A DNA stretch of 64,000 nucleotides from an uncultured Alphaproteobacteria bacterium (GTDB taxonomy: Bacteria > Pseudomonadota > Alphaproteobacteria > CAAHEQ01 > UBA3637). Of the stretch, positions 1 to 64,000 are shown in pieces (positions within the stretch are counted from its first letter, which is position 1; the number at the start of each line of letters is the position of its first letter). The notes beneath the pieces were generated by a model. It ran no database searches. It worked only from the letters and a program-made list of their open reading frames with translations, and was not told the DNA's origin. A program made the translations under genes and the position numbers. The stretch lies in contig CALXWZ010000006.1 in assembly GCA_944392555.1 (NCBI GenBank), positions 5,543 through 69,542 of the forward strand, read 5' to 3'.

Positions 1-2385
1 AAACAATCTGGCTGCCAAATGCGGATTGATTTTATCAATCGGCATCACCTGCTCTGCAAAAAATTCATACCCCTCTTTTGTATGGAATGAACCCAAATTA
101 CCGCCGAACGCACCGATAACGGCTCTGACTTTATTCGGATTTTTAATATCAAATTTCGGATGTTTGACCAATTCTTTCACAATCGGCAACGCATTCTTTG
201 ACCCGTTGCGTGCTTGCACGGCGAACCATTTATTCAAAACCAAATCATCATCTTGATACCGTTCATAGAATGAATCCAACGCCTTTTGGGCTTGTGGCAA
301 ATCATTATTGACCAAGATATTCAACGCGGATAATCTATCCGTTAAATTATTTGAATTTTCAAATTGTTCAAAGACCAAATCTTTATTCTTTGTTAACGCC
401 AAATACCCGAGCGCCACATTTTTAATCGCCCGTTTGGCAAAAGATTCGTTATCCGGCACATACGGCCCGGCAATTTGATTTTGCTTATAAATACGCAATA
501 ATTCTTTTTCGTATTTCGTTGCAAATGCCTCGCGCATTATTTTTCTGACGCGTTTAATTTCAGTCATGGATACCGTATCCAATTTTTCAAACAATTCTTC
601 TTCGCTCGGCAATACGATGGCGCGTGCAATAAACGCCTTATCCAACCCGCGTTGCGTGAGATAACCGCCCAATGCCCGAATAACGTTCATATCCGGCTTT
701 TGCGCTTTTTTCATCACCATTTTAGCCATTGATTCAAGCGCATATTGGTGACCGACATCGTATCTGTTAAACAAATCCGAATCATATTTCATCAAGTGCA
801 AACGTTCTTCCTTCGTGTATTTAATATCCACGTTAATCGGAGAAGTAAAGAACCGATTGATGGATAACACCGGCTTGTAAGGCATATTTTTAAACGTAAA
901 CATTTGCTCTTTCTTGCTTAAAATAAACGTTCCCGTTTTAATATCTCTGCCGTCTTTACCTACAAGCCCGTAATGCAACGGAATCACAAACGGCTTCTTG
1001 CACGTTTTATGCGTTTGCTTTAAGGTAACGGTATAAACACCGTCGGCATAATCCGTTTTAACTTTCACCGTCGGACGCCCGGCTACCGAATACCATTGTT
1101 TAAATTGCGTTAAATCTTGCCCGGAACCATCTTCAATCGCACGCACGAAATCATCAATCGTTACGGCTTGTCCGTCATGACGCTTGAAGTAAATATCGCA
1201 CCCGCGCATGAAGGCATCTTTTCCCACAATCGCACGTTGCATCCGAATAACTTCCGCGCCTTTTTCATAAATTGTTGTCGTATAAAAATTATCAATTTCA
1301 TGATACGAATCGGGACGAACAGGGTGCGCCAACGGCCCATCGTCTTCCGGAAACTGGAATGTGCGTAATTGAACAACATCATCTATCCGACTGACGGCGC
1401 GCGAAAACGTATCATATCCGTATTCCGAATCCCGAAAGACCGTAAATCCTTCTTTTAAAGATAAGTCAAACCAACTGCGTAACGTGACTCTGTCACCGCT
1501 GTAATTATGGAAATACTCATGCGCAATCACATGTTCAATGTATTCGTATGTGGCATCCGTTGCCGTATCGGGAGAAGCAAGCAACGCCGCATCATTAAAG
1601 ATGTTTAACGATTTATTTTCCATGGCGCCGGCATTAAAATGCGAAACGGCCACAATACTAAATCTATTTAAATCATATTCCAATCCGAATACTTTTTCAT
1701 CCCATGCCATCGCGCGTTTTAAGGCCTCCATGGCAAACGTTAAGCGTTCGCCCTTGCCTTTTTCACAATATAAGTGCAAATCAACTTTTTTACCGGAGCC
1801 GGTTGTATATGTATCTTCAATGCTTGCTAAATCGCCGGCTACTAAGGCAAATAAATAACACGGTTTATTATACGGGTCTTCAAAAACAACCGTATCGCCC
1901 GTATCTTTAATTTTATTTCCGTTTGAAAGCAAAACGGGATACTTACCGCGCTCGGCGTGAATCGTTACGATAAATTTGCTCGGCACGTCGGAATGATCGG
2001 GATAATACGTAATATTACGGAATCCTTCCGGCTCACATTGCGTGCAAAAAATACCGTCCGACACATACAATCCCATCAACCGCGTATTTTCCGCCGGATT
2101 GATAACAACCGTTGTTTCCAGCACAAAGTTCGGCTTTTCGGGATTCAATGTCAACGTTTCATCCGTTAAAGCATATTCAAATTCCGTTAGCGGGCGCCCG
2201 TTAACCGCAATAGACTTTAACTCCATATATTGCCCGTTTAAAACGAGCGGTTTAGATGTATCGCAATTTTCAAAATGCAATTTGGCGGACACAATCGTTT
2301 TCGTCGGGTCCAATGTAAATTCCAACTCCGTCAACGGCAGTTGATAGTGGGGAGCCACATAGTCTTTACGATATTTTAATGTCAT
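1..2385 (-). CDS. pepN: Aminopeptidase N (M1 family); C-terminus runs off the window start
   Basis: Absent from the ORF track because it has no stop inside the window. My minus-strand translation from the ATG (complement of 2383-2385) reads MTLKYRKDYVAPHYQLP... It contains the GAMEN exopeptidase motif (SHFNAGAMENKS) and the zinc site HEYFHNYSGDRVT followed by LSLKEGFTVF. Confidence 0.9.
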   Translation of the reverse strand, partial: MTLKYRKDYVAPHYQLPLTELEFTLDPTKTIVSAKLHFENCDTSKPLVLNGQYMELKSIAVNGRPLTEFEYALTDETLTLNPEKPNFVLETTVVINPAENTRLMGLYVSDGIFCTQCEPEGFRNITYYPDHSDVPSKFIVTIHAERGKYPVLLSNGNKIKDTGDTVVFEDPYNKPCYLFALVAGDLASIEDTYTTGSGKKVDLHLYCEKGKGERLTFAMEALKRAMAWDEKVFGLEYDLNRFSIVAVSHFNAGAMENKSLNIFNDAALLASPDTATDATYEYIEHVIAHEYFHNYSGDRVTLRSWFDLSLKEGFTVFRDSEYGYDTFSRAVSRIDDVVQLRTFQFPEDDGPLAHPVRPDSYHEIDNFYTTTIYEKGAEVIRMQRAIVGKDAFMRGCDIYFKRHDGQAVTIDDFVRAIEDGSGQDLTQFKQWYSVAGRPTVKVKTDYADGVYTVTLKQTHKTCKKPFVIPLHYGLVGKDGRDIKTGTFILSKKEQMFTFKNMPYKPVLSINRFFTSPINVDIKYTKEERLHLMKYDSDLFNRYDVGHQYALESMAKMVMKKAQKPDMNVIRALGGYLTQRGLDKAFIARAIVLPSEEELFEKLDTVSMTEIKRVRKIMREAFATKYEKELLRIYKQNQIAGPYVPDNESFAKRAIKNVALGYLALTKNKDLVFEQFENSNNLTDRLSALNILVNNDLPQAQKALDSFYERYQDDDLVLNKWFAVQARNGSKNALPIVKELVKHPKFDIKNPNKVRAVIGAFGGNLGSFHTKEGYEFFAEQVMPIDKINPHLAARLF

Positions 2386-2524
2386 TTTCTTTCCTCTTTC
2401 ATTTACTGATGTTCTTTTATTCTTCTTTTTTCATTTTTTTGCTTTTTGATATATTCGCATAATTAAGCAAGAGCAAAGCAGTAAACGGATATTATTACCC
2501 GTCGCTTACATTTATAGAACCTGA

Positions 2525-3190
2525 TTATTTTTGCGTTTTTTTCAATTCAATGAGTTTATTCATCCAATATACGGCCTTTTCTTTATTCTCGGGGAATCCG
2601 TTAAATCCGCCGGAATAAAGTGCAATCAAACTCGTTATGGCATATATATGATTCTGCTCGGCTGCCTGCTCATATAAAATAACCACTTTTGACATATTCG
2701 GTTTGCCCAAATACCCGCGTTCTGCCCAAACACCCAAGCCATATAAGGCATCAGCATATCCTTGTTGCGCCGACGCATTCATCCATTTGATAGCTTTTTC
2801 CCGATTTTCGGGAATTTTGTCGCCCACGTCATATAACAATGCCAATTCATACTGTGCTTGTGGCAAGCCTTTCAAAGCGGCTTGTTCTAAAAACATTTCG
2901 GCACGGCGACCGTTAATTTCAAATCCGTCACCACCCGTTTTATACAACCGCCCCAAATAATAAGAAGCGATTTTGGAAACATTGGCATCATCACCGTTTG
3001 TTGCCATTAAGTAATAGCGTTCGGCCTTACGTAAAGAGCCATCGCGTTCCGCTGTTTGCGCCATTTCAAACTGTTCGGCGGGAGAAAGCATAAAATCTTT
3101 AAACGAAAAATAAATAATGCCGAACAACGAAATAATAATCAAGATAAATAAAGAATGCGTCAGATACGGTATTTTTTTTAACTTTTTCAT
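2525..3190 (-). CDS. Sel1-like repeat (SLR/TPR-family) protein with N-terminal membrane anchor
   Basis: N-terminal hydrophobic segment LFILIIISLFGIIYF. Repeated Sel1-type units follow (YYLGRLYKTG.., AQYELALLYDVG.., ALYGLGVWAERG.., ITSLIALYSGG). Confidence 0.75.
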   Translation of the reverse strand: MKKLKKIPYLTHSLFILIIISLFGIIYFSFKDFMLSPAEQFEMAQTAERDGSLRKAERYYLMATNGDDANVSKIASYYLGRLYKTGGDGFEINGRRAEMFLEQAALKGLPQAQYELALLYDVGDKIPENREKAIKWMNASAQQGYADALYGLGVWAERGYLGKPNMSKVVILYEQAAEQNHIYAITSLIALYSGGFNGFPENKEKAVYWMNKLIELKKTQK

Positions 3191-3276
3191 TTCAAATAAT
3201 CCTTTACATCTTTTTTAATTTAGGTATATACTAACCAAAAATAAATATCGAATGTATTGTAAAAGGAAAATTTGTT

Positions 3277-4620
3277 TTGTGCAAGGCTTTTTATTATAAA
3301 AAATACGATTTTGATACGGCAACAAATACACTCGTATTATCTTATGCCGTTCAAGAATCAAAGAATCGTATACATACATTCACTGAACGAATTATTTTTC
3401 CACCCTTACCCACACAACTTTCACACGAACGAAAAGAAGCATTAAAAAGCATTTTTTTCTTAACACATATTGCGTTCGGCATCAGTTATTATAAAGCATT
3501 TTGCCCCGAAGAAATAAAAATTGAAAGCGGAAAACTCACAGCCGAGCAAGCCACTTTTTTTAACCGTTTTTTTGTGGCGGGATTAGGTGAATTTGCCGTT
3601 CGCAATCACCTTAATTTGCAAGGTAAAATCACGTTTCCTTATGAGAAAGATTTGCAAACCGTTTCATTCCCGATAAACTTTCAAAAACGTTTCCTTGTGC
3701 CGATAGGCGGAGGTAAAGATTCTTGCGTATCACTTGATGTTTTGGGAAAAATCGGCGTTGAATGCTGTGGTATTTCCATTGGGAATCCGCGCCCCATTCA
3801 AGAATGCGCCGAGAAAAGCCAACTCCCTCACCTTGTTTTAAAAAGAGTGATTGATCCGCGCTTGATTGAATTAAACCAGACAGGAGCTGTTTTGAACGGA
3901 CATGTGCCGATTACGGGCATGCTTGCCTTTTTGCTCTGGGCATGCGGATTGATGTATGATTATCAATATGTGGCATTATCTTGCGAGCGCTCGGCCAACA
4001 GCGGGAATCTGATGCAAGGTTCGCTCTCCGTTAATCATCAATACAGCAAATCTTTTGAATTTGAAACCGATTTTTATAAATTAACCCAAACCGTCACACC
4101 GAATTTTCGGTATTTTTCCTTATTGCGTCCGCTCAGCGAATTGCATATTGCTCGCTTGTTTGCTCAAAATTGTCGGAACTATTTTCCCGTTTTTACCAGT
4201 TGCAATAAAGCATTTAAGTTGGATGAGTCCAAACGGCTGGACAGATGGTGCGGTGCTTGTGATAAATGCCGTTTTGTCTTTTTGATTTTAGCACCGTTTA
4301 TGGAGCGCGAAATGCTTATCAATCTGATTGGATGTAATCCGCTAAACGATTCAACCCAACTGCTCGGATATGAAGAACTTTTAGGATTTAAAAATCATAA
4401 ACCGTTTGAATGTGTCGGTGAAATTGCCGAATCGCGCGTTGCACTGGCGTTGTTATCCGCCAAACAAGAATGGCAAGAAGATATTGTGATTCGCAGGTTA
4501 GCACCGATGTTGCAGAATTTTGAAGTCAAAGAAAGCTATCAAAAACTGTTATCGCCATCTGAAACACATCTTATTCCACAGGAGATTTTATCTGATGTTA
4601 TGGCACAATTTAAATGCTAA
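3277..4620 (+). CDS. PP-loop-like ATP-utilising protein; candidate MurL-type UDP-MurNAc-L-Ala-L-Glu epimerase
   Basis: 447-aa ORF with a TTG start and AGGA 9 nt upstream. Carries a GGGKDS nucleotide-binding loop and a CGACDKCRF motif. Its 3' end overlaps the start of the adjacent MurD-family gene. The family assignment is by context and motif only. Confidence 0.5.
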   Translation: MCKAFYYKKYDFDTATNTLVLSYAVQESKNRIHTFTERIIFPPLPTQLSHERKEALKSIFFLTHIAFGISYYKAFCPEEIKIESGKLTAEQATFFNRFFVAGLGEFAVRNHLNLQGKITFPYEKDLQTVSFPINFQKRFLVPIGGGKDSCVSLDVLGKIGVECCGISIGNPRPIQECAEKSQLPHLVLKRVIDPRLIELNQTGAVLNGHVPITGMLAFLLWACGLMYDYQYVALSCERSANSGNLMQGSLSVNHQYSKSFEFETDFYKLTQTVTPNFRYFSLLRPLSELHIARLFAQNCRNYFPVFTSCNKAFKLDESKRLDRWCGACDKCRFVFLILAPFMEREMLINLIGCNPLNDSTQLLGYEELLGFKNHKPFECVGEIAESRVALALLSAKQEWQEDIVIRRLAPMLQNFEVKESYQKLLSPSETHLIPQEILSDVMAQFKC

Positions 4621-5908
4621 AAAAATAGGGATATGGGGCATATCCGGAAAAGAAGGTCAGAGTGCCTTGCATGCGGTGCAGTCCTTTGTTAAAAATCCCG
4701 AAATCATCGCGATTGACGAAGAAAATCTCACACGTTTAAATGAGTGCGAATTTGTGATTAAATCACCGGGAGTGAGCTTATATCGCCCCGAAATTTTGCA
4801 AGCGAAAAAGAACGGTGTTCAATTTCTTTCCGGCTCAACATTGTTTATGGCGAATAAACCGCAACAAACAAAAGTAATCGGCATTACGGGAACAAAAGGA
4901 AAAAGCACAACCGGTTCGTTATTGTATCATACCCTGAAAACGGCCGAGCTGAATGTGGCTTTCGGCGGAAACATCGGCAAACCTTTATTAGATATTTTAC
5001 AAGATGAGCCGTATGATTTTGTTGTTGCCGAACTATCCAGTTATCAATGCGCTGATTTTATCGGCACTTGCGATATGTGTATTTTAACAAATCTCTTTCC
5101 CGAGCATTTGCAGTGGCATCAATCCCACCATCAATACTATCTGGATAAATGCCATCTTATAGCGCAAGCAAAAGTCGCTTTCATCAACGGAGCAAATCAA
5201 ACCGTTTTATCTTACCTGCCACACTTACCGAATGCCCGTTTTTTTAATACAGTCGACACATTTCATTTACACGACGGCTCTTTCTTCAACGCCACCCAAC
5301 GGTTATTCTCGCAAGAAACATTGCATCTGGTCGGCACACATAATGCCGAAAACGCATGCGCCGTTTTAAGCATAGCAAACCAGCTTCATCTGGATTTAGC
5401 AATCGTTCAACAAGCGTTTAAAACATTTCAATCTTTACCGCATCGTCTTCAAAATATCGGTGTATTGAACGGTATTACATTTATTGACGATAGTATTTCC
5501 ACGACTCCCGAAACGGCCATTGCTGCCTTTAAGGCGCATGATAAAGGGCAATTTATCACATTACTACTCGGCGGATTTGATCGAGGACAGGATTATCATT
5601 CCCTGATTGACTTTTTAAAACCATACCAAAACCGTATTTGTTTAATTACCCTGCCGGATACAGGGCAACGTATCTATGAATTGGCACGCCAATCAAACTT
5701 ACCCGTTTGGGCGACTTCGACAATGCAAGAGGCCGTTTTAACAGCCTATCGGCAGACACCGAAAGACGGAACGGTTATTCTCTCTCCCGCGGCACCGAGT
5801 TATAATCTTTACAAAAATTTTGAAGAACGCGGATTAGACTTTCAAAAAAAAGCGATTGATTATGTATCAAACATCGTTCAGATGAATTATCGGGATAATT
5901 CAAGATAA
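4595..5908 (+). CDS. murD: UDP-N-acetylmuramoyl-L-alanine--glutamate ligase (MurD family, possibly MurD2-type)
   Basis: Mur ligase P-loop GITGTKGKSTT and MurD-like length and domain order. I place the start at ATG 4595 (SD GGAG at 4581-4584) rather than the ORF-track start at 4520. The gene is not in a dcw (mraY/ftsW) context. Confidence 0.8.
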   Translation: MLWHNLNAKKIGIWGISGKEGQSALHAVQSFVKNPEIIAIDEENLTRLNECEFVIKSPGVSLYRPEILQAKKNGVQFLSGSTLFMANKPQQTKVIGITGTKGKSTTGSLLYHTLKTAELNVAFGGNIGKPLLDILQDEPYDFVVAELSSYQCADFIGTCDMCILTNLFPEHLQWHQSHHQYYLDKCHLIAQAKVAFINGANQTVLSYLPHLPNARFFNTVDTFHLHDGSFFNATQRLFSQETLHLVGTHNAENACAVLSIANQLHLDLAIVQQAFKTFQSLPHRLQNIGVLNGITFIDDSISTTPETAIAAFKAHDKGQFITLLLGGFDRGQDYHSLIDFLKPYQNRICLITLPDTGQRIYELARQSNLPVWATSTMQEAVLTAYRQTPKDGTVILSPAAPSYNLYKNFEERGLDFQKKAIDYVSNIVQMNYRDNSR

Positions 5909-5942
5909 TTTTATTTTATGATTTTTCTACTGCCGACAAAAA

Positions 5943-5973
5943 AACGGCCGGATACATAATCAAGCCGTTTTTA
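5943..5973. terminator. Weak hairpin between convergent murD and the ferritin-like gene
   Basis: AACGGC...GCCGTT stem with a 15-nt loop and T5. Marginal. Confidence 0.35.
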
Positions 5974-5988
5974 ACCAGACAATCAAAT

Positions 5989-6285
5989 TTATCGTTCAAT
6001 ATTTTCCAGTGTTTCCCGAACACCTTCTTGATAAATTTTTTCATCTTCCGGGCATAGAATTTCCAACAGTTTATAAAGTCCGCCCGCATGTTTTTTTTCG
6101 TCTTCTATAATCTCATCCAATACGTTATGGACAGATTTATTTGTGGTACTTTCCATAATTTGCTGATAAATTTGGATAGCCTCAAATTCGGAGGCAATTG
6201 CAAATTTTATGGCTCTTAAAATCTCCACTTCCGATAAAGTATGTTTCGGTGAATATACGCTTTCAATTTGTGCAAATTCAGGCAT
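5989..6285 (-). CDS. Small ferritin-like (EncFtn/rubrerythrin-like four-helix) protein, 98 aa
   Basis: Internal ATG at 6285 preceded by AAAAAGGAGAAAAAAATG. Diiron-type E/ExxH pattern: ASEFEAIQIYQQ ... IIEDEKKHAGGLYKLLE. The upstream 58 codons of the track ORF lack any SD. Confidence 0.6.
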   Translation of the reverse strand: MPEFAQIESVYSPKHTLSEVEILRAIKFAIASEFEAIQIYQQIMESTTNKSVHNVLDEIIEDEKKHAGGLYKLLEILCPEDEKIYQEGVRETLENIER

Positions 6286-6488
6286 TTTTTTCTCCTTTTT
6301 AAAAATGTTATTTTTCATCTGCATATTGGCAGATAAGTTTTTTTTCTTATATTGCAATACATCAAAAGGTGCATCTCTATTTCCCGACTTGACAACGATA
6401 TTTTTGTGTTTTATCTCTATTGAAAGAGTTGTATCATGAGAAAATATCATGAAAAACACAGATAAAAAAATATAAAAGGAGTTATATG

Positions 6489-7016
6489 ATGAAAAAAATC
6501 GGAATTATTGTCGGCAGTTTGCATAAAGAGTCCATCAATCGCAAAATTGCTCAATCTTTCGTTCAAATCGGACATCCCGATTTATCTTTCTCTTTTATAG
6601 ATATTTCCGCTTTACCGCTTTTTTCGGAAGATTTAGAGCAAGATTTACCGCAATCGGTTACGGCGTTTTGTGCTTCTGTTCGGGCGAACGATTTAATTTT
6701 AATTATGACTCCCGAATATAACCGCGCCATTCCGGGCGTTTTGAAGAATGCGTTGGATTGGGCTTCTCGGCCTTACGGAAAAGGAGCGTTGTCAGGCAAA
6801 GAAGGTGCCATAGCCGGCGCTTCATTAGGCGGTGTGGGAACGGCTGCCGCACAAGTGCAACTGCGCGCTTTATTGCCCAGTTTAGGTATGGTTCAGATTC
6901 GTCATCCCGAAATGTGTATCGTTTGGAAATCGAGTTTGCTCAATGAAAACAATTTGCCGACTGATGAAAATACCACGCTGTTCTTTAAAAAATTCTTGGA
7001 CGCCTTGGCAAAATAA
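6489..7016 (+). CDS. NAD(P)H-dependent FMN reductase family oxidoreductase
   Basis: Motif TPEYNRAIPGVLKNALDWASRP is typical of the FMN_red family, on a flavodoxin-like fold. GGAG sits 7 nt upstream of ATG 6489; an in-frame ATG also occurs at 6486. Confidence 0.8.
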   Translation: MKKIGIIVGSLHKESINRKIAQSFVQIGHPDLSFSFIDISALPLFSEDLEQDLPQSVTAFCASVRANDLILIMTPEYNRAIPGVLKNALDWASRPYGKGALSGKEGAIAGASLGGVGTAAAQVQLRALLPSLGMVQIRHPEMCIVWKSSLLNENNLPTDENTTLFFKKFLDALAK

Positions 7017-7252
7017 GCGAATACATCGCCAACCTACCATCTAAAGTGCCTGAAAAATAGGCAGACGCATCGGTGAGATAAATACGAGCGCGCCACTTTC
7101 CGATTCATCGCTATTTCCCGTTACGCTTTGGCAAAACAACGGAGCGTAATCTTATCTAAAACAAGTAGAAAATTCTTCATTAACAAAAGCGTATTAGTTC
7201 TTCATGCGGTTAACGGCACAAAGTTGTCATCTTATCAGCCACTCGCGCGCTG

Positions 7253-8491
7253 TTAGGAATGAGAAGATTCAGCCATAACTTGCAAATGCATCCGATACAG
7301 TTTAACACTGAATAATAAAATCGGAATTAAAAGCAACGCGGAAATCAAAAAGGTTTCGCCGACACCAACCGTATCAAATAACGGTTTAAGCGCAATCATA
7401 CCCACACCGCAAAAAGCCGTTCCGATCATTGATTTAACGGAAATAATCGTTGAACGTTCATCCGATTCGATACGATGATGAATCAGGGTTGAAGTGACAA
7501 TCCCCGTCAGGCATACGGACCCGCTACCAATCATCATTAAAATCAAGCAAGCATAGACTCCGACATACGGCACATATATGGCCGCGCAAGCGCCGATTGT
7601 TGCCACAACGATTACAACACCGGCCAAGCGAATCACTTTATCCAGCCCGAATCTTCCTAGCAATTTACCTGAAACAGATGACCAGAAAATACGGCACAGC
7701 GCATTCCCGCCCAATACAATACTGAACATATAAACCGGAATATCGCGCGCAATCATCACCGATTGCAAACCCCACATTAAAATCAACGTCAACATACCAT
7801 ACATGGCCGGATACAAAATCAACCACCTGATTTGGGTATGGTTAAGAGAAAATTTCACAATGGCTAAAACATCTTGCATTGTGCTTTTATTCTTATCTTT
7901 TTTGCGACGAGATTCGGGCACGTCCGGCATCAAGAGCAAAATAACCGACGCAATACTCAAACAGCCGATACTAAACCAAAGGGGGGTTGTCGGGCCGATA
8001 AATTGATAGAGAAAAGCCCCTGAAAACGTTGCCAACAACAAACCTATGCCGGAGCATGTTTCTATTTTTGATAATTTTTTATGAAACGCATGCTGTTTAT
8101 GGCGTTTCTTCAACAAATCATAGAGGTAGGCTTCCATCGTGCCGGAAGTCAATGCAATAGAAAGAGCGAACATCATTTCACCTGCCAAAAGCCACCAAAA
8201 CCCGTATCCGAAAATCCAAAAAAGGTATCCGATAATTCGTCCGATCATCCCGAGAATAACTGTATTTTTGCGGGAAAAAACATCACCGATATATCCCGTC
8301 GGTATTTCAAAAGCAAATACACACAACCATGAAAGACCTTGTATCAAAAAGAAATCGCCGATATCAACGCCCTTAAATCCGTAAAACAACATTAAAACAG
8401 GTACGGTAAAAATCGCTTCTTTTAATCCACCGACAACCGTTAACGCCGTCGGAGCATATCTTAAAGGAATTAAGTTAAACACATTCATCAA
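7253..8491 (-). CDS. MFS transporter
   Basis: 412 aa with about 12 hydrophobic segments. The loop between TM2 and TM3 reads GYIGDVFSRKNT (MFS signature-like). Confidence 0.75.
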   Translation of the reverse strand: MMNVFNLIPLRYAPTALTVVGGLKEAIFTVPVLMLFYGFKGVDIGDFFLIQGLSWLCVFAFEIPTGYIGDVFSRKNTVILGMIGRIIGYLFWIFGYGFWWLLAGEMMFALSIALTSGTMEAYLYDLLKKRHKQHAFHKKLSKIETCSGIGLLLATFSGAFLYQFIGPTTPLWFSIGCLSIASVILLLMPDVPESRRKKDKNKSTMQDVLAIVKFSLNHTQIRWLILYPAMYGMLTLILMWGLQSVMIARDIPVYMFSIVLGGNALCRIFWSSVSGKLLGRFGLDKVIRLAGVVIVVATIGACAAIYVPYVGVYACLILMMIGSGSVCLTGIVTSTLIHHRIESDERSTIISVKSMIGTAFCGVGMIALKPLFDTVGVGETFLISALLLIPILLFSVKLYRMHLQVMAESSHS

Positions 8492-8582
8492 AGACCTCTT
8501 GTTCGGATACGATTTTCAATTTATTCAAAATTTATTCAAAATAACTCTCTCAAAACCAAGCAATGCCGATTCAAAAATCCCA

Positions 8583-9170
8583 TCAATTTTGCAACACACG
8601 AGCTGTTTGAGGCGCTGGCTCTTGTATCAAAGCCTCTTTACCGGCATCTAAAATTGTTCCTTGCGGTAAAGAATGAAGCGTATTTTCCTCATTTTCTTCT
8701 ACCTCTTGCGCTAACGCCGGATTATCATCATCGGCAATTAAGTGCATATCTTTTTCGCGTTCAACGGGTAGCGGTTGCACTAAATCTTCCGTAATATCCT
8801 GATTGATACATTGCAATAGCCATACGTCATAAATCGGATGTTCCAACGGCGACAACGCCGGATTGGAAGAAAACATCCACCCTTTAAAAATTTGCTTTTG
8901 CGGGGCCTCTTTAACCGCTTCAAAAATTTGCAAATAAACGGCATTTTCAGGCATTTCCTCTTGTGGTTTTGTCAAGCAACGTTCGGGAATAATCGTCAGC
9001 GTACCGAACTTTAAGGGTTGATTGACTGTTGCTTCCATTGTCTTGACACGGCCCGTAATTTTATCCACCCCGCGCAACACCATTTTTTGCGTAGCGATGT
9101 CTGCCGCCGAGGCTGTTCCGATACACATTAAAACCCCTGCCATCATACCCGCCATCCATTTCAACGCCAT
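8583..9170 (-). CDS. Secreted DUF2155-like protein
   Basis: Signal peptide MALKWMAGMMAGVLMCIGTASA/AD. The core VLRGVDKITGRVKTMEATVNQPLKFGTLTIIPERC ... YDVWLLQC resembles alphaproteobacterial DUF2155. Start chosen at ATG 9170 (GAGGG 8 nt upstream); the track ORF extends to a GTG at 9206. Confidence 0.55.
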   Translation of the reverse strand: MALKWMAGMMAGVLMCIGTASAADIATQKMVLRGVDKITGRVKTMEATVNQPLKFGTLTIIPERCLTKPQEEMPENAVYLQIFEAVKEAPQKQIFKGWMFSSNPALSPLEHPIYDVWLLQCINQDITEDLVQPLPVEREKDMHLIADDDNPALAQEVEENEENTLHSLPQGTILDAGKEALIQEPAPQTARVLQN

Positions 9171-9261
9171 CTGTTTCACCCTCATCTTTTTTTGCTTTCT
9201 CAACACAAATCAGTTTCTTATTCAACGTCTTTACCGAATGTCTTACTTCGTCAGCACCGCA

Positions 9262-9705
9262 TTATTTTGTGGATAAGAAGATAAACTCCGAAATACTGTC
9301 TTCCAACGATTTATAATTTTCCGTATTCATAATGCGATTGCCGTTTTTCAACATTTCCGCACTTTTTCCGGGTTCCAGGCGCACATACTTACCGCCCATA
9401 ACGCCGACATCGGCAATGGCAGCCGTTGTATCTTTCGGCAACCGAACGGCATTATCAATACTTAATACCACATCTGCCGTATACGTATCCTGATTTAAAA
9501 CCGTTGATAATACGGAACCGACTTTAATACCTGCAATACGCACGTCCGAGCCGACTTCCAATCCGCCGATTTTCATAAAATTCGCGGTTAAGTTATATCC
9601 TTTGATTTCTTTCGTATCAACTTTTGATGCCGCAAAAAATAGGAATACCCCGGCAAAAATTAACACAAAAAAACCTAAAATCGTTTCTACCGGATTTTTT
9701 TTCAT
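9262..9705 (-). CDS. mlaD: MlaD-type MCE-domain protein (outer membrane lipid asymmetry maintenance)
   Basis: N-terminal TM segment followed by an MCE domain (GGLEVGSDVRIAGIKVGSV ... GGKYVRLEPG). Confidence 0.8.
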   Translation of the reverse strand: MKKNPVETILGFFVLIFAGVFLFFAASKVDTKEIKGYNLTANFMKIGGLEVGSDVRIAGIKVGSVLSTVLNQDTYTADVVLSIDNAVRLPKDTTAAIADVGVMGGKYVRLEPGKSAEMLKNGNRIMNTENYKSLEDSISEFIFLSTK

Positions 9706-10280
9706 TTGATACCCTCGTTTGTTTCGTTTATTTCATTAACCGTTTGTTGCCCGTCCGCCAAGCCCGTTTCCGGCTGTATTGCGGATAAAGGTTCGTTTGC
9801 TTCCGTTATTTCTTCTTCCTTAACTTGTTTCTTCTCACGCATATACGCGTTCACTTTATCCATTAACTCCGTTAAAATAACGGCATCTTGCGTATAGACA
9901 ATCTCATCACCCGATTCCAGCATTTCCTCATCCGCACCCGGCACAATTTCCAAATATTTAGAGCCGAGCAAACCGTCTGTTTCAATCACGGCAGAGGTAT
10001 CAACCGATAACTCTATCTTTTTATCAAATCCCAATTTAACAAGCACCTGATACCCGTTGCCGAGTTTTTGCCCTTCCACCTCGCCGACTTTTATTCCCGC
10101 GATGCGCACATCGGCGCCGTTCATCAATCCGTCTGCTTTTGAAAAAGGCGCATATAAATAGAATGCCCGCGCATCGTTTTCAACGGCCGACTTTGCATGC
10201 ACGAATCCCAATAATCCGCCCAACAGAACAACCAATACCGTTCCGGCGATTATTTCTTTGTTTTCGGTTTTTAACTTCAT
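9702..10280 (-). CDS. Second MCE/MlaD-like protein with acidic C-terminal tail
   Basis: N-terminal TM segment plus an MCE domain (DGLMNGADVRIAGIKVGEV ... GSKYLEIVPG). Its stop overlaps the downstream mlaD start by 4 nt (ATGA). Confidence 0.7.
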   Translation of the reverse strand: MKLKTENKEIIAGTVLVVLLGGLLGFVHAKSAVENDARAFYLYAPFSKADGLMNGADVRIAGIKVGEVEGQKLGNGYQVLVKLGFDKKIELSVDTSAVIETDGLLGSKYLEIVPGADEEMLESGDEIVYTQDAVILTELMDKVNAYMREKKQVKEEEITEANEPLSAIQPETGLADGQQTVNEINETNEGIK

Positions 10281-10420
10281 ACCTTTTTATCCTTTTTTCG
10301 GTATTTCACCCGATTTTGCACGTTTTGTCAAGCATCTTTATCATTTTTTGCGCTTTTTTCAAAGAATAAAATTGACGCGAAATGTTTTTTTGATTACACT
10401 CTCTCTCGGGAGTATTAAGG

Positions 10421-11743
10421 ATGAATCATAAATTACGGGGTGCCGTTTTCGGAGTATTTATTGCGTGTATCGCGTTTTTTTCCGTTACCGCGCATGCGCT
10501 TTCGGTTATTCGGGATACGGAAGTCGAATCCGTATTGACAAGTTATGCCCGAAAAATTTTTAAGACTGCCGGATTAAATCCGAACAATGCCCAAATCGTT
10601 CTTGTTAATGATCCGAGCATCAATGCCTTTGTTGCCGGCGGACAAACCATTTTCGTGCATACGGGATTAATTACGCAATCGCAATCCGTTGATGATATTA
10701 TTTTTGTTTTATCGCACGAAACGGGGCATATTGTGGGCGGACATGTTGTACGCGGTATCGGGGCCTACGGACAAGCACGCACAACGGCTTTAATTTCCAC
10801 CATTTTAGGCGGACTGGTTGCCGTTGCGGGCCGACCGGATGCCGGTATGGCCGTTATGATGGGTGGTTCAACCTCTGCCGTGGGGATGTTTACCGCTTAT
10901 CGCCAGACCGAAGAAAGTGCGGCTGATAGAACGGCTGTTGATATTATGCAAAAAATGCATTACTCCATGCGTGGATTTGAAAATACGATGAAGTTGATAC
11001 AAGCGCAAGAACGCATCAGTTCCAGTGATGACTTTTCATATTTACGCACGCACCCGTTAACTCGCGAACGCATCAATGCATTGGAACGATTCACGAAAAA
11101 CGCACCGGCCGTTCGTGATGATGTTCGGTATGATTTAATCCGCGCAAAACTCATCGGATTTTTATATGAACCGGCCCAAACCCGTTCGCTTTATCAAAAC
11201 GATACTTCTCTGGCGGGGGATTATGCGCGCGCGATTGCGATGTATCGGGCGCATCAGTTTGAACAAGCGCAACAAATGATTGATAATTTAATCCGCAAAA
11301 AAAGCGATTATCCGTATTTTTACGAATTGAAAGGGCAGTTTTATCTGGAAACGAGCAATCTGAACAACGCGATTGATAATTACCAAAAAGCCATCAATTT
11401 GATGCCCAACGCACCACTAATGCGTCTATCCATGGCGCAAGCCTTGTTAGAACGGCGTCAAACGGGGGATGCCGCGCGTGCCATACCGCATTTAAAAGCG
11501 GTGTTAGCGAAAGAAAACGATACACCGCTTGCTTGGCAATTACTCGCAACAGCGTATGACTTAACGGGCAAGCAAGCCGAAATCCCGTATGCCATGGCGG
11601 AATACTATCGCACGATAGGTGATTTAAAAAGCGCCAAACGCATGGCCAAAAAAGCTTTGGATACCCTGCCGAAGAATACGCCTGCCTATCAACACGCTCG
11701 TGATATTATGGCATTACCGGAAGAAAAAGCGGTTTACTACTAG
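10421..11743 (+). CDS. Periplasmic M48 metalloprotease with C-terminal TPR domain (BepA/YfgC-like)
   Basis: Signal peptide and the HExxH motif in LSHETGHIVGGH. The C-terminal half is TPR-like (YYRTIGDLKSAKRMAKKAL..). Confidence 0.8.
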   Translation: MNHKLRGAVFGVFIACIAFFSVTAHALSVIRDTEVESVLTSYARKIFKTAGLNPNNAQIVLVNDPSINAFVAGGQTIFVHTGLITQSQSVDDIIFVLSHETGHIVGGHVVRGIGAYGQARTTALISTILGGLVAVAGRPDAGMAVMMGGSTSAVGMFTAYRQTEESAADRTAVDIMQKMHYSMRGFENTMKLIQAQERISSSDDFSYLRTHPLTRERINALERFTKNAPAVRDDVRYDLIRAKLIGFLYEPAQTRSLYQNDTSLAGDYARAIAMYRAHQFEQAQQMIDNLIRKKSDYPYFYELKGQFYLETSNLNNAIDNYQKAINLMPNAPLMRLSMAQALLERRQTGDAARAIPHLKAVLAKENDTPLAWQLLATAYDLTGKQAEIPYAMAEYYRTIGDLKSAKRMAKKALDTLPKNTPAYQHARDIMALPEEKAVYY

Positions 11744-11797
11744 TAATTACATTTCGGTAGCGGTTTGAAAAACAATTATGAAACGGAGGAAATAAAA

Positions 11798-12259
11798 ATG
11801 GACGCATTAAACGAATTAAATAAACTATATGAGCTGAAAGAAAAAGGCATTTTAACAGAAGAAGAATATAACGAACAAAAGAAGCGAATTTTGACAAATC
11901 CCAATGATTTTGAGAAAAATCCTTCTCCGATTACAAGTTCGCCCGAAAAGAGTCGCAACATTTACATTTTAATTGCTTTTTTCTTGGGCTGTTTCGGCAT
12001 TCATAATTTTTACATCGGTCGGACTACACGCGGTATTTTGCAACTGATTTTATTCTTTTTATTTATCTTCATCGTGCCGATTATTATTTTATGGATTTGG
12101 ATTGTAGTTGATATGCTAACGGTTAAAACGGAAGGAAACGGTAAATTAATGTCTCCCATCAACGGCTGGGGTATTTTCATGATTGTTTTACAACTGTTCT
12201 CTATCTTTTGGATTCCGGTAGCATTTATGCTCAATATTCTGTCGGCCGGCTCTTTATAG
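11798..12259 (+). CDS. SHOCT-like N-terminal motif fused to a TM2-domain membrane protein
   Basis: LNELNKLYELKEKGILTEEEYNEQKKRIL (SHOCT-like), then FFLGCFGIHNFYIGRTTRGILQLILFF (TM2 domain). Start ATG 11798 has GGAGG 8 nt upstream. Confidence 0.65.
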   Translation: MDALNELNKLYELKEKGILTEEEYNEQKKRILTNPNDFEKNPSPITSSPEKSRNIYILIAFFLGCFGIHNFYIGRTTRGILQLILFFLFIFIVPIIILWIWIVVDMLTVKTEGNGKLMSPINGWGIFMIVLQLFSIFWIPVAFMLNILSAGSL

Positions 12260-12364
12260 TATCATCTTAAAAATTATTACATACACTTTATATGTAAAAA
12301 CAGACTGTTATACAAATAAAAACCGATTAACAAAATATATCTCAACATATTTAAATAACAAAAA

Positions 12365-12388
12365 AGCAGGGCACAATCACACCCTGCT
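12365..12388. terminator. Hairpin between convergent genes (TM2 protein and flavodiiron protein)
   Basis: AGCAGGG-cacaatcaca-CCCTGCT hairpin with flanking A- and T-runs. Confidence 0.6.
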
Positions 12389-12413
12389 TTATCGTTTATT
12401 TTATCGCAATTTT

Positions 12414-13580
12414 TTATTCCGCTAAAAGTGAATCTACCAATGCAGTTAATTGCACCTTATCGGCTTCTTTATATGCCGACTTAATCGTCACAACCGGTTC
12501 AAGAAGTGTGATATTTTTAAGGCTCTCAAATTCGGCTTTCATTTTCTTTGCAGCCATCGGCGCCCATGAGCCGTTTTCAATAAATCCCACCTTTCGATTT
12601 TGATAATTCTTGCTCTTTAAATGCGCGATAAAACTTTCCATAACAGGGAACAATCCGCCGTCGTATGTCACGGATGCCAATACCAATCTATCATAACGGA
12701 AAGCATCTTCTACGGCTTCTGCCATATCATCACGCGCTAAATCAGCCAAAGAAACTTTAATATCACTTTTTGCTTCAATCATTTCTTTCAACCGTTCGGC
12801 AACGGCTTTCGTGTGTCCGTAAACGGAAGCATACGCGATAAAAATGCCTTTATCTTCCGGTCGATAAGAACTCCATATATCATATTTCCCGATATAGTGA
12901 GCTAAATTCTCCGTCAACATCGGCCCATGCAACGGGAAAATTTTTTGAATATCCAGCGTGCTTGCTTTTTTGAGTAAATTTTGCACCTGCGCACCATATT
13001 TTCCCACAATGTTAATATAATACCGACGCGCTTCACAATCCCATTCTTCATCTGTATCCAATGCACCGAATTTACCGAACGCATCAGCCGAAAACAAGGC
13101 TTTATCATACGCATCATAGGCAACCATCACTTCGGGCCAATGCACCATCGGCGCCATCACAAAATGTAAGGTATGTTTACCGAGTTCAAGCGGTGTATCC
13201 TCCGAAACAACCACTTTCCTATCCTCAAATAAAAGATGCGGGAAAAATTGCGGAATCATGCCGAATGTTTTCGCATTTGCAACAATTTTGGCATGCGGAT
13301 ACTTATCCATAAACATCTCAATACTGGCGGCGTGATCGGGCTCCATATGCAACACAACTAAATAATCCGGCTCTCTGTTACCTAACACCTGCGCTAAATT
13401 TTCAAACCATTCAGCCGTTGCCCGCTTATCTACCGTATCCATCACGGCAATTTTTTCATCCATAATAACGTATGAATTATACGAAATACCGTTCGGAATA
13501 ATATATTGCCCCTCAAACAAATCCAGCGTTTTATCGTCAACGCCAACATAAAACGTTTCATTTGTTAATTTTTTCATCAT
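12414..13580 (-). CDS. Flavodiiron protein (FprA-type A flavoprotein; O2/NO reductase)
   Basis: Metallo-beta-lactamase-like diiron motif HMEPDHAAS. C-terminal flavodoxin-like domain (IFIAYASVYGHTKAVAE). Confidence 0.85.
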   Translation of the reverse strand: MMKKLTNETFYVGVDDKTLDLFEGQYIIPNGISYNSYVIMDEKIAVMDTVDKRATAEWFENLAQVLGNREPDYLVVLHMEPDHAASIEMFMDKYPHAKIVANAKTFGMIPQFFPHLLFEDRKVVVSEDTPLELGKHTLHFVMAPMVHWPEVMVAYDAYDKALFSADAFGKFGALDTDEEWDCEARRYYINIVGKYGAQVQNLLKKASTLDIQKIFPLHGPMLTENLAHYIGKYDIWSSYRPEDKGIFIAYASVYGHTKAVAERLKEMIEAKSDIKVSLADLARDDMAEAVEDAFRYDRLVLASVTYDGGLFPVMESFIAHLKSKNYQNRKVGFIENGSWAPMAAKKMKAEFESLKNITLLEPVVTIKSAYKEADKVQLTALVDSLLAE

Positions 13581-13699
13581 CTTGCTTCCCTTTCGTTTGT
13601 ATGAAAAATCAAGTCGAGTTTATCCAAATTAAAAAAAAATCACAAGCAGAAAATGAATCTTCGCTTAAAATACCGGCATCCGTTCGGCGCACTGCATGA

Positions 13700-15763
13700 T
13701 TATGCCGTTACCGCCGGCGTATTAATAATATGCAACAGCGATAATTCATGTAAAATTTCAGGATGATACAAGCAGTATTTTTCTTCATCCGGCGTTAGCA
13801 CCAATTCACCGCTTTGTGCATAACCTTGAATTTTTTGGGCAACACTGCGAATCGTTTTCATCTCAAAATCAGGCTCCGGACCGTTGACCGATAACATATA
13901 TACATGCATTGCCTGATACACGGGATTCATTTTTAATAAATCAACTCCCTTTTCTTTGGGCGCTACTTGTTGCAATTCCGCCCCGGCCTGTTCGGCTTTC
14001 ACCAGAATATCGGGTTTCTGATATTCTTCCGGAATTATGAATAATTTATGCCGTTTAGCCCATTCTCCCACACTTTCACGTGATGACCATACGGATAACG
14101 GAATGGAGAAAATCAACCCGAGCGTAATCGGCAATGTCCAGTAAAATAAACTGTTCGCATATAAATAAACAATCACCGATACGCCGATACCGATAACCGT
14201 ATGCCAAAAATGGCGCCGAATAGCCACTAACCACGGCGTGCCTGTTTCGTCCCGATTTTGCGCATTCCAACCGGCATCCAATCCGAGCAAAATATCCAAA
14301 ACGATTTTACTTTGGAACAACATCATAATCGGTGCAATCAAGGCGCTGAATATAAACTCAACAATCAGCGTTTTCATCAATCCGAAAAATCCGCCGAATT
14401 CTTTAAGGGGTCTATGCTGAATTAACACAACCAATCCCCCCAAAATTTTCGGGATAAACAACATACCCATTGAAAGTAAAAATAAAACCAACGTACCGAT
14501 TAAATCAAACACGGGCCAAGTCGGGAATAATGTTTTGGTATCGGTAAAATATTCGGGCGGGAAAAACTCGCGCCATAAAGCAATACCCAATCCTAAAAAT
14601 AAAAACAAAAACCATAGCGGGGAAGAAAGATACGACATAATTCCCAACGTGAAATGAAGCCGTGAAACGGGGTGCAGTTTACGCGAAAATAAAATCCGCA
14701 GATGTTGTAAATTCCCCTGACACCAACGCCTGTCTCTAATCACAAAATCCAGCATGGTCGGCGGACACTCCTCATAACTTCCCTTCAATTCGGGCAACAT
14801 CCAAGCAAGCCATCCACCGCGACGAATTAAAGCGGCTTCCACAAAGTCATGACTCAATATATGTCCGCCGAACGGTGCTTGACCGGGAAATACGGGTAAT
14901 CCGCAACACTCCATAAATGCCCGCGTGCGAATAATGGCGTTATGACCCCAATAATTGCTGTCCCACACCTGCCAGTATGCCAATCCCGCGCTGACAATCG
15001 GACCATACACACGTCCTGCAAACTGCTGAACACGGGCAAAAAATGTATGCCGATTGATAATCATCGGCGGTGCCTGAATAATCCCCGTTGTGGTATTAAC
15101 CTCCATAAATTGTGCCATTTTAACAACGGTTTTACCTGTCATTAAACTATCGGCATCCAGCACCACCATGTAATCATATTTTGCACCCCAACGCATGCAA
15201 AAATCTTCTATATTCCCGCTTTTACGAGCGGTATTTTTCGGGCGATGACGATAATAAAGATTTATCTCTTTCGGAAAAAGTTTTTTAGTTTGCAACCAAA
15301 GTGCTTCTTCTTGCACCCAAACTTGCGGTTTTGTGGTATCACTCAACACAAAAAAATCAAACGCTTCTCCCTGCCCCGTTGCCGATAAATCCCGTGCCAT
15401 TGCTAAAAGATTGGCGTAAACTGAGGTCGGGTCTTCATTATATACCGGCATAAGAATGGCCGTTTTGGTGGAAAGTTTCGTTTCCTCGGGGACTCGCTTA
15501 ATTCCCGGCATTTTGCGGTGTCGTAAAATCTCCCAAAAACCAAAAAGGCTCGACCAAAAAAACAGTGAAATCCAAGCAAAAGTAATGCAAAACAGAAAAA
15601 CAAGTCCGATTTTCAAAGAAACATCCACATCCGTCGGCATAAATGTTGCCCACTTAATCGTGGCAAGAACAACGCATATCAGCACCAACCCAAATAATTT
15701 GATTCTCCGCCAAATCACTTGTCGTTTGCTGATGGTTGAAAGCACCACATATTCCTTTTCCAT
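13700..15763 (-). CDS. opgH: Osmoregulated periplasmic glucan glucosyltransferase OpgH/MdoH
   Basis: GT2 domain with DADS and the RDRRWCQGNLQH motif, flanked by multiple TM segments. Start set at ATG 15763 (AAGGAG 6 nt upstream) rather than the track start at 15832. Confidence 0.9.
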   Translation of the reverse strand: MEKEYVVLSTISKRQVIWRRIKLFGLVLICVVLATIKWATFMPTDVDVSLKIGLVFLFCITFAWISLFFWSSLFGFWEILRHRKMPGIKRVPEETKLSTKTAILMPVYNEDPTSVYANLLAMARDLSATGQGEAFDFFVLSDTTKPQVWVQEEALWLQTKKLFPKEINLYYRHRPKNTARKSGNIEDFCMRWGAKYDYMVVLDADSLMTGKTVVKMAQFMEVNTTTGIIQAPPMIINRHTFFARVQQFAGRVYGPIVSAGLAYWQVWDSNYWGHNAIIRTRAFMECCGLPVFPGQAPFGGHILSHDFVEAALIRRGGWLAWMLPELKGSYEECPPTMLDFVIRDRRWCQGNLQHLRILFSRKLHPVSRLHFTLGIMSYLSSPLWFLFLFLGLGIALWREFFPPEYFTDTKTLFPTWPVFDLIGTLVLFLLSMGMLFIPKILGGLVVLIQHRPLKEFGGFFGLMKTLIVEFIFSALIAPIMMLFQSKIVLDILLGLDAGWNAQNRDETGTPWLVAIRRHFWHTVIGIGVSVIVYLYANSLFYWTLPITLGLIFSIPLSVWSSRESVGEWAKRHKLFIIPEEYQKPDILVKAEQAGAELQQVAPKEKGVDLLKMNPVYQAMHVYMLSVNGPEPDFEMKTIRSVAQKIQGYAQSGELVLTPDEEKYCLYHPEILHELSLLHIINTPAVTA

Positions 15764-15880
15764 ATCCAACTCCTTATACTCTTCGTTTTTATCTGCTTTT
15801 ATTGAAACATTAACGATTTTTATTTTAAGCAAACACCTTTTTCTTGGTTCTTTTCGTTTGATAAAACGTTTTTGAATGCC

Positions 15881-16351
15881 TTATTTCCCGCTGACGGATT
15901 TTACCACCAACTTCACACCCTTCGCCAACGTCTTCTTAATTTTCCACACAGGGTGAAAAGTTTTAATGCTTTGACGGAACATATCCGCCCGAATTAAATC
16001 CGGCGCCGCCTGAAAGAGTTGTCTATGAAAGCAAGCAATAAGCATTTTCTCATCTTCATTTGAAATATCATCAAATAAATTGATTTGCTCATATAATTTT
16101 TGCGCCAAAAACACCATTTTAAAATAATTCAAGCGTTGAACGGCCGGCAATCCCGTTTCGGGCAGTATACTATCCAGATACGTTTGAATATGCCCGTCCA
16201 GTAATTTGCTGACATCATCGGGATGCAAATTTCCTTTCTCTTTTTGCAACTTTTCAACAATGGCGCTTGTCAAAACGGGCGAATCATAACCCCACTCTTT
16301 TAAATAGGCGTTCACCCAGTCTTCAATGGTATAAAATTTAATACTTCCCAT
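15881..16351 (-). CDS. Hypothetical cytoplasmic protein encoded between opgG and opgH
   Basis: 156-aa ORF with SD AAAGGAG upstream of ATG 16351. No signal peptide, no TM segment and no motif I recognise. Confidence 0.6.
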   Translation of the reverse strand: MGSIKFYTIEDWVNAYLKEWGYDSPVLTSAIVEKLQKEKGNLHPDDVSKLLDGHIQTYLDSILPETGLPAVQRLNYFKMVFLAQKLYEQINLFDDISNEDEKMLIACFHRQLFQAAPDLIRADMFRQSIKTFHPVWKIKKTLAKGVKLVVKSVSGK

Positions 16352-16399
16352 CACAACTCCTTTGCTCTTATTTTCTATTCTCCCACGCTGTGATTTTTT

Positions 16400-17923
16400 C
16401 TACGGCAGATATTGATAAGTCCATACTTCCGTCAAAACGGCATCTTTATCCGCCTCGCGTGCCGATTTCAAAAAGGCACGCAGTTCACCTGTCCGTCCGT
16501 TTGGCTTAAAATCAAAGAACAAGCGATATCCGCCGTCCACACTGTTTTTTTGAACAATGGGATTCATAATATCGCCGGCATCTACGGATACATCAGGCAC
16601 AAGTTGCGCAACATCCGTTATTTCATCCAGCATACCGCCTTTAAAATCAATCACGTATTTTATCTTTGCTTCTTCCGGCACACCCGATACACCGCCGACA
16701 CCCGTCCGTGTGGCAATAATTTTACCCTTGTTATCCGATTCGGGATCTTCACTCGTCCAATACATCCGATATTTAAATGTATAAGACTTCCCTTTTTGAA
16801 TTTTCTCATCCGGCCACCAAAAAGCCACCACGTTATCATGAATTTCTTTATCGGACGGGATTTCCACTAAATGCACACGTCCCGTTCCGAATCCTTCCAA
16901 CGGCTCAATCCACACGCTCGGGCGTTCCTGATAATGCGCTTCAAAATCTTGATAATGATCGGGGTTTCTATCCCGTTGAAAAAGACCAAACCCTTTCGGT
17001 GCTTTATCCGAAAAAGAACTCATCCGCAACTGTCTTGAATTATCCAACGGGCGCCATAGCCATTCATCATTTCCGTTATGAATGAGCAACCCATCGCTAT
17101 CATGCACTTCCGGCCGATAATCAAAAAACTTATTTTTGGTATTTTCACCGAATAAATACATACTGGTAAGCGGGGCAATCCCGATTTTTTGAATATCCGC
17201 CCGCGGGAAAAGAGTTGCCGTCACGTCAATCTTCGTTGCTTTCCCCGGTTGAATGAAAAAAGAATACGCACCCGTAATGCGCGGGCTATCCAAAAGGGCG
17301 TAAATCGTCATATTGCGCTGACGCATAGCCGGTCGCTTCACCCAAAACTCTTTAAATATCGGGAATTCCTCACCTGTCTGCACGCCCGTATCAATGGCAA
17401 GCCCGCGCGCCGAAAGGCCGTATTTTTGGTGTTGCCCGAGTGCACGAAAATAACTGGCGCCCAAAAAAGCAATCAACTCATCATAATAATCCGGCGTATT
17501 CAGCGGATAATGCAACCGAAAACCCGCATAATCAATATCGCCCTTAATATTATTAATCGGCTTATCATTCAACGTAAACGCACTCGGCGTATACGGCATA
17601 TATAACTCTTCGCCGGCAATAATCTGATTAACACGAACGGAATTTTGATAAATGGAACCCATGTGAAAAAATTGGATTTCAAACGGAATGTTTTTGCGAT
17701 ACCACGGCCCTTGCTCACGCACATAGCGCAAAGAACGGAATGCATCATAATCCATATTTACCAATTCCGACGGCAATTTGACTTCTTCTGCCTGATATGG
17801 TTTTTCCGATAATTTCTGCGCCTTTTCTATAACGTTTTGATAGTTAAACACGGCGGAAAATGCCACTTGACTCCACAAAACGACGCCGACAATCATCATT
17901 CCGAATATTTTTCTTTTTTTCAT
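16400..17923 (-). CDS. opgG: Periplasmic glucan biosynthesis protein OpgG/MdoG
   Basis: Signal peptide (IFGMMIVGVVLWSQVAFSA) and MdoG-family length. Conserved blocks include FRALGQHQKYGLSARGLAIDTG and ERPSVWIEP. Lies upstream of opgH. Confidence 0.9.
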   Translation of the reverse strand: MKKRKIFGMMIVGVVLWSQVAFSAVFNYQNVIEKAQKLSEKPYQAEEVKLPSELVNMDYDAFRSLRYVREQGPWYRKNIPFEIQFFHMGSIYQNSVRVNQIIAGEELYMPYTPSAFTLNDKPINNIKGDIDYAGFRLHYPLNTPDYYDELIAFLGASYFRALGQHQKYGLSARGLAIDTGVQTGEEFPIFKEFWVKRPAMRQRNMTIYALLDSPRITGAYSFFIQPGKATKIDVTATLFPRADIQKIGIAPLTSMYLFGENTKNKFFDYRPEVHDSDGLLIHNGNDEWLWRPLDNSRQLRMSSFSDKAPKGFGLFQRDRNPDHYQDFEAHYQERPSVWIEPLEGFGTGRVHLVEIPSDKEIHDNVVAFWWPDEKIQKGKSYTFKYRMYWTSEDPESDNKGKIIATRTGVGGVSGVPEEAKIKYVIDFKGGMLDEITDVAQLVPDVSVDAGDIMNPIVQKNSVDGGYRLFFDFKPNGRTGELRAFLKSAREADKDAVLTEVWTYQYLP

Positions 17924-18036
17924 ACCGCAATCATCCCATCTTTCACTTTAATCATATTATGCCGATTTGCTTATCTCTTTTTACTTCGACATACAACCTG
18001 CGTCAGCATACGATTTTTTATGATGTATTGCAAGCC

Positions 18037-18513
18037 CTATTTTCGCACGGCATCAAGTGCCTTTTGCAAAATACGTGCCGCTGCTTCGGCATCCAACACT
18101 TCTTTTTGTCGCTTTAAACGCACACCGCGTCCGTTCATGGCCTCGGTGGCATATTTAGAGGTATAGCGCTCATCAACCAGCAAGACGGGTAAGCGGTATT
18201 TTTCAATCAATCGCGCACAAAACAGTCGCACCTGACCGGCAATAAATCCCTCCGTTCCGTCCGTTTGCAAGGGCAGTCCCACCACGAATCCCGTAATTTC
18301 TTTTGCCGGCACAATATCATCTAATTCTTTTAATTTATAAATAATTTTGAAGGGATAAGAAATTTGCCTTTCTTTATCCGAAAGCGCCAAGCCGATTCGC
18401 ACACTTCCGTAATCAATACCCAACAACCGCCCGCTCGTTTCGGAAAGAAAATGCGGGTCGGTTGATAAAAAACCTTGTAATTCGGATTGAAATTGTTTAT
18501 CATCAGTCATCAT
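18037..18513 (-). CDS. ruvX: Holliday-junction resolvase-like nuclease RuvX (YqgF)
   Basis: LLGIDYGSVRIGLALSD N-terminal motif and DERYTS near the C-terminus. Confidence 0.85.
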   Translation of the reverse strand: MMTDDKQFQSELQGFLSTDPHFLSETSGRLLGIDYGSVRIGLALSDKERQISYPFKIIYKLKELDDIVPAKEITGFVVGLPLQTDGTEGFIAGQVRLFCARLIEKYRLPVLLVDERYTSKYATEAMNGRGVRLKRQKEVLDAEAAARILQKALDAVRK

Positions 18514-18543
18514 TGTTTCATGTTATAAAGGAAAATAAGAAAG

Positions 18544-19005
18544 ATGCAAGTAAAAAATGTCATTTTAGCAGCCGATCATGCGGGTTGTCCTTTAAAAGAA
18601 GCCATTCGAAAATGGCTTGTTGAGAACGGTATACAAGTTCATAATTACGGCACAAACGATCCGAATACGCCCGTTGACTACCCCGATAAAGCCGCCAAAA
18701 TGGCAGAAGGTATTGAGCGCGGGGAAGCACTGTTCGGGATTTTAGTATGTGGTTCGGGTATCGGCATGAGTATTGCCGTTAATCGGTATGATTTCATCCG
18801 GGGCGCTTTGGTTTGGAATCCGGAACTTGCAACCTTGGCTCGTCAACACAACAATGCAAATGTTTTAATTCTGGGCGGACGTTTTACGGATGAAGCCGTT
18901 GCGATTGAATGCGTTAAAAACTTTTTAACAACGCCGTTTGAAGGCGGTCGTCATCAGGTTCGCGTCAACAAACTTGAAAGGATGCCTCATGACTTTGAAA
19001 AATAG
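18544..19005 (+). CDS. rpiB: Ribose-5-phosphate isomerase B
   Basis: LacAB/RpiB motifs ILAADHAG and [17 protein letters not shown]. Confidence 0.9.
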
Positions 19006-20284
19006 AAATAACTTCTTTCATGCGCCATTAGTTGAAGAAGATGAAGAAATTGCCCGAATTATCACGCGGGAATTATGGCGTCAACAAGAGCACATTGAAT
19101 TAATTGCGTCGGAAAACATTGTTTCACGCGCCGTTATGCAAGCAATGGGTAGCGTTCTCACAAATAAATATGCCGAGGGATATCCGAATCATCGCTATTA
19201 TCACGGGTGCGAATTTGTGGATGAAGTAGAACAACTCGCAATTGACAGAGCCAAAAAATTATTTAATGCGCAATTTGTAAACGTGCAACCGCACTCGGGT
19301 TCGCAAGCAAACAGCGCCGTTTATTTAGCCTTGTTGCAACCGGGCGACACGATTCTCGGTATGGGGCTGGACGCCGGCGGACACCTCACACACGGTTCAA
19401 AAGTATCCTCATCGGGGAAATACTATAAGAGCATTGCCTACGGTTTAAATCCCGATACGGGATATATTGATATGGAATCGGTTGAGCAATTAGCGGTTGA
19501 AAATCAAGCAAAGTTAATTATTGCCGGCGGGTCGGCTTATCCGCGGGAAATTGATTTTGAGGCCTTTCGTAAAATTGCCGATAAAGTCGGCGCCTATTTG
19601 ATGGTGGACATGGCGCATTTTGCGGGTTTGGTTGCCGGAAAGGTTTTGAAAAATCCGTTGGATTATGCCCATGTTGTGACGACAACAACGCACAAAACAT
19701 TGCGTGGTCCGCGCGGAGGTATGATTCTCACAAACGATGCCGAACTTGCAAAAAAAATCAACACAGCCATTTTCCCGGGCTTACAAGGCGGTCCGTTAAT
19801 GCACGTGATTGCCGGCAAAGCCGTTTCGTTTGCCGAGGCATTGGATGATTCGTTTAAAGTGTATGCCCGTCAAGTTGTTTCAAATGCCGCCGTATTGGCG
19901 AAAACGATTAAAAAGCAAGGGTATAACCTTGTATCCGGCGGAACGGATACGCATTTGATTTTAATTGATTTGCGCGATAAGGGAATCACGGGGAAAGACG
20001 CTTGCGACGCACTGGCGGAAGCAGGCCTGATTTGCAATAAAAACGCCGTGCCGAATGATCCGCAAAAGCCGACAATTACATCAGGTTTACGCATCGGCAG
20101 TCCGGCAGGCACAACGCGCGGTTTCAAAGAAAAAGAATTTGAACAAATCGGCTTAATGATTACGCGTGTTTTGGATTCGCTTCAATCGGATGAAGAAACG
20201 AAGCAAAAAGCCATTACTGAGGTCAGAGCCGAAGTCAAGCAACTTTGTTTGGATTTTCCGATTTATACGCGTGCAATTGGGTAA
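18989..20284 (+). CDS. glyA: Serine hydroxymethyltransferase
   Basis: [16 protein letters not shown], the PLP-lysine region [16 protein letters not shown], and full-length SHMT. Start ATG 18989 (GAAAGGA upstream) overlaps the rpiB end by 17 nt. Confidence 0.95.
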
Positions 20285-20324
20285 TGCGTGGTAGAAACGT
20301 AATAGAACGGATAGAGGAAGAGCG

Positions 20325-20780
20325 ATGAAATGTCCTTTTTGTGGCTGTTCGGACAGCCAAGTCAAAGATTCACGGCCGAGTGAAGATTATTCTTCCATTC
20401 GGCGCAGGAGGCAATGCCCGCAATGTGGCGGACGATTTACAACGTTTGAGTATATTCAAAGCCGTGATTTAATCGTCGTTAAGAAAAACGATATTCGGGT
20501 TCCGTTTGAGCGTGAAAAATTACAACGCTCTATTTTGTTGGCCTTGCGCAAACGGTCGGTTGATGCGGATAAAGTAGAGCAAATGGTCAACTCCATCATT
20601 TCACGATTGGAAAAATGTGGCGAATCCGAAATTCAATCATCTTATATCGGTGAATTGGTGATGGAAGCGCTTTTAGGGGTTGACAAAGTGGCGTATGTGA
20701 GATATGCCTCCGTCTATAAGAATTTTAACTCAATGGAAGATTTTAAAGAATTTGCAGCCAGATTAACAGAGGAAAAATAA
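20325..20780 (+). CDS. nrdR: Transcriptional repressor NrdR
   Basis: Zinc ribbon MKCPFCG...[12 protein letters not shown] plus an ATP-cone domain. Confidence 0.95.
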
Positions 20781-20782
20781 CC

Positions 20783-21256
20783 ATGTCAAATGCAACACAA
20801 AAATTTACGAATGCACGTTTAATGGCCGTTCAAGCCGTTTATGCCAAAGAATTATCGGGAGAAAGTTGGGAGAAAGTCGTTTCGCGTTTTTTAATGGGCG
20901 AAACGGGCGGAGAAGTGATTCAAGAAGGGATTGCAGGTCGCGAAGAATTTATTAAATTAGAACCGGCCGACGCTAAATTGTTCACAAGTTTGGTATCTGC
21001 CGTTCAAGAAAATGATGAGATTTTAACGCAAACCATTCAAGATAACATTTCCAAAAAAGTTGATTTCAGTCGATTGGAAATTTTAATCAAGTGCATTTTA
21101 AAAGTCGGTATGGCCGAGTTCGGGGTTAACTCCACATTAGATGCACCGATTATCATTAACGAATATACGGATATGACACGGGCATTTTTTAACGGTCCCG
21201 AAGTTAAAATCGTGAACGCCATGTTGGATAAATACGCCAAGGTTATGCGCGAATAA
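20783..21256 (+). CDS. nusB: Transcription antitermination factor NusB
   Basis: NusB-like helical protein (ARLMAVQAVYA...). Sits immediately after nrdR, as in many proteobacteria. Confidence 0.8.
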   Translation: MSNATQKFTNARLMAVQAVYAKELSGESWEKVVSRFLMGETGGEVIQEGIAGREEFIKLEPADAKLFTSLVSAVQENDEILTQTIQDNISKKVDFSRLEILIKCILKVGMAEFGVNSTLDAPIIINEYTDMTRAFFNGPEVKIVNAMLDKYAKVMRE

Positions 21257-21502
21257 CCGGTTCACTCAAAATCGCCGAATAATCAAAAAAATGGATGGCA
21301 TTTAAAAGTATGAGGGAGCGTCTGAAAAACGGCATACAATCAGCGCGGTGCGTGTTCCGAATGTGAAATGCGCAAAGTGTTTGTTGATGAAAAAACGAAC
21401 TCTGTAAAAGCGAATAAAGCAAAGAACGGGCGTTATAATGCTCTAAATGCAACGCGAATTTGATTAAAAAAGGATATTTTTTTCAAAAAGCAAAAAAAAT
21501 AC

Positions 21503-21531
21503 TTGATTTTTGTGTAAAGATTGTGTATAAG
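21503..21531 (+). promoter_or_regulatory. Putative rpmE promoter TTGATT-17 nt-TATAAG
   Basis: -35 at 21503-21508 and -10 at 21526-21531, about 30 nt upstream of the SD/ATG. Confidence 0.55.
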
Positions 21532-21562
21532 GGAGTCCTTAACAAGTTCTATGGAGATAAAA

Positions 21563-21781
21563 ATGAAAAAAAACATTCATCCGGACTACCACGAAATTAC
21601 GGTTGTGATGACAGACGGCACGGAATTCAAAACACGCTCTACGCTCGGTAAAGAAGGAGCCGTAGTTCGTTTGGATATTGATCCGTTATCTCATCCGGCT
21701 TGGACGGGCGTTTACCGTTTGATTGACAGCGGTGGTCAATTAGCAAAATTCAACAAGAAATTCGCCGGATTCAAAAAATAA
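21563..21781 (+). CDS. rpmE: 50S ribosomal protein L31
   Basis: [19 protein letters not shown]...HPAWTG. SD GGAG upstream of ATG 21563. The longer track ORF start is rejected. Confidence 0.95.
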
Positions 21782-21811
21782 AAATCCCGATTTTTTTTAG
21801 AATGATTAAAA

Positions 21812-21838
21812 AGCCGCTTTTTGAGCGGTTTTTTTATT
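21812..21838 (+). terminator. Intrinsic terminator after rpmE
   Basis: GCCGCT-ttttg-AGCGGT hairpin followed by T7. Confidence 0.7.
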
Positions 21839-22064
21839 ATTCCCATTCTTTTCGTGTTGTTGCTGATGATATAAAATAGCAAACTGATATAAAATACAAA
21901 ACGGCGCAAAGCAAAAGATATTATTCAGGAGCAACCAAAGCGCTTCAATCTTTCACATCATACAAATTATTCTACAATACATAAATAAAAAAAACTTCCC
22001 GTCAAGCAATCCCCGAAACGAGATAAAAAAGTCAAAAAAATAAGATAATTCTATATAATTATAC

Positions 22065-22093
22065 TTGATTTTGCGTTGCAAATGAAGTATTTT
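22065..22093 (+). promoter_or_regulatory. Putative aspS promoter TTGATT-17 nt-TATTTT
   Basis: -35 at 22065-22070 and a weak -10 at 22088-22093. Confidence 0.4.
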
Positions 22094-22125
22094 AATCTGC
22101 GTTATATTTTTATAAGGAGTTTTTT

Positions 22126-23892
22126 ATGCATCAATATCGCACACATACATGTGGCGCCTTACGCGCGGAAGATAAAGGAAAAACAGTTCGTTTAGCCGGT
22201 TGGGTTCATCGCAAACGCGATCACGGCAATTTGTTGTTCGTTGACTTACGAGATAATTACGGTATCACACAGTGCGTATTGAATACATCCAGCCCGCATT
22301 TTACAACGCTGGAAAAAATTCGTCCGGAATCGGTTGTGCGGATTGACGGCACGGTGCTTTTAAGAACGCCCGAAACAGTCAACCCAAAAATGCCGACGGG
22401 TGAAATTGAAATTGAAGTCAAAGATGTTGAAATTTTATCGCAAGCCGATGTTTTGCCGATGCAAGTTGTTGCCGAAACAAAGGACTTATCGGAAGAGCAA
22501 CGCTTAACCTATCGTTTCTTGGACTTACGGCGCGAAAAACCGCATGCCAATATTTTACTGCGCAACAGTTTTATTTATTCTTTGCGTAAACGGATGTGGG
22601 CTGCCGGATTCAGCGAATTTCAAACACCGATTTTAACGGCTTCATCACCGGAGGGCGCACGGGACTTCTTGGTTCCTTCGCGTTTACACCAAGGAAAATT
22701 TTACGCGTTACCGCAAGCCCCGCAACAATTCAAGCAACTGTTAATGGTATCGGGCTTTGATAGATACTTCCAAATTGCGCCATGCTTCCGCGATGAAGAT
22801 GCCCGCGCCGACCGCTCACCGGGAGAATTTTATCAATTAGATATTGAAATGTCTTTTGTGACGCAAGAAGAGATTTTTGCAACGGTAGAACCGATTATTC
22901 ACGATGTATTTGTTGAGTTTGCCCCAAATGCGACTGTTTCACCTGCTCCGTTTGTTCAAATTCCCTATAAAACCGCTATGGTAAAATACGGAACGGATAA
23001 ACCGGATTTACGTAACCCGTTAATTATTGAAGACGTTTCCGAAATTTTTGCCGGTTCATCTTTCGGATTATTCGCCAATCAAGTAGCAGGCGGTGGATTT
23101 GTGCGCGCCATCAAAACGCCGGATACGGCATCCAAACCGCGCAGTTGGTTTGATAAGATGAACGGATTTGCCGTTGAATCAGGCTTTGGCGGATTAGGCT
23201 ATATTACATTAGCGAGCGAAGGAAATAAAGGTCCGATTGCGAAAAACTTGGATGCTGACCGCATTGCACGGTTGATTGAAAAAACGGGAGCCAAAACGGG
23301 CGACAGTATTTTCTTTGTATGCGGTAAAGGAGAAAAGACGGCAAAATTTGCAGGACAAGTTCGCACATTACTCGGTGAAGAATTGAACTTGATTGATAAA
23401 TCACGTTTTGAATTCTGCTGGATTACCGACTTCCCGTTCTATGAAGAAAATGAAGATACGGGCGCCATTGAATTTTCGCACAACCCATTCTCAATGCCAC
23501 AAGGCGAAATGGAAGCGTTGACAACGAAAAATCCGTTAGAAATCTATGCCTATCAATTTGATATGGTTTGCAACGGATACGAAATTTTGTCGGGCGCTAT
23601 CCGTAACCACCGTCCGGATGTTATGTATAAAGCGTTTGAAATTGCGGGATACGGTCCGGAAGTTGTGGAGCAAAAATTTGCAGGACTTTTGAGCGCCTTT
23701 AAGTTTGGTGCACCCCCGCACGGTGGTTGTGCATTCGGTATTGACCGATTGGTGATGTTATTAACCGATGAAAGTTATATTCGCGAAGTGATTGCATTCC
23801 CGATGACACAGCAAGGATTAGACTTATTGATGAAAGCACCGACGGAAGTAACCGAACAGCAATTACGCGAATTGCACATCAAATTGAGATAA
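22126..23892 (+). CDS. aspS: Aspartate--tRNA ligase
   Basis: Class II aaRS motifs ([31 protein letters not shown]) and an N-terminal OB anticodon-binding domain. 588 aa. Confidence 0.95.
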
Positions 23893-23928
23893 ATATCATT
23901 TTTTGATTTATTTCGGTATTAAGATAGA

Positions 23929-23960
23929 AAGGGGTCAATTTTCAGTTGATCCCTTTTTAT
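23929..23960 (+). terminator. Intrinsic terminator after aspS
   Basis: GGGGTCAA-ttttcag-TTGATCCC hairpin (one mismatch) followed by T5. Confidence 0.65.
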
Positions 23961-24061
23961 ACATGAATATATTAAAATAAAAATAAGAATTTTATTTTAC
24001 TTTTATATTATTTTCATATATTATCTTATGAGTTATCAATAATGCAACGGAGAAAGAAAAA

Positions 24062-24535
24062 ATGAAAAATATACTTATCGGGATTTTAGGACTGGCACTT
24101 TGCGGTTTGGGAGTCATTTATTATCTTGAACATGAAAACGTATCACCTTGCGGATACGACAAAGAAGACGTCATTCAAACATTTCAAGACTGGTTAGCAA
24201 ATGGCATTAAAAACACCAACAAAACAGAACAAGAAAATCCAATAACGGTTCTTGGCATAAATGGCATACTTGAATACAACACTTCTCCTGAAGTTTTGGG
24301 ACAGAAAGTATACGAAGATATAAAAAACAGTCGTATTTGTAAGGCAACACTCATTGTTGACTTTACGCCTCTTGGAAAAAGCAGAAGTATTGAAGAAATA
24401 AATGTTCGGTTTCAAAAAATGCTTACGTCTCCCAACGAAAATGGAGATAAAGCACTATATTATTCTATGGCGGGGATTGATGTTGAGCAAATGCTCCAAG
24501 AAGCCATTCCGCTATACAAAAAATATAACGACTAA
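24062..24535 (+). CDS. Hypothetical exported or membrane-anchored protein
   Basis: 157 aa with GGAG 9 nt upstream. N-terminal hydrophobic segment ILIGILGLALCGLGVIYY. No recognisable domain. Confidence 0.55.
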   Translation: MKNILIGILGLALCGLGVIYYLEHENVSPCGYDKEDVIQTFQDWLANGIKNTNKTEQENPITVLGINGILEYNTSPEVLGQKVYEDIKNSRICKATLIVDFTPLGKSRSIEEINVRFQKMLTSPNENGDKALYYSMAGIDVEQMLQEAIPLYKKYND

Positions 24536-24605
24536 AAAAATATTTTTATCAATTGGTTAAAATCCAGCGTTATATCGCGAATTTAAAATTTTTTGATAGC
24601 CATAC

Positions 24606-24645
24606 AAAAACGGATTTGAGCGTATTAAGCACAAACCCGTTTTTA
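24606..24645. terminator. Shared terminator between convergent genes 24062..24535 and 24685..26799
   Basis: ACGGATTTG...CAAACCCGT hairpin (one mismatch) flanked by A5 and T5. Confidence 0.5.
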
Positions 24646-24684
24646 TATTGAATTGTTATATTGAGCACAGTTATATACCGTAGA

Positions 24685-26799
24685 TTATTCTTTCAAAACG
24701 CAATAATTACCGTCCAATGTGCGTTCTTCATAACACTCCATACAGGCATCGGTTATATTCTGAACATTCACACGTTCTTCGGTATCGCACGGATAGCATT
24801 TATTATCTCTGCCTCTTAACGGGGCATCCGCCGGGCATTTCGGAACGCAGTAGTTATTGTATTTATTACGAGTATCGGGGCAACGTTCACAGCCGTCGTG
24901 AGTAAGACTGGAAACATCTATATTCTGTTCTTCATCACAAGAATAACAATCTCCATAATAACCTGTAAATGTTCCCTCTGGACAAGGTATAGAGCAGTAT
25001 AAATTAGCCCTTCCGCTTGCTACTCGATTGGAACAAATTGTGGCACATGATTCTGTTCCGGAAATATAAATAGGATTAGGATCTAAACAGCTGTAACACA
25101 TACCATCATCACCACGAATCTGATTAGTCGGACAGTCTAAAATACAATAACGATCTATTTGCCGTCGGTTTTGACACTGATCACAACCCATATGTGTCAC
25201 ACCATATACATTGATATTTGCTTCTATTTTACAAGAGACACACTCACCCAGATTTGTGGTAAATGATCCTGTTGAACAAGGAATCGAACAGTAACGATTG
25301 TGCTCTCCGTTTGCAATCCTATTCGAACATAGTAAAGAACACATATTCAAAGCATTATCCATAGGTATCGGATAGGGGTATTCACAATCATAACACTTTC
25401 CGTCATCTCCGCGAATTTGATTTACAGGGCAATCTAATATACAATAGGAACCTATTTGTTGACGATTTTTGCAACTTTCACAACCTCCCTGTTTCACCCT
25501 ATAAACATTTATATTTTCTGGGGTATTACACGAAAAGCACTGTCCGTCTGTGTTGGTAAAATATCCCAACTCACACGGAAGTGAGCAGTACTGATTTAAT
25601 GCACCATTTGCCACTCGATTTGGACACGTTTGTGTGCACCTATTCACTGCATCGCTCATTGCTATCGGATCAGTATACTTACAATCGTAACATTTCCCAT
25701 CATCTCCACGAATTTCTCCCTTGCATTTTAAGACGCATTTATTATTCCATATTTCTCTGTTTGGGCAAGCGTTGCAGTTTTCATTCACGCCCGTAACGTC
25801 AACCCCGTTTGCTTCCTCGCAAGTATAGCAATTCCCGTTTTTATCAATCAACGGTTTAAACCACGGGCAACATTGGTCGCCTGCCACATTACAACAATAG
25901 CCGTTCATTGTGGACGGACAACAATACGGCCCCGCCCACCTATCACTCGTGCAACAGACTTGACTCCCCGTTAAAATATCTTGCCTGCACCGTTCATTAC
26001 TCCCGCAGATTGAGACACATACACCCTCTGCCGAACATCTTGCACATTTGCTCGCACAATCGTCATCATTATGGCATTCTTGATATGGCAACATATCGTC
26101 TTCCAAGTGCGCCCCGTATTGGAAGATCATCACGGCTGTTGTTGTCGGTTCCCCTGCCTCTGTTAACCCGTCGCAGATACTTGTATTCCCATCGTATGCC
26201 AAATCGCCCACTTTCATAATAATCGGCAACGTCCATTCTGTCCGCAATATCATCTTGCATTCAGCTACCGGCACATTCTGCACTTCTATTTCAAAGTATT
26301 TCGGATCCTCTAACCAATACGCCGTTATCGGATACCCGAGACTTGTATATTCCCCCATTTCCATGACGATTTCGGGATTCTCGGGGTCGGTTGTATTATT
26401 ATCCGCAATCGGGGCGATTGCATACGCCCGCAAATTAATTTCATGCACCGTTTCATTTGCCCGATACATCGTCATCGCATACCGATAACCCATCATTCCC
26501 GCAACCGATAGCACACCGATCACCGCTAACACGCCCAGCATTTCTACCATACTCCGCCCGTATTCGGCCAAGCGCGCACCTCTTAATCTACGCACACCCT
26601 TTAATCCGCTCAATTCATCCAATCCATGTTGCGTTTGTGAATCTGCTAAACATTCCGCTTTTTGATTACTTTTCAAGCACGTCAGACTTATTTGATGCGC
26701 TGATTTTTTCTCTTGTTTTGCGCGATTCGCCTCAAATACACTGTTTTTTACTTTTTTTGCATAAAAAGAAGCCACGTTAACTATTTGTTTTATATTCAT
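24685..26799 (-). CDS. Prepilin-like N-terminus + pilin-sized module + cysteine-rich CXXC tandem-repeat domain (candidate modular pilin or surface adhesin)
   Basis: G/RSMVEMLGVLAVIGVLSVAG (Gly-1, Glu+5, hydrophobic helix) follows a leader of about 80 aa. The C-terminal ~470 aa hold about 60 Cys (hand count) in 99-aa repeats with CXXC pairs. Start set at ATG 26799 (GGGAGA 6 nt upstream); the track start is 26814. Confidence 0.8.
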   Translation of the reverse strand: MNIKQIVNVASFYAKKVKNSVFEANRAKQEKKSAHQISLTCLKSNQKAECLADSQTQHGLDELSGLKGVRRLRGARLAEYGRSMVEMLGVLAVIGVLSVAGMMGYRYAMTMYRANETVHEINLRAYAIAPIADNNTTDPENPEIVMEMGEYTSLGYPITAYWLEDPKYFEIEVQNVPVAECKMILRTEWTLPIIMKVGDLAYDGNTSICDGLTEAGEPTTTAVMIFQYGAHLEDDMLPYQECHNDDDCASKCARCSAEGVCVSICGSNERCRQDILTGSQVCCTSDRWAGPYCCPSTMNGYCCNVAGDQCCPWFKPLIDKNGNCYTCEEANGVDVTGVNENCNACPNREIWNNKCVLKCKGEIRGDDGKCYDCKYTDPIAMSDAVNRCTQTCPNRVANGALNQYCSLPCELGYFTNTDGQCFSCNTPENINVYRVKQGGCESCKNRQQIGSYCILDCPVNQIRGDDGKCYDCEYPYPIPMDNALNMCSLLCSNRIANGEHNRYCSIPCSTGSFTTNLGECVSCKIEANINVYGVTHMGCDQCQNRRQIDRYCILDCPTNQIRGDDGMCYSCLDPNPIYISGTESCATICSNRVASGRANLYCSIPCPEGTFTGYYGDCYSCDEEQNIDVSSLTHDGCERCPDTRNKYNNYCVPKCPADAPLRGRDNKCYPCDTEERVNVQNITDACMECYEERTLDGNYCVLKE
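24700..25790 (-). repeat. About 3.7 diverged tandem coding repeats of 297 bp (99 aa) inside the cysteine-rich gene
   Basis: Landmark CGAAT of the RGDDG codons recurs at 25115, 25412 and 25709 (exact 297-bp spacing). Protein units YCILDCPVNQIRGDDGKCYDC / YCILDCPTNQIRGDDGMCYSC and so on. Confidence 0.85.
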
Positions 26800-26813
26800 T
26801 TTCTTTCTCCCCA

Positions 26814-26831
26814 TTCTTCATAAACGTCCGT
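26814..26831. repeat. Left arm of a perfect 18-bp inverted repeat (TTCTTCATAAACGTCCGT)
   Basis: Exact reverse complement of 26977-26994. Lies in the 5' leader/start region of the cysteine-rich gene. Confidence 0.95.
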
Positions 26832-26925
26832 TTATGTAGAGGGAATAAAGCACGAAATCGTCCCATAAAAAGAAATCTCAAAAAATTATTATTTTACAAT
26901 AAGATAATCATATTTAAATTTTTAC

Positions 26926-26953
26926 TTGATTATTTTAAAAATACCCTTATAAT
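26926..26953 (+). promoter_or_regulatory. Near-consensus sigma70-type promoter TTGATT-16 nt-TATAAT inside the inverted-repeat-bounded segment
   Basis: -35 at 26926-26931 and -10 at 26948-26953. The same TTGATT -35 is seen upstream of rpmE, aspS and the 27927 gene. It points away from the cysteine-rich gene. Confidence 0.55.
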
Positions 26954-26976
26954 CCTCTTTATACTATATCATCTAG

Positions 26977-26994
26977 ACGGACGTTTATGAAGAA
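26977..26994. repeat. Right arm of the 18-bp inverted repeat (ACGGACGTTTATGAAGAA)
   Basis: Exact reverse complement of 26814-26831, with a 145-bp spacer between the arms. Confidence 0.95.
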
Positions 26995-27086
26995 AATTTA
27001 AAAGAAATCGTTAATATTTTGTTTTCATCCATAAAAATTTTATCTCTCGAAAAAATAAAAATTTACCTTGCAAAACAATCTCAAAC

Positions 27087-27116
27087 AAAAAAGGGGCTTT
27101 AAAAGCCCCTTTTTTG
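27087..27116. terminator. Bidirectional intrinsic terminator
   Basis: GGGGCT-ttaaa-AGCCCC hairpin flanked by an A-run and a T-run. Lies downstream of minus-strand gene 27141..27776 and downstream of the plus-strand orphan promoter. Confidence 0.7.
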
Positions 27117-27140
27117 TTTATTCATAATCTCAAATCCCTT

Positions 27141-27776
27141 TTACGCTGTTCTGTTTTGCTGTTGTGCCGCCGCAACCATTGTAAGCGAATCCGGTTGTTG
27201 CACGCCCGCATGTTCGCTGGCATGTTGAGCTAATGTCATTTTTGCATTCGGTGTCTGCGGTGCTGCTTGTTGTTGGGATTCCGCCGCACGCGCCTCCACA
27301 ATATCATCAGCCTCCTGACTACCTGTTGTCGATTGAATAACACGATCCAGCAAACCGGAACTATTAGCAACTTTTAACAAGAAACCGGCCCAACCACCAC
27401 ATGTGGATGACATAATTCCCGTACCGAATTTCGTTAAAGCAGCAGTTTGCTTTGCAGGCCCGTAAGAACCCCATGCGGCAAAGGCTTGCATCTTTAAATT
27501 CCCGATAAGATCACCATCTTTTAACTTTGATTCATCTTTGCGATACTCTTCGGCACCGATGATATCTCTCTGGTCCACACTCGCATACTTTGTTCTTTTA
27601 TCAAAATTCTCTTTCTTCTCCTGCCCCTCTTTTTGGATATCTTCAATATCTTGGCGCGTAACTTTTTGACCCGTTTGTTTACTTAAATCACCTAACATTT
27701 GCTCCATTCGAACATCATCTAATTGAATGGCTGTGTTTTCATTCATACTTTTCATCAACGTGCTGTTTTGAACCAT
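27141..27776 (-). CDS. Hypothetical protein (charged N-terminus, Q/A-rich C-terminus)
   Basis: 211-aa ORF followed by a terminator. No recognisable motif. Confidence 0.6.
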   Translation of the reverse strand: MVQNSTLMKSMNENTAIQLDDVRMEQMLGDLSKQTGQKVTRQDIEDIQKEGQEKKENFDKRTKYASVDQRDIIGAEEYRKDESKLKDGDLIGNLKMQAFAAWGSYGPAKQTAALTKFGTGIMSSTCGGWAGFLLKVANSSGLLDRVIQSTTGSQEADDIVEARAAESQQQAAPQTPNAKMTLAQHASEHAGVQQPDSLTMVAAAQQQNRTA

Positions 27777-27863
27777 TTATTATCCTCCGTTGTTCTAAAA
27801 AACTCTCAAAACCTATAAAGCAATTATACCATACCCAGCAATTGTTTTCAACTAAAAAATAAA

Positions 27864-27892
27864 TTGATTTTTTATTTTTTTTATGGTAGCAT
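27864..27892 (+). promoter_or_regulatory. Putative promoter TTGATT-17 nt-(TGg)TAGCAT for gene 27927
   Basis: -35 at 27864-27869, extended -10 TGG at 27884-27886 and -10 at 27887-27892. Confidence 0.4.
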
Positions 27893-27926
27893 ATATGCAT
27901 CATAGCCTGCACGAAAGGGGTTTATC

Positions 27927-29195
27927 GTGAGTATCGAGCGTATTTGTCAAAGATTTCAAGAGGTTTATAATTTAAAAGATAGTAAAGGAACTGCTATCGG
28001 GCATGATTTTTTCAAATTCAGCAGTGATCCCGATATCCGCGCCGAAGAAATGGCTGACTTTAAAGGCTTTCAGGTTTGGAAAAATCCCGGCGAAATTATG
28101 GGTTGGACGAAACACTTGAACTGGATAGGATCCTCTGCTCCTGCTGCCAGCCGTTTAGCCCGTAAAGTAGCAATAGATACAACAAACCTCACGCCTGAGT
28201 CTTGGAAATTGTTACTTGATAAATGCGCAACTTTATATCAAACGGAAAGCGAAGAAGACCATTTTGTTGCCGATTTGATTCTATTTCGCATTGCACTAAA
28301 TCGAGACAAAGGCGAGGCTAATACCTATTGGCAAAATTCTTCACCGCTCTATTCCATCACATTATTGAGTTATCTCTCTGAATTTGGTCATATCTACCCC
28401 GATCCAAAGGGGCAAGAATATTTAAAATTTCTGCAAGAGGAATTGTCTTCCGGCAAGTTAGCGATTACAAAGCAATCCGAGCAAAAACAAGAAACAACAA
28501 ATCAAAAACAACGGCAAATATCAGCCATTAAAACCGAAAATGCCTCAAATGAAGAAATTTTGGCAAATAATAAAGAAATTTTAGCTAAACTCAACACGCT
28601 TCAAAAAGAAAATCAATCCACTTCCGCCGATAATACTCCAAACGGAGTTAATCCAGCAAACCAAGCGCTTGATGAACAATCTCTTTCCGTATTAAAGCAA
28701 AACTTAAAGCAGGCGCAATCAACACTGATTACAAAAGATGACGTTAAAAAGATTCCGGGAATTCAACAAGCCGTTCAATCTCTGACTAATACAACCGCAT
28801 CGCAAGCAACCATCAATGAAGATCCGAAAGACACGCAAAAGAGCATTCAGCAGGTAGCTGTTGCACAACAACAAGTTGAAGAACAAGAAGGGTTTTGGTC
28901 TAAATGGGGATGGGTTATCGGTATTGTTGCAACGGCGGGTCTCGGCTTTTTGGCTTGGTACTTTGTTAAAAAATATAAGGATAAAGCTGATGAAAGCGCG
29001 GCTCAATCCAGCGCATTGAAAGATGAAATAACTTCTTTACAAGACGAAATCAACGATTTATCCAATTCTGACGGTTCATCAACAAATACCAACACGGGAA
29101 ACGACGATACGCTTGGGAATAATGCCGTTATTGTGAATACCGATACCATCAATCAAATCAACGAAATTATTTCAAACAGCAATCAAAGAACTTAA
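27927..29195 (+). CDS. Hypothetical membrane protein with Q/N/T-rich coiled-coil region and a single TM near the C-terminus
   Basis: GTG start with AAAGGGG 6 nt upstream. TM segment WGWVIGIVATAGLGFLAWYFV. Low-complexity region QKQETTNQKQRQ... and a heptad-like tail (ALKDEITSLQDEINDL). Confidence 0.6.
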   Translation: MSIERICQRFQEVYNLKDSKGTAIGHDFFKFSSDPDIRAEEMADFKGFQVWKNPGEIMGWTKHLNWIGSSAPAASRLARKVAIDTTNLTPESWKLLLDKCATLYQTESEEDHFVADLILFRIALNRDKGEANTYWQNSSPLYSITLLSYLSEFGHIYPDPKGQEYLKFLQEELSSGKLAITKQSEQKQETTNQKQRQISAIKTENASNEEILANNKEILAKLNTLQKENQSTSADNTPNGVNPANQALDEQSLSVLKQNLKQAQSTLITKDDVKKIPGIQQAVQSLTNTTASQATINEDPKDTQKSIQQVAVAQQQVEEQEGFWSKWGWVIGIVATAGLGFLAWYFVKKYKDKADESAAQSSALKDEITSLQDEINDLSNSDGSSTNTNTGNDDTLGNNAVIVNTDTINQINEIISNSNQRT

Positions 29196-29251
29196 CTATA
29201 CGTTATTTCACAAAAGCATGCCATTTTATCATTCAGTTATCGGAGTTCATC

Positions 29252-29911
29252 ATGTCAACAAAAGGCGAAAATTCAACAAATCATACACAATCTTCACAAC
29301 ATAAAGCACAAAATGAGAGCCCAAAATCAAACCATTCATCTTTTGGGCGTAATACACTCCTTGCCTTAGGGGGATTATTTGCACTCGGTGGTTCGCTTTT
29401 CCATGTTATTCAATATGCGTCTCGGAGCAAAAACGAATCAACGAGAATCGGATTGGTTGTAGGAGATTATCTTGCAAAAACACAGGCAGAAAACACAGCG
29501 CTTACACAACGGACACACGAAGCCTCTCAAAACCGCACCTCTTATGAAAAAGAATGTAAGGATATGGCTCTTATCGTTGTGCAACTCGCTGACAAATTCA
29601 AACAAAAATCACCCGAACAAATTATTGACAGAGCCTCTTTTTTATACAAAAAGCAACAAAAAGGGAACCCAAAAGCCGATATTATTTTAGAGGATATGCA
29701 AGCTATTAAACATAATTTTACGGGAACAACAAAAAATCTCAGAAATCTGATGACCTGCTATCACACGTCACCCGAAATACCGTTTTCCGACCACTTAACG
29801 GATTCTGCCGTTGTGCGAGACAGAATTTATCGCTATGAAACAAAAGTGCGCCAATACTTATTGAAAGAATATAACATTATGCAAAAAAGCATGCTTCAAA
29901 ACAGTAAATAA
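29252..29911 (+). CDS. Hypothetical membrane-anchored protein
   Basis: S/Q/N/H-rich N-terminus, a TM segment LLALGGLFALGGSLFHVIQY, then a domain of about 150 aa of unknown family. Confidence 0.6.
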   Translation: MSTKGENSTNHTQSSQHKAQNESPKSNHSSFGRNTLLALGGLFALGGSLFHVIQYASRSKNESTRIGLVVGDYLAKTQAENTALTQRTHEASQNRTSYEKECKDMALIVVQLADKFKQKSPEQIIDRASFLYKKQQKGNPKADIILEDMQAIKHNFTGTTKNLRNLMTCYHTSPEIPFSDHLTDSAVVRDRIYRYETKVRQYLLKEYNIMQKSMLQNSK

Positions 29912-30021
29912 AGAAGGCTTTTGCATAACCCCTTTGCAAAAGATTCTTATTTTTATCTTGCATTTTACAACGAAATAAGCTACAAAGACATTCAGTGTTT
30001 ATTTTTGAAAGAGGGACAATT

Positions 30022-30492
30022 ATGGAAAAAGAACAAAAACAAGCCATCAAAGAATTGGCAGAATTATTGCATGAAAATAATTTATCCGAAATTGATTACG
30101 AATCGAACGGCGTGCATATTCGCATTGTTGGGCCGAAACCCGCTCCCGTCCCACCGACGGTTGCTCCGGTTGCCGTTCCGCCCGTTGCAGGTGTACCGGC
30201 AGTTGCCGCGAACAATCCCGTTCCGGCACCCCGCGCTGAAAAGCCCGTTGTAAAAGCGGAAAATAATTTGGTTTCACCGATGGTTGGTATTGTATATTTA
30301 GCCAAAGATCCATCGTCACCAAATTTTGTTAAAGTAGGAGATACGGTCAGCGTCGGGCAAACAATTTGTTTAATTGAAGCGATGAAAACGTTTAACCCGA
30401 TTAAAGCAACAAAAAGCGGCAAAATTGTTGCCGTATTGGTGGAATCGGGTAGCCCTGTTGAATATAATCAACCATTATTTGAATTGGAATAA
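30022..30492 (+). CDS. accB: Biotin carboxyl carrier protein of acetyl-CoA carboxylase
   Basis: Pro/Ala linker followed by a biotinyl domain with the EAMKTFN biotinylation motif. Confidence 0.9.
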   Translation: MEKEQKQAIKELAELLHENNLSEIDYESNGVHIRIVGPKPAPVPPTVAPVAVPPVAGVPAVAANNPVPAPRAEKPVVKAENNLVSPMVGIVYLAKDPSSPNFVKVGDTVSVGQTICLIEAMKTFNPIKATKSGKIVAVLVESGSPVEYNQPLFELE

Positions 30493-30495
30493 TCA

Positions 30496-31857
30496 ATGTT
30501 TGAAAAAGTTTTAATTGCAAATCGTGGCGAAATCGCTTTACGCATTCACCGTGCCTGTCGTGAGATGGGGATTAAAACGGTAGCCGTTCATTCTACGGAA
30601 GATGCGAACGCCATGCATGTTAAACTGGCTGATGAAGCCGTTTGTATCGGTCCTGCCGCTGCAAAAGATTCCTATTTGAACAAAGCGGCTATTATCTCGG
30701 CAGCGATGATGACGGGAGCAGACGCCATTCATCCGGGTTACGGATTTTTATCCGAAAACGCCGATTTTGCCGAAATGGTTGAAGCGCACGGTATGGTCTT
30801 TATCGGACCGAAGCCGGAAATGATTCGGTTAATGGGTGACAAAGTGACGGCAAAAAAAGCTGCCATTGAATCAGGCTTGCCTGTTGTCCCCGGCTCAGAC
30901 GGAGATGTTAAGACGGTTGAAGAAGCCTTAATGTGGGGCGAAAAAATCGGTTATCCCGTTATTGTTAAAGCGGCAGCCGGCGGTGGCGGTAAAGGCATGA
31001 AAGTGGCAAATAATGCTACCGAAATGGCCGATGCTTTTACATTGGCAAAAAATGAAGCGCGCAATTCTTTTTCAAGCGACGTTGTTTATATTGAAAAGTA
31101 TTTGCAAACACCGCGTCATATTGAGGTTCAAATTATCGGCGATAACTACGGCAATGTTGTCCATTTAGGTGAGCGGGATTGTTCTTTGCAACGCAATCAC
31201 CAAAAAGTGTTGGAAGAAACACCCTCCCCCGCTTTAAATGCGCAACAGCGTAAAGAAATCGGTGAAATTGCCGCAAATGCCATGCGAAAGCTTGGTTATT
31301 CAAATGTCGGGACAATTGAATTTTTGTATGAAAACGGAAAATTTTATTTCTTGGAAATGAACACACGTGTGCAAGTGGAGCACCCGATTACCGAAATGAT
31401 TACGGGCGTTGATATTGTGCGCGATCAATTACGGGTGTCCAGCGGTGCAACACTCGGATACACGCAAGATGACATTGTTTTTTCGGGTCATGCCATTGAA
31501 TGCCGTATTAATGCGGAAAATCCGCAAACATTTATTCCGTGTCCCGGTCGAATCGGGGCTTGGCATACACCGGGCGGATTGGAAGTTCGGGTTGATTCGG
31601 GTATGTATGCCGGTTGTAAAGTTCCGCCGTGCTATGACAGTATGGTTGCAAAGTTAATCGTTCACGGCAGAACGCGCAACGGCGCTTTAATGCGCTTACG
31701 GCGGGCATTGGAAGAATTCGTTATTGAAGGCATTTCAACAACAATACCGTTGCATCAACATATTATCGCAGATCCCGAATTTTTAGACGGGCAGTATAAT
31801 ATTCACTGGCTTGAAAAATTTATCGAGCAACACCGAGATGAAATCGTAGAAGAATAA
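30496..31857 (+). CDS. accC: Biotin carboxylase subunit of acetyl-CoA carboxylase
   Basis: KVLIANRGEIALRI, ATP-grasp loop AAGGGGKGMK, and EMNTRVQVEHP. Confidence 0.95.
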   Translation: MFEKVLIANRGEIALRIHRACREMGIKTVAVHSTEDANAMHVKLADEAVCIGPAAAKDSYLNKAAIISAAMMTGADAIHPGYGFLSENADFAEMVEAHGMVFIGPKPEMIRLMGDKVTAKKAAIESGLPVVPGSDGDVKTVEEALMWGEKIGYPVIVKAAAGGGGKGMKVANNATEMADAFTLAKNEARNSFSSDVVYIEKYLQTPRHIEVQIIGDNYGNVVHLGERDCSLQRNHQKVLEETPSPALNAQQRKEIGEIAANAMRKLGYSNVGTIEFLYENGKFYFLEMNTRVQVEHPITEMITGVDIVRDQLRVSSGATLGYTQDDIVFSGHAIECRINAENPQTFIPCPGRIGAWHTPGGLEVRVDSGMYAGCKVPPCYDSMVAKLIVHGRTRNGALMRLRRALEEFVIEGISTTIPLHQHIIADPEFLDGQYNIHWLEKFIEQHRDEIVEE

Positions 31858-31898
31858 CAGGAGCGGACACACTGGTCCGACAAAACAGGAGAAAACAA

Positions 31899-33329
31899 AT
31901 GGCGCGACAAAACCATGTGGCAGATTTGGAGCATGAAACACTCGTTAAAGTGATTAAGGCGTTTTTAAGTGGTAATTTTTGCGAAAATGTGGCAAAAATT
32001 CCTGCTGAGGCACAAGAAATATCTACTGTCAACAAAACACTTACCGAAATGCAAAATATGACTGCACATCGCTGTGCGGCGGATATGGGGTGTATTGTTG
32101 AGAATGTGCCGGATACCGACACGCGTAAATGCGCCGAAAATGCATCAAAGCGCACGTCATTTGATATGCCTGTATTAAGTGTATCCAAAGAAGCCTGCAA
32201 TAAATGCAAGAACAACCAATATATCGTGACGGAGCAATGTCAAGGTTGTTTGGCGCGCCCTTGCACAAATTGTCCGTTCGGAGCAATTGAGTTTATCAAC
32301 GGGAAATCGCATATCAATCAGGAAAAGTGCAAAAAATGCGGTATTTGTGCGAAATCATGTCCGTATGGTGCTATTTTGAAGATGACGATGCCGTGCGCCG
32401 GCGTTTGTCCTGTTGATGCCATCAGCAAAAACGAAGAAGGTGTTGCCGTTATCGACCACGATAAGTGTATTTTATGCGGTCAATGTTCGGCAGCTTGTCC
32501 GTTTGGTGCCATTATGGTTAACAGCGAAATTATTGACGTGTTAAAAGCAATTAAAGCGGGTAAAAGGGTTATTGCCATGCCGGCCCCTGCCATTATGGGG
32601 CAATACAATGCAGCAACAATCGCACAAGTTTTATCAGCCTTCATCAAAGCAGGTTTTTCGGACGCTATTGAAGTGGCGGTAGGGGCTGATATTACCACAC
32701 GCAATGAGGCGCATGAGCTGGCGGAACGGTTGGCAAACGGTGCTCCGTTTATGACAACATCATGCTGTCCGGCTTACTATAACGCCGTTCGGAAACACTT
32801 TCCCGAAATGCAAGAATTTGTATCACATACATTAACACCGATGCAATATACAGCGCGCTTACTCAAAGAACGCGATCCGGAATGCGTAACGGTATTTGTC
32901 GGGCCATGTATGGCAAAACGCATTGAGGGGTATAACGATGCATACACGGATTATGTTTTAAACAACAAGGAAATTGTAGCCTTATTTGAAGCTATGGGGA
33001 TTGATCCGAAAGAAACGGAAGAAATTCATGCTGATGATAACGCTTCTAAACAAGGGCGTGGTTTTGCCATTACGGGCGGAGTTGCGGCTGCTGTTAGTTC
33101 GTTAAAAACATGCGAAGTTTGTCCGGTAGCCATTAACGGCTTAACAAAAGAAACCGTGCGCCAACTCAAAATGTATGCGAAAAACCGCAAAGCAGACGGG
33201 AACTTAATAGAAGTCATGGCGTGTGCCGGCGGTTGCGTCGGCGGACCGGGTGTAGCAGCACCGATTAAGAAAGCCACAAAAGAAATTCAAGACTTGATGA
33301 AAACAAGTGAAGACTTGAAAGACTACTAA
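31899..33329 (+). CDS. [FeFe]-hydrogenase catalytic subunit with N-terminal ferredoxin-like 4Fe-4S domains
   Basis: H-cluster motifs TSCCPAY, GPCMAKRIE and EVMACAGGCVGGPG. Several CxxCxxCxxxCP clusters (CKKCGICAKSCP, CILCGQCSAACP). Confidence 0.8.
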   Translation: MARQNHVADLEHETLVKVIKAFLSGNFCENVAKIPAEAQEISTVNKTLTEMQNMTAHRCAADMGCIVENVPDTDTRKCAENASKRTSFDMPVLSVSKEACNKCKNNQYIVTEQCQGCLARPCTNCPFGAIEFINGKSHINQEKCKKCGICAKSCPYGAILKMTMPCAGVCPVDAISKNEEGVAVIDHDKCILCGQCSAACPFGAIMVNSEIIDVLKAIKAGKRVIAMPAPAIMGQYNAATIAQVLSAFIKAGFSDAIEVAVGADITTRNEAHELAERLANGAPFMTTSCCPAYYNAVRKHFPEMQEFVSHTLTPMQYTARLLKERDPECVTVFVGPCMAKRIEGYNDAYTDYVLNNKEIVALFEAMGIDPKETEEIHADDNASKQGRGFAITGGVAAAVSSLKTCEVCPVAINGLTKETVRQLKMYAKNRKADGNLIEVMACAGGCVGGPGVAAPIKKATKEIQDLMKTSEDLKDY

Positions 33330-34125
33330 TCGTTCGCTAAACAGAAAACAACTCGTTGCATCGGTTATCCGTCATCTTAAAAGATAACGGTTAGAAAATA
33401 CTGCGGAATTTGCCGTAGGGGATTTGTTTTTTCTTATAAGAAACGCAAGTACATACATAAAAGTATTCCATTGCCGACAAAGGTTTCCGAAGAATTTCGG
33501 GGGCAAGGAGTTATATTCACCATAGCACAGCGATTATCGGATTATGTGACAATTCTAAAATACAAATATATCTTCATAAACACTTTTATAAAATCAATCA
33601 ACAACTCATCCTAAAAGTATTATCTAACTCCCTAAAAACAAAAACACCCATAAAATAATTTCAAACCAATAAAAATAACAAATTGCCCAGATAAAAAAAA
33701 TATAATATACCGGCTTTATTAAGAAAATTAGATTGAAAAAAAATCAAAGTTCAAAGTTGGATTCATCGGCAAAAATAGCGAATTAAAAGAAAAAGGCGTT
33801 ATGTCAGAAAGTGAATTTTTGAATGAAAAAGAATAAAATAGTGTAGCATATTAAAAAGTAAAAGGTATTAAAGGAGGTATGAATATGACGGCTTATAAGG
33901 AAACGGATGATAATGCAATATCCGAAAAACGTCCTTTATTGGCTTTTGCAATATCATCATATTCTATATCGGCATAAGCCTCGTTTTTCTAATGCATTCA
34001 TTTCCGGATAAAAGCAAAGCGGAATAAAGAAATAACTTTTTTTGTTTGTTTCTTTTTGAAAATAGGGAGTTATCATTCTAAATATAGCAACAGATAAAAA
34101 AATAACCTTTTTTAAAAAATATCTC

Positions 34126-34152
34126 TTGCATTTTGAGAAAAAAAGAATATAA
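34126..34152 (+). promoter_or_regulatory. Putative tRNA-Lys promoter (TTGCAT ... TATAAT)
   Basis: -10 TATAAT at 34147-34152, 20 nt before the tRNA 5' end. TTGCAT at 34126-34131 gives a short 15-nt spacer, hence the low confidence. Confidence 0.35.
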
Positions 34153-34171
34153 TGGAAAACAGAATTCGGTG

Positions 34172-34247
<76 letters not shown>

Positions 34248-34251
34248 AATT

Positions 34252-34283
34252 TACCCTTGTTCTATGAACAAGGGTATTTTTTT
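34252..34283 (+). terminator. Intrinsic terminator after tRNA-Lys
   Basis: 10-bp stem ACCCTTGTTC/GAACAAGGGT with a 3-nt loop, followed by T8. Confidence 0.8.
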
Positions 34284-34551
34284 TGATTGAACCATCATTC
34301 CTCAGTGCGGTATTAAAAATCCAAAAATGTTCTGTTGTTATATCTACCTGTTTCGGGACTTCTTTCTCGCACGATGCTGAATGGATATGTATGAACGCTT
34401 ATCCTCCTTGGATCGCCACACTCTGCTTTATCGGTGTTATAAATCAGTGATAAACAAGAAACAAACATATAAAACCGTCGCCCCAAACAGATAAAGCATA
34501 AAACAACACAAACGAGGGTAAAGAACTTTTACATATATTATCCCCAAATAC

Positions 34552-34590
34552 AAAAAAGGGCTTTTAAAATAAAAGCCCTTTCTCTTTTTG
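34552..34590 (-). terminator. Intrinsic terminator after secF
   Basis: GGGCTTTT-aaaat-AAAAGCCC hairpin. The T-run on the minus strand corresponds to the A6 at 34552-34557. Confidence 0.7.
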
Positions 34591-34603
34591 CGGTTGATTA
34601 GGT

Positions 34604-35512
34604 TTACGCCGTCGGACCTTTCACTTCTTGCGCAACCGTGCGAATGTCAAAGCGACACAATACGGGGACACCGACGAAAATAGAGGAATATGTCCCTAAA
34701 ATCGTTCCCCAAACCATTGCGCGCGAAAATCCTTGCAACGAATCTCCGCCAACAAATAATAATACCAGCACAACAAATAAGGTTGTCAAACTCGTTAAAA
34801 TTGTGCGCGAAAATGTTTCGTTGATACTTCTGTTTAAGATACTATCAATGCTTTCTTTACGGAATTTCCGCAGATTTTCACGAATACGGTCGTAGGTAAC
34901 GATTGTATCATTACAATCATAACCGGCCAATGATAAAATACCGGCCACAACCACCATGTTGAAATCCCAACCAAACAGAGCAAATAAACCGACCACAATA
35001 ATCAAATCGTGCGCCAAAGCCAACATACATCCAATGGCAAACGGCCATTCAAACCGAAACCAGATATATACGGAAATAGCCACAAGCGCCAAAATGGAAG
35101 CTAACAAACTCTTTGTTTTTAATTCTTCCCCGATTGTCGGACCAATCACCTCAACCCGTTCATACTTATAGCCCGTGCCGAGTTCTGCTTTAATTTGATT
35201 GACAACCGTTGCACCCGTTTCGCCTTCACGCGGTTGGCATTGAATTAAAATCATATTGCCGTCAACGCCGGACGATTGAATGGTAAAATCTTTCAAGAAA
35301 GATAAACGTGAACGCATTTCCTGCATATCAAACGTTTTATCCGATGAAACTTCCACGAGCACACCGCCTTGAAAATCAATTCCGTAATTCAATCCGCGAA
35401 TACTGATAGCAGCAATGCTGACAATGAGCATAATAACGGACAATGTATATCCGATATAACGCATTTTAATAAACGGAATATTAAAATTTCTTTTTCTAAA
35501 TAATTTTTTCAT
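34604..35512 (-). CDS. secF: Protein translocase subunit SecF
   Basis: Six-TM SecF topology (GIDFQGG motif). Immediately downstream of secD. Confidence 0.9.
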   Translation of the reverse strand: MKKLFRKRNFNIPFIKMRYIGYTLSVIMLIVSIAAISIRGLNYGIDFQGGVLVEVSSDKTFDMQEMRSRLSFLKDFTIQSSGVDGNMILIQCQPREGETGATVVNQIKAELGTGYKYERVEVIGPTIGEELKTKSLLASILALVAISVYIWFRFEWPFAIGCMLALAHDLIIVVGLFALFGWDFNMVVVAGILSLAGYDCNDTIVTYDRIRENLRKFRKESIDSILNRSINETFSRTILTSLTTLFVVLVLLFVGGDSLQGFSRAMVWGTILGTYSSIFVGVPVLCRFDIRTVAQEVKGPTA

Positions 35513-35524
35513 TGCTTTCTTCCC

Positions 35525-37093
35525 TTACAAATCAATCTTTTTCGGTTTACGAACGGCAACCCATGCCGAAAGCAAAACTTTATTGAACGATAATGCGCCG
35601 AACATGGTTGTTGCCAAACCTAATCCCAACGTAATGCCGAATCCGCGAACGGAACCCGAGCCTAACATAAACAAGAATAAGGCGGCAAAAAGAGTTGTCA
35701 ACTGTCCGTCAAAAATAGCGGAAAAAGCGCCGTCAAAACCCCGTTGAATAACTTCTTTCGGAGCCGTTACACCTTTTTGCATTTCTTCTTTCATTCGTTC
35801 AAAAATCAGAATATTTGCGTCAACCGCCATAGCAACCGTTAAAGCAATACCGGCCAAACCGGGCAATGTGAGTGTTGCATTCAACAGGCTTAATAAGGCT
35901 AATAAAATAATACCGTTGACGATTAAAGTAATATCTGCCAAGAATCCGAAGAAACCATACACAATAACCATAAAAATCAATACGGCAACCAAACCGATAA
36001 TGCAAGCATTTGTGCCCGCTTTAATCGAATCTTCTCCAAGCCCCGGGCCGACAACCCGTTCTTCTGCCACAATCAACGGCGCAGGCAACGCACCCGAGCG
36101 CAACAACAAGGCTAAATCATTTGCACTTTGCACGGTAAAATTACCCGAGATGATTCCCTGCCCGCCCGTAATCGGACTATTGATAACCGGCGCACTAATG
36201 ACCTTACCATCTAACATAATGGCTAATCTGCGACCGACATTCTCACGCGTGGCATTACCGAATTCCTTTGCCCCTGACGCATTAAATTCAAAAGCAACAA
36301 CCGGTTCACCATGTTCGCCGTAGCTCTGTTTTGCCGATTTAAGTTCACCGCCGTTCACGATCACACGCCGTTTTAAAACGATGTAGCCTGTTTCATCACC
36401 CGTTGCCAACATAGAATCAGGCGAGAGTTTTCCCATTTGAGCCATTTGCGGAGACGTTTCTTCATCAACTAAATGGAACGACATTTTTGCCGTTTTCCCC
36501 ATAATGGCTTTAATTTCGGAGGGATCTTGAACGCCCGGTAATTGAATCACAATTCGGTCCGTTCCCTGCTGTTGAATGAGCGGTTCTTTCGTGCCGAGTT
36601 CATCAATCCGTTTACGCACAATTTCCAACGATTGCGTTACGGCTTTGCGTTCCATTTCTTCCAATGCTTCAGGGGTATAAGAAACCGTCAAAGCATTATC
36701 ATTAACTTCAATGTTTAAAGCGCTTGTTTCCAGTTTACGAATAGCTTCGCGCGCCAAAGCCACATCGGCCACGTTTAAAATGCGAATATGCATTGCGCCG
36801 TTTTCAACCGTTAATCCGGCAAAACGAATCCGTTGCGCCCGCAATTCGGAACGTGTTAAATCCGCAAGCGTTGTTAATTTTTCTTTGATTAAATCATTTG
36901 TATCAACTTCCATCAACAAATACGAACCGCCTTGCAAATCCAACCCGAGCGTAATCGGTTTAAACCATGCCTGCATCCCTTTCGGCAATTGTTCCAACAC
37001 CGTTTTCGGTAAAAAGTTCGGCAAGGCAAAAAGGAATCCGATGACCACAACCGCAATCACCAATCCCGTTTTAATTTTTGAATATCCAAACAT
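35525..37093 (-). CDS. secD: Protein translocase subunit SecD
   Basis: LGLDLQGGSYLLMEV, a large periplasmic loop and a C-terminal six-TM bundle. Gene order is yajC-secD-secF. Confidence 0.9.
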   Translation of the reverse strand: MFGYSKIKTGLVIAVVVIGFLFALPNFLPKTVLEQLPKGMQAWFKPITLGLDLQGGSYLLMEVDTNDLIKEKLTTLADLTRSELRAQRIRFAGLTVENGAMHIRILNVADVALAREAIRKLETSALNIEVNDNALTVSYTPEALEEMERKAVTQSLEIVRKRIDELGTKEPLIQQQGTDRIVIQLPGVQDPSEIKAIMGKTAKMSFHLVDEETSPQMAQMGKLSPDSMLATGDETGYIVLKRRVIVNGGELKSAKQSYGEHGEPVVAFEFNASGAKEFGNATRENVGRRLAIMLDGKVISAPVINSPITGGQGIISGNFTVQSANDLALLLRSGALPAPLIVAEERVVGPGLGEDSIKAGTNACIIGLVAVLIFMVIVYGFFGFLADITLIVNGIILLALLSLLNATLTLPGLAGIALTVAMAVDANILIFERMKEEMQKGVTAPKEVIQRGFDGAFSAIFDGQLTTLFAALFLFMLGSGSVRGFGITLGLGLATTMFGALSFNKVLLSAWVAVRKPKKIDL

Positions 37094-37102
37094 TTTCTAT
37101 CC

Positions 37103-37447
37103 TTATTTTTTACTGTTCTTTTCTTCTTTATCAATTACTTGCGAAACATAATCACGCACAACTTCAATTTCCGTATTTTTAGCAATTTCAACCGTTAACA
37201 TATCATCTTTCACGGCCGTTACTTTCCCTTTAATCCCGCCGATAATGATTTGGCTACCCTTCACGATACTGTTTAACCGTTCCTGATGCGCTTTCATACG
37301 CTTTTGTTGCGGGCGTAACAACAGAAAATACAATACAACGAAAATTAAAATAATTTGAATTAAAATTTTCATACCGTCGGGCGCTGCCGAATTTGAAACT
37401 TCCGCCGCCGTTTCAACCGTTTGAGCAAATGCTGGTGAAATAAACAT
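37103..37447 (-). CDS. yajC: Preprotein translocase subunit YajC
   Basis: Single TM segment followed by LLRPQQKRMKAHQERLNSI..G..G.V, typical of YajC. Confidence 0.85.
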   Translation of the reverse strand: MFISPAFAQTVETAAEVSNSAAPDGMKILIQIILIFVVLYFLLLRPQQKRMKAHQERLNSIVKGSQIIIGGIKGKVTAVKDDMLTVEIAKNTEIEVVRDYVSQVIDKEEKNSKK

Positions 37448-37619
37448 ATTCTTTCCTTTTCTTCAAAAAATTAAATTACTGATTAAACCCTTTCCGGTTG
37501 CGAAGTATAAAGTTTTGCGAAAAAAAAATCAATCCTTTTTCCGAAAATAATTTGACTTTTATCTCAAATTTTTATACCGTTAAATTCTGTTTTGTTATTT
37601 TTATAAGGGGAAATTCGGT

Positions 37620-38093
37620 ATGAGTGTTCAATTAAAAATTCAATATCTGCCACATTATCAATCAACATGGGAACGAATCCATTATAAGCATACCGATGAT
37701 TCCGGCTTTGATTTACGTGCGGCTATTGACGCACCCGTTCTTTTGAAAGCACATGAAATTTGCCTTATTCCATGCGGTATTAAAATTGAAATGGCCCATG
37801 ATTCATCTACACCGTATTTTTACGAATTGCAAATTCGTGCCCGTTCCGGTCTGGCTTCAAAACACGGAATCGGTGTTGCCAACGGCCCCGGTACGGTTGA
37901 TTACGGATATCGCGGTGAAATTATGGTTCCGCTCATCAATTTCAGTAATAAAGATTTTGAAATTGCCCCCGGTGACCGCATTGCGCAAGGCGTTATCTGC
38001 CCCGTTATACAAGCCGTCATTACCGAAACGGATGCCGTTTCGGATAACTCGACACGCGGTGCAGGCGGATTTGGCTCAACGGGTAATCAATAA
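37620..38093 (+). CDS. dut: dUTP diphosphatase
   Basis: dUTPase motifs SGFDLRA, RSGLASKHGI, GTVDYGYRGEI, GDRIAQ and RGAGGFGSTG. Confidence 0.9.
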   Translation: MSVQLKIQYLPHYQSTWERIHYKHTDDSGFDLRAAIDAPVLLKAHEICLIPCGIKIEMAHDSSTPYFYELQIRARSGLASKHGIGVANGPGTVDYGYRGEIMVPLINFSNKDFEIAPGDRIAQGVICPVIQAVITETDAVSDNSTRGAGGFGSTGNQ

Positions 38094-38172
38094 TTTTAAT
38101 TCTGAGATTTTCATTGACGAGAGATGAATTTTTTGATTAAATAATCCTACTTTTAAGCGAGAGGGATTATTG

Positions 38173-38970
38173 ATGTTTTACTTTGATGCACATTGTCATC
38201 TTCTACCGAGAAAGCAATTTATCAAAGCTTCAAATGCCAGGATAAATTACTTCATTTGTAATGCCACACACCCGCAAAATTGGCATAAGTTGTTGGATAT
38301 TGCCTCAACTTTGCCGGGAATATATCCGTGTATCGGCATTCATCCGTGGTATATAGCCGATTTAAAATCCGATTGGCAGATTAAAATGCAACTGTTGTTT
38401 GATAAATATCCGCATTTAATGGTTGGCGAAATCGGATTGGATACCACAAGACCAAACCTTGCCCGACAAGCCGAAGTTTTTGAATTTTGTTTAAAAACAG
38501 CACTCAAATATCATCGAGCCGTGCATATACACGGGCATGAATCTTGGAGCTTGATTACCGATATTTTAAAATGCTATCCGGGCTTGACTTGTTTATTTCA
38601 CCGCTTTTCGGGAACAGCCTCACAGGCAAAACAACTTTCCGCCATCACAAATGCTTATTTTTCGCTGATGAGCGTTCGCCCTGCCCGATACCTGCCCGCA
38701 GAGAGGATTTTGGTTGAAAGTGATTCACCCGACGGATTGCATAAGCCCGCGCGCGTAATAGAATTGGCTGAACGAATCGGTTTAGATTGGGCGCAATTGG
38801 ACGCAAATTTTTGCCGTTTTCTTGGCGAAACATTGCCGATGAAGGGGGACGCCCCGCATCATTTCCTTACAATGCAAGACGAGCCGATTTCACCGCAAAC
38901 CGAAAACCCAACTGCTCAAACATTTTCAGATAAACATTCGCAACCGATCGATTCGGAGGCAACAAAATGA
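38173..38970 (+). CDS. TatD-family metal-dependent hydrolase
   Basis: FDAHCHL N-terminal metal site, GEIGLD, HIHG and ESDSPD motifs. ATG 38173 has GAGGG 7 nt upstream. Confidence 0.8.
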   Translation: MFYFDAHCHLLPRKQFIKASNARINYFICNATHPQNWHKLLDIASTLPGIYPCIGIHPWYIADLKSDWQIKMQLLFDKYPHLMVGEIGLDTTRPNLARQAEVFEFCLKTALKYHRAVHIHGHESWSLITDILKCYPGLTCLFHRFSGTASQAKQLSAITNAYFSLMSVRPARYLPAERILVESDSPDGLHKPARVIELAERIGLDWAQLDANFCRFLGETLPMKGDAPHHFLTMQDEPISPQTENPTAQTFSDKHSQPIDSEATK

Positions 38971-39824
38971 AGCAACAACACGTCACTTCCGTTTCGGCAT
39001 CGGAAGCAGTTGCCGAGGGACCTATATTTTCTGTGTCCGATACCTCGCCTACTCCCGAATCTGCGGAATTTCAATCTATTGCCCAAGCAAGAACCATTTT
39101 GCTTTTAGGGGAAGATGGAGCCGAACGCTTGAAAAAGTCGCATGTTATGGTTGCGGGGTGCGGTGCCGTGGGCGGTATGGCAATAGAAGCACTGGCGCGA
39201 ACGGGTGTCGGCAAAATAACCGTAGTGGATTTTGATTGTTTTTCACCCAGCAATCTCAATCGCCAAATTTTAGCAACGATACCGACGATGGGTATTGACA
39301 AAACGGAAGTGGCCTGTCAGCGCATTGCACAAATTAACCCGACAATAACCGTTATTCAAAAACAATTATGCGTTAATGCAAACACGATTGACTCTCTTTT
39401 TAACGAATCCCCCGATTTTGTGATTGACGCCATTGATTCATTAAATCCGAAAACAACGCTCATTGAAGCCTTAATCAATCGCCGTATTCCTTTTATTTCC
39501 GCCATGGGAGCGGCTCTTAAAACCGATTTAACGCGCATCAAAATCGCACCGATGAAAAAAACAATTCAATGCCCGCTGGCAGCATTTGTGCGCAAACGAC
39601 TCCGCCGACGCGGAATTGATTTATCGTTTCCCGTTGTATATTCCGATGAATGCGTTTCCGATAAAGCACACTTAGGCGCACCCGATGGGGAAAGTAATCG
39701 CCATACCATGGGGTCAATCATAACCGTTACGGGTATATTCGGTTTAATGTGCGCCCATTTTGCCATTCAACATATTATTGATCAGTCTTCTTTACAAGAT
39801 ACTACACAGGATACTACGCAATGA
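38967..39824 (+). CDS. tcdA: tRNA threonylcarbamoyladenosine dehydratase (ThiF/E1-like, TcdA/CsdL)
   Basis: VAGCGAVGGMAIEALARTGVGKITVVDFD...NLNRQ Rossmann/E1 motif. Overlaps the tatD stop by 4 nt. Confidence 0.75.
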   Translation: MKQQHVTSVSASEAVAEGPIFSVSDTSPTPESAEFQSIAQARTILLLGEDGAERLKKSHVMVAGCGAVGGMAIEALARTGVGKITVVDFDCFSPSNLNRQILATIPTMGIDKTEVACQRIAQINPTITVIQKQLCVNANTIDSLFNESPDFVIDAIDSLNPKTTLIEALINRRIPFISAMGAALKTDLTRIKIAPMKKTIQCPLAAFVRKRLRRRGIDLSFPVVYSDECVSDKAHLGAPDGESNRHTMGSIITVTGIFGLMCAHFAIQHIIDQSSLQDTTQDTTQ

Positions 39825-42301
39825 ATAGTTTATTTGATATAGACGAACCCGAAAACGACAATACGGCACAATCAAATGCCGATTTGAATAACGCCACCTC
39901 GTTTAATCCGCTGGATGAAGCCGTTGAATCTATTTTTCATACAACATCGTCGGAAGAATCACGCATAAACGATTCTTTTTCCCGCAAAGTACCCGATACT
40001 GCTTTACGCATTCCGGCACCGACTTTTTTAGATGAGTTAAATCCGGAACAACGTCAAGCTGTTGAAACAACTGATGGACCGCTCCTTGTTTTATCCGGTG
40101 CCGGCACGGGGAAAACAAAAGTCCTCACCACCCGAATCGCCTATATTATCCAGCAAAGAAAGGCTTTGCCATGGCAAATTTTAGCCGTCACATTTACCAA
40201 CAAAGCCTCAAAGGAGATGAAATCACGTCTGGAACGGCTTATCGGCGGAGATGCCTTTTCCGTTTGGCTCGGCACGTTTCACGCCATCGGAATTAAAATT
40301 TTACGCAAGTTCGGAGACCGAATCGGGTTAGCACCCAACTTCATCGTTCTCGGTTCGGATGATCAAGAAAGACTCATCAAAAAACTAATGCAGGAAGCGG
40401 GCATTGATATCAAAAAATATACACCCGCTACCATGTTGGAAATCATTCAACGCTGGAAAGATAAAGGGTTGCTCCCCGAACACGTTTCTTCGGCACATCA
40501 ATCTTCATTCTGCAACGGACAGGCATTATATTTTTACCGCCAATACCAACAAAAATTGCGAGCACTCAACGCCGTTGATTTCGGTGATTTACTTTTACTG
40601 CCGTTAGCATTATTTCAACAAGATGCTTCTGTTTTACGGCAATATCAGCAACAATTCAAATATATTTTGGTTGATGAATATCAAGATACAAACGTGGCTC
40701 AATATCTTTTATTACGTTTGCTGGCAAAGGGGCATAATAATTTATGTTGCGTTGGAGATGATGATCAATCCATTTATTCCTGGCGCGGAGCGGAAGTGGA
40801 AAATATTTTAAGTTTTCAAACAATTTTCCCCGATGCTAAAATTATTCGTCTGGAACGCAATTATCGGTCCACGGGGCATATTTTAAACGCCGCCGCTGCA
40901 TTGATCGCACATAATACGGGGCGTCTCGGCAAAACACTCAAACCGATTGATTCGCATAATCAAGGCAAGCGCCTTTCCGTTAAAGAATACTTCAACGGGA
41001 ATCAAGAAGCCGAACAAATCGTAGAAAAAATCAACGAAACATACCGTGCCGGCGGATTGCTCGGCGAAACGGCTATTCTGGTTCGCGCCACATTTCAAAC
41101 GCGTTTATTTGAAGAAAAGTTATTGCAAGCCGGCATTCCTTATAAAATCATCGGCGGATTTAAGTTTTATGAACGTGAAGAAATTAAAGATGCCGTTGCT
41201 TATTTGCGATTAGCGTTGAACACAAATGATGACTTGGCTTTTTTGCGTATTGTCAATAAGCCGAAACGAGGTATTGGAAAACAGGCAATGGAGGCGTTGG
41301 AGCAAACAACTGCCGAAAAGCATATCAGTTTGTTTGATGCGATTACATGGGCTCCCTTGCGTCCCGCCGTTCGTAAGGCGTTGGAATCTTTTGTAACGCT
41401 CATTAAACGCGCCCACGAATTAACCCAAACGGAAAAACCGGCCGATACGGCTAAATTGATATTGGAAGAAAGCGGGTATATTCAAATGTGGCAAATGGAT
41501 AAATCTCCCGAATCGGAGGGGCGGATTGAAAATATCAACGAATTATATAACGTTTTGGAGGATTTTGAAGATATCGAATCATTTATTGAATATGCCTCAT
41601 TGGTAACGGATACGGATGAAAATACTACCGGAGATCAGTTGGTTGTGATGACGTTGCACGCCTCCAAGGGATTGGAATTTAAAACGGTATTTTTACCCGG
41701 CTGGGAAGATGGATTATTTCCCCATCAAAAAGCGTTGGATGAATCGGGCGACATTGGTTTGGAAGAAGAACGAAGATTAGCGTATGTGGGAATCACGCGC
41801 GCGAAACGGGAAGTTTTCATTTCCTATGCTCAAAGCAGAAAATTATACGGACAATGGATTAATCCGATACCCAGTCGTTTCATCAATGAATTACCGGAAG
41901 AAGATATTGATTTTAAACCGCTGTGTTCATACAATCATTTTAACGGCACTTCATCACAATCCGAAGAAAGGTATCATTCTTCCTCTACTTTTGAAGATTA
42001 TTTCTTTGACACACGAGATGAATCACATTCTGCCGAAAGACATCGCCCCGTCAGTCGCTGGGATAGAGAATCCGTTTCAAGCGGATTTGAAACAGGATTT
42101 GATTCATCTCCCGCACAATTCGTTGCTCCGTTTTTTAAAAGCTCATCAAACAAAAAATCCAAACGAATCGGCAAACGTGTGCGACATGAAACATTCGGCC
42201 TCGGAACGGTTGTCCGCGAAGAAGGCGAACGGCTGGATATTCGCTTTGATTCGGGAGAACTCAAAAAAATTATGGCACGATTCGTTGAATTGGCGGAATG
42301 A
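39821..42301 (+). CDS. uvrD: UvrD/Rep-family ATP-dependent DNA helicase
   Basis: SF1 motifs GAGTGKT, DEYQDTN, VGDDDQSIYSWRGA and TLHASKGLEF. C-terminal small domain GKRVRHETFGLGTVV. Confidence 0.85.
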   Translation: MNSLFDIDEPENDNTAQSNADLNNATSFNPLDEAVESIFHTTSSEESRINDSFSRKVPDTALRIPAPTFLDELNPEQRQAVETTDGPLLVLSGAGTGKTKVLTTRIAYIIQQRKALPWQILAVTFTNKASKEMKSRLERLIGGDAFSVWLGTFHAIGIKILRKFGDRIGLAPNFIVLGSDDQERLIKKLMQEAGIDIKKYTPATMLEIIQRWKDKGLLPEHVSSAHQSSFCNGQALYFYRQYQQKLRALNAVDFGDLLLLPLALFQQDASVLRQYQQQFKYILVDEYQDTNVAQYLLLRLLAKGHNNLCCVGDDDQSIYSWRGAEVENILSFQTIFPDAKIIRLERNYRSTGHILNAAAALIAHNTGRLGKTLKPIDSHNQGKRLSVKEYFNGNQEAEQIVEKINETYRAGGLLGETAILVRATFQTRLFEEKLLQAGIPYKIIGGFKFYEREEIKDAVAYLRLALNTNDDLAFLRIVNKPKRGIGKQAMEALEQTTAEKHISLFDAITWAPLRPAVRKALESFVTLIKRAHELTQTEKPADTAKLILEESGYIQMWQMDKSPESEGRIENINELYNVLEDFEDIESFIEYASLVTDTDENTTGDQLVVMTLHASKGLEFKTVFLPGWEDGLFPHQKALDESGDIGLEEERRLAYVGITRAKREVFISYAQSRKLYGQWINPIPSRFINELPEEDIDFKPLCSYNHFNGTSSQSEERYHSSSTFEDYFFDTRDESHSAERHRPVSRWDRESVSSGFETGFDSSPAQFVAPFFKSSSNKKSKRIGKRVRHETFGLGTVVREEGERLDIRFDSGELKKIMARFVELAE

Positions 42302-42351
42302 TAACACTTCACCGCACTATTGCAAACAACACTCCAACTACCCTAAAACAC

Positions 42352-42378
42352 TAAAAAAGCCTGCCGTTATCGGCAGAC
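42352..42378 (-). terminator. Probable intrinsic terminator after the SulP gene
   Basis: CTGCCG-ttat-CGGCAG hairpin. The minus strand has a T-run (complement of A6 at 42353-42358). Confidence 0.5.
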
Positions 42379-42431
42379 TTCTTTAGTTTCTCGGTTAACC
42401 GAATATATGTCGGCCAACACGGTTTTATTCT

Positions 42432-44162
42432 TTATGCGGTAGCGCTTTTTGCCAACTGATGCAAGCAACGTTTTGCCATTTTAACGGCATTTTGATAATT
42501 AGATGCCGTTGAAATTCTATGCCAATCCAAATGTTCACGCAAAAAGGTGTTGTGCAAAATACGGCGCGGTTGTTTTTTAATGTTACACAAAATAACTTTT
42601 GTATCATTTTGTTCCAACTTTTTAATAAATTCAACCAACAAGTTTGCACCGCTGGCATCAACCATCGGCACCTGCCCCATTCTTAAAATCAAAATTTTCG
42701 GTTTGCTCCGTAATTGATTAAAGAATTTTGAAATTTCATTAACCCCACCGAAGAAAAGCGGTCCGGATACACGCAAAGCAATTACCCCTTGCTCCGTCAA
42801 CACTTCCGGCAAACTTTCGCCCCCGAAAATTTCTTCCGACATTTTATCTTCCGTTTCAATTTCAATTTCACGGCTCATCCGATGCATAAAGATAATCGTT
42901 GCCATAATAAAGCCAACGGAGATGGCTGTATTTAAATCAACAAACACCGTAAGCAAGAATGTTGCGAGCAAGGTATTTCTATCCCCTGCCTGAGCACGCA
43001 ATAAATTATACATCTTATCAAGCCCCAACATATTCCAGCCGATAATAATCAACACAACGGCCAAACAAGCCAACGGCACATACTGCGCAACCGATGCAAA
43101 TGCTAACATAAACAACAAAATAAACACGGCATGCATAATACCGGCAACGGGAGAATATGCATTGGCTTTAAAATTCGTTGCCGTGCGTGCAATGGTCCCT
43201 GTTGCAGGAATACCCATAAAAAATGCCGCTCCGATGTTGGCCACACCTTCCGCTACCAATTCCATATTTGAATTATGATTATCACCACTCATACCGTCAA
43301 CCACTTTGGCACTCAAAAGCGATTCGACACCGGCCAAAAATGCCACCGTTAACGCACTCGGCAATAACGTTAATATCAAAGAAAAGTCAAAAACATCAAA
43401 GTTTGGCTTCGGCAAAAAGTGTGGCAATGAACCAAATTGTGACCCAATCGTATTAACGGGTAAATTAAAAATAACAACAGGTAATGTTGCGCCGATAATA
43501 CTGATTAAATATGCAGGGCTTTTCGGGAAAAACTTTTTGCAAACAATAATAATGCCAAAAGCAAGAACCGCAATCAAAACCGCATAAATGTTGATTGTGT
43601 TCAGGTGAGAAAAATAAGCCCCCCACTTCGGTAATACGGCTGCCGGTAAAGAATCAATACGCAGTCCCAATAAATCCTTTATTTGCGTGGAAATTAACGT
43701 AATACCGATACCTGCCGTAAATCCGATAACAACGGGATACGGAATATATTTGATATACGTTCCGAATCGCAATAAGCCCGCAATAATCAATATAGCGCCC
43801 GATAAAATCATCGTGGTTAAAAGCGCCGTATATCCGTATTGACTGATAATGCCGAAAATAACGACAACAAATGCTCCCGTCGGTCCACCGATTTGATACC
43901 GTGAACCACTGAACAAGGCAATTAAAAAGCCGGCAACAATCGCCGTATATAACCCTTGCGCCGGTGTAACACCCGAGGCAATCGCCAATGCCATCGCCAA
44001 CGGAACGGATACAACGGCAACCGTCAATCCCGCCAAACAATCACGCATATATTCTTTAAGCGTATACTTTCTGCGAACAACTTCCACCAGTTTCGGCGTA
44101 AAATGCCGTATAAATGATTTCTTCGTTTTCGCCAAATCAATTATTTTTTTCATTTCCGACAT
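42432..44162 (-). CDS. SulP-family anion transporter with C-terminal STAS domain
   Basis: Polytopic N-terminal domain (SGSRYQIGGPTGAF) and a STAS-like tail (ILILRMGQVPMVDASGANLL). Confidence 0.85.
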   Translation of the reverse strand: MSEMKKIIDLAKTKKSFIRHFTPKLVEVVRRKYTLKEYMRDCLAGLTVAVVSVPLAMALAIASGVTPAQGLYTAIVAGFLIALFSGSRYQIGGPTGAFVVVIFGIISQYGYTALLTTMILSGAILIIAGLLRFGTYIKYIPYPVVIGFTAGIGITLISTQIKDLLGLRIDSLPAAVLPKWGAYFSHLNTINIYAVLIAVLAFGIIIVCKKFFPKSPAYLISIIGATLPVVIFNLPVNTIGSQFGSLPHFLPKPNFDVFDFSLILTLLPSALTVAFLAGVESLLSAKVVDGMSGDNHNSNMELVAEGVANIGAAFFMGIPATGTIARTATNFKANAYSPVAGIMHAVFILLFMLAFASVAQYVPLACLAVVLIIIGWNMLGLDKMYNLLRAQAGDRNTLLATFLLTVFVDLNTAISVGFIMATIIFMHRMSREIEIETEDKMSEEIFGGESLPEVLTEQGVIALRVSGPLFFGGVNEISKFFNQLRSKPKILILRMGQVPMVDASGANLLVEFIKKLEQNDTKVILCNIKKQPRRILHNTFLREHLDWHRISTASNYQNAVKMAKRCLHQLAKSATA

Positions 44163-44276
44163 CCTTTTTTATCTTCTGTTTTTATCACTTTTTTAAAAAC
44201 AGGCACTATATACGCAATTTTGCAATACGTCAAGATATAAAACATAAAAATTTATTTTTTTTCTTGCAAAAAACGG

Positions 44277-44305
44277 TTGACTTTTTCATTCCATATCCGT
44301 ATACT
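44277..44305 (+). promoter_or_regulatory. Promoter of the perR-rbr operon: TTGACT-17 nt-TATACT
   Basis: -35 at 44277-44282 and -10 at 44300-44305. Directly followed by two TATTAAGACT direct repeats (44311-44320 and 44327-44336). Confidence 0.6.
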
Positions 44306-44354
44306 CCTCTTATTAAGACTTATTACTATTAAGACTGATAGAAGAATAAACAAA

Positions 44355-44825
44355 ATGAAGCGCAATACAAAGCAACAGTCATATATTTCCGAAGCCGTTT
44401 CAGAGTTGCATCATCCGACGGCACAGGCAATCTATGAATACGTGAAGAAGAAATGTCCTTCTGTCAGTAAAGGAACGATTTATCGTGTATTGGCATCACT
44501 CGTTCAAGAAGGGAAAATCAACCAAATACAAATAGCGAACGGAGCGGATTTCTACGATTGGAACTGTATGCCACATCATCATTTAGTTTGCGAAACTTGC
44601 GGAACGATTTGTGACATTCCCGCTGATAAAATCAAAACATTCCACAACGATCAAGAATGTGCCGATATGTATATACGCACACATAGAATTTTATTTTTCG
44701 GGCAATGCGCAACATGTTATGCGCAAACGAAAAAGGAATTGTCCGAGCGCGGAGACGTTCAAGACTCCGAGCGGACGACACAAGAGAACGATACCGGGTT
44801 ATCGTTTGTATCAAACAACACATAA
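44355..44825 (+). CDS. Fur-family regulator, PerR-like
   Basis: Winged-helix region (ISKGTIYRVL), HHHLVCETCG and CATC metal sites. Directly upstream of rubrerythrin. Start set at ATG 44355. Confidence 0.8.
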   Translation: MKRNTKQQSYISEAVSELHHPTAQAIYEYVKKKCPSVSKGTIYRVLASLVQEGKINQIQIANGADFYDWNCMPHHHLVCETCGTICDIPADKIKTFHNDQECADMYIRTHRILFFGQCATCYAQTKKELSERGDVQDSERTTQENDTGLSFVSNNT

Positions 44826-44840
44826 AGAAAGGAAAACAAT

Positions 44841-45389
44841 ATGACAGCTCCAACATTAAAAGGTTCAAAAACGGAAGCAAACTTATGGGCAGCTTTTGCA
44901 GGTGAATCACAAGCACGCAACAAATACACATATTATGCTTCAAAAGCACGCAAAGACGGCTTTGTTCAAATTGCCAACATCTTTGAAGAAACAGCCAACA
45001 ATGAAAAAGAACACGCTGAAATTTGGTTTAAATTGTTGCACGATGGACAAATCCCGGGCACAGCCGAAAATTTAGCTGATGCTGCCGCCGGCGAAAACTA
45101 TGAATGGACGGATATGTATGCCGGTTTTGCCAAAACGGCTCGTGAAGAAGGATTTACACGGATTGCTACGTTATTTGAAATGGTCGGCAAGATTGAAAAA
45201 GAACACGAAGAAAGATACCGTAAACTTTTGAACAATGTTGAAAACGGCCTTGTTTTCTCACGCGACGGCGATATGATTTGGCAATGCTCTAACTGCGGAC
45301 ACATTGTTATCGGCAAAAATGCACCAAAAGTTTGTCCGGTTTGCGAACACGCACAAGCATACTTCCAAATCAAGGCAGAAAATTACTAA
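44841..45389 (+). CDS. rbr: Rubrerythrin
   Basis: Diiron four-helix domain ([25 protein letters not shown]) plus a C-terminal rubredoxin-like CSNCGH...CPVCEH. Confidence 0.9.
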
Positions 45390-45422
45390 TTTTTGCCACA
45401 TACAAGCAAAAGCAAATAAAAA

Positions 45423-45456
45423 GCGGTTGTTCGGTTTACGAACAGCCGTTTTTTTT
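45423..45456 (+). terminator. Intrinsic terminator after rbr
   Basis: GCGGTTGTTCG-gttta-CGAACAGCCG hairpin (one G-T pair) followed by T8. Confidence 0.75.
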
Positions 45457-45683
45457 CGTTCCGCACACATCTCAAAAAGCCTATTCCAAATCATCAAAAT
45501 ACATTTTGCGCGAAATGCCATAAAGAACGGCAGATAAATTCTTGCGCAACATATATGCAAATAAAATTGCGATGGTTGCGAGATGATTCCCTGCATGATT
45601 TACCGGCTTAAATTTTTATTTTGCTTGCTTTTCGTAAAAGATATGATTATAATATCGTTAATTTGGGAAAGAGGAGATTTTTT

Positions 45684-46694
45684 ATGAACAAAAATAAATA
45701 TATGGATGAAATAGAAGAATTAAATTCACAAGATACTTCATCGCCCGATTCAGTTCGCAAAAAGCAATCGGGTCGCAAAGCCGTCAAGTCTCTTTTTATT
45801 TTTGTTTTATCGGTATTATGCGTTATCGGTATTATTTTAATCCATCGTTTACATAAAGATGCCGTAATTGATACAACAAATAAGATTCGTATTAACCGTA
45901 TGACACAGCCTCGAAAAGTTCATCCGCAAAATCCGGTCTTATCTCCCGCTACAACGAATACCGATATAACTCAATCCACACGCTTCTTAACCGAAAAGAA
46001 TGCCGGTTCATCAATCAGTCCGATTCCTTCGGAAGTTAAGTCGCAAAGTTTTTCCAAAAAATCGATGACGCCGTCAATGCAACAAACAACGCCCTCTACC
46101 GATGAAATTCCCACAAATGTCAAAACCGATGTTGCGCGACCGACCGATTCCGGCATTACCCCGACAATCGGCATTACGGTAAAAACAAATTACTCTTTGC
46201 GCGATGCGTTAATGTTTAAGGAACATTTCTTGAAAGGGTTATCATGCGAATCGGATTATCGCAAATTGATGAATGCCACACATAAAACAAGACAAATGCA
46301 ATCCACATTAAATTATTTATCTCCGTTTTGCTCCGACAGAGGAGAAATGTTTAAAGACATTCGCAACACTTTCTTGGAAAACAAACGCGATGCGTTAATT
46401 GCCATGTATAAGCTTCAAAATCCGGCTTGGTTAGCCTATATAAAAGCATTGTTTGTTTCCGTTATCGAAGTGCGCAGATTAAATCCGAAGTCAACAAAAC
46501 CGAAAGATATTATTTATAAAGCACAAAGCGAACTCTACCAGCAAAATATTACAAAGGCGGAAACATTATTACGCGCTCTGCCGTTGCCGATGCAAGAAGC
46601 AATGGGCGATTTCTTCCGCGATGCCGAAATTTATATGCGGGCAGATGAAAGTCTGAATAAATTGATTTTATCTTTTGAACGTCAAGGAGAATAA
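45684..46694 (+). CDS. Membrane-anchored protein in the HemX/alphaproteobacterial Mic60-like position upstream of the hemY-like gene
   Basis: ATG 45684 has GAGGAG upstream. One TM segment (LFIFVLSVLCVIGIILI), an S/T/P-rich spacer, then a C-terminal helical block ending ..AETLLRALPLPMQEAMGDFFRDAEIYMRADESLNKLIL, resembling the mitofilin-type C-terminus. Confidence 0.5.
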   Translation: MNKNKYMDEIEELNSQDTSSPDSVRKKQSGRKAVKSLFIFVLSVLCVIGIILIHRLHKDAVIDTTNKIRINRMTQPRKVHPQNPVLSPATTNTDITQSTRFLTEKNAGSSISPIPSEVKSQSFSKKSMTPSMQQTTPSTDEIPTNVKTDVARPTDSGITPTIGITVKTNYSLRDALMFKEHFLKGLSCESDYRKLMNATHKTRQMQSTLNYLSPFCSDRGEMFKDIRNTFLENKRDALIAMYKLQNPAWLAYIKALFVSVIEVRRLNPKSTKPKDIIYKAQSELYQQNITKAETLLRALPLPMQEAMGDFFRDAEIYMRADESLNKLILSFERQGE

Positions 46695-46698
46695 GAAA

Positions 46699-47880
46699 AT
46701 GCTCAAACTGATTATAACACTTGCCACACTTTTCTTTGCCGGTTTTTTAATTGTAAATGATCATTGGTTTATCACGGTTTCCGCATTCGGATATGAAGTG
46801 ACGGTTTCCAGCATCTTGGTCTTACTGAGTATTTTAGTTCTCATCTATCTGCTCCGTTTGATTAAAGCGCCGTTTCGCTGGCTCAGTCAATTATCCGGCA
46901 AGCGCACCTTATCCAAACAAAGCAAGCGAGAGGCTTATTTAAAAAATGTTATGCTGGCCGTTTTAGAGAATAATGCCATTCAAAAAGCGCAATTATTAAA
47001 ACAAAAAAATACGTATTTCAAAAAAGAGCCGGAAGCCGTTATCGTTCAAGCATTTTTGGCACCGGATAAATCCGTTTTTACAACGCTTGCGGAACAAAAA
47101 GAAACGGAGTTGGCGGGATTATACGGACTTTATGAGTCGGCTAAAAAAACGGGAAATCCCGAAGAAACGGAAACCGTTTTAAAAAAAGCAACTGCAAATT
47201 ACGGCAATATCCCTTGGGTAATGCAAGCCGTATTTGATTTTGCTTTGGTGGAGCACGATTGGGAAAAAGCCATAACGCAACTGGACTTATTGAAGAAAAA
47301 TCAATTAATCTCAAAAGAGGATTATCGCAACGGTTTGGCGGCATTGCATTTAAAAACGGGTGATGCCCAAAAAGCATTTGAAGCAGATTCCGGTAACCCG
47401 TTTTTCGCATTAAGTTATGCGGCCGAAAATCCTAAAAAAGCACCCGATATTTTGATGACTTCATGGCGTATCACGCCTTGCACGGAAACATATCTGGCGT
47501 ATATGAAATTATTTGAAGAGTTACCTGCCGGCAAGCAAATGAAAGCCCTCAAAAAACTCATTGCAAAAGATCCGACAAGTCGCCCTGCATTGCTTGCACT
47601 GGCGGATACAGGTATTCGTTTAGAATTATGGCGTGATGCAAAAGAAGCCATGGAAGTTTATTTGCAATCTTATCCGTTGACAAAGCAAGCCCGTCAGCTT
47701 ATGGCAACGATAATTCGCAAAGGTTGGCATCACGAAGAAGAAGCTCGCTTGTGGGAAAGTAAACCGATTGAGTCTGATTCGGAAGGTGGTTGGATTTGCA
47801 CGAAATGTAACCGCTTAACAACGGAATGGGATATTCTTTGCCCGAATTGTAATGCATTTGATACGATTATTTACAGATAA
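46699..47880 (+). CDS. HemY-like N-terminal domain/TPR protein with C-terminal zinc ribbon
   Basis: Two N-terminal TM segments (HemY_N-like), a TPR-like middle and a WICTKCNRLTTEWDILCPNCNAFD tail. ATG 46699 has AAGGAG upstream. Confidence 0.7.
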   Translation: MLKLIITLATLFFAGFLIVNDHWFITVSAFGYEVTVSSILVLLSILVLIYLLRLIKAPFRWLSQLSGKRTLSKQSKREAYLKNVMLAVLENNAIQKAQLLKQKNTYFKKEPEAVIVQAFLAPDKSVFTTLAEQKETELAGLYGLYESAKKTGNPEETETVLKKATANYGNIPWVMQAVFDFALVEHDWEKAITQLDLLKKNQLISKEDYRNGLAALHLKTGDAQKAFEADSGNPFFALSYAAENPKKAPDILMTSWRITPCTETYLAYMKLFEELPAGKQMKALKKLIAKDPTSRPALLALADTGIRLELWRDAKEAMEVYLQSYPLTKQARQLMATIIRKGWHHEEEARLWESKPIESDSEGGWICTKCNRLTTEWDILCPNCNAFDTIIYR

Positions 47881-47937
47881 TTGATAAAAAAGAAATTTGA
47901 GTTGCGAATAACAATCGCATATACGCGTAAAAACAAA

Positions 47938-47968
47938 CACCCTTTCGATATGAGAGGGTGTTTTATTT
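47938..47968 (+). terminator. Intrinsic terminator after the hemY-like gene
   Basis: CACCCTTTC-gatat-GAGAGGGTG hairpin followed by TTTTATTT. Confidence 0.7.
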
Positions 47969-48018
47969 AATCACTATACGCCATTGGCGCACATTTTATA
48001 TGCGTATCAACGCATACT

Positions 48019-49998
48019 TTATCTTGTCGCCAATGTTGCGCTTTTTGCTTTCTCAATAGAATCTTGCAAATCCGACGCATTGTCTTTATTCGTAATATTC
48101 TCACCTAACGGTTTTTTCTTACTTTCTTGCGAATCGGCAAGTTTTTCTAACCGTTCAAGGATTTGTTCTTTATCAGTCAAATCCAACTCATCTTCTTTTG
48201 ATGATGAATTATCCTTTTTGGCAAGAGCGGATTTAGATTTTTGCTTGGAAGCGCCCTTCTTCCCGGAAGATTTACCCGATGCGGATTTCTTACCGGATTT
48301 TCCGGAAGCGCCTTCATTCTCCGTCGATATCTCATTACTTTCTTTTGCACCGTTTTCACTCGCCAAAGTAGCCGCATTTCCGAGAATCTGTTTCAGCGAT
48401 GCCTCCTCTGCCGAAAGTTTCTGTGTCTGCTCCTTTTGGCGCTTCATTTCAACTTGTGCGGCATTTGCCAATTCTTCCGAACGTAAACGTTTCTTTTCAT
48501 CTGAAGCAAGTAAAGATTGCTTATCTTTTTCAAGCAAATCGCTCAAATCCGATTTTTTATAGAATTGACAATCATTGCTTGAAACGGCCAATAATGCCGG
48601 ATTATAATGATGTGCATGCGTATCCACACCTAAGTGATTCATCGTTGCTAATCCTTCCCGCGCAAATGCAGCCCACGGGAAATCGGCTCCCGGATCCGCT
48701 TTTCTGCCGGGTGCAATATCGGAATGCGCTACCACGTGTTCGGCAGGAATTCCGTGCCGTTCTTTAATATCTTTTACCAATGCCATTGCCGAGGCAATTT
48801 GCTCTTTTGTTAACGGTTCATTCGGACCACGTTGTATCTCAATACCGATAGAAGCCGTATTGCAAGAATCCGTAATTCCGAGCGGTGGGAAACGCGAATC
48901 ACCTGCATGCCAAGCCGAGTATCCCTCGGGCAAGAATTGATGGATAGTGCCGTCTCTGTCAATCACATAATGCGCACTCACCTTTGAATAAGGTGATTGA
49001 AATGTTGCTTTTGTGGATTGATAGGAAGGACTTTCCGTTGTATGTAAAACAATCATTTGCGGTTTCTGTCCGTTTCGGCTACCGAAATTGCAACTGACGT
49101 CCGACGTTGATACTTTTAACGTTTTTGAATCCGGTTGGAATCTATCGAGACCAATACCTGCCGGCACAAACGGCGTCGGCATTGAATAGCCACGTGAACG
49201 CCCTAATGATACACTGCGATAACGCGGATAAACGGGGGCATACGGCGCACTGCGGGAACCATCATAGAATGCACCCTGCGGAATCACGCCGGTAAACAAT
49301 TTTGCCGGAGATTGGCTTCCGATACCACACATCCCCACGGCCACATTTTGATATCCGAGCGCAAAGCGTTCAATTTCTTCCTCACTCACTTCCATACCGT
49401 ATGCCGCCATACACGAGCGATACAAAAGCGCCAGCTCATCTTTACTGAGTTCACAATCCGTTCCGTTCAAATATGCATATTGTTCAATCATCTGCTCGGC
49501 AATTAAGGCTGCCACGGTGCGCGGATCCGCATTCGGGTTAATCTGAAATGCCTGTTCAATCAAAATACCCATTTCAATCGCTCGCCCGCGCACGGCAGCT
49601 CGCTCCCGATTCGGATTATCCGTAATGGCACGATAAACGGCTTGCATATCATGCTCATTCATCGCATTTTGAATCATTCCCCAGTTGCCTTGATAAGTTG
49701 TATCCAAAATTGCTGCTTGATAACAGGGAAGTAAATTATCAAAATCTTTAAACTTCGTGCGACATTTTTCATTGATTTTAACAGCCATTTCCTGTTTGGC
49801 TAAATCAACTGCCAGCTCTTCCGTAATGGTATTTGCTCTGTAATTTAGCGTATTGTAGCCGGGGCGCGTTACGGTTCCGTATCCGATTGTTTCAATACCA
49901 CCGCTATCTTTGTATTCCGTTAAGTAAGCACCTCGCAAATGCCCTGCTTCACCCCGTTGTATTAAATAAAACCCATAGTCTACAACATTTCCGACCAT
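48019..49998 (-). CDS. Bifunctional peptidoglycan hydrolase: GH24-like lysozyme + Amidase_2 (AmpD/PGRP-type) + K/S/E-rich disordered tail
   Basis: N-terminus QRGEAGHLRGAYLTEYKDSGGIETIGYG (phage-lysozyme-like). Middle region IVLHTTES...AHYVIDRDG...SAWHAG...IGIEI...AHSDIAPGRKADPG (zinc amidase). About 170 aa of low-complexity tail. No signal peptide. Confidence 0.8.
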   Translation of the reverse strand: MVGNVVDYGFYLIQRGEAGHLRGAYLTEYKDSGGIETIGYGTVTRPGYNTLNYRANTITEELAVDLAKQEMAVKINEKCRTKFKDFDNLLPCYQAAILDTTYQGNWGMIQNAMNEHDMQAVYRAITDNPNRERAAVRGRAIEMGILIEQAFQINPNADPRTVAALIAEQMIEQYAYLNGTDCELSKDELALLYRSCMAAYGMEVSEEEIERFALGYQNVAVGMCGIGSQSPAKLFTGVIPQGAFYDGSRSAPYAPVYPRYRSVSLGRSRGYSMPTPFVPAGIGLDRFQPDSKTLKVSTSDVSCNFGSRNGQKPQMIVLHTTESPSYQSTKATFQSPYSKVSAHYVIDRDGTIHQFLPEGYSAWHAGDSRFPPLGITDSCNTASIGIEIQRGPNEPLTKEQIASAMALVKDIKERHGIPAEHVVAHSDIAPGRKADPGADFPWAAFAREGLATMNHLGVDTHAHHYNPALLAVSSNDCQFYKKSDLSDLLEKDKQSLLASDEKKRLRSEELANAAQVEMKRQKEQTQKLSAEEASLKQILGNAATLASENGAKESNEISTENEGASGKSGKKSASGKSSGKKGASKQKSKSALAKKDNSSSKEDELDLTDKEQILERLEKLADSQESKKKPLGENITNKDNASDLQDSIEKAKSATLATR

Positions 49999-50029
49999 TT
50001 ATACCTCCGTTATCAAACTACCTTATTTC

Positions 50030-50057
50030 ATTTTACCATATTCCGAAAAATTTTCAA
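50030..50057 (-). promoter_or_regulatory. Putative promoter of the hydrolase gene: TTGAAA-16 nt-(TGg)TAAAAT
   Basis: On the minus strand, -35 is the complement of 50052-50057 and -10 the complement of 50030-50035, with an extended TGG. SD ACGGAGG precedes ATG 49998. Confidence 0.5.
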
Positions 50058-50140
50058 CAATTTTTTAGACGCAAAAAACTTTTCTTACCTGTCAGATTTT
50101 AACACATTGATTTATATTCTTTTTCTATTTCTCACATTCT

Positions 50141-50180
50141 AAAAAAAATACACTGCCGAAACAACGGCAATGTATTTTAT
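50141..50180. terminator. Bidirectional-looking intrinsic terminator downstream of the LuxR-type gene
   Basis: ATACACTGCCG...CGGCAATGTAT hairpin (one mismatch) flanked by A8 and T4. Confidence 0.6.
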
Positions 50181-50226
50181 TTGATATATATCTGATAAAT
50201 TTAATTTACGTTTATGTCACTTTGAT

Positions 50227-50472
50227 TTATATAAAGTTCATTTCTTTTGCTTTCAATAAAATTTGCACACGATTTTGAACTTTAAATGCACGCAACAATG
50301 AACTAATATGCATTTTTATCGTCGGCTCGGCAACACCTAATTCATGCGCAATTTGCTTATTGGAAAGGCCGTGTCCCAACTGTTGTAAAACAGCCACCTG
50401 CCGTTCCGATAAATACGTACCGTTGCCGAGCGCATATTCTTCCCGCCGATACGGTTTTGCTTCTTTTTCCAT
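50227..50472 (-). CDS. Stand-alone LuxR/GerE-type HTH regulator (81 aa)
   Basis: LSERQVAVLQQLGHGLSNKQIAHELGVAEPTIKMHISSLLRAF is a LuxR_C-like HTH. No receiver or ligand-binding domain. Confidence 0.75.
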   Translation of the reverse strand: MEKEAKPYRREEYALGNGTYLSERQVAVLQQLGHGLSNKQIAHELGVAEPTIKMHISSLLRAFKVQNRVQILLKAKEMNFI

Positions 50473-50483
50473 CCGATGCTCCT

Positions 50484-50747
50484 TTATACGTTTTCTTGTT
50501 CCATTTTTTTCAGTTTTTCTTCTTTATGAGCAATTTTGCGCGATAATAAATCCAACATTGTTTCGTGACCGTTTTGTTTTGCCCAATCTTGCAACATATA
50601 TAACATATTTAATTTTTGACGCTTGGTTTCAAGAATATAATTTTTTAAATCTTGTGGCAATTCGGGCCAACTCTCGCATAATTCTTTCTTTAACATCTTT
50701 TTTTCTTCAGGCGTTAATTTTGTATTTTGATTCATTGAAATATCCAT
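50484..50747 (-). CDS. Hypothetical small helical protein, probably co-transcribed with the LuxR-type gene
   Basis: 87-aa ORF ending 11 nt upstream of the LuxR-type start. Charged and helical, with no motif recognised. Confidence 0.5.
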   Translation of the reverse strand: MDISMNQNTKLTPEEKKMLKKELCESWPELPQDLKNYILETKRQKLNMLYMLQDWAKQNGHETMLDLLSRKIAHKEEKLKKMEQENV

Positions 50748-50992
50748 GCTTTCCTCCTGCTAAATCTAATATAAAATGATAAACAAAATAGACGAACAAC
50801 CCGCATACACATAAACACAATAATAACAATCTCAGAGAAAATTGCATAACGTCCGCCCCTTTCGTTCACTGCTTTTCACAGTTATCAAGTATGTATTTAA
50901 AAAAGGATTGTCAAGAGAATTTATTTAAAAAAAATTGTAATTTCAATAACATACAAATATACACATCTTATATTTTTTATATTAAATAACAA

Positions 50993-51017
50993 AATACGCC
51001 GTTTAAAACGGCGTATT
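50993..51017. terminator. Intrinsic terminator after gltX
   Basis: 9-bp stem AATACGCCG/CGGCGTATT with loop TTTAAAA, flanked by A- and T-runs. Confidence 0.7.
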
Positions 51018-51056
51018 TTCATTTTTCAACCAAAGCAAGTATAACCGATTTAAATT

Positions 51057-52697
51057 TTACAAGCGATTCAATACCCGTTCGCTACCCATTACGGACATAA
51101 TCGCATGCAAATCAGGGCTTTGTGTTCTTCCCGTAATAAACACACGCAACACATTCGCAATATCCGAAACATTGCCCTTATAAGCGCTCGGGTTTTCTTT
51201 ATAAGCCTTCATTTCGGTTGCAAATCCATGTTTGCCGGCAATGGTTTTAATTTTTTCAAACCACGTATTTTTATCGTCATTCACATCAAAAACGGCTTTA
51301 AACTCTTCGGCAATTTTTGTCATCTCATCAACGGATAAATGCAATTCCTCCGTAAAGGAATCAATATCACGCGTAAAGGTATCATCAAAGAAATAAGAAA
51401 TATCGGATTCCAAATCTTCCCACTTGACTAAATCTTTGCGCGATTTTTTGCCGATATTACGCTCAATATTTAAAATTTTCGTAATATATTCTCTATTATT
51501 TTGCATTTTTTCCGCATAAGCCGGACGGTAAGTCTTTGCCCATGTCAAAATGGCCTCAAAAACCTCGTTTGCCGTCATTTTCGCAATCACTTCTTTAGAA
51601 ATACTATGTAATTTTTGGAAGTCAAACAACGCACCCGCCGTATTTGAAATTTTATTAAAATTCAATGGGAAATCAAATGCTTTTTTATCTGGGTTCGTCC
51701 GACGCCAATCTTCAAAAGAAGCGTTAATTAAATTGAAGATGTATTCCACCAATGCCTCTTCGGGATACCCTTTTTCCCAAAAATACATGATGTTTGCTTC
51801 CGGGTCATGCCGTTTGGAAAGTTTCCGCTTATTGCCGTTATCCAATTTTTGCAACGGCGCATAATGCCCATACTTCGGCGCTTTCCACCCCAAAGCAACA
51901 AATAATTGAATATGCAACGGCACGGATGAGACCCATTCATCACCCCGAATCACGTGCGTTGTTCCCATTAAATGATCATCTACCGCATGCGCAAAGTGAT
52001 ATGTCGGCAATCCATCGCCTTTCAAAATAACGATATCCAAATCATTTTCAGGCATATTAATATCACCCTTTAAAAGGTCTTTAATAACCATTCTCTTTTC
52101 ATTATTGCCGGGTGATTTAAAACGCAAAACCCATGGCTTTCCGGCATTTAAATTATCCAACACTTCATCATCCGATAAATTGCGACAATGCGCATATTTA
52201 CCGTAATACCCCGGACGTTGCCCTTGCTTTTCTTGAATTTTGCGCATTAAATCCAAATCTTCCGCGGCACAAAAACAAGGATACGCCAATCCTTCTTCCA
52301 ATAGTTTCTTGGCATACGCTTGATAGATTTCTTTTCGTTCGCTTTGAATATAAGGTGCATAAGGTCCGTAATTTTTCCCATCCTTGTCAACACCTTCATC
52401 AGCAACAATACCATAGCGTGCCAACGAATTACAAATCACTTCCGTAGCACCTTCCACCTTGCGTTTTTGGTCGGTATCCTCAATACGCAGGAAAAACACC
52501 CCGCCACTCTGGTGCGCAACACGTTCCGAAACCAATGCCGCATAAATACCGCCGATGTGCATAAATCCCGTCGGGCTTGGAGCAACCCGTGTGACTTTCT
52601 GCCCCGGTTGCAAAGCCCGTGGCGGATATTTTGCCTCAATTTCTGCCACGCTCGGCAGTGGATTAGGAAACATTTTTGCAATAATTTCAGGTGTCAT
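51057..52697 (-). CDS. gltX: Glutamate--tRNA ligase (class I, long form)
   Basis: PSPTGFMHIGG (HIGH motif), RIEDTD and KLSKRH (KMSKS motif). Start ATG 52697 (AAGGA 7 nt upstream) preferred over TTG 52715. Confidence 0.85.
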   Translation of the reverse strand: MTPEIIAKMFPNPLPSVAEIEAKYPPRALQPGQKVTRVAPSPTGFMHIGGIYAALVSERVAHQSGGVFFLRIEDTDQKRKVEGATEVICNSLARYGIVADEGVDKDGKNYGPYAPYIQSERKEIYQAYAKKLLEEGLAYPCFCAAEDLDLMRKIQEKQGQRPGYYGKYAHCRNLSDDEVLDNLNAGKPWVLRFKSPGNNEKRMVIKDLLKGDINMPENDLDIVILKGDGLPTYHFAHAVDDHLMGTTHVIRGDEWVSSVPLHIQLFVALGWKAPKYGHYAPLQKLDNGNKRKLSKRHDPEANIMYFWEKGYPEEALVEYIFNLINASFEDWRRTNPDKKAFDFPLNFNKISNTAGALFDFQKLHSISKEVIAKMTANEVFEAILTWAKTYRPAYAEKMQNNREYITKILNIERNIGKKSRKDLVKWEDLESDISYFFDDTFTRDIDSFTEELHLSVDEMTKIAEEFKAVFDVNDDKNTWFEKIKTIAGKHGFATEMKAYKENPSAYKGNVSDIANVLRVFITGRTQSPDLHAIMSVMGSERVLNRL

Positions 52698-52824
52698 TTT
52701 CTTATCCTTTTTCAATTCAAAAATAATATATCATCATTTATTTTAAGTGGAAACAGTTATACAAAAAGAGTGGCTTCTTGTCAACAAAAAAGAGCGTCCC
52801 TCATTCTTTACTGTTTTGTTTTCC

Positions 52825-54015
52825 TTATTGTATCAACCGATACACTCCCTCTTTTTCTTTTTTAAACGTTTCAACGCCCCAGCGATCCCATTTAAGCCGA
52901 ATAAGCGAATCCGTTTCTTCTATAATAGTGGCCGCATCTTTATCTATGCACTTAACAATGCGCTTATTTTCTTCCCGCTTAAAATAACTTTCCCACTGCG
53001 TATGTATAAACAATTCTTCTCCAAAACAAAACAGTTCGGCTACTTTCTGATACAATTCTTCCTTATAGGGTGAGCGAGAAGCATATTCCCAAAACAGTTT
53101 ATTCCACAGCGATGTTTTTTCTTGCCCGGGGTAAGAATAATCCCATGGCTTTACATTTCCCGAGTAATGAATAATATGCGGTAATTCATCCGGCTTTTCC
53201 GCAAATTGTATTTCAAAGTTATATGTATATGGGAATTGATGAGCTGTCAATGCGTATGTTCCATTCAATACATCTTGATCATACAAAGGCGGATGCCCTA
53301 ATTTTTTGAGCGTGCGAAGTAATTTTTGCGTATAATTTTCTTTTCTGGCTTTAACTAAATCAACCAGCAATACGCCGGCATTAAAATATCGGCTTGTATC
53401 ATCTATTCCCAAACTGGAACGCATATAATCGCCACGTAAGTTTTTATACTGAATGTCTGCTCCCGGCGTCTGTGCTGCAACACCCAGCAAACTTCCCTGC
53501 AAATCCATATTATATAAATTTGCTACATCATCCAAAATAATCAGATCCCCATCCAAATACAAAATTTTTTGGTATTGCGGAAATAATTGTGGCACAAAAA
53601 ACCGAAAATAGGTTGCAACCGAAAAATAGTCGTCCGTCGGAAATTTCATACGCTTAATGACTGGTAAAATCTCCGCAATCGGAAGAAAGGTGATACGTAT
53701 ATTTTGATAAGATTTAAAAAAATCAATTAATCTTTTTTGTGTTTCTTCCAAAACATCATCCGCAATAATATAGATATGATACAGATTTTCGGAATGCGTA
53801 TGTTCCGCAAGCGATGTAATTGCCACCCCTAAATACGGCATATACCGCTCATCTGCCGCAAATACAATCGGGATTTCTCTGCCCGCACGCGGACTGTATA
53901 AAAATGAACTTCCGCATAATATCAACAAGACAACAAGAGCAACATATTTCAGCCGATTTTTGGTTTGCAAAAACTTCTTGAAAACAGGCCTTATCTTTTT
54001 ATACCACTTGTTCAC
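52825..54015 (-). CDS. Family 8 glycosyltransferase with N-terminal TM segment and extra C-terminal domain
   Basis: IVFAADERYMPYLGVAITS, the DxD in YLDGDLIIL and FNAGVLLVD are typical of GT8 (RfaJ/LgtC-like). GTG start with GAGGGG upstream. Confidence 0.8.
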   Translation of the reverse strand: MNKWYKKIRPVFKKFLQTKNRLKYVALVVLLILCGSSFLYSPRAGREIPIVFAADERYMPYLGVAITSLAEHTHSENLYHIYIIADDVLEETQKRLIDFFKSYQNIRITFLPIAEILPVIKRMKFPTDDYFSVATYFRFFVPQLFPQYQKILYLDGDLIILDDVANLYNMDLQGSLLGVAAQTPGADIQYKNLRGDYMRSSLGIDDTSRYFNAGVLLVDLVKARKENYTQKLLRTLKKLGHPPLYDQDVLNGTYALTAHQFPYTYNFEIQFAEKPDELPHIIHYSGNVKPWDYSYPGQEKTSLWNKLFWEYASRSPYKEELYQKVAELFCFGEELFIHTQWESYFKREENKRIVKCIDKDAATIIEETDSLIRLKWDRWGVETFKKEKEGVYRLIQ

Positions 54016-54197
54016 AAAACCCCTCTTCTATATTATCTCTCTGCTTGTTTGGCGCACCTTTTCGGCTGATAAATCATCAAGCAAATCCGTATTAATGTTT
54101 CTTTCGTTTGATTAACCCTATTTTACCAAATCAACGCGATCATCTTTACACAGAGAGCCATATCCCCTTCATTAATCACAAAGATACTTACAGGCAA

Positions 54198-56024
54198 TTA
54201 AATGCTGTTTCTATCTAATTGATTTGAATCATACTTATTTGCACCCGTTGATTTATCAATATCATCATATACGCAATACGTCTGAGCCAAAGCCGTCACG
54301 TCAGTACGTACCGTTTCATCGGGATAATAGAAATTCACCGTCCATTCGCTCGCAGAAGCTGTTTGATCCGAATTGGCAACATTCCCTGTTTCATAACCGG
54401 ATTCTTTTGAATCGATTTTAACAAGAATACCCGCATTTGCTACCGAGATTTCATCTGAAACACCATCCGTTCCCGCAGCCATTTTTACTTCTTGTTCATC
54501 TACGGTAAAACGGTGATTATGGTCACCTGCACTGCCATCTTCATCTTCCGTATAAGATGAAAATTCTTCCGTTTTTAACTTGCCTTGAATATCCGTAGCC
54601 GTAATACGCACTTTTTCCCAATTGACGGGCGTTACGATAATCGCGGGCGCGTATCCTTTCGGGCAAGCCGGCATAGATACCTTATCACCTCCGGAAACAG
54701 ACTGAACCGTTTTACTGATATAATTCGGTAAAATTTCGCTCAATCTGGCTCCTCCGCGGGATTCAAGCCGTATATCTTTCATAACAGAGGTATACACCGG
54801 ATCAATCTTATACGCTACATCCTCACCTTCCGCCGAGCTGGCCTTTTCCGCCTTAATGTTGGAAGTTAATGCTCCCTCGCCCAGTGTGAGCGTTTCAACT
54901 TCATCCGACGTCAAAGACCTTAATCCCGTCGTTCCCAAATCTCTGTTTGTTTTTGAGATAACTTCTCCTTTTCCGTTAATGATAACACGCGCTGTTCCAT
55001 CAGTATCGTAGACTTCTATCCGATTGTTTTTAGATGTTTCCGTTGACGTATCATCCGTTCCGTAGGCAAAAATCCCGACGGCTTGCTTATTTTCATCGGC
55101 ACTGTCGCTGTTTCTAAACCCGATAACAAGCCCTCTTTTGGCATAAACCAATCCGGCTGTTGAGTTATCCGTTGTTTCACCCGATGAACCGACCCAGAAT
55201 AACGGATCGCATGCGCCCGAATTACCGCCGACACCGTATATTTCATCATCAACGGCTGTATAACCATCCGTGCCGACTTCCATCGTATTATGCTTTTTCG
55301 TATAGCAATTCTCGCCACCCACGCCGACCGAGAAATAATCGGCGGAATGTAATTTCTGGAATGCCAAATTATCCGGAATGGTCACAAATCCGGAGCTGTA
55401 ATCTTCCACAATATATTCGGGAACATACGTATCCATTCCCGTTGTGGCAACATATATCGCTGTTACGCCGTCAACCATTGCGCCGTCCAAATCAGATTTT
55501 AATTGCGCAAAATCGCTGTTCAATTCGTCAACGGTCACATGCCATCCGCCGGCCACACCATCCAAAGCGCTATCCGCTCCGCCCCGATAAATACCACCGT
55601 CGGCACCGATAATGTTTGCAATCCGCGCCGCTCTCTTCAACCCCATTTTTTCAGGAATGGATGAGATATTCGGCACGATAAATCCTTCCAAAAAGTTCGG
55701 TTCACCGCCAATCAAACAAAGCGTTAAGTTATAGCCATCATTTGTATCTTCCATACCCCATGGCAAATAGTCATCCAACACTTCATTATTTAAGCGTGCG
55801 CACCCCTCGCCCCGCATCATGAGAGCTTGTTTGTTGGTCAAAATATAGGCTGCAAACGCCTCTTTAACGGCACGCACCTCTGAGGCAATGTTAATATTTT
55901 CAACTTCCTCATTCCGTGAAAGAACCTGTCTGAACAATAACGGTCCCAAAACACCGAGCAAAGCAATCACCGCGATCACTTCTACGATAATTGCGCCTCT
56001 TTCGTTCTCTTTTAAATTTCTCAT
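54198..56024 (-). CDS. Large (608 aa) protein with canonical prepilin-type N-terminal cleavage/methylation signal
   Basis: MRNLKENERG/AIIVEVIAVIALLGVLGPLLF: short charged leader, Gly-1, Glu+5 and a 20-residue hydrophobic helix. SD GGAGAGGA upstream. The remainder is G/D/T-rich with no family recognised. Confidence 0.7.
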   Translation of the reverse strand: MRNLKENERGAIIVEVIAVIALLGVLGPLLFRQVLSRNEEVENINIASEVRAVKEAFAAYILTNKQALMMRGEGCARLNNEVLDDYLPWGMEDTNDGYNLTLCLIGGEPNFLEGFIVPNISSIPEKMGLKRAARIANIIGADGGIYRGGADSALDGVAGGWHVTVDELNSDFAQLKSDLDGAMVDGVTAIYVATTGMDTYVPEYIVEDYSSGFVTIPDNLAFQKLHSADYFSVGVGGENCYTKKHNTMEVGTDGYTAVDDEIYGVGGNSGACDPLFWVGSSGETTDNSTAGLVYAKRGLVIGFRNSDSADENKQAVGIFAYGTDDTSTETSKNNRIEVYDTDGTARVIINGKGEVISKTNRDLGTTGLRSLTSDEVETLTLGEGALTSNIKAEKASSAEGEDVAYKIDPVYTSVMKDIRLESRGGARLSEILPNYISKTVQSVSGGDKVSMPACPKGYAPAIIVTPVNWEKVRITATDIQGKLKTEEFSSYTEDEDGSAGDHNHRFTVDEQEVKMAAGTDGVSDEISVANAGILVKIDSKESGYETGNVANSDQTASASEWTVNFYYPDETVRTDVTALAQTYCVYDDIDKSTGANKYDSNQLDRNSI

Positions 56025-56047
56025 GGGTCCTCTCCTCTCGTCTTTAT

Positions 56048-64000: not shown

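What the first reader, a model, noticed from the sequence alone, without database searches (positions are those of the whole stretch)
24685..26799. Prepilin-like protein carrying a giant CXXC-rich tandem-repeat ectodomain (modular-pilin-like, VSP-like cysteine pattern)
Seen in the sequence: after a leader of about 80 residues the protein reads G/RSMVEMLGVLAVIGVLSVAG, with Gly-1, Glu+5 and a hydrophobic helix as in type IV pilins and pseudopilins. The +1 residue is an atypical Arg and the leader is unusually long. A pilin-sized module of about 140 aa follows. The final ~470 aa contain about 60 cysteines (hand count). Most of these are arranged as CXXC and CX3C pairs (CYDC, CFSC, CESC, CVSC, CDQC, CERC...) in 99-aa repeats containing NR..NG...YC and IRGDDGKCY blocks. 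Established knowledge: modular pilins exist in which a pilin module carries a grafted adhesin module, for example the Streptococcus sanguinis PilB/PilC type. CXXC-dense ectodomains are best known from protist surface antigens such as Giardia VSPs and from furin-like repeats. Inference: this is a filament-displayed or membrane-anchored cysteine-rich (or metal-binding) adhesin of a kind I cannot assign to any described bacterial family.
Basis: partly seen in the sequence, partly recalled or inferred. Interest (0 to 1): 0.75.

Follow-up and report, generated by a model that had tools for sequence, protein, structure and literature searches.

The report
Phase-variable cysteine-rich modular type IVb pilin
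This gene from an uncultured gut alphaproteobacterium most likely encodes a pilus subunit carrying a long rod of undescribed cysteine-rich repeats, and it is one of at least 16 such genes per genome that each appear to sit behind their own flippable promoter.

Summary
ORF 24685..26814 (-) encodes a 709-aa protein (704 aa from the better start at 26799). It has a basic ~80-aa leader, then G|RSMVEMLGVLAVIGVLS, a 159-aa module, and 464 aa holding 62 Cys.

The 159-aa module is a type IVb pilin. AlphaFold gives pLDDT 87, and the 16 best PDB fold matches are all CofA, PilS or TcpA. The same N-terminus heads pilin-sized proteins that match Pfam PilS and Bundlin. In related gut Alphaproteobacteria these sit in an R64/Bfp-like pilus operon.

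The C-terminus is a confident beta-hairpin rod (pLDDT 92.5). It contains a CC ladder and eight ~49-aa six-Cys units. No Pfam or PDB family matches it, and only 144 sequence clusters worldwide share it.

Two new points emerged. The species' reference genome (MAG BRZ_DT__bin56) holds at least 16 such genes. Each is preceded by a ~20-bp inverted repeat flanking a ~140-bp segment with a near-consensus promoter. That promoter faces away from the gene in 15 copies, including the window's copy, and towards it in one. This is the signature of an invertible promoter.

Most likely this is a phase-variable repertoire of pilus-displayed adhesins. Pilus machinery in this same genome was not verified. Verdict: a new variant of a known kind.

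The parts
24685..26814 (-). Whole ORF (709 aa from ATG 26814). The probable start is ATG 26799, giving 704 aa. The stop codon is at 24685-24687.
   Evidence: The 704-aa form equals P0001.
26560..26799 (-). Long basic leader (80 aa from MNIKQ, pI about 10). It has imperfect 9-nt GGATTRNGN periodicity near its 3' end and ends in ..AEY before Gly(-1).
   Evidence: The leader is conserved in more than 30 paralogues. Its frame has 0 stops in 6 copies, against 7-11 and 2-5 in the other frames, and P(open) is about 0.09-0.2 per copy. Substitutions are not biased towards the third codon position. An alternative TTG start at -4 with a ribosome-binding site exists in 5 of 7 copies.
26485..26559 (-). Class III (prepilin-type) signal core: Gly(-1) at 26557-26559, then R+1 S M V E+5 M L G V L A V I G V L S V A G M M G Y, the hydrophobic alpha1-N segment.
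   Evidence: G7, R8, S9 and E12 are invariant in alignment A1.
26080..26556 (-). Type IVb pilin-like module (residues 87-245): a 57-residue N-terminal helix plus a beta-sheet, with an invariant Cys pair (C186/C214).
   Evidence: AlphaFold pLDDT 87.4. The top 16 Foldseek hits are CofA, PilS or TcpA. Profile comparison (hhalign) with the operon pilins gives E 1.9e-27 for the whole module and 1.6e-3 for the globular part.
25831..26079 (-). First cysteine-rich segment (residues 246-328): 15 Cys, including the ladder CC-x9-CC-x7-CC-x6-CC.
   Evidence: The Cys are nearly invariant in A3. The model shows stacked beta-hairpins. There is no Granulin or other profile hit and no PDB sequence hit.
24688..25830 (-). 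Eight tandem ~49-aa six-Cys units (residues 329-709; the last has 5 Cys). Types A and B alternate, which gives the 99-aa super-repeat. RGD triplets lie at residues 369, 468 and 567.
   Evidence: AlphaFold pLDDT 92.5. Only weak fold matches to megalin, IGF1R Cys-rich domain, TNFR and EGF. 144 representative clusters worldwide.
26814..26994 (.). Putative invertible promoter (inverton): inverted-repeat arms at 26814-26834 and 26974-26994 (21 nt, 95% complementary) flanking a 139-nt AT-rich spacer.
   Evidence: The same architecture lies upstream of about 16 paralogues in BRZ_DT__bin56. In paralogue L221 the spacer is exactly reverse-complemented between the arms.
26926..26953 (+). Best sigma-70-like promoter in the region, TTGATT-16-TATAAT (10 of 12 matches). 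It lies inside the spacer and points away from the minus-strand gene, so this copy is in the presumed OFF orientation.
   Evidence: Orientation census: 15 copies face away and 1 faces the gene.

Best explanation
The gene encodes a modular type IVb-class pilin.

Proposed mechanism (inferred):
- A prepilin-type signal, G|RSMVE plus a hydrophobic helix, inserts the protein in the inner membrane.
- An A24 prepilin peptidase cuts after Gly86.
- The 159-aa pilin module then docks into a type IVb pilus built by an R64/Bfp/Tcp-like machine. It acts as a low-abundance subunit, most plausibly at the tip.
- This presents a rigid rod of about 460 aa to the outside as an adhesin or ligand-binding module. 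The rod consists of a CC ladder plus eight six-Cys units and is presumably disulfide-knotted.

The gene is one member of a repertoire of at least 16 paralogues per genome. The paralogues share promoter, leader and pilin module but carry diverged Cys-rich rods. Each has its own invertible promoter. A site-specific recombinase would therefore switch individual adhesin variants ON and OFF. The window's copy is in the OFF orientation.

What is shown:
- The sequence features and their conservation.
- The pilin fold.
- Homology of the N-terminus to operon-encoded PilS/Bundlin-type pilins.
- The gene family.
- The inverted-repeat and promoter architecture, and one flipped copy.

What is inferred:
- Cleavage and incorporation into a pilus.
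- Tip location.
- Disulfide bonding.
- Adhesive function.
- Which recombinase acts.
- That promoter orientation controls expression.
For: (1) Signal.
- Gly(-1) and Glu(+5) are invariant, and the 18-residue motif is nearly invariant.
- Selection acts at the protein level.
- Related genes have short prepilin-like leaders. The commonest distance to the nearest in-frame ATG is 10 codons, and the commonest leader among the listed homologues is 8 aa, e.g. MQTKINEI|G.

(2) Fold.
- The N-module model has pLDDT 87.4, with a 57-residue helix plus a sheet.
- The top 16 PDB matches are all type IVb pilins.
- There is a conserved Cys pair like the pilin D-region.

(3) Family link.
- The identical N-terminus occurs on 164-209-aa proteins that hit Pfam PilS (3e-16) and Bundlin (2e-13).
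- These sit in an operon with a TcpQ-domain lipoprotein, a secretin lipoprotein, PilO, a T2SSE ATPase and a T2SSF platform.
- The ATPase has relatives in 356 stretches of the species-representative genome collection; the 80 listed are all gut or rumen Alphaproteobacteria-type MAGs.
- Profile comparison (hhalign) of the target module with the operon pilins gives E 1.9e-27, and 1.6e-3 for the globular part alone.

(4) Peptidase.
- A single-domain A24 peptidase family exists in the clade.
- One lies about 6 kb from a Cys-rich GRSM gene on the same contig.

(5) Small GRSM pilins with 5- and 8-aa leaders exist in the window's own species.

(6) Rod.
- pLDDT 92.5, all short hairpins.
- 62 Cys, an even number. 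About 70 Cys columns across the family alignment are invariant or at least 90% conserved.
- dN/dS is 0.06-0.2.

(7) Repertoire and switch.
- 16 loci lie in one MAG.
- The inverted repeat and spacer are conserved.
- The promoter faces away from the gene in 15 copies and towards it in 1.
- The breakpoints lie at the inner edges of the arms.
- Analogous inverted-repeat families occur in other lineages.
- A serine recombinase (Resolvase + HTH_7) is present in the same MAG.

(8) Precedent.
- Modular pilins are widespread (PMC8179133).
- Type IVb minor pilins with variable C-termini act as adhesins (PilV of TP114, PMC9045228).
Against: - No pilus ATPase, platform, secretin or peptidase was found in the 64-kb window, in its contig flanks, or in about 25 loci held from the same species' MAG. 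The MAG was not among the 80 best ATPase loci, so machinery in this genome is unverified.
- The genomes where the operon was seen and those where Cys-rich members were seen did not overlap in the samples retrieved.
- Pfam N_methyl and TIGR02532-type models do not hit the protein. Only 2 of 51 relatives hit weakly.
- An 80-aa leader has no precedent that I know of among pilins, and it evolves without codon-position bias.
- A 460-aa rigid rod cannot be accommodated along a filament, so only tip or sparse incorporation is plausible.
- The organism is an anaerobe with an Fe-only hydrogenase, and no disulfide-forming system was examined.
- Inversion is supported by one clean flipped copy (L221). 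A second case lies in a palindromic contig end and may be an assembly artefact. No read-level evidence is available.
Confidence: 0.6

Rival explanations
1. Pilin-type signal used as an export or anchoring device only. The protein is handled by a type II secretion-like or pilus machine, or simply inserted by Sec/YidC. It stays as an inner-membrane-anchored periplasmic or cell-surface protein, or as a short pseudopilus component, without forming part of an extended pilus.
For: - No machinery was found near any of the Cys-rich genes.
- Dozens of diverse proteins in these genomes share the same N-terminus. This resembles the large prepilin-signal families of Planctomycetes and Verrucomicrobia (my own knowledge, not checked here).
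- The same Cys6 module also occurs behind ordinary Sec signal peptides, so the module does not need a pilus.
Against: - The globular pilin domain, not just the signal, is conserved and under strong purifying selection (dN/dS 0.04-0.1). It has a type IVb pilin fold.
- Glu+5 is invariant. It matters for filament assembly rather than for membrane insertion (established knowledge).
- A periplasmic location would make phase-variable diversification hard to explain.
Confidence: 0.17
2. The CXXC/CX3C pairs bind metal (Zn, or Fe as reported for Giardia VSPs) rather than forming disulfides. The rod would then be a metal-stabilised or metal-scavenging surface protein.
For: - There are 26 CXXC/CX3C pairs.
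- The host is an anaerobe with an Fe-only hydrogenase and rubrerythrin, where extracellular disulfides are less favoured.
Against: - The fold matches are to disulfide-knotted EGF, TNFR and furin-like repeats.
- The cysteines come in sixes per 49-aa unit with an even total.
- No His/Asp partners or known zinc-ribbon profile is detected.
- This rival concerns the chemistry of the rod only. It is compatible with pilus display.
Confidence: 0.1
3. The inverted-repeat-flanked segment is not a switch. It would be a fossil miniature transposable element, or a duplicated regulatory palindrome copied along with each paralogue. The flipped copy in L221 would then be a one-off rearrangement or a misassembly.
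For: - Only one clean flipped copy was seen among about 17.
- The arms of L221 are more degenerate (81% complementary).
- The second flipped case lies in a palindromic contig end.
- No reads were available.
Against: - The flip is exact between the inner edges of the arms.
- The only near-consensus promoter lies inside the segment, and its direction changes with the flip.
- Three further lineages have different inverted-repeat sequences with the same geometry at the same place. This argues for selection on the architecture.
- A small serine recombinase is present in the genome.
Confidence: 0.2

Closest known systems
PilV minor pilin adhesins of the IncI1/IncI2 thin (type IVb) pilus (R64, R721, TP114) with the Rci shufflon
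   Same: - Type IVb system. The relatives' operon has the PilN-type secretin lipoprotein, PilO, PilQ-type ATPase, PilR-type platform and PilS-type pilin.
- A constant N-terminal pilin part is combined with alternative C-terminal parts that change binding specificity. The variant expressed is chosen by site-specific DNA inversion (PMC9045228).
   Different: - Here the variants are complete, dispersed paralogous genes, at least 16 per genome, each with its own invertible promoter. They are not 3' cassettes inverted into one gene.
- The variable part is 460-870 aa of Cys-rich repeats, against 69-113 aa in PilV.
- The genes are chromosomal and scattered among housekeeping genes.
- No sfx-like sites or rci gene were identified.
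Tip-located type IVb minor pilins CofB (ETEC CFA/III) and TcpB (Vibrio cholerae TCP)
   Same: A type IVb pilin module is followed by large extra domains. These are low-abundance initiator or tip subunits that present a binding surface (PMC8179133 discussion; PMC5207764 listed).
   Different: - The extra domains of CofB and TcpB are beta-repeat and beta-sandwich folds without cysteine knots.
- There is one gene per operon, encoded inside the pilus operon, and it is not phase-variable by promoter inversion.
Modular type IV pilins such as Streptococcus sanguinis PilB (vWA) and PilC (lectin)
   Same: A functional module is grafted onto a pilin module for display by the filament. More than 1,200 such proteins in 264 architectures are catalogued (PMC8179133).
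   Different: - That catalogue is defined by the IPR012902 N-methylation motif, which this family fails to hit.
- The grafted module here has no database signature.
- The S. sanguinis pili are not of the type IVb class (my own knowledge, not checked here).
Invertible-promoter (inverton) families of gut Bacteroides (capsular polysaccharide and fimbrial loci under the serine recombinase Mpi); E. coli fimS
   Same: Short inverted repeats flank a promoter segment of about 140-300 bp directly upstream of surface-structure genes. Many loci per genome share related repeats. A small serine or tyrosine recombinase acts on them. This is a gut habitat (reviews and surveys listed; details of Mpi and fimS from my own knowledge).
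   Different: The phylum is different (Alphaproteobacteria) and the cargo is different (pilin-adhesin genes). The recombinase is not identified, and read-level proof is lacking.
Giardia variant-specific surface proteins and furin-like/EGF/TNFR cysteine-rich repeats
   Same: Dense CXXC spacing, an extended rod of small Cys-knotted hairpin units, and a multigene family with few members expressed at a time. This is an analogy only.
   Different: - There is no profile match.
- Foldseek TM-scores are only 0.1-0.19.
- There is no C-terminal membrane anchor or CRGKA tail.
- The origin is bacterial, and the module is restricted to gut Alphaproteobacteria MAGs wherever sources give names.

Membership tests
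Type IV pilins (class III signal peptide proteins) | Gly at -1 and Glu at +5 of the cleavage site, followed by about 20 hydrophobic residues | tested here: met
   G86|RSMVE91 followed by MLGVLAVIGVLSVAGMMGY. G, R, S and E are invariant across 69 sequences.
Type IV pilins (class III signal peptide proteins) | Short, hydrophilic, positively charged leader (usually 5-30 aa) | tested here: inconclusive
   The leader is basic (pI 10.1) but 80 aa long in this lineage. In related genes the commonest distance to the nearest ATG is 10 codons, and 8-aa leaders are commonest among the listed homologues. The open frame is maintained but there is no coding-type substitution bias. An alternative TTG start would give the leader MAEY|.
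Type IV pilins (class III signal peptide proteins) | Match to the N-terminal methylation/cleavage profiles (Pfam N_methyl PF07963, TIGR02532) | tested here: not met
   No hit at E <= 1 for the protein. Only 2 of 51 relatives hit N_methyl, at E about 0.009.
Type IV pilins (class III signal peptide proteins) | Lollipop fold: a long N-terminal helix of about 53 residues packed on an antiparallel beta-sheet | tested here: met
   AlphaFold model with pLDDT 87.4: helix at residues 3-59 of the fragment, followed by 4 strands.
Type IV pilins (class III signal peptide proteins) | Cleavage by an A24 prepilin peptidase and polymerisation by a T2SSE/T2SSF machine encoded in the same genome | not testable with these tools
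   Peptidase and machinery were found in related genomes only. They were not found in the roughly 300 kb held from this species, and the rest of the genome could not be read.
Type IVb pilins (PilS / Bundlin / TcpA / CofA) | Sequence-profile match to PilS (PF08805) or Bundlin (PF05307) | tested here: inconclusive
   The target itself gives no Pfam hit. Small proteins with the identical N-terminus hit PilS at 3e-16 and Bundlin at 2e-13. Profile comparison of target module against those pilins gives E 1.9e-27, or 1.6e-3 without the helix.
Type IVb pilins (PilS / Bundlin / TcpA / CofA) | Type IVb-specific globular fold | tested here: met
   Foldseek ranks 1-16 are all CofA, S. Typhi PilS or TcpA, with best E 4e-4 and probability 1.0. 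TM-scores are modest (0.3-0.47).
Type IVb pilins (PilS / Bundlin / TcpA / CofA) | Non-Phe residue at +1, longer leader, and a C-terminal disulfide-bounded region | tested here: met
   Arg at +1, a long leader, and invariant C186/C214. The disulfide itself is inferred.
PilV-type shufflon adhesins | Alternative 3' coding cassettes flanked by sfx sites and inverted by Rci within one gene | tested here: not met
   The variants are separate full-length genes on at least 11 contigs. The inversion affects a 139-nt promoter segment, not coding DNA.
Invertible promoters (invertons) | Inverted repeats flanking a promoter-bearing segment immediately upstream of the regulated gene | tested here: met
   21-nt arms, a 139-nt spacer, and TTGATT-16-TATAAT inside it. 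The arrangement is conserved in about 16 paralogues.
Invertible promoters (invertons) | Both orientations observed in nature | tested here: inconclusive
   One clean flipped copy (L221) against 15 in the other orientation. A second flipped case lies in a palindromic contig end. These are different paralogous loci, not the same locus seen in both states, and no reads were available.
Invertible promoters (invertons) | Cognate site-specific recombinase | tested here: inconclusive
   A 240-aa Resolvase + HTH_7 protein is present in the same MAG (L003 2911..3633), together with Xer-like and small tyrosine recombinases. None is linked functionally.
Giardia VSP / furin-like / EGF / TNFR / granulin cysteine-rich repeats | Profile match to the family model | tested here: not met
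   The target gives no hit, and neither do 51 relatives. There is no PDB sequence match. Only short paralogues (P0113, P0117) hit EGF_Teneurin or EGF_TEN.
Giardia VSP / furin-like / EGF / TNFR / granulin cysteine-rich repeats | Fold-level similarity | tested here: inconclusive
   Foldseek hits megalin/LRP2 (E 1.5e-5), the IGF1R and insulin-receptor Cys-rich domains, 4-1BB, NELL2 and ErbB2. TM-scores are 0.07-0.19, which indicates generic Cys-knotted hairpin repeats.

The most novel reading that the evidence does not exclude
Uncultured gut Alphaproteobacteria run a VSP-like surface-variation system built on a pilus. A genome of roughly 2 Mb would devote at least 16 genes to interchangeable cysteine-knot 'spears', all fused to the same type IVb pilin handle. 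Each gene sits behind its own invertible promoter. A master invertase keeps most of them OFF and one or a few ON. A clonal population would then continually resample pilus-tip adhesins against host mucus or cell ligands (the window's subfamily even carries three RGD triplets), against partner microbes, or to evade IgA. The unusually long cytoplasmic leader would be a lineage-specific extra control on processing.
Probability: 0.35. Interest if true: 0.85.

Novelty: new variant of a known kind. Interest (0 to 1): 0.7.

Why it matters
These gut Alphaproteobacteria are widespread in human, ruminant, rabbit and bird gut metagenomes, as the source names of the genomes retrieved show. As far as I know none has been cultivated, and literature searches found nothing on their surface biology.

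If the explanation is right, it would matter in four ways:
- **A new extracellular domain.** A cysteine-knot repeat with no database signature was confidently modelled. It is restricted to 144 sequence clusters among 1.8 billion.
- **An overlooked pilin class.** This large group of modular pilins escapes the standard N-methylation profiles, so censuses based on IPR012902 would miss it.
- **A new way to vary a pilus tip.** The route to adhesin variation would be many whole genes, each with a private invertible promoter. This sits conceptually between the PilV shufflon and the Bacteroides capsule invertons.
- **A testable hypothesis.** It says how a small-genome commensal could vary its attachment or its antigenicity.

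The promoter switch can be tested directly with existing metagenomic reads.

Tried and rejected
- **Database profiles for the protein.** Pfam and NCBIfam gave nothing useful. The one NCBIfam row, TatB_Rickett (E 0.055, 13.7 bits against a cut-off of 75), is noise.
- **DNA-level tandem repeats.** None were found. The repeats exist only at protein level.
- **Pilus, type II secretion or Tad genes in the window.** About 47 ORFs were scanned and all are housekeeping or unknown. Contig flanks fetched through edge genes also showed none.
- **Linking machinery to the window's species.**
  - The ATPase locus search returned only the 80 best of 356 relatives, without BRZ_DT__bin56.
  - A protein search with a divergent ATPase gave 2,856 hits with no usable link.
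  - Matching contig lengths between ATPase hits and family hits gave one coincidence (3,636 bp), which proved false.
  - The peptidase search gave 156 hits and no link.
- **Synteny between the window and the flanks of the pilus operons.** No genes are shared.
- **A regex for A24 peptidases in the 80 operon loci.** It found none, so the peptidase is not within 10 kb of the operon.
- **The idea that M89 (the Met in GRSM) is the true start and 'GRS' is part of a ribosome-binding site.** Rejected, because the G, R and S codons vary synonymously.
- **The idea that the long leader is merely an untranslated region.** Not settled. Frame maintenance argues for translation. The lack of codon-position bias and the TTG start with a ribosome-binding site at -4 argue otherwise. 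The ON-state promoter lies upstream of the MNIKQ start, which favours translation of the leader.
- **Granulin-like reading of the CC ladder.** The cysteine spacing resembles granulin, but there is no profile or PDB sequence support.
- **RGD as a family feature.** Rejected. 99 of 120 relatives have none.
- **Positive selection on the rod.** Not seen. Pairwise dN/dS is 0.06-0.2.
- **Literature searches for the motif or for pili in this bacterial group.** Nothing was found.


Full report
**1. The observation**

The minus-strand ORF 24685..26814 encodes 709 aa. The second ATG, at 26799, is preceded by GGGGAGAAAGAAA. It gives the 704-aa protein that public gene callers report (P0001). It is also the start shared by the paralogues (MNIKQIV...).

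- 66 Cys in total, 62 of them in residues 246-709 (13.4% of those residues).
- 14 CXXC and 12 CX3C motifs.

The '99-aa repeat' resolves into eight ~49-aa units of six Cys each. Two types alternate, A (CX2C..CX3C..CX3C) and B (CX2C..CX2C..CX3C). The three A+B super-repeats are 43-59% identical, and Tandem Repeats Finder sees nothing at the DNA level. Upstream of the units lies a 15-Cys segment containing CC-x9-CC-x7-CC-x6-CC. The sequence Y-G|RSMVEMLGVLAVIGVLSVAG is present, with Gly at residue 86.

**2. The organism and the neighbourhood**

The window carries housekeeping genes of an anaerobic diderm: AspRS, GltX, SHMT, SecDF, MdoG, MlaD, an Fe-only hydrogenase and rubrerythrin. There are no pilus or secretion genes.

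All named homologues come from 'Alphaproteobacteria bacterium' metagenome-assembled genomes (MAGs) from human, ruminant and rabbit guts, including CAG:495. The species' representative in the reference genome collection is MAG BRZ_DT__bin56.

**3. The N-terminal motif is a real, selected, pilin-type signal**

- In 101 of 120 listed homologues a strict pattern finds G-R-S-M-V-E-M-L-G-V-L-A-[VI]-I-G-V-L-S almost unchanged.
- A degenerate DNA pattern for the motif found more than 118 loci in the reference genome collection. All but four are labelled as Alphaproteobacteria or proteobacteria; the four lie in a bin named Lachnospiraceae.
- Across 230 distinct genes the Gly, Arg and Ser codons vary synonymously, including six-fold switches. 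The motif is therefore translated and selected as protein.
- The commonest distance to the nearest in-frame ATG is 10 codons, and 4-20 is usual. Among the listed homologues the commonest leader is 8 aa, e.g. MQTKINEI|G. These are ordinary prepilin leaders.
- Most carriers are pilin-sized, with a mature length of 120-220 aa and 2-6 Cys. A minority are 300 to more than 1,600 aa and Cys-rich.

**4. Link to a type IVb pilus**

In CAG:495 and many relatives, one to three of the small GRSM proteins lie in a conserved operon:
- a TcpQ-domain lipoprotein;
- a secretin lipoprotein;
- a PilO homologue (Pfam PAP_PilO);
- a 485-aa protein of unknown function;
- a T2SSE ATPase;
- a T2SSF platform protein;
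- a PilS/Bundlin-like 201-aa protein.

The GRSM pilins themselves hit Pfam PilS (3e-16) and Bundlin (2e-13). This is the gene set of the R64 thin pilus and the Bfp/Tcp class. Relatives of the ATPase were confirmed at 356 places in the species-representative genome collection. In the 80 loci retrieved, 65 carry GRSM pilins of 164-209 mature residues.

A single-domain A24 prepilin peptidase exists in the clade. One lies on the same contig as a Cys-rich GRSM gene, about 6 kb away.

**5. The target's middle module is a type IVb pilin**

- An AlphaFold model of residues 80-250, built on 69 sequences, has pLDDT 87.4. It shows a 57-residue N-terminal helix and a four-stranded sheet.
- The 16 best PDB matches are all type IVb pilins: CofA in the CFA/III filament, S. 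Typhi PilS, and TcpA.
- Two cysteines, C186 and C214, are invariant. This recalls the disulfide-bounded D-region of pilins.
- Profile-profile comparison (hhalign) with the operon pilins gives E 1.9e-27. Without the helix it gives 1.6e-3, aligning a shared F-x-I...C...W core.
- Arg at +1 and a long leader are unusual for classical pilins. They are in keeping with the variable +1 residue and longer leaders of type IVb pilins (established knowledge).
- The standard N-methylation profiles do not hit. This family would therefore be missed by the published census of modular pilins, which is based on IPR012902 (PMC8179133).

**6. The leader**

In the window's lineage the leader is 71-93 aa and conserved among paralogues.

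For translation of the leader:
- It has no stop in six copies, while the other frames have 7-11 and 2-5 stops. Simulated drift at the observed divergence keeps the frame open in only 9-21% of trials per copy.
- The ON-state promoter lies upstream of the MNIKQ start and its ribosome-binding site.

Against translation, or at least against constraint:
- Substitutions are spread evenly over codon positions ([14,14,18]). In the pilin module they are [2,2,32].
- A TTG with a good ribosome-binding site sits four codons before Gly in 5 of 7 copies.

I take the leader as probably translated but weakly constrained. The alternative start remains open.

**7. The rod**

- The AlphaFold model of residues 241-709 is very confident (pLDDT 92.5). 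It consists only of short hairpins and short helices.
- Foldseek finds only low-TM similarity (0.07-0.19) to eukaryotic Cys-knotted repeat rods: megalin/LRP2, the IGF1R and insulin-receptor Cys-rich domains, 4-1BB, NELL2 and ErbB2.
- No Pfam model hits the target or 51 relatives, and there is no PDB sequence match.
- A full HMMER scan of 1.84 billion representative proteins finds just 144 clusters at E <= 1e-3.
- Some of those clusters carry the module behind ordinary Sec signal peptides, or behind diverged G(R/K)(S/T)xxE pilin N-termini. Where names exist they are again Alphaproteobacteria MAGs.
- Shorter paralogues instead carry EGF_Teneurin-like repeats or a Mucin2_WxxW domain.

The pilin handle is therefore combined with several kinds of extracellular module. 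Disulfide bonding is inferred from the fold class and from the even, six-per-unit Cys count. Metal binding is not excluded.

**8. A large paralogous repertoire with mosaic evolution**

An exact-signature scan for EY|GRSMVEM found 19 stretches, 16 of them in BRZ_DT__bin56, spread over 11 contigs. Every copy long enough to judge is large and Cys-rich, up to 873 mature residues and 78 Cys. They have three pilin-module subtypes. The same MAG also has two small GRSM pilins with 5- and 8-aa leaders.

Between the window's gene and its paralogues:
- The pilin module shows dS of 0.35-0.57. This is about the same as against the 94%-identical copy in the MAG (0.49).
- The rod shows dS of 0.23 against that copy but 0.9-1.9 against the paralogues.
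- dN/dS is 0.04-0.2 throughout.

The 5' part is therefore being homogenised among loci, while the rods are old, distinct and under purifying selection. The 94% copy also sits in a different genomic context (L28, BatD, an Xer-like recombinase and PriA) from the window's gene, which lies next to AspRS. Copies or cassettes therefore move between loci.

**9. An invertible promoter**

Directly upstream of the ORF are two 21-nt inverted-repeat arms, at 26814-26834 and 26974-26994. They are 95% complementary and enclose 139 nt. The best sigma-70-like site of the region is TTGATT-16-TATAAT (10 of 12 matches). It lies inside this segment on the plus strand, so it points away from the gene.

The same arms and segment precede about 16 paralogues of BRZ_DT__bin56. 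In 15 copies the promoter faces away from the gene. In one copy the segment is exactly reverse-complemented between the inner edges of the arms, and the promoter faces the gene about 55 nt upstream of the MNIKQ start. That copy is L221, a 743-residue paralogue with 76 Cys.

Other lineages have different inverted-repeat sequences with the same geometry in front of their Cys-rich GRSM genes. The spacers are 127 nt, 139 nt, and about 120 nt behind a 22-25-nt repeat in L003/L228. One further flipped segment was seen (L234). It lies within a 126-nt palindromic contig end, which may itself be an assembly symptom of mixed orientations.

A 240-aa serine recombinase (Resolvase + HTH_7) is encoded in the same MAG. 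It is a candidate invertase and no more than that. Invertons of this design are well known in gut Bacteroides and in E. coli fimS (for the literature; details from my own knowledge).

**10. What could not be shown**

- No ATPase, platform, secretin or peptidase was found in the sequence held from this species. This comprises the window, its contig flanks and about 25 loci.
- In the samples retrieved, the genomes showing the operon and those showing Cys-rich members did not overlap.
- Cleavage, pilus incorporation, tip location, disulfides, ligand and recombinase are all inferences.

**11. Verdict**

The modular-pilin reading is supported and sharpened to the type IVb class. The resemblance to VSP and furin-like repeats is only superficial.

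The thing is best filed as a new variant of a known kind. It is a modular type IVb minor-pilin-like adhesin with an undescribed cysteine-knot repeat rod, amplified to at least 16 genes per genome, each apparently under its own invertible promoter. Its nearest functional analogues are the PilV shufflon adhesins and the CofB/TcpB tip pilins. Its regulation most resembles the Bacteroides invertons.

Noticed in passing
window 54198..56024 (-), with neighbours 56048..57754 (-) and 57903..59615 (-): A second, unrelated prepilin-like N-terminus: MRNLKENERG|AIIVEVIAVIALLGVLG, with Gly(-1) and Glu(+5), on a 608-aa protein with no Pfam hit. It lies next to a membrane-anchored 568-aa Laminin_G_3 protein and an SLT lytic transglycosylase. 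This synteny is kept in the P0059 genome (L010).
   Followed up: partly
window about 26569..26625 (-); L001 about 6160..6225: Imperfect 9-nt periodicity (GGATTRNGN, read as G-L-x) lies in the 3' part of the leader-coding region. Its copy number differs among paralogues, giving leaders of 71-93 aa. Changes in unit number keep the frame.
   Followed up: partly
L001 5908..8097 compared with window 24685..26814: The 94%-identical copy in MAG BRZ_DT__bin56 lies between an L28 gene and a block holding an Xer-like recombinase and PriA. The window's gene lies next to AspRS instead. Nearly identical genes therefore occupy different loci in two strains, which suggests exchange between paralogous loci.
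   Followed up: partly
window residues 369, 468 and 567 of the ORF (about 25114..25710): Three RGD triplets occur in the repeated block IRGDDG(K/M)CY. They are kept in the MAG copy but are present only in the closest subfamily (21 of 120 relatives have any RGD). A possible integrin-type ligand motif, untested.
   Followed up: partly
L149 1504..2641 (-); L161 414..923 and eight other loci about 9.5 kb upstream of the pilus ATPase: In relatives, the type IVb pilus operon is flanked by TrbC/VirB2-like (type IV secretion pilin) genes. These are conserved in 58-59 of 80 loci. In at least 9 loci there is also a small FimB-sized tyrosine recombinase. The operon may belong to, or derive from, a conjugative or integrative element, as in IncI plasmids.
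   Followed up: partly
L003 2911..3633 (-), BRZ_DT__bin56 contig 13: A 240-aa serine recombinase (Resolvase + HTH_7) lies 6.3 kb from a Cys-rich paralogue, next to a PIF1-like helicase. It is a candidate master invertase for the promoter switches.
   Followed up: partly
L234 22..147 and 275..400: This 3.6-kb metagenomic contig starts with a 126-nt near-perfect palindrome. Each arm holds the 5' end of a GRSM gene, and the two arms flank a 127-nt promoter segment. It is either two divergent pilin genes sharing one switch, or an assembly artefact caused by a population with mixed orientations.
   Followed up: partly
P0244, P0255, P0263, P0266, P0271: The same six-Cys repeat module also occurs behind ordinary Sec signal peptides, in proteins of 540-840 aa from the same bacterial group. 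The module is therefore an independent extracellular domain and not tied to pilins.
   Followed up: partly
window 27141..27776 (-), 27927..29195 (+), 29252..29911 (+), 24062..24535 (+): The genes on either side of the target encode Gln/Asn/Ser-rich or membrane-anchored proteins with no Pfam match.
   Followed up: no
L061 1160..1702 (+); L043 6917..7441 (-): A secreted thioredoxin-like protein with a WSRHCVPC motif (TlpA/ResA-like by eye) is encoded next to the type IVb pilin genes in two relatives. It may be relevant to thiol-disulfide chemistry in the periplasm.
   Followed up: no
L034, L036, L041, L065, L072 and others (upstream of small GRSM pilin genes): Many small pilin genes lack a nearby ATG. 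Their upstream in-frame translation reads like repeat-element peptides (..RVKPENDK....SGMT....VQDDRES|G). This suggests REP-like elements or non-ATG starts just before the signal. Nine genes have no in-frame ATG upstream at all.
   Followed up: no

What the first reader, a model, noticed from the sequence alone, without database searches (positions are those of the whole stretch)
26814..26994. Candidate invertible promoter (inverton) controlling the cysteine-rich pilin-like gene, captured in the OFF orientation
Seen in the sequence: a perfect 18-bp inverted repeat brackets 145 bp immediately upstream of the gene. The arms are TTCTTCATAAACGTCCGT at 26814-26831 and ACGGACGTTTATGAAGAA at 26977-26994. 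Inside the bracket lies the best sigma70-like promoter of this intergenic region, TTGATT-16 nt-TATAAT (26926-26953). It uses the same TTGATT -35 that I see upstream of rpmE, aspS and gene 27927. It is on the plus strand, pointing away from the gene and toward a terminator (27087-27116), with no ORF in between. Flipping 26832-26976 would place the -10 at about 26855-26860 on the minus strand, roughly 40-55 nt upstream of the SD (GGGAGA) and ATG 26799. Established knowledge: this geometry (short inverted repeats flanking a promoter next to a surface-structure gene) is that of E. coli fimS and the many invertons of gut bacteria. Their recombinases can be encoded elsewhere. Inference: expression of the surface protein is phase-variable. 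No recombinase gene is present in this window.
Basis: partly seen in the sequence, partly recalled or inferred. Interest (0 to 1): 0.85.

Follow-up and report, generated by a model that had tools for sequence, protein, structure and literature searches.

The report
Invertible promoter upstream of pilin-like gene
The flagged inverted repeat very probably marks a flippable 145-bp promoter switch, here in the off position; the nearest reference genome, an uncultured gut alphaproteobacterium, carries 16 such switches, each in front of a different pilin-like surface-protein gene.

Summary
A perfect 18-nt inverted repeat (26814-26831 / 26977-26994) brackets 145 bp that contain TTGATT-16-TATAAT. The promoter points away from the gene that starts at 26799 (minus strand). 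None of 100 shuffles gave a repeat this long.

- The nearest reference genome, MAG BRZ_DT__bin56, carries 16 copies of this module, each upstream of a paralog of the gene.
- Fifteen copies have the window's orientation. One (L026) has the 145 bp reverse-complemented, with breakpoints in the GTCCGT/ACGGAC core, so the promoter faces the gene.
- The same chromosomal locus in another assembly (L056) has the opposite orientation.
- Each site is a 12-2-12 palindrome. It matches the Bacteroides Mpi-type repeat at 12 of 14 positions.
- In the off orientation the leader RNA is predicted to pair with the ribosome-binding site.

What is missing: no recombinase was found, there is no read-level evidence of switching, and the L026/L056 pair also differs in the leader region. 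The perfect 18-mer is specific to the window; relatives have about 14 of 17.

Verdict: a new member of a known kind. It is closest in design to the Mycoplasma penetrans mpl genes and the Bacteroides Mpi regulon. Confidence about 0.75.

The parts
26815..26840 (.). Gene-proximal recombination site. It is a 12-2-12 palindrome, TCTTCATAAACG-TC-CGTTTATGTAGA, with an asymmetric central TC at 26827-26828.
   Evidence: (pair I9). The arm and core are invariant or nearly so in 19 modules.
26832..26976 (.). Invertible segment of 145 bp between the cores GTCCGT and ACGGAC. If the crossover is at the central dinucleotides, the exchanged DNA is 26829-26979.
   Evidence: The length is exactly 145 in 16 of 17 modules measured. 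L026 carries it reverse-complemented, 88% against 61% identity.
26926..26953 (+). Sigma-70-type promoter TTGATT-16-TATAAT. Here it points away from the gene (OFF).
   Evidence: 10 of 12. This 28-nt block is almost invariant across the modules. In L026 it faces the gene.
26968..26993 (.). Gene-distal recombination site, ATCATCTAGACG-GA-CGTTTATGAAGA, with central GA at 26980-26981. It is inverted relative to the proximal site.
   Evidence: The inner half-site is degenerate. In this window the outer half-site is a perfect copy of the proximal outer half-site.
26838..26845 (-). Anti-Shine-Dalgarno stretch (UUCCCUCU on the gene strand) at the proximal end of the invertible segment. It pairs with the SD only in the OFF orientation.
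   Evidence: -17.1 kcal/mol, z -3.6, SD paired. ON leader -6.1 kcal/mol, SD free; over 17 modules, P(SD unpaired) is 0.25 OFF and 0.62 ON. This is a prediction only.
26807..26812 (-). Shine-Dalgarno GGGGAG, 7 nt before ATG 26799.
   Evidence: Conserved in the paralogs.
24685..26799 (-). The controlled gene, 704 aa. It has a leader of about 80 residues, a G/RSMVE prepilin-like motif, a long N-terminal helix, a beta head and Cys-rich repeats.
   Evidence: no Pfam family; prepilin motif below threshold; predicted model, with type IVb pilins as the top fold matches (weak E-values).
27083..27119 (.). Bidirectional intrinsic terminator. It ends the upstream gene (27776-27141, minus strand), which insulates the switch. 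It would also stop transcripts from the OFF-oriented promoter.
   Evidence: (pair I3); z -4.1.
26963..26991 (-). Weaker gene-directed candidate promoter TTCATA-17-TATAGT with a TG extended -10. It straddles the distal arm. Any transcript from it would carry the SD-sequestering leader.
   Evidence: 9 of 12. TGATATAGT is conserved in the modules. Its function is untested.

Best explanation
The region is a promoter inversion switch (inverton), here in the OFF state.

Proposed mechanism:
- A site-specific recombinase encoded elsewhere in the genome pairs the two 26-bp sites (26815-26840 and 26968-26993). It exchanges strands in their GTCCGT/ACGGAC core and flips about 150 bp carrying TTGATT-16-TATAAT.
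- ON: the -10 lies about 55 nt upstream of ATG 26799, and the short leader leaves the Shine-Dalgarno free.
- OFF (as in the window): the promoter fires toward the terminator at 27083-27119. The gene is shielded from upstream transcription by that same terminator. Any read-through RNA folds so that UUCCCUCU from the flipped segment masks the SD.
- The same switch precedes each of at least 16 paralogs per genome, with about one ON in the consensus assembly. The organism would therefore vary which pilin-like, Cys-rich surface protein it displays.

Status of each step:
- Shown: the anatomy, the family, both orientations with exact breakpoints, and the same locus in both orientations.
- Inferred: reversibility, that the inner promoter is the functional one, SD masking, and the recombinase class. 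I favour an Mpi- or Hin-like serine invertase cutting at the central TC/GA.
For: 1. The repeat is highly non-random.
2. MAG BRZ_DT__bin56 holds 16 modules, all next to paralogs of the gene. Fifteen are oriented like the window and one is flipped.
3. The L026 interior matches the others at 88% only when reverse-complemented. Its junctions are exactly those predicted for exchange in the core.
4. L026 and L056 occupy the same locus. Flanks are 92.6% and 95.9% identical and the mature protein is about 98% identical, yet the module aligns in reverse, 84.6% over 175 nt.
5. The module is conserved at 85-93% while the N-terminal 200 aa of the paralogs fall to 44-58% identity. The length is fixed at 145 bp.
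6. Sites are 12-2-12 with an asymmetric central dinucleotide. AAACGTCCGTTTAT matches the Bacteroides Mpi-type ARACGTTCGTN / GTTCGTTTAA at 12 of 14, and one of the two mismatches falls in the central dinucleotide (PMC8375218).
7. A second module class has its own perfect 22-nt repeat with the same AAACG/CGTTT half-site core and a different centre (GT). It lies upstream of two further paralogs.
8. SD accessibility is predicted to differ between orientations in 17 of 17 modules.
9. The target is a surface-type, pilin-like multigene family.
Against: - No recombinase gene was found in the window or in the sampled sequence from relatives. Pfam was run on 20 mid-size ORFs, and tblastn with Hin, gamma-delta resolvase, FimB and XerD covered about 525 kb. 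The only hit is a housekeeping XerC next to priA.
- There are no read-level data, so switching within a population is not shown.
- 24 of 25 contig-level copies share one orientation.
- Searches for the ON junction of standard copies found nothing in genome contigs or metagenome contigs. The organism is almost absent from the metagenome set, with 1 contig.
- L026 also differs from L056 in its 5'UTR and leader peptide type, and its proximal core reads ACGGAA. It could be an old or locked event, or a module replacement, rather than a simple flip.
- Most copies have imperfect arms (about 14 of 17).
- A conserved gene-directed TGnTATAGT exists in the majority orientation, so OFF might be leaky or misassigned.
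Confidence: 0.75

Rival explanations
1. Static regulatory module. The two palindromic sites are operators for a dimeric transcription factor, possibly looping the 150 bp. The divergent promoter makes a short non-coding RNA. The gene is driven by the fixed TGnTATAGT or another gene-directed promoter. L026 is a rare, fixed rearrangement between short inverted repeats.
For: - Both sites are palindromic, as operators are (pair I9).
- 24 of 25 copies have one orientation.
- In most paralogs the outward promoter is followed after about 30 nt by a hairpin plus T-run, which could define a transcript of about 50 nt.
- TGATATAGT is conserved.
- No recombinase was found.
Against: - An operator model does not predict a copy with the interior flipped between the site centres, nor the same locus in opposite orientations in two strains.
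- The asymmetric central dinucleotide is inverted between the two sites in every copy, as polarity-defining crossover sites are.
- The paralog hairpin is weak (-9.3 kcal/mol, z -1.8) and is absent from the window.
- In the majority orientation the SD is predicted to be masked.
Confidence: 0.13
2. A decayed switch. The modules descend from a once-active inverton family but are now frozen, because the recombinase was lost. Orientation differences are relics spread by gene conversion among paralogs.
For: - Arms are imperfect in most copies.
- L026 has a mutated proximal core, ACGGAA.
- L061 and L062 have the -35 half of the promoter replaced.
- L015 is a pseudogene.
- No recombinase was detected.
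Against: - The arms, core, promoter and the 145-bp length are conserved across paralogs and across genomes whose flanks are only about 81-82% identical in nucleotide sequence. This argues for ongoing selection.
- The orientation difference occurs between strains with 93-96% identical flanks, so it is recent.
- Only a small part of any genome was searched for a recombinase.
Confidence: 0.08
3. A miniature inverted-repeat transposable element with terminal inverted repeats and an outward promoter, inserted upstream of the genes.
For: A unit of about 180 bp with terminal inverted repeats occurs in 16 or more copies per genome.
Against: - Every copy sits at the same distance from the start codon of a paralog of one gene family, and it is continuous with conserved 5'UTR and leader-coding sequence.
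- No copies were found away from such genes or in other taxa.
- The flipped copy keeps identical boundaries.
Confidence: 0.03

Closest known systems
Mycoplasma penetrans mpl (P35) lipoprotein family, in which individual invertible promoters precede most of the 38 genes (Horino et al. 2003, as summarised in PMC2268961)
   Same: A dispersed multigene family of surface proteins. Each gene has its own short invertible promoter flanked by short inverted repeats and is switched independently. The recombinase acts in trans on many loci.
   Different: - The phylum differs (Alphaproteobacteria rather than Mollicutes).
- The cargo differs (type IVb-pilin-like, Cys-rich proteins rather than lipoproteins).
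- The mpl candidate recombinases are Xer-like tyrosine enzymes. Here the sites look like serine-invertase sites, and the recombinase is unknown.
- The predicted SD-masking second lock is something I do not know to have been described for mpl (my own knowledge, not checked).
Bacteroides fragilis Mpi regulon, in which 13 invertible regions including 7 capsular polysaccharide promoters are flipped by one serine recombinase (PMC4747536; repeat consensus quoted in PMC8375218)
   Same: A global invertase model with many dispersed promoter invertons that share a repeat consensus. The repeat sequence itself is similar: AAACGTCCGTTTAT against ARACGTTCGT + GTTCGTTTAA, 12 of 14. Both are gut habitat, and both vary surface structures.
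   Different: - The central dinucleotide is TC rather than TT.
- The promoter is a sigma-70 type (-35/-10), not the Bacteroides -33/-7 type.
- The segment is 145 bp, against 183-186 bp quoted for the B. intestinalis capsule promoters.
- It controls single genes rather than long operons.
- No Mpi homolog has been identified here.
E. coli fimS with FimB/FimE, and Salmonella hin / hix
   Same: A promoter on a short invertible segment next to a pilus or flagellin gene. hix sites share the 12-2-12 layout with an A-rich half-site (my own knowledge).
   Different: - fimS is 314 bp with 9-bp repeats, uses tyrosine recombinases encoded next to it, and is a single locus.
- The hin gene lies inside its invertible segment. 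Here the segment is too small to encode anything, and there are 16 or more loci.

Membership tests
Promoter inverton (site-specific invertible promoter) | Inverted repeats flanking a short intergenic segment | tested here: met
   18-nt perfect repeat with 145 bp between the arms. 0 of 100 shuffles reached this length. The core and half-sites are conserved in all relatives.
Promoter inverton (site-specific invertible promoter) | A promoter inside the segment that faces the adjacent gene in one orientation only | tested here: met
   TTGATT-16-TATAAT is the best promoter-like site between the arms. It is nearly invariant, and it faces the gene in L026. Promoter activity was not measured.
Promoter inverton (site-specific invertible promoter) | Both orientations occur in nature, with breakpoints inside the repeats | tested here: met
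   L026 is flipped against 24 others. L026 and L056 are the same locus in opposite orientations. Caveat: that pair also differs in the leader region.
Promoter inverton (site-specific invertible promoter) | Both orientations coexist within one population (reversible switching) | not testable with these tools
   No read data are available. Searches of public contigs for the ON junction found nothing. One contig ends exactly at a class-2 arm, which is ambiguous.
Promoter inverton (site-specific invertible promoter) | A cognate recombinase is encoded in the genome | tested here: inconclusive
   None was found in the window or in the sampled sequence from relatives. Only XerC was found. Whole genomes could not be scanned.
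Mpi / Hin-type serine-invertase sites | Site of about 26 bp made of two inverted 12-bp half-sites around an asymmetric 2-bp crossover that is identical in both sites | tested here: met
   The proximal site is 12-TC-12 and the distal site is 12-GA-12, in inverted orientation. Class 2 sites have a GT/AC centre. The layout is also compatible with a tyrosine-type site with a 6-8 bp spacer.
Mpi / Hin-type serine-invertase sites | Sequence match to the Mpi repeat consensus | tested here: inconclusive
   9 of 10 specified positions of ARACGTTCGTN match, and 12 of 14 with the B. intestinalis extension. This is a post hoc comparison of short A/T-rich sequence.
Mpi / Hin-type serine-invertase sites | Presence of a serine recombinase (resolvase/invertase domain) | tested here: not met
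   No hit in the DNA available. The genome is mostly unsampled, so this lowers the claim but does not exclude it.
Type IV pilin (the controlled gene) | Class III signal with G/(x)xxxE, a hydrophobic N-terminal helix and an alpha-beta head | tested here: inconclusive
   - The G81-RSMVE86 motif is largely invariant across 44 homologs: G81, R82, S83 and E86 are invariant, and M84 is conserved in at least 90%.
- The predicted model has a 52-residue helix plus a beta head.
- The top fold matches are type IVb pilins, but with E 4e-3 to 0.4 and target TM-score about 0.4.
- TIGR02532 and N_methyl score below threshold.
- The leader of about 80 residues is atypically long.

The most novel reading that the evidence does not exclude
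The sites may be more than on/off switches. They could also act as portable recombination points that let whole gene cassettes and leader modules move between loci.

- Homology between the window and its closest gene copy (L014) starts exactly at the outer edge of the distal arm.
- The window's two flanks match two different loci of the reference genome (L013 and L017).
- L026 and L056 differ by a module-plus-leader swap.

On this reading, one Mpi-like invertase, possibly shared by horizontal transfer with gut Bacteroidales, would drive both phase variation and combinatorial reshuffling of a repertoire of about 18 pilin-like genes in an uncultured gut alphaproteobacterium. An RNA-level SD lock would act as a second layer.
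Probability: 0.2. Interest if true: 0.75.

Novelty: new member of a known kind. Interest (0 to 1): 0.6.

Why it matters
These uncultured gut and rumen Alphaproteobacteria are known to me only from metagenome bins, and I know of no study of their surface biology. The data suggest such an organism invests in a repertoire of about 18 pilin-like, EGF-like Cys-rich surface proteins, each behind its own DNA switch, with roughly one ON at a time. That is a classical immune, phage or niche evasion strategy, so far documented mainly in Bacteroidales and mycoplasmas.

The work gives concrete repeat motifs for read-based searches in metagenomes: TCTWCAWAAASGTCCGT for class 1 and CGTCTCAAAAAAACGGTCGTTT for class 2. 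It also gives a testable lead on the recombinase, namely an Mpi-like serine invertase. The predicted masking of the ribosome-binding site by the flipped segment would, if real, be a neat second lock on the OFF state.

Tried and rejected
- Exact-protein look-ups for the window gene (704-aa and 709-aa forms, and P0001) and for P0002 found nothing on record. The window's own locus could therefore not be compared across samples.
- ON-junction pattern CCYATTCTWCATAAACGTCCGTYTARATGATATAG: 0 hits in genome contigs. A version one base shorter gave 0 hits in metagenome contigs.
- Interior promoter pattern TTGATTATTYTRAAAATACCYTTATAAT: 1 short metagenome contig, OFF; 16 loci in genome contigs, all in one MAG; 0 in viral contigs.
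- The look-up of encoding contigs collapses similar places, so replicate samples of one locus were mostly hidden.
The only hit was XerC beside priA.
It returned only Xer genes of unrelated Alphaproteobacteria at 62-77% identity. This shows the gene is housekeeping, but the scan was otherwise wasted.
- Distant pilin-like relatives (L028-L053) mostly lack perfect inverted repeats of 12 nt or more upstream. The class-1 module is therefore lineage-specific.
- Rfam found nothing above gathering score. Only the terminator gave weak hits.
- The MITE and RNA-only readings were rejected on positional and orientation evidence.
- Horino 2003 and Coyne 2003 are not in the library. I cite them second-hand.

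Full report
**1. The observation**

The sequence is as described.
- TTCTTCATAAACGTCCGT lies at 26814-26831, and its exact reverse complement lies at 26977-26994. The repeat tool extends the pair to 21 nt at 95%.
- With up to three mismatches these are the only two copies in the window; 0.07 are expected.
- A scan of the whole window for perfect inverted repeats spaced 40-400 nt apart found this one as the longest. The next is 13 nt. None of 100 dinucleotide-preserving shuffles reached 18 (mean maximum 13, largest 17).
- TTGATT-16-TATAAT (26926-26953, + strand, 10 of 12) is the best promoter-like site between the arms. A weaker minus-strand TTCATA-17-TATAGT with a TG extended -10 lies at 26991-26963.
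- The hairpin at 27083-27119 is a strong bidirectional terminator.
- The gene starts at ATG 26799, with GGGGAG 7 nt upstream.

The left arm is part of a 26-bp palindrome, TCTTCATAAACG-TC-CGTTTATGTAGA (26815-26840, pair I9). The right arm is part of a partly palindromic partner, ATCATCTAGACG-GA-CGTTTATGAAGA (26968-26993). The central dinucleotide is asymmetric and is inverted between the two sites.

**2. A family of modules**

- The 18-mer occurs six times in one public genome, MAG 'uncultured Alphaproteobacteria bacterium BRZ_DT__bin56'. Each copy sits in a conserved upstream module of about 240 nt.
- A protein-based search with the first 200 residues found 16 paralogs in that MAG.
- A DNA search with the promoter block found 16 class-1 modules there and in no other species representative.
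- More copies came from ENA assemblies: L054-L062.
- All modules share the arms and the GTCCGT/ACGGAC cores. The interior is exactly 145 nt in 16 of 17 measured. The block CTTGATTATTTTAAAAATACCTTTATAAT is nearly invariant.
- Interiors are 82-93% identical, although the N-terminal 200 aa of the paralogs fall to 44-58% identity.
- The distal outer half-site varies. Most copies read CTCTACAAAAAG, giving about 14 of 17 complementarity. The window reads TTCTTCATAAAC (perfect 18), and L024/L025 read CTCTACATAAAC (perfect 17).

**3. Both orientations exist**

- In 15 of the 16 modules of the MAG, and in all eight copies from other assemblies, the promoter points away from the gene, as in the window.
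- In L026 (= L144) it points into the gene. In gene sense it reads ...CTCTACAAAAAG-GTCCGT-TTATGTAGAGAGG...TTGATT-16-TATAAT...ATCATCTAA-ACGGAA...ATG.
- Quantitatively, the L026 interior is 88% identical to a reference interior when reverse-complemented and 61% when direct. Every other copy shows the opposite pattern.
- Both junctions are exactly those expected from strand exchange inside the core. In L026 the -10 lies 52 nt before the ATG.
- I looked up the protein cluster closest to L026 (P0037, 91% identical). This returned the same chromosomal locus, fabF upstream and dus downstream, from a different assembly: L056.
- Flanks are 92.6% and 95.9% identical, and the mature protein is about 98% identical. 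The 175-nt module including the arms aligns only in reverse (84.6%). So one locus is found in both orientations in two related strains.
- Caveat: the 5'UTR and the first 55-70 codons also differ in type between the two, and the L026 proximal core reads ACGGAA. The difference is therefore not a single clean flip.
- Four other locus pairs compared across strains have the same orientation.

**4. What the sites look like**

Each site has two 12-bp inverted half-sites around an asymmetric 2-bp centre. This is the layout of serine-invertase sites such as hix (my own knowledge). A tyrosine-type reading, 10-6-10, is also possible.

The inner half-site plus centre, AAACG-TC-CGTTTAT, matches the repeats quoted for Bacteroides promoters controlled by the serine recombinase Mpi. 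Those are ARACGTTCGTN, plus GTTCGTTTAA in B. intestinalis (PMC8375218). The match is 12 of 14 positions, and one of the two mismatches is in the central dinucleotide.

Two further paralogs (L016, L027) carry a different module. It has its own perfect 22-nt repeat, CGTCTCAAAAAAACGGTCGTTT, the same AAACG/CGTTT half-site core, and a GT centre.

More distant pilin-like genes in other gut and rumen MAGs have analogous site pairs:
- L053: a 17-nt repeat with a 110-nt gap.
- L154 and L155: AAAAAAAGG-GA-CG... and AAAAAAAGG-TC-CC..., 127 nt apart.

**5. How OFF is enforced (inference)**

- The upstream gene on the same strand (27776-27141) ends at the terminator 27083-27119. The pilin-like gene therefore needs its own promoter.
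- In OFF the inner promoter runs into that terminator. In most paralogs a small hairpin plus T-run formed by the distal arm and its flank follows the promoter directly, but it is weak (-9.3 kcal/mol, z -1.8).
- In OFF, the gene-strand RNA across the proximal site folds at -17.1 kcal/mol (z -3.6). UUCCCUCU (26845-26838) pairs with the SD. The predicted ON leader folds at -6.1 kcal/mol with the SD free.
- Over 17 modules the mean probability that the SD is unpaired is 0.25 in OFF and 0.62 in in-silico ON.

**6. The gene**

- There are no Pfam or PDB sequence matches.
- There are 206 homologs with E ≤ 1e-10; the few that carry a source name are from Alphaproteobacteria MAGs.
- G81-RSMVE86 is largely invariant and is followed by a hydrophobic stretch.
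- Prepilin-motif models score below threshold.
- The AlphaFold model (pLDDT 78.6) has a disordered leader of about 80 residues, a 52-residue helix, a beta head, and then Cys-rich hairpin repeats.
- Most of the top Foldseek PDB matches are type IVb pilins (CofA, TcpA, PilS). The statistics are weak: E 4e-3 to 0.4, target TM-score about 0.4.
- Distant relatives carry teneurin-like EGF domains.
- 'Pilin-like' is therefore reasonable but not proven.

**7. The recombinase**

- None was found in the window. Pfam was run on 20 ORFs of 151-412 aa, and tblastn used Hin, gamma-delta resolvase, FimB and XerD. None was found in about 525 kb of window plus fetched loci.
- The exception is a XerC next to priA, 3.5 kb from the L014 module. 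It is the conserved housekeeping enzyme.
- Whole genomes could not be scanned, so the enzyme remains unknown.

**8. Rivals**

- An operator or small-RNA model explains the palindromes and the orientation bias. It does not explain the flipped copy, the polarity of the centres, or the same locus occurring in both orientations.
- A frozen relic is hard to square with the tight conservation of the arms, the promoter and the segment length across genomes whose flanks are only about 81-82% identical.
- A MITE is excluded by the fixed position relative to one gene family.
- Rfam gives nothing.

**9. Comparison and verdict**

In design this is closest to the Mycoplasma penetrans mpl family, where each gene has its own invertible promoter (PMC2268961). 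It is also close to the Bacteroides Mpi regulon (PMC4747536). The similarity to fimS is only in outline.

I found no description of invertons controlling pilin-like families in Alphaproteobacteria.

It is a new member of a known kind. I put the probability at about 0.75 that it is an active or recently active inversion switch. Interest is moderate to good.

**10. Side observation**

Homology between the window and its closest gene copy (L014: 94% amino-acid identity to the window protein; 91.7% nucleotide identity) runs from the outer edge of the distal arm (26993) to the stop codon (24686). Meanwhile the upstream flank matches L013 and the downstream flank matches L017. Cassettes therefore move or recombine between loci, possibly through these same sites.

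Noticed in passing
L016 2740-2922; L027 2720-2907: A second inverton class lies upstream of two further paralogs. It has a perfect 22-nt inverted repeat, CGTCTCAAAAAAACGGTCGTTT, with 12-2-12 sites centred on GT/AC. A conserved TTGACT-17-TA(A/G)TAT appears to point away from the gene.
   Followed up: partly
window 24686-26993 compared with L014, L013 and L017: The window gene cassette is 91.7% identical to L014, from the outer edge of the distal arm to the stop codon. Its upstream flank matches the L013 locus and its downstream flank matches the L017 locus. Cassettes or flanks have been reassorted between family loci.
   Followed up: partly
L026 2985-3155 compared with L056 2985-3203: Two leader-peptide and 5'UTR types (MNIKQIVNLASFYAKK... 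and MNIKQLVIKLSQSMKSL...) are swapped at one locus between strains. The mature protein stays about 98% identical. The leader of about 55-80 residues before the G/RSMVE motif is unusually long for a prepilin.
   Followed up: partly
L061 and L062 1290-1500: A degenerate module at the locus orthologous to L021. The arms and the -10 are kept, but the -35 half of the interior is replaced by a sequence that resembles a duplicated SD/start region.
   Followed up: no
L156 1-22: The contig ends exactly at the inner edge of the class-2 proximal arm (AAACGACCGTTTTTTTGAGACG). This is an assembly branch point that could reflect mixed orientations in that sample or a paralog repeat. Several other contigs also break at or near these modules or their genes (L054, L153, L018, L020, L021, L024).
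   Followed up: no
L053 2770-2920; L154 and L155 1240-1500: Pilin-like genes in other gut and rumen Alphaproteobacteria MAGs have analogous paired sites upstream. L053 has a 17-nt repeat, GTACGTTTAATTGCAAC, with a 110-nt gap. L154 and L155 have AAAAAAAGG-GA-CG... and AAAAAAAGG-TC-CC..., 127 nt apart. This suggests a wider family of switches.
   Followed up: partly
L014 5253-5492; L015 3001-3063: A promoterless 79-aa Cys-rich fragment lies downstream of a family gene and could be a silent cassette. One family member is truncated after 20 codons and is a pseudogene.
   Followed up: no
L145 2895-3923: XerC (TIGR02224, 299 bits) lies divergent from priA, 3.5 kb from the module of the window gene's closest homolog. 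I judge it housekeeping, but I cannot exclude it as the invertase.
   Followed up: yes
window 27141-27776, 27927-29195, 29252-29911: Three neighbouring ORFs have no Pfam family. The 422-aa one has a C-terminal transmembrane segment and low-complexity Q/N/T-rich regions. The first two have counterparts next to L013 in the reference MAG at about 81% nucleotide identity.
   Followed up: no
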